Below, in pieces: positions 1 to 20,000 of a stretch of DNA of 20,000 bases (positions within the stretch are counted from its first letter, which is position 1; every line of letters begins with the position of its first letter). Below the pieces are notes generated by a model, which was not told the DNA's origin, searched no databases, and saw nothing but the letters and a program-made list of their open reading frames with translations. A program made the translations under genes and the position numbers. This DNA is from Seison nebaliae (lineage: Eukaryota), in NCBI GenBank assembly GCA_023231475.1, contig JALJEE010000107.1:55957-75956 (forward strand), read 5' to 3'.

Positions 1-1980
1 CAGCTTTATTGAAATGTGTCGAATTATCATCAGGAAATGTGAGTAGATATCGTCAAAGTAATCCAAAGATTGCTGAAATTCCTTTCAATTCAACGAACAA
101 ATATCAAGTTTCTATTCATCGAACAGATGATGGAGATCCAAGATTCTTATTAGTAATGAAAGGAGCACCTGAACGAATTCTTGAACGTTGTAGTACCATT
201 TTCATCGACAACGAAGAACAACCATTAGATGATGCATGGAAAGCGAAATTTGAAGAAGCATATATCAATCTTGGAGGTTTAGGAGAACGTGTCTTAGGTT
301 TTTGTGATTTTCGATTACCACAAGACAAATTCCATCCCAAATATGCGTTCGATGTTGATGATGTAAATTTTCCATTAGAAGAATTTCGTTTCTTAGGATT
401 AATGTCTATGATTGATCCACCTCGTGCTGCTGTACCTGGTGCTGTATCGAAATGTCGATCAGCTGGTATCAAAATTATTATGGTAACAGGAGATCATCCA
501 ATTACTGCACATGCCATTGCTAAATCTGTTGGAATAATTTCTCCAAACAGTGAGACACCGGAAGATATGGCAAAACGATTAGGAAAGAATGTGAACGAAA
601 TTGACCATAGTAAATGTAGTGCGGCAGTTATTCATGGAAATGATTTGAAGAATTATTCACCCTCAGATATCGATGATGTATTGAAAACACATGCAGAAAT
701 CGTTTTTGCTAGAACGTCACCACAACAGAAATTGATTATTGTCGAAGGTTGTCAACGACAGGGACAAATCGTCGCTGTAACTGGTGATGGTGTCAATGAT
801 TCACCAGCATTAAAGAAAGCTGATATCGGCGTTGCTATGGGTATCGCTGGTTCAGATGTGAGTAAACAAGCTGCCGATATGATTCTCTTGGATGATAATT
901 TCGCTTCAATTGTAGTCGGAGTAGAAGAAGGTTTCATTTGACTTTTTTAAAATTTTTTTAATAATTTTTTAAAAAATTTTTAAAAAATTTTAAGGTCGTT
1001 TAATTTTCGATAATTTGAAGAAATCGATCGCTTATACATTAACATCGAATATTCCCGAAATCACACCGTTTTTGGTGTTCATCGTTTCAGATATTCCTCT
1101 TCCTTTGGGAACTGTAACAATTCTATGTATCGATTTGGGAACTGATCTCTTCCCAGCTATTTCTTTGGCGTACGAGAAAGCGGAAACAGATATTATGAGA
1201 AGAAAACCTCGTGATCCAATCAATGATAAATTGGTCAATCAACGTCTCATTTCCATCACTTACGGTCAAATCGGTTTCATTCAGGTTATAATTAAAATTT
1301 AAGAAAATATTTTCAAAAAATTTTTCTCTTATTTTTTTGAAGGCAACTGCCGGTTTCTTTGCCTATACGGTAATTATGGCAGAAAATGGATTTTGGCCAA
1401 GTCGTTTATTTGGAATTCGTGCCGCTTGGGACTCGTCAGCAATTAACGATTTAGAAGATTCTTATGGACAAGTTAATTATTTCATTTTTTTTCCAGTTCT
1501 TATTCTAGACATTTAAAGGAATGGACATTTCAACAACGAAAAACATTAGAATATACTTGTCATACAGCTTTCTTCGTCTCCATCGTTATCGTACAATGGA
1601 CCGATTTGCTTATTTGTAAAACGAGACGTCTCTCAATCTTACAACAAGGAATGAAGTTAATAATTTTTGATAGAAAATTTAAAAATTTTATAATTTTCCT
1701 TTTTTAATAGAAATCATGTGATGACATTCGCCTTATTCTTCGAAACAGCACTTGCTGCTTTCTTGGCATATTGTCCCGGTATGGATAAAGTTTGTCTATT
1801 TATTAATTCTTTCTCATTTTATTATTAATCCAATAGGGTATTCATATGTATCCGTTACGTGCATCTTGGTGGTTACCAGCACTACCCTTCTGCATAATAA
1901 TATTGATTTATGATGAAGTACGTAAATATCTAATAAGAAAGAATCCTCACGGATGGGTAGAACAGGAAACGTACTACTAG
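1..1980 (+). CDS. ATP1A: Na+/K+-transporting P-type ATPase alpha subunit, 5'-partial. Exons <1..930, 995..1284, 1343..1471, 1519..1655, 1711..1789, 1837..1980 (568 aa visible)
   Basis: P2C ATPase motifs are present: [87 protein letters not shown], and C-terminal WVEQETYY followed by TAG (1978-1980). Five GT..AG introns (931-994, 1285-1342, 1472-1518, 1656-1710, 1790-1836) restore a continuous frame across conserved junctions (VEEG/RLIFDN, GFIQ/ATAGFF, SYGQ/EWT, GMK/NH, MDK/GIHMYPL). Confidence 0.98.
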
Positions 1981-2370
1981 TCGTCGGAATAGATAGAGAA
2001 TCGATCAATTCAATGAACGAAGAACGACCGAAACATTTATTCTGACTAACTATTTTTTATATCAATTTATTGAGATATGATGCAACTGATTGATGAGTTC
2101 AAATACAAATCGAATTAATGAGAGAAATATATCGATTTATTTAAATTAATGTAGCAAAAAACAAATTCTCCATTCGAATTTTTCCATCATTCATTTGGAA
2201 TATTTCAATGGAAATTTTTTCATTTTAACATTTTTTTTTGTTTAAAAAATTTTCCTTACTTTTCTCCTCCTACTTTCTTTTTCAAATTGTTGATAACAAA
2301 TAACAAAATATTTTCATTTGTTTTCTTTCGTTTCTCTTTATTATTCTTATATTATTCTTATATTATACAA

Positions 2371-2413
2371 ACTCACACACACATACACACACACTCACAC
2401 ACATACACACACA
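2371..2413. repeat. Imperfect (CA)n microsatellite downstream of the ATPase stop codon
   Basis: The sequence actcacacacacatacacacacactcacacacatacacacaca is read directly. It accounts for the spurious THTHIHTHSHT run in the ORF at 2287..2481. Confidence 0.9.
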
Positions 2414-3995
2414 ATATATATGATTTATTGTCGGATCTATCTATAGCAGGTTTATGCACAAAACGAAACCTTAAAATTTAATATTTTTCAAAATTTCATA
2501 ATTGAACATTCTTTCGTTCTCCGGGTCGTAAAAATATATACAATAGATATTTCTCCATTTTCTTTCATTTATATATTAGTGTCAGAAACATCGTCATAAA
2601 AGTATTGTGCACAAAAAATGCACAATCTCATCCTATGGAAAATAACAGTAATAATGTAATTTTGAGAAATTTCGAAAAGAACACACAACAGAAAAATTGA
2701 TCGATTCTTTACATTTTTTGGAAGAATTTTGGAAATGAAAATTTTCCCTCGAAACATTTCCTTGTTCGAATTTATTTAAAATGAGCAGAACCGTCTCGAA
2801 ATTTTCCTTTTTAATTATTCCTTCCTCCAAATTTATTATTAACTCGCAGATTCATTGATTATCGTTAAAAATTAAATGTTTTCCTTTGTTATATTAGTAG
2901 AATTAGCGATTAATCAAAATTTTTATTCTTTCCATCATCCATCATCACTTTATGATCGATTAACAGCGATTTTTACTTACTAATCGGTCAATTTCCTTCT
3001 TTTCATCCAAATTAAAAAATAAGAAATGAAAATTTCATATTTAACTTAAATAGATCGATATTTACGTTTTGGATATTGGAATGGGCAATTTATGAGAAAT
3101 GGAAATAATGATCAGTTCATCATCATTCGAGATATATTTCATCCTGTTCAAATATTTTAATTCAATTTATAATGATTATTATCAATATTTCACTTTTTTT
3201 TTATTATACAATTTTAATGATGAAGATTAGAAATTAAATTATTTTTCGTTGTATCTCTTACTATGCAAATGCAGTAACGATATTTGACATATCCGAATTG
3301 AACCAGAAATATAACAAAAGAACAAGAAATTATGTCGATTAAGAAAACTGATTTGAAATTGTTTTACTGGAAATTTAAGAAAATAGATTGAGATAACAGT
3401 TACCATATATACTAGATATTAGATACATGTATATTTGCCATGAAATTTATTAGATCAATATTTCATCGATTATTTAATGATTATAGAATATTGTCAATAT
3501 TATGTTTATGATTTTTTCCAAATAATATGGCTATTCTAACTATGATTTTATTTCTTAACATTTTTATTAATTTTTATTAATTTTTATTTTCATTATCTTT
3601 CCTTCTTTTATTATGATATGTGATTAAAATTGTCCACGTATATTGTAACTATCTATATTAAGGAATTAAAGGATGAATTAAAATAATTTCTGTTGGTTGT
3701 AGAAATGATATACAACATCTAATGCTTCTGATCAATTGATTATGAATAGTATTAGATATTATGTATTAGATATGATGAAGAAATATTTATGATGAAAATA
3801 TATTTCTTATTAATTTAAAGCAAAAAAAACGAAAAATAGTTAATGAGTATAAATTGGTATTGTAAGTGATCTGTTGACAACACCGGTGTCTATTTTTATG
3901 TGTTAAGAAGGATCAATTTTTGTGTTTTGGTTCGTTTGTAAAAAAAATGTTTTAATTCTTCTTCAATTCATTCAATTTGTTTTGGAAGTGTGTAT

Positions 3996-6900
3996 TTATA
4001 AGAAAGTTGTCTTCATTTTAGATGAGAGTTGAAGTTTCTTGTTTTTGTTTGTGTTAAGAATTCGAATTTGTGAGATACGTTTATCAATTTGTTCGATATT
4101 AAATAGTGGCGGCGATGATGAATCTTTAGTTTCTTTTAGTGATGAAGATGCTGGATTGGAATCAGTCAAAGTTACATCTACATCGCTTGGTTGTATGGCT
4201 GCTAACGGTGCTCCATATTTCTGTTTCAGTGGCAAATAAGTTGAGGTAGACAATTTTTGTGGTTTGTTTTTCTTTGAAGAAAATTGTGTCTCTTTTATGG
4301 GATCATCTAAAGCGGTTAAATCCACATCATTTAAAGTACCAGAAGTATTTTTATGATGAATTTCCACACTAATGTTACTTGTTTCTGATTCGGCTAAATT
4401 TCGTTTAGACATTTCAATGGAAGACGGTAATGTCGTTTTCTGAGGTTGGGATGAGAGAGAATTGGATGATTCAATGGAAGTTGTGTAATTCATTCCACTT
4501 AATTGCTTAGCAGTTGATGGTTGATCGTTTGTTCGCTGTTGGTCTTTACCTAACACGATTGATGTGGAAGTGTTATAGAGACGATGAGCAAATTGTGATA
4601 CATCTCTGATTGATGATCTTAGTTGATGGTTTTTCATATTTTTCGAATTAGCAGTTCTCTGGTTATCTTCGTTGCTATAGCGATGAGGACATGAAGGTAA
4701 ATGATAATGTGCTGGCGATTTGATAATTTTCAAAGAATCAATTTCATCAATAAATGCACGTGAATGTTTTGAAGATTTCTTATATTTTTGCCTTTTACAC
4801 GTCACATCGAAATGTTGGAGAAGGTTAGACGATGTTGCATCTTCCTTATATTTTTTGAGTAATTTAAGACGATCTTTTCCTTTGATGGATAAGAGATTTT
4901 CTGATGATTTCAAAATATCATCAATATTTTCACTCATATCATTGATTTGTTGACGAATGTCTTCAACCTTTTGAGAATTAATTGTTGATAAACTTTCGGA
5001 TTTGGACGGACGACCCTTGAATATCATATCTTTCCCAATCGATCCGTTATATGAATCGATATTTGACCTTTCTATCAGATTATCATTCTCATCCAATGAC
5101 ATGATAACCGCCATTTGTTCAGCTTCTTCTTGTTCATCATCTTCCTCTTCACGTCGTTCATCTTCAGTATTCATTGTCAGAAATCGTAATACCAATAAAT
5201 TTACACAAGAAGCAACAACGGTAAGACCGAACAATATGAAGATTAATGAGAAAGTGACATAAGAAGGATTTGCTTCTAATGCACTCTCTCGTTGAAGAGC
5301 AACATAATCACCAAATCCGATTGTTGTTAGAGTAATGAAACAATAATAAATACAATCGAAATAATGCCAATCTTCATAATATGCAAATGCGCCCGCACCA
5401 CTTGTTATGACAATGATTGATAACATTCCACTAATTATAACCAATTCACTTTGAGTTACTTCTTGTCGCGGTCTATCCAATTGTCGTTTTATCTTTAATA
5501 GTTTCATTAAAAAGTTTAATATTTCAAATGAAAATTTACTAACTTGAATAACTATCCAACTGACTAATGCATTTAACCGTTCACCAACACTGTGGAACAT
5601 CACCAAACAAAGAGGAATTCCTGCCATCGCATATGCCATACAAAATAATTTACCACCAACTGTTTTCGGTGTTGTATGTCCATATCCTAATTTTGGAAGT
5701 AAATTAAAAAGGAAGGAAGAAATCTAAGATAAACCGATGGTAGTTATGACGGTTGTTGAAAAGTAAAAGGCTCCCGCAAACCTCCATTGGATACCTGTAT
5801 TATGGAAACCGGCTTTTAACGCCGTTTGTTCTAATAGATGTAGATCGTCTTCTGATATATTGTATAGTCCAGTTATTCGAATTTGAGATTTTCTTACACG
5901 ATCCTGATTTTGAATTTCTTGTTGTGACTCGAGTGCATCGAAGACGGCCGCTCCAATCAATAGATAAGTAAATGTACAAATGATGAGACTAAATGTTCGG
6001 ACGTTCTGTTTCTTCATGCCAAACGAGAAGAATTTTCCATTCAAAACATTTCGGATACATTTCAAATAGAAATTTGATTTTGAATATTTACTATTTGATA
6101 TTTCGTTGTTCGGTCGAAACTGATGACAACAGACTGATGTATTTTGTAATGGATGATCACCACAATGTGAATGATGGGGTTGATGATGTTGGAGAATGGA
6201 CAATGATGGACGATGAGATATATTGTCTGTAGTAACCGATGATTTTTTTGGTGGTATATTATCATTAATAATCGAACAATGTTGACTGCTAATTGATATT
6301 TTTGCACGACGACTTGACATATTCGAATCGTTTAAACTCATTTTTCTTTGAAATAATTCATTGGATGGAACTGATGAATCAATGATCTTATTACACGTGA
6401 TAACTGACGATGCTTCTGTTGATGATCTTTTTGATGTAAATAAACTTCTTTTGTGTGTCAGAATGTTTGCTGGTTTTTGCGACGGTACCGAATAATCATT
6501 CTTGATAGATGAACAATAACCACTGAAATTATCGGTCATATAACTTTGATTTGATATCGATGGTTTACCATATCTTAATGTATAACGTTGTGCATCCGTT
6601 AACGGTTTTCTATAAGCGCGACTTTTCTTTGGTCGACCCATATGTTGTTGTTGTTGATAGATTAAACAATTACGACATGGTTGAGTACTGATGGATGAAG
6701 TCTTCACTGGTTCGATGGTTTTCCTCATTCTCATATTATCATCCGTAGAAATTACAGATGATGACGTTATTATGGAATTGAGTATTTCACTTCTCTTAAA
6801 TTGATTTGAATGCTTTTGATGATAATAATGATGATGTTGATAGTGATGTTGTGAAGGATGTTGTGGACAATGATTCTTCTGATGTAATATGGTTGATTCG

Positions 6901-7070
6901 TCACCGGAACCATATTTATCAGTTGACGTATAATTCCCTTGTTCATCTTTCTTATCAGTTGAATTATCATTATTTCGTGCATCTTGTCGATGAAGAATAT
7001 GTGGCGACGATCGTTTGAGAGGAGGACGTTGCTCCGTTCGCCGTATAGTAGACGAACTGTCATCGCTCAT
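3996..7070 (-). CDS. Two-pore-domain potassium channel (K2P), TASK subfamily (KCNK3/9/15, sup-9-like). Exons 7070..5735, 5686..5544, 5492..3996; 991 aa from the first ATG; conserved core starts at ATG 6017
   Basis: TASK-type start [31 protein letters not shown] and [10 protein letters not shown]. The P1 filter TTIGYGH is formed across intron 5734-5687. Also present: M2 [18 protein letters not shown]2 filter [12 protein letters not shown], and post-M4 [18 protein letters not shown] second intron (5543-5493, GTTAGT..AAAG) removes a 17-codon AT-rich insertion in the M2-M3 loop. The true start codon is uncertain. Confidence 0.95.
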
Positions 7071-8815
7071 CTCTCCAATTACCTTATTGTCATGTTATTG
7101 TAGGATGAATAGGAAAATGATTAGGTAATGCATTTTGTTTGCACTTTTCTATTCTAATATATTTCTTCGAGATAATTATCTAAATGGCAAACAACGATAC
7201 AAGAATAAATGATTTGTTAAAATTCTTCATAAACTTCTCATTACATATATTTTTTCAAATTGAAACTCTTTCTTTTTTAAAGAAATATTTATTATAAAAA
7301 CAATTTTCCACAGAATCTAACAACTTCATTTTTATATCCACAATTATTACAATCAATTTGCTTCTAGTTTCACGACCGATGAACCGTGCGAAAGAAAGAT
7401 ATCGACGTAAATATGGAACATTGTGGAGTTTATGTAGTAGAGAAGGATCGTATCATTCACAGCGAACAGATTTGGCTTCAATCAAAAGAAAATTGAATGT
7501 TTCTCAGCAGTGCTCAGTAGGAAATATTTAATATTCTTCCTGTTTCCTTTAAACTGTTTAGCAATTTTTGCTAATAAATGAAAATAATTGCCTATTTCTA
7601 TCATACGGTTTCTCCACTATTTCACTAACGAACAAATGTCACATTAGCGGGTGAAAATAGAGATATTCTTCCATATATACACACCATTCCATCAATCTAC
7701 ACAATCACAATACTTAGATGCTTACAGACGACACATACGATTTGGAGTCTGTACCAATATGAAACTCAACAGACAATTATATAATTGTCTAGTTTTCATA
7801 TTATACTCTGAATGTTTCCCTTAATTGTGAAGGTGAACATCAGGACATTCGGTTGGAAGGAGAATGTATATGAATAGAGAATAGTAGAATTCTCTTCAAT
7901 TTCTGATATTCTGATGTCGAATCAAAGATGTTTAATGAGAAAATTTCTGTTCGCATTCTGCAATTATATGTTTTTCCTTCTAATTGAAATTAATGATAAA
8001 GATAATTATAAATAAATTTATTTAGAATATATTAAAATCCCAACACTCTCTCATTAATATGTATGGGCCGCATCCAATTGACAACTCATTCACTTCCTTA
8101 CCAGTATATACTAAATGTCTGGATGCTAGAACCTCTGATAATTAATCAACTTTTAAGAATTTGCTGATGTTTAATTCTTCCTATATTAGCTTGAATTATT
8201 CTTATTCTATGAAAATTTTAAACCTTTATATTTATTATATAATTTACATAGTTGATTGGAGACACGATTTATTAATGTTCATAAACTTCAATATCTTCCT
8301 TTATATACAATACAATTTAATTTATAGTAAGTTAACAAGAATTTAAGGTTAACAAAATGATTTTCTCATCAGGAGAATCGGAACAATCGGAAGAGGTGAA
8401 TCTATGGGAACCTTAATGATGCTAAATCACAAGTTCTCAAAATACATTCTCTTAAAACTTTGTCTTTTATTCAAATGAAATATGAGCACAAAATATTCAT
8501 TAGAAAAAAAAGGAAATTAAAAAAATTATTTGATATGAAAGTCAGACAGGAAACACTTTTAAATAAAAAAAGTTCGCGTTATAGATTCCCTTTCAGAATC
8601 ATTCTCACTACTTTGTAAAATACCAACTGGATATTAGTAGTCTTCCTCGGACCTAAACAAGTTGAAGACGATAAACATAATAATATTGAACATCATTTCT
8701 TTTTCGAACAACGAAAAGGGCAATAATAAGACAGAAATATTATTTGCATGTTGTTCAAATTTTGATTATGATAATGATAATGATGCAAAGAAGAAAATAA
8801 TATTACATTAATTTC

Positions 8816-8846
8816 GATATATGTATATATATAAATATATATATAT
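8816..8846. repeat. Short imperfect (TA)n microsatellite
   Basis: The sequence atatatgtatatatataaatatatatatat is read directly. Confidence 0.7.
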
Positions 8847-11800
8847 TCCTTCTTAAATTACAACTAACGACCCTCTGTAAAAGATTGGAGACGTAATTCT
8901 GATTAATTTTCCTTCAAGAAATTTATATCGTTTCATCTCATAATATCTTATGGATTTTCTTCTTACGTCAGCAAAAAGTGGTAGGGGCAATTAAGAATGA
9001 AACCGAGAAAAGTTAAAGTCACTATGTGCTCTTTTTTTGTGTAGATGTTGTGCAGAAGGTTTCAATAAGTTTTTATCATAATACGATGTTAACATACAAA
9101 TAAATGATTTTCTCAATTATCATCGAAAAGTAATTGGAGAAATATACAAAATACTTATTTCCAGTCATAATAAATAAATTTTTTACTTTCTCATAATTCT
9201 TGTGCACTCCATATGCACAATCTGTGCAATGTATTAAAAATAAAAATATTGATATTTCTATTCTTATGCATTGAAGATATTTATGTAAAGTTGTGTAATT
9301 CTACAAATTCCTCTCGTACAGATACATACTAACTAATATAAGTAACTTAATAATCATTAATAATTTCAATCACAATAAGACGAACAAACATACAAGCTCA
9401 AATAGGGACATAAGAAAATACATTCATTGGAGAATATTTCATGTACATTCGGTAATGACTGTTAGATTCTTATGTTAATGCAACATTACCATGAACGTAT
9501 AATCTCTTATAAGAAAATGCACAAAAAAGAAAGATAGCTTATTCAACTTTTGTGAACATGTCAAACATGATTTGTTATTAAGCGAATTAAGCAAATAATT
9601 TCCTTTTCTTACTCTCCATCCGCTTTCTTTTTCCTTAACAATGTACAACAATAATTAGGCTGATTATTGATTACGGTAGGAATCAGTGAACATTCGAAAT
9701 AGTAAAAAAAATTGGTAATTCGAATCCGGTTTCTTATCGTGATTCATCTTTCATCATTTACGTTGCCCCTTCTCATTATCATGATCGTTGACGGAGATGA
9801 TCATTTGACGGAGTAATATAAAATAGTTTTCTTTTTATCTCACCATCATTCTCCTTCCTTCAGTGCCACTCTTCTTCTCTAAATTACAAATAATAAAACA
9901 TCAGATCGAAAATTATCCAAATCTATTCGATTTATTTCCAAGAAAACTTCATTCATGTCTAGTTATTGTTCGAAACATATAAGAAAATTTTTATGTAAAT
10001 GTTCGATTTTATGATATTTTCTTCTTCTTCTTCTGTTGTAGGGAACAAAATGTTATTATTACGTAAATGTAGAATTGTATAATGTAAAAAAGTGAAGATG
10101 CTTCTATGTATATTGCCATTCACCAATTTCTCGTTATGCTTTCTCATTTCGATGCATTTGGGATGATTGTCGATTCTTTCTTCATATCTTTTTTCTTTTA
10201 TTCATAATAAATAAATGCAAATATTCAGTTGAAATTTCGCTTCAAAATTATCCTACCCAAAATAGTAATATCATCAGAAAAACTCTATCAACGAAAAAAT
10301 ATGGATATGGAAAGGAATTGCTCCATTTTATGTCTAGAATCGCCTTATACACGATTGTATGAAATGTGACATATTTATGCAAGTCCATACATGAATTTAT
10401 GAATATTAGAGAGATCTATGTAAATAATCCAATGATAGCAGATGACGTTCCATCAGACTAAATTGAACGACATTGATTCCGTGATTCTCTTAGGAAATAT
10501 ATTCTGATGTCAGAACAACTTTAATATTCAACAGATACATATCTGGTCAACTCCGAACAGTTTACTTTCTATTCCACTTTGTTTTCCATCAATATTTAAA
10601 CAATCTCCTAATTTTTAATTAACATTCTTCTTCAATATACGTTTACTTCCAACATACGACTATGATGGAGATGCAGTTCTTCTTAATTGTCATATACCCA
10701 TTAGATTACGTGATCGTTTTCAATGTGCCTTTGCTTTCTACAGTTAACAGTATCTGATCATATGACAATGAATATGATGATTGGGAAGATTTGCAAATAT
10801 CAACGTTGTATTATGAGAAATTTCGAGAGAAATTAGTATGAGGTTCTGCTGAGTAATAGATGATAATAAACGAAAATGAACAATTCATTATGAAAGTAAA
10901 TTATCGATATGGTTATTATTTTTGATTCGGATATTTTTAAATTTGCGCGAACTTCATGCGACAACTCGAAATATTTACATGAGATTGATGAACAAAAAAA
11001 TATTATGGATCATAGAGATAAGTTGGAAATGGGAAGTTTAATTATTTTTCTCACTTGGAAGATGTTATTCTGAATATCATCTTTCAATGTTGTATTATGA
11101 AAGTAATCAACTAGTAGGTGTATATCTAATCTTAGGATAAGGATATTAAATGAAGAACAATTTCCTCACTTCCTCTCCTACATGACTCATCGTCTTCTTT
11201 ATCGTCCATTTTGGTAACTTCGTGAGAAAGTTGTGATATTATGAACAGTTATTTATCATTTATTGATAAAATTTATCGTGTGATATTCAAAGTAATATTA
11301 GAAAAATTCTTGCGGAGGTGTAGAATAATAAAGAATTTTTTCTCATTTCTTTTCAAGATTGATCGACACCGAAGAATCTTCTCACTTCACTTGTCTAATC
11401 GTTCTACTTCTCGGAGGAAGTGTTAGTGCTAGTACGATATACGAAGAAGTCATATTAATGTACATAGAATTGTATGTTGAGGAGTAGAATTGAATAGTAA
11501 TGATGAGATTGAAGAATAAGAAGACTCTTATCCGAAGTAAAGTTTTGAGCGCGGTCTGAAAGAATGTTGTAGGAGTTACATGTAAAGATTAAAGAGAATG
11601 AGAATGATGTAATTAAGAGAATTGACTTGTATTTTTTTGGAGAAAGAACTAACAGAAAATGAAATGATTCAAAGATAAAAGAACAATATTAGTAAACTAA
11701 ATTAATTTCAAATAAATTTTAAACAGATTCCCAACACAATTTAAGCACGTCGACTAAATACAATCTAATAGTCAATGACATTTCTAAAAAGACTAGAATT

Positions 11801-12307
11801 TCCACATATCTCGACTGTTAATATTAATCCCCTGGCAATATTTCTAAAATTTCACCAACATTTCCTACCTATATCACTACGTGTGCGCTTACTCAACATT
11901 TATTTCAGATGCACTCTCGCAAATGGAACACACATCTGTAAATAAATGAACACATAGTAACATGTAACAACACATGTTCTTCCATCGATCAAATTGGTGA
12001 GCATATGAATAAATTTTAATTAATTTCTTTCCAATTCTACATGAATAGATGGAGCGAAGTCGATTATTTTACCTGTGCATTGTTTTCCATCGACATGATT
12101 ATCTATAATTACGTAGGAAGATATATTAAGAATTAATTAATCAATTTCATTTCCTTCTTCTTTCCCAAGGAACAATAAGAAAGGCACAATCATCCATAAA
12201 TAATGATTGGTATAACTTCCATTCGACTATGGTGCATGGAGGTGAAATGGAGGAAAATATTGAAATTCTTTAGTTTAATTTTCCCAATAGTATGCATTAG
12301 TTTGATA

Positions 12308-12367
12308 AATGAATGAATGAATGAATGAATGAAGAATGAGTGAGTGAGTGAGTGAGTAAGTGAATGA
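12308..12367. repeat. Compound tetranucleotide microsatellite (GAAT)n-(GAGT)n
   Basis: aatgaatgaatgaatgaatgaatgaa is followed by gaatgagtgagtgagtgagtgagtaagtgaatga. Confidence 0.9.
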
Positions 12368-15009
12368 TTGAGAAAGAAACCTTTGAAACAGCCAAAAAGA
12401 AATGCATTAGAGAAGAAATGAAGGCATAATAATTATTATTATTACCATACAGCTGCTTCGATCAAAACTAACAAAATTTAGGCAGCTGTGTACGATTATG
12501 TTCTCTCCTCTTATTTAAAACATCAAATTCATTTTATGTGCATAAGCATCAATACACATTCTTGTGAGATTCTGTTCATAAAGAAAATAATTATTAAATA
12601 TTTTCTAATAATATGATTCTTTAAGGATATTGACATGAAATACTTCCATCTATCTACGTCCGCATGTATATGGAGAACATAACACATATTATTTTTATTA
12701 AAAACAATTCACCAATAGAAAGCCCCCCGAAGTTCACAGTTAAGGTGGACCGATATATGTATATGTGCCCAAAATTCATTCTACCCAATCTGCGCAAGTA
12801 AAAACAAATGAAAATTTAAATATTTCCACCATGTTCCGCTCAATTTATTCCGTTACATATGCATATCCTCCGTCGAAACTGTTAATCATCATATGGAAAT
12901 CGATAACTGACAATAACTAACGCCAGAGCATTACTTTTTCTAGTTTCCTGCCTTCATATTTAATTGCAGGGATGCGATAAGTCAATGACAGACAAGCTTT
13001 CTTCATTTTAGAAGGTTGACAACATTCAATATTTGTAGGCTCTTCGAATTATTCACAATAGGTAGTCAAATATTATTATTATTAAAAATAATTTTTCTTT
13101 TCCGTATCATTTAAATTGCAATAATGGTCATCTTCTGTAATATTAAGGAAAGATGATTCTAGAAGTATTTTGGGACAAATCATAATGATACGGATAATTA
13201 TATGTATTGAAAAGAAAGTATTATTATCTTCTGCATATCGATACTTCATATTTCGTGAAACTTTAAAACTTCAAATGAACAATACCTTCTGACCTATTAC
13301 TTCCCAATCAAGGAAGGTCAAAATTTATTCCAGAGAGTCTAATGATCAGCAGTATTTTCTAACAACTTACAACGTTAATGATTGAATAATTGGACAACTT
13401 GAACTCCTTATGTAAAAGCACTTTAATCATTCATCATACAAATAAGAAAAATGAGAAAAATGAGAAAAATAGTATGAAAATTTTAATTCATCTACCTTCA
13501 ATCGAATTAATAAAGTTACGAATTGAACTGATTTCTCTTAAATTAAAATTTGAACGAAAATTTTCACAATAAATTCACAAAAATCATTGATATTTCATTC
13601 AGATTATTTCCATTCCACTGTAATCATCATTCCTCCTAAATCTTCCTCAGGAGAAACTCAGGATTGGGATAATAATCTTCTTTGCATAACGTTAATGAAT
13701 ATAATTAAATAAAATGAAAGCACAAGTTGAATATATGCATCAATATTTGCCAACAACAATATTACATTAGTGAAATTATAATTTTCTCTTTCATCAGACC
13801 GTATCGTAAATGATAACTGTGAATCGTTATTGTGTTCGGTAAAAGATGTTTTTTCATCTATCTAAATACTCTAGGTAAATTGATCGTACTTGAGAAGATT
13901 CCTTAAATATCAGAAAAACTATGAAAATTGGAATTGATTGATTAGACTTCGATAGAATATTTCACCAAATAATCATGTTTATAAAATACCGTTTATAATA
14001 ATCCATTTTTTTTACTTCTTAATCGTACAAAGTTATTGTTCAATTTCCATTGAATTTCATAGTGATAATTATCGTTGTGATATATTATTAAATGAATAAC
14101 ATTAGAAGATTCAATATTAACCATTGAGCTAAAACGAAAATTATCTCGCCCAACAATCACTCCAGAAATGGAAATCCAAATGAAATATAATAATCGTTTA
14201 AAGTAGGGACAGAAGAGAAGGAAGAAAATAGTTCCAACTATTGATTAGTTTCCTCTTAAATAAATTCCATCGTTCGATTTATTAAATTATGTTCCATCGG
14301 ACCCAATATTATTTAATGAACATTTCTCAAGAGTAAACTCTGACTAATTAAATAAGCAAATATAGATAGCTTAATTCTATTTTTTTTATAAACAGAATTA
14401 GAAGAATTCCTAAATGTCTATGATGTCATCTGAAAATTGTTCTGCTTTTGCGTCATCCACTTCTTGTTATCCGTCTAAACTTATCTCATCAGCAATAAGT
14501 GGAAGAACATGATGGTCATATCTAGATAAGAATCTCGCACTTCAACTCTACTATCATTACGTTCAAGAAACCACTTATCCTCGATGTACATCCAGCAAGA
14601 AATTATAACAAATTGTCTGGAATATGCCGAATCGTAAAGTCTCCGATTTTCATGATTTTGCTTATGTTTTTTCCAAAAAAATTTCTAAATAAAGACATCA
14701 GACATTTGCAATTAACAAACATGTAGGGAATGAGACGTGCTAAAGATAAAACTGTCTATATTTTCCTGAATAATTCCAGGACGAATGATAAAAAATTAAA
14801 TTTGAATAAGTTTTTGTCTGAAATTGGTTGGAAATTGAAATTTGTTTGAAAGAGAAATATAAATTGGAAAGAAACCAATAAATGGAATAATGAAAAATTG
14901 AGTTTATGGTGAAAATTGAATTAAGAGATAGAAGGAAGAACTAAATGGAAATTGGAATTATTTCAATTTTATTGGACATATTTCTTGCAATTTTATTCCA
15001 TAATTGATC

Positions 15010-16123
15010 ATGGGTAATATTTGGGGGAAATTGGATGAAGATGCCGTTCTACCCACTTATAAAGTAACACCAGAAATGATTGAGTTATGTTTAAAAGAGA
15101 GCGAGAGGAAAGCTAAACTCTGTCCCTATTATTGGCTGTGTTGGTTCCTACCAACAATTTTTAGTTTATTAACTGCTGCCGCCATTGTCGAAGCATATTT
15201 CTTATGGAAAGGTTAACTTAAATTTTGTTTAATTTATAAAAATTAAAAACATAAAATCAGAAAAGAATCGTCGTGCTATGCTCACTTTAGCTTCTCAAAA
15301 ATTCGATCCGACTGATATTGGATCAAGTTCACTTGGTAGAAGATCGGTTGGTGACACTGGTTGGCGTCGATTATCGAATGGACCTAAAAGTGGAGATATT
15401 CCTAGTTTGGAAGGAGGGAAGAAATATCCTCGTAATTCTATTCCACTCAGTAAAGGAGGTCGTCGTTCTATCACACCAGCTGATTATGAAACGAAGAGAA
15501 AGCGATTAACCGGATCTGTCGACATGACGGGTAAAAAGTTCTTGCCACCAGTAGGAGTACCGTTTCGACGAAGTTTCGATACTCAAAATCATGAAGGTGA
15601 TACGGATTATAAGAAGAATCGACTTGGTGGTAAAGATCAAAAGATGAAGAATAAGAATGTTAATGATTGGAAGAATAGAGCAAAAGGACAAGTGGATTGG
15701 AAACAGAAATTGAAAGCAGGACAATCGATTCGATTCTCAGATATCATTGATGATCGACGACATAGTAAAGACTTAGAGGCTGATTTAGATTGGAATGTAA
15801 AAGGCGGCACTGATAACAAAGGTGGATATAATAGAAGACAATCGGTTAATGAACGAATGAGACAACGAGGCCTTCCCCCACCATCAACTCCTCCACCACA
15901 AAGTTTCTTCGGACACATGAAATCCATGTTCAACAAAGATACGGGGAAGAATTTCCAATCTCAAAAAGCACCACGATCAATTGCCCATTTTGAAAAGATG
16001 AAGAAAGATCAACCAGGACAATTAGTTCGAGGCGAGAAGATTGTTGGTGATATTGATGATATTGAAGTGACATCGGAAGATACGGAACAAGGAAAGAGAA
16101 AGAATGAGTTTTTTGATGTTTAA
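15010..16123 (+). CDS. Uncharacterised single-pass membrane protein, 354 aa. Exons 15010..15211 and 15261..16123
   Basis: ATG at 15010 (MGNIWGKL...). A hydrophobic segment YWLCWFLPTIFSLLTAAAIVEAYFLW is followed by basic residues. A 49-nt intron (15212-15260, GTTAAC..TCAG) joins the two listed ORFs in frame (WKEKNRRAMLTL). Stop TAA at 16121-16123, with AATAAA at 16151. I recognise no family motif. Confidence 0.8.
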
Positions 16124-16150
16124 TAATGACGATGAATGCGCTAAATTATA

Positions 16151-16156
16151 AATAAA
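16151..16156 (+). terminator. Putative polyadenylation signal for the 15010..16123 gene
   Basis: AATAAA lies 28 nt after the stop codon. Chance occurrence is plausible in such AT-rich DNA. Confidence 0.45.
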
Positions 16157-16573
16157 AAGAGAATTATTTTAATTCAGTTGTTTCCATTCAAGAATTAAAA
16201 ATCCTCAATTTTTCTGAAAATTGAAATCGAATGAAATCCCATAATTTTTTTCGAATAATTTCGAAGAGAAAAATATGTCAAAAAAAATGAGTAAATTAAA
16301 TTGAATTTCCATCAACATCGAAAAATGTAAATGATTTTTGAATATCAATAAATCAATCTGATTATGATTAGTTGGATGAAGGAGAACAGTATCCAAAAAT
16401 TCGTAATTATATATAGTCTGATGTGTTCTCAATAATATATATGATGTTGTATGGAAATATAAAATAAATGAGTATTGATGAAATTCAAAAAAAAAGAGAA
16501 AATTAAAAGATTAAAATATTTTTGTTTAAACAAATCAATATCGATTGCATAATACATATATTGATTAGGGATA

Positions 16574-18203
16574 TTATAGAGAAAATTTCTCTTTTTCATA
16601 AACAAGATTAATCGCATCATAAATACTGTTGACGGTGAAGTTGGGTATTAATAGACGTTTATCCATATGAATATCTCGATGACCATGATTGATGATATTT
16701 CCGTTATCATTATGATGTTGATTTTTTTCTCGATCATTCTCTACTGCTTCCAATGAACCACTACCATGAGAATAGACTCCAGTTAATACCAATATTGATT
16801 TCATACATTCCAAATATTTTGTTGTCGATAATAATTCGTTGACCATCGATTCATCCAATTCATTTAAATTGGCAAAACTTTTCCCGAACTTTGCCATCAT
16901 TTCATCCATATCTGCAAAATTATAATAATATTTAAAAATGAACGAAAGAAAGAGAACTGTTAGCTGTTTTGAAGTCTTTCAAAAATTTCGAATAAGAATT
17001 TGCTCCATAAATATCTGAATCAGGATTATCGCCAATCGCATATATCCGTTTCAATGGTACTTCGACACCCATTGCCAAACTAATTTGTGAGAGACAATAT
17101 TGAGCATGATGATATGTCAATTCACATGGTTTGCCTGATAGGGCCGTATATGTTAATTGGTTACCGGTGATCTTTTTATATAATTCTTCCAAACACAACA
17201 GAAATGTTCCATGACCAAATCGAGGTAACGGAGCTTCTGCCATCCACAGTAAATCCATATTACAAGCAAGAACTGGTAAATGAGGCAAATCGGTTATTTT
17301 ACGTCTTTTCTCTATTGGTTGCAATTTATTTGTTCTATGTAAATCGGGCATTCCATGTGAAAGAATTGTATCTAAAATTAATTGAAGATGACTTTCCCAC
17401 CTGACAGGTTCACCAAAAAGAACGACAGCTTCGATCGGTTGAAAAAATTCTTCAAATGCACAAGGCTACAAATGACGATGAGATGAAAGTGAAATTATTT
17501 TATTGATAAATTCACTAACAGCATGAATTCGTCGTTTGAAATCCACCATATCCAAATAAGGGAACGAATGTCTTAATTGATCAACTGTTATAGTTTTTTT
17601 AAAACCGAGACTGAAAAAAAAGATGTTTATAAAATTTAATTATTGAAAAAGAAATTTAAACTTTTGTGCTATCTCAACGATTGGTCCTTGTCCACTGATG
17701 AGCACATGAAGATTGTGAAAGTTAGAGAATAATTTCAATGGACTATGCGATAGAATTATTTGTTCTGGAGTTACCTTAAGAAAATTAAAATTAATGAATG
17801 AGAATAATTAAAGGAGATTAATTGTAAATAACTTTTATTTCGAGTAATGCAGATAATTGTTCAGCTTTCGATGAACGTAATGTATTTCCAGCATTTGTAA
17901 CAAATACAGTTGGCACTATAAAATTATTATTCTTATCCACCAACATCTCATGAACTGCGCGATATGCTTGAGGTAACAATGTCTTTCCACGTACGAACAC
18001 TCCATCGATATCAAATATAAATCCGAATGGTGATGGATTATCTTTGAAGTAATTTGAAGCTCGTGAATAATTTATATTTTTTATAGAAATTGTTGTCGAA
18101 AATTTCTTGAATGATATTTTCAAAATCTTTAAAAATTTTAAATAAATTTACAAAATTGAAAATGAAAAAAATTAACGTTCTGGAGAAAAATTTTCGAAAA
18201 CAT
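16574..18203 (-). CDS. HDHD5: HAD-superfamily class IIA hydrolase HDHD5/CECR5-like, 456 aa. Exons 18203..18177, 18126..17833, 17774..17662, 17610..17520, 17465..16958, 16911..16574
   Basis: HAD motif I FGFIFDIDGVFVRG, motif II VFVTNAG, CECR5-type blocks QIILSHSPLK, LISGQGP, LFGEPVRWE, ACNMDLLW and PRFGHGTF, motif III/IV GKP...YAIGDNPDSDIYGAN, and terminal SILVLTGVY. Five GT..AG introns (50, 58, 51, 54, 46 nt) give a continuous 1371-nt frame. The N-terminus MFSKIFLQNILKISFKKFSTT is basic, hydroxylated and free of acidic residues, like a mitochondrial presequence. Confidence 0.95.
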
Positions 18204-19490
18204 TATTACTTTTTCGAAAATTTAAAGCGTTATTAGAGTTTGTCGTTGCTAGAATTATGGTAGTTACTGATTGAATAAATGAAATTGAATTATCTTTCAA
18301 TCTTCTTTAAATAATGGAAATGATTTAATTGTTGAAAATTGAAATTTTCATTGTCTTCTAAAATTCTCTCTGAAAGTCATCGTTGTTGAATGTTTATGAT
18401 GGTTTTCGCTTCATTCTATTTAGAAAAAAAGTGAAACAAAAAAAAATGATTAAAAATTTTGTTGATAAATAGTCTTTAGATAAATGAATAAATTAAAGTT
18501 ATAACTAACAATTATTCGTTTGTGCTTCAATTAGTCAAATATAAATGAAATGTGCACGAAAAGAAAATTATTTTGCTCATTAAAAATTTAAGAAAACAAT
18601 GTATAAATATAAAGACTTACATGAGTGTCCAAATTGATGTGACAGACAATAAGAAATTTATCTTAAATAAATTTTCGATTATTATCCAACTAATCAGTAG
18701 ACAGTGGGGAAGTATACACAGAGGGAGAGAACGGATAGAAATTGAATGAAGTATTATTAATTTAATAATTAACTTCTTTTAATAATAGAGCAGCATGGAC
18801 TAATATTCAAATTGGATTATCTCTCTCACTCTATTAACAACATGAGAGAATTAAAGTCTGTTGGATTTCATTCAACACGACAGAAAATTTCCATTCGCTG
18901 TACATGAATGATGTGAATTGTATAATTCATTTCTGGTAATTTAACACTACTTCTCTTTCTTCCATTTTGTCACCCTTCTTTATTTGATGAAATTTTAATA
19001 TGATGGGTTACTTTCTCAAATAATTTTCTTCTTATTTTCTACTTCATCCGTCTAATCATCAATTTGCGTGAAAAGGAAATTCTTTCATCGAACAACACCA
19101 ACAGATTCTTTACATAATTGACAATTGTGAAGATTGATACCTATCGATATCACAAAACAGATTTGTTGGTGTTAAATATTGATTTCGTTGATAATTCCAG
19201 GCTAATCATGCTAATTTCCTCACCTCTTGTATTGCATTCGATAACTGCGCAGATTATAATTCAATATAAAAATTTTACCGAGTCTAATTTTCAAATTTTA
19301 TTTTTTATCTCTTTGGACAGTTCTGACAATGAGATTTTCCTTAATTTTTAAGATGGTTCTCAACCTTACAACATACTGAAAAGGTAACTAGAAAGATCAA
19401 AACTTTAAATACGAAATTTCCTCATTTTCTTAATTCATAGTTTTAAGATTAACAATGTCCAATATAAACAAACTCCAATATGAAGATATA

Positions 19491-20000
19491 TTTTTTTTTT
19501 TTTATTTTTTTATTTATAGCAAATCCCCGCGGGGTAAATTAAAAAGAAAAAAAGATAATTCCTTAAAGGAGTTATTAAAGATTAGGTTCCTGCCCGTTAC
19601 AATAAAATGCTTGAGTGCTTCAGGAACGTGATAAGACAAATCAAAATTAGATGTCACCGATAAAGCGTCTTCCATTGAAAGAGGATAATTTAACGAGTAA
19701 TAACGGAAGAAAAATTGGAGAGGCGACGAGAAGCTCTCACATTGTGTATACGTTGGAACTGAAAGAGTTGAACTGCGAACAGAATCAACTACTTTCAGAT
19801 ACCTCTGTGCCAGGAGTAATGGCAAAGGAGTCAATTCGCAAATCATGAACATAAATGCTCTATTGAAAGGCTTATGACAACCGAGCATCATCCGAACTGA
19901 TCTATTATATGTTCGATCAAGACATCGTAATGACTTATCAGTATTCGAAATGGAAACTGGCAATCCATAGAAGTCGCAACAGTAACAGACAAATAGCTTC
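19491..20000 (-). mobile_element. 3' end of a non-LTR (LINE-like) retrotransposon: C-terminal part of an RT-containing ORF plus genomic poly(A) tail; runs off the window edge
   Basis: The frame is open and intronless from the window edge to TAA at 19516-19514. It translates as KLFVCYCCDFYGLPV...LDRTYNRSVRMMLG...PLPLLLAQRYLK, which resembles the LF.SYC..FYG...N..VR.LLG post-RT region of LINE ORF2 proteins (my recognition, not a database search). The stop is followed directly by AT-A7-T-A13 (19513-19491). The segment is visibly more GC-rich than its flank. The catalytic RT motif is outside the window. Confidence 0.75.

Follow-up and report, generated by a model that had tools for sequence, protein, structure and literature searches.

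To our knowledge, animals almost without exception have a purine at position +3 of the 5' splice site, and only a few amoebae provide demonstrated cases of a donor and U1 co-evolving. Roca and Krainer reportedly described in 2009 atypical human donors that are read by U1 in a shifted register.

The closest published case to the introns examined here is Entamoeba. In the accessible part of a recent preprint (Roy and Bowser, bioRxiv 10.1101/2022.06.08.495308), this intron-poor amoeba has U at both +3 and +4 of its GUUUGU(U) donors and a co-evolved U1 reading ACAAAC (AACAAAC), and it keeps to a strict hexamer, 88-90% of the donors being GUUUGU. The same part gives an ACGUAC U1 for Mastigamoeba, says that Physarum has a standard and a modified U1, and lists 69 Saccharomycotina species, Thecamonas and the Mamiellales as keeping a standard U1 despite odd donors. 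It also stresses a link of the donor changes with massive intron loss. Human donors used in shifted or bulged U1 registers make up about 1.5% of sites, with the motif one base inward and a G at +6, according to the portion of PMC4856993 available to us.

The literature searched (titles and abstracts, with few subscription papers) showed no animal with a GTT donor consensus and no publication on the donors or the spliceosome of Seison. Here, the short introns of Seison nebaliae lend support to a donor consensus that diverges from the animal one.

Introns of the window and their boundaries

The window, which is the whole 20,000-nt stretch analysed, contains the following genes.

1..1980, + strand: Na+/K+-ATPase alpha subunit, 3' part (residues 453-1020 of P0004; 5 introns)
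3996..7070, - strand: TASK/sup-9-like two-pore K+ channel, K2P (P0242, SNEBB_001942; 2 introns)
15010..16123, + strand: orphan gene (P0361, SNEBB_001943; 1 intron)
16320..18783, - strand: HDHD5/CECR5-like HAD hydrolase transcript (P0121, SNEBB_001944; CDS 18203-16574)

In HDHD5, five introns interrupt the coding sequence and a sixth, which has two donors, lies in the 5' UTR. A homologue search with the orphan protein P0361 returned none. Introns were mapped by aligning the database proteins P0004, P0121, P0242 and P0361 onto the window. The transcript alignments are rows of supplementary file 2 of PMC8351084, a GMAP table of which the first 19,906 rows were covered. In the list, a slash marks the donor boundary, and fractions are homologues whose residue count is matched.

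931..994, +, ATPase, 64 nt, AAG/GTTTCA ... TAAG: protein model; homologues 79/79; no spanning transcript row among those listed
1285..1342, +, ATPase, 58 nt, CAG/GTTATA ... GAAG: protein model; homologues 79/79
1472..1518, +, ATPase, 47 nt, CAA/GTTAAT ... AAAG: protein model; homologues 77/79; AGs at +25 and +37 skipped
1656..1710, +, ATPase, 55 nt, GAA/GTTAAT ... ATAG: protein model; homologues 75/78
1790..1836, +, ATPase, 47 nt, AAA/GTTTGT ... ATAG: protein model; homologues 74/77
5687..5734, -, K2P, 48 nt, TCG/GTTTAT ... TTAG: protein model; homologues 109/116; transcript row
5493..5543, -, K2P, 51 nt, CAA/GTTAGT ... AAAG: protein model; homologues 116/118; transcript row
15212..15260, +, orphan gene, 49 nt, AAG/GTTAAC ... 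TCAG: database model only, the weakest support of all
18127..18176, -, HDHD5, 50 nt, AAC/GTTAAT ... AAAG: protein model; transcript; homologues 1/55
17775..17832, -, HDHD5, 58 nt, AAA/GTTATT ... TAAG: protein model; homologues; transcript
17611..17661, -, HDHD5, 51 nt, AAA/GTTTAA ... TCAG: protein model; homologues; transcript
17466..17519, -, HDHD5, 54 nt, GCT/GTTAGT ... GTAG: protein model; homologues; transcript
16912..16957, -, HDHD5, 46 nt, ACA/GTTCTC ... GCAG: protein model; transcript; homologues 39/118
18416..18509, -, HDHD5 5' UTR, 94 nt, ATT/GTTAGT ... ATAG: proximal donor; transcript row i2; absent from the sequence-only reading
18416..18620, -, HDHD5 5' UTR, 205 nt, CAT/GTAAGT ... 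ATAG: distal canonical donor, the sole one without GTT; transcript rows i1; absent from the sequence-only reading

That earlier reading, made from the letters of the window, had stated that most boundaries are fixed by conservation and frame. With P0004, P0121 and P0242, each of 12 introns has exactly one GT/GC-AG placement, always at the donor named in that reading. At 10 of 12 junctions in these three conserved genes, the residue count agrees with that of the homologues once the intron is taken out. The count is matched in 74-79 of the 77-79 covering homologues at each ATPase junction, in 109/116 and 116/118 at the K2P junctions and in 106/113, 113/118 and 104/118 at HDHD5 junctions. The donors at 18176 and 16957 lie in unconserved sequence (1/55 and 39/118), and both are present in transcripts. 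Intron 15212-15260 of P0361 has three equivalent placements, one alone being GT-AG.

The transcript rows, which cover HDHD5 and K2P, reproduce 7 of the 13 junctions first listed (five and two, respectively), while the five ATPase junctions and the orphan-gene junction are spanned by none of the 34 contig rows listed. For all 15 introns together, removal is supported by transcript rows in nine, by protein conservation in five more and by the database model only in one; 8 of the 14 short GTT introns are seen excised in transcripts. All 15 have GT-AG ends, and mis-annotation is rejected. RTATCCTT, the donor motif of U12-type (minor) introns, is carried by 0/15 donors, which rejects the minor type.

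The 94-nt and 205-nt introns have a common acceptor. In all 14 short introns the acceptor is the first AG ending at least 39 nt from the donor, and its -3 position is A in six, T in five and C in three, with no pyrimidine preference. YTRAY/ATRAY-like branch-point words occur at no fixed place in 10 of the 14 and are absent from four, and sequence this AT-rich makes such words uninformative.

Several side observations were made. A CCG/GTATGG 11 nt upstream of donor 1790 has stronger U1 pairing, yet is not the modelled donor. The K2P intron 5493..5543 is stop-free and in frame and is removed nonetheless. Sequencing-run contigs cover the window evenly across introns with no splice joints and are uninformative on splicing either way. 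The ATPase exon pattern had 0 matches among the transcripts, and four transcript matches to the K2P exon pattern belonged to a different gene on a different contig and were dropped.

Composition of the donors

The 13 donor hexamers of the sequence-only reading are all present at the positions and on the strands it gave, and its counts (+3T 13/13, +4A 8/13, +5G 3/13 and +6T 8/13) are recovered from the donor matrix without the added site. Its claim that all introns begin with GTT has to be amended. The transcripts add 18509(-) with GTTAGT and 18620(-) with GTAAGT, so that GTT starts 14 of 15 introns overall and 14/14 of those below 100 nt (46-94 nt). Because donor 18509 had escaped that reading, it is an unselected test of the GTT rule. 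The proposed divergent donor code finds support in the short introns, whereas the only intron above 100 nt (205 nt) has a perfect canonical GTAAGT, a length split that had been missed.

Only 1/15 donors has a purine at +3, in departure from the GTRAG consensus. It had been argued that AT-richness favours A as much as T, but the intron bodies are 54% T, 33% A and 2.9% G, so T is favoured. With the selection of this window from many ignored, the chance of 14/14 +3T is 0.54^14 = 1.6e-4 (2.4e-4 with positions +7..+20 as background), that of at least 14 of 15 is 1.2e-3 to 1.7e-3, and true donors differ from the unused sense GT sites of the same genes (115/364 being GTT) with a Fisher p = 1.8e-7. 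Provided that the four genes represent the genome, the one-sided 95% lower bound for GTT in short introns is 81%.

These figures bear on a neutral reading, in which +3 is unconstrained in T-rich introns or the contig is a sampling outlier and T stands genome-wide at about half of the donors. The 54% T of the bodies would suit it, as would the flagging of this window for looking extreme among many, the sampling of four genes and the one GTA donor. However, 14/14 has p ~2e-4 per window and the short intron overlooked at first (18509) is also GTT. Moreover, T occupies merely 7-9 of the 14 short donors at +6 to +10, and +3 therefore stands out from the neighbouring positions. We consider the neutral reading improbable. 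Even with a neutral +3, the purine rule of animals at this position would have been lost.

A at +4 (9/14, p = 0.006) and G at +5 (4/14, p = 0.003) are still enriched, and hence the consensus departs from GTAAGT at one position, opposite U1 nucleotide 6. Among the short donors, -1G occurs in four and +5G in four, never together, and 6/14 have neither. Eleven different hexamers are found among the 14, and GTTTGT in 1/15.

Alternatively, the introns might descend from an introner element that spread recently and carried a GTT end, given that 13 introns are of similar length (46-64 nt) and the first three bases are common. Against this, positions +4 to +6 vary, giving the 11 hexamers, and similarity among the intron bodies does not exceed that of shuffled sequences (mean score -3.37 vs -3.01 +/- 0.42; best pair 10 vs 8.7). 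We take TTIG/YG of the TASK channels and EEG/RL of the ATPase to be old intron positions. An introner origin is rejected, its residual probability being negligible.

Pairing with U1 and U6

Against 361 decoy GTs, the true donors score an AUC of 0.54 with canonical U1, 0.82 with an ACUAAC U1 and 0.71 or 0.56 with G or C at nucleotide 6, although the ACUAAC scores are partly circular, the variant being designed to fit +3T, and pseudouridine and proteins are ignored. A rival GT within -40..+25 nt of 12 donors pairs better in six with canonical U1 and in two, 1790 and 17661, with ACUAAC. Since no short donor has both -1G and +5G and 6/14 have neither, almost no stable canonical-U1 helix can form at these donors. 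The GTAAGT of the 205-nt intron has -1.4 kcal/mol with ACUAAC U1 vs -5.5 kcal/mol with canonical U1.

Our preferred reading, which we credit with nearly an even chance, is a lineage-wide, selected donor shift from GUAAGU towards GUUAGU, read most likely by an ACUAAC U1 and probably beside a canonical U1. The major-spliceosome donor of the short introns would have moved with its register unchanged, and a U1 snRNA with A for U at nucleotide 6 would read +3U. The short introns may be subject to intron definition, with length and low GC as cues and +3 as the main donor base read beyond GU. A coexisting canonical U1, making two U1 types, would serve the longer introns. The compensatory U1 proposed in the sequence-only reading is compatible with the pairing arithmetic, ACUAAC being the candidate reader. 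An Rfam scan of the window gave no snRNA gene and a single chance match.

Several points weigh against this preferred reading. The GTAAGT of the 205-nt intron is unexplained by a sole ACUAAC U1 and requires a second U1 or tolerance, and most odd-donor lineages, mostly with +4 changes, retain a standard U1. Moreover, a U6 whose ACAGA box is unchanged could pair with each of the 14 short donors through +2U:A and +3U:G, the +3 pair being absent for the long donor.

The same points favour a reading with GTT genome-wide in short introns and U1 canonical. There, +3U would be tolerated via U-pseudouridine and selected later, by G:U pairing with U6 ACAGAGA or by changed U1C/LUC7/PRP8 or TIA1-like U-binding proteins, and long introns would keep GTAAGT through U1 dependence. 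Such U6 pairing is likewise pointed out for Entamoeba (Roy and Bowser, bioRxiv 10.1101/2022.06.08.495308). In human donors, U-pseudouridine pairs are shown to contribute at +4 and are considered for +3 (PMC4856993). With an unchanged U1, however, true donors barely stand apart from decoys (AUC 0.54), nearby GTs outcompete 6/12 of them, and the sole +3U lineage in the published text available changed its U1. We regard this tolerance reading as a serious competitor that we doubt more than we credit.

A U1-pattern scan also favours it. There were 0 matches in viral contigs, 21 in GTDB contigs (3/6 checked with Rfam being real U1 genes of other eukaryotes) and at least 123 stretches in metagenomes. 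Nucleotide 6 is T in 126/126 matches and A in 0/126 (122 loci examined, from other organisms, none known as a rotifer), so a change there is rare. A bdelloid ATPase query against the viral contigs found no locus.

Canonical U1 might also pair with these donors out of register by one base (+1) or with a bulge (+2/+3), as at atypical human GUUAAGU sites. Several GTTAAT-like donors allow 7-9 pairs with +3 bulged, and a small fraction of human sites has been proven to be read in these registers (PMC4856993). However, +5G is found in 4/14, allowing a bulge brings no gain in discrimination (AUC 0.54), and the required G at +6 occurs in 0/14 short donors, which largely refutes these registers and leaves them highly improbable.

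Possible genome-wide reach and comparison with known systems

In 3/400 parts of the transcript table, 110 of 119 distinct gaps (~92%) are below 100 nt, with a median of 51 and a minimum of 39, and therefore short introns dominate the genome. Judging by four genes, all from the same contig, most donors of S. nebaliae may be GTT, and the pattern would then extend genome-wide. The aligner split rows rather than placing deletions at 1/8 short window introns vs 16/102 others (Fisher p = 1). This measure, which presumably reflects splice-site strength in GMAP, weakly suggests that the window is no outlier. A splice signal rewritten throughout the genome is the likely source of the GTT start of the short introns.

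If so, an intron-rich animal with +3U in its dominant class would be a test of whether such changes require prior massive intron loss, a link that Roy and Bowser emphasise (bioRxiv 10.1101/2022.06.08.495308), and of which snRNA, U1 or U6, is the driver of donor evolution. In the HDHD5 5' UTR, GTTAGT (94 nt) and GTAAGT (205 nt) form a natural pair of donors at one acceptor. Splice models trained on human sequences would give wrong scores to most S. nebaliae introns. With reserve, and expecting it to fail sooner than to hold, we suggest that Seison nebaliae could be the first animal in which the 5' splice-site code has been rewritten, with a GUU majority read by an ACUAAC U1 and a longer minority by canonical U1, as two length-sorted classes within one major spliceosome.

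The following comparisons extend as far as the available parts of the sources. Like canonical animal U2-type introns with left- and right-handed donor classes (PMC11842720), those of Seison have GT-AG ends, separate -1G (4) and +5G (4) groups and enriched +4A/+5G; unlike them, +3 is T and not a purine, 6/14 lack both -1G and +5G, and acceptor -3 is A in 6/14. The atypical human donors share the GUU start, whereas in Seison +6G is 0/14 and GTT is the rule. As in Mastigamoeba and Physarum, the donor change is at a single position, and the two U1 types of Physarum would have a counterpart in Seison; these are amoebozoans changed at +4, whereas Seison is an animal changed at +3.

The comparison with Entamoeba covers the Seison donors alone, the co-evolved U1 being a feature of Entamoeba. 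As there, +3U is near-universal in the GT-AG introns (14/15) and extra pairing with U6 ACAGA is possible. In contrast, the strict GUUUGU (~88% there) is found in 1/15 Seison donors, and only +3 is changed, with +4 to +6 degenerate, a GTTAGT/GTTAAT consensus and a coexisting canonical GTAAGT. Moreover, Seison is intron-rich: the final kb of the ATPase carries five introns, HDHD5 has six intron positions, and multi-intron transcripts are numerous.

Genes and introns of the window

Four protein genes occupy the 20-kb window, and three of the four proteins bear NCBI names, Seison nebaliae SNEBB_001942-001944. The genome of this seisonid rotifer is compact, at ~44-46 Mb and 32% GC according to the available part of PMC8351084.

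Genes of the window (matches to database proteins of a 75,956-bp contig) and the two donors of the HDHD5 5′ UTR (transcript rows)
1-1980, +, Na+/K+-ATPase alpha subunit, 3′ half
7070-3996, -, TASK-like two-pore K+ channel (K2P)
15010-16123, +, orphan gene
18203-16574, -, HDHD5-like hydrolase
18509, -, proximal donor GTTAGT, 94-nt intron
18620, -, distal donor GTAAGT, 205-nt intron

The orphan protein (354 aa), queried with exon 2, matches solely itself among 1.84 billion representatives. It has no Pfam match and carries a hydrophobic stretch near the N-terminus, with a charged low-complexity tail after it. The K2P model at 6018-7070 (-) has ~350 additional N-terminal residues, rich in His, Ser and Gln, ahead of the usual MKKQNVRT start; separate transcript rows cover 6050-7181 and 5544-6036, which leaves the join putative. 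Two unspliced transcript rows lie at 12564-13429, where no gene model exists. The stretch 19530-20000 is a transcribed high-copy repeat at ~130-200x the single-copy depth, with many variant contigs and a minus-strand open frame lacking a Pfam match. At 2829-2866, 6124-6293 and 7132-7168, contigs of 3-5x depth and up to 9% divergence lie beneath the main ones, as expected for a second, rarer lineage or allele.

The sequence-only reading listed 13 donor hexamers, all beginning with GTT, and every one is confirmed as given. Exact spliced mapping of the ATPase, HDHD5-like and K2P proteins (P0004, P0121 and P0242) yields 12 introns, each with a single GT/GC-AG placement at the listed donor, and the orphan-gene model (P0361) recovers the 13th. 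Protein conservation does fix most boundaries, as that reading held: homologue alignments pin 10 of the 12 conserved-gene junctions, and the other two fall in unconserved sequence.

RNA evidence comes from GMAP alignments of assembled transcripts (PMC8351084 supplementary file 2), sampled as parts 1, 188 and 189 of 400 plus searches over the 19,906 rows listed. Row blocks match all five HDHD5 coding introns and both K2P introns, and none among the 34 contig rows listed spans an ATPase or orphan-gene junction. Hence the 13 introns are supported by RNA (7), strong protein conservation (5) or a database model only (1).

The rows also hold two HDHD5 5′ UTR donors, missed earlier, that share one acceptor at 18416 (-). 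The donor at 18509 is an unselected confirmation of the pattern, and that at 18620 is a counterexample. The claim that all introns use GTT is thus reduced to 14/15 overall and to 14/14 only under 100 nt, a length split that depends on a single long intron.

Chance, anatomy and recognition

AT-richness had been thought to favour A as much as T at +3. T in fact makes up 54% of the intron bodies, against 33% for A, 10% for C and 3% for G, and is the base most expected there. Even so, 14/14 GTT has a chance probability of 1.6e-4 to 2.4e-4, and true donors differ from 364 unused sense GT sites (115 GTT) with a Fisher p of 1.8e-7, these figures being per window with the window chosen among many. The one-sided 95% lower bound of the GTT share among short introns is 81%, and T at +6 to +10 reaches only 7-9/14 per position. 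Neutrality at +3 or a sampling effect is improbable. The GTT pattern, sampled in four genes, is a real feature and a variant on known donor changes.

The 14 short donors have A at -2 in 10, G at -1 in only 4, A at +4 in 9, G at +5 in 4 and T at +6 in 9. Above background are +4A (p = 0.006) and +5G (p = 0.003), not +6T. G at -1 and at +5 never co-occur, and six donors have neither. The short-intron acceptors are weak too, with A, T and C at -3 in 6, 5 and 3 introns, so AAG ends 6/14. Intron bodies are unrelated to each other, which leaves introner elements the least probable source. U12-type identity was rejected for the window introns.

Each short intron (14/14) is closed by the earliest AG whose end lies at least 39 nt past the donor, closer AGs being bypassed; the threshold is the smallest gap in the sampled transcript table, and the 205-nt intron departs from the rule. 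GTT plus AG is insufficient to define an intron, since 109 unused sense GTT sites have a downstream AG. Only 13 of them are as GC-poor as true introns, and the pattern may reflect recognition across short, GC-poor introns.

The short class makes up the bulk of the genome's introns, as 110 of 119 distinct transcript gaps in the three table parts are <100 nt (median 51). GMAP's choice between a split row and a deletion depends on splice-site scores. It split rows at 1/8 short window introns vs 16/102 others, writing the remainder as deletions. By this measure the genome elsewhere looks as atypical as the window, and weak acceptors could yield the same.

U1 and U6 pairing

Pairing energies were register-fixed with pseudouridine omitted, and the comparison is partly circular. 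Canonical U1 (ACUUAC) barely tells the 14 donors from 361 decoys (AUC 0.54), while ACUAAC, with A at nt 6, gives 0.82. The Entamoeba-like ACAAAC gives 0.78, and G or C at nt 6 gives 0.71 or 0.56. ACUAAC separates the donors even from GTT decoys alone (AUC 0.72, p = 0.004), which places signal past +3 in the normal register. Twelve donors have a rival GT close by, and it pairs better than the donor in six cases under canonical U1 and in two under ACUAAC.

Other U1 registers are very unlikely: +6G, bearing on a shifted one, occurs in 0/14, and allowing a +3 bulge leaves the canonical AUC at 0.54. Shifted-register donors were likewise rejected for the window introns (cf. the available part of PMC4856993).

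A changed U1 snRNA, probably beside a canonical copy, would read the +3U donors, and we favour this account tentatively, at slightly under an even chance. A sole changed U1 is disfavoured, as the long-intron GTAAGT pairs at -1.4 kcal/mol with ACUAAC vs -5.5 kcal/mol with canonical U1. Canonical U1 with selection at the U6 or protein level is quite possible, if well short of even; all 14 short donors can form +2U:A and +3U:G pairs with an unchanged U6 ACAGA box.

For the U1 variant, A at nt 6 would be a rare change, since other organisms' DNA has T there in 126/126 U1-pattern matches (122 loci examined, three checked with Rfam). Those scans also met eukaryotic U1 genes within bacterial MAG contigs of GTDB (L003 805-1474, with U2; L004 1-795, with 5S rRNA; L015 1121-1283), which are contamination of bacterial bins. 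By motif match only, U1 lies close to a U5-like motif in the metagenome locus L022 and ~18 other loci, and L022 adds a U6-like one.

Relation to known donor systems

Such donors are surprising in an animal. Our literature search found no report on Seison donors or any animal GTT consensus; the available part of the genome paper (PMC8351084) has 'splice' once and 'snRNA' never, and that of a survey of introns in 3000 genomes (PMC10639083) does not name Seison. If bdelloids or acanthocephalans share GTT donors, the change is older and perhaps already in print.

By their ends and excision the Seison introns are ordinary GT-AG introns, yet they fail the GTRAG consensus. In the available part of the Roy and Bowser preprint, most lineages with odd (+4) donors retain a standard U1, Physarum has mixed U1 types, and the +3U/+4U donors of Entamoeba are accompanied by a complementary U1. 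As far as that part describes them, the transformed Entamoeba donors are the likeness, the Seison donors behaving alike with U at +3. The Seison case falls outside the Entamoeba type, with one position changed within a degenerate hexamer, in an intron-rich animal where a canonical donor coexists.
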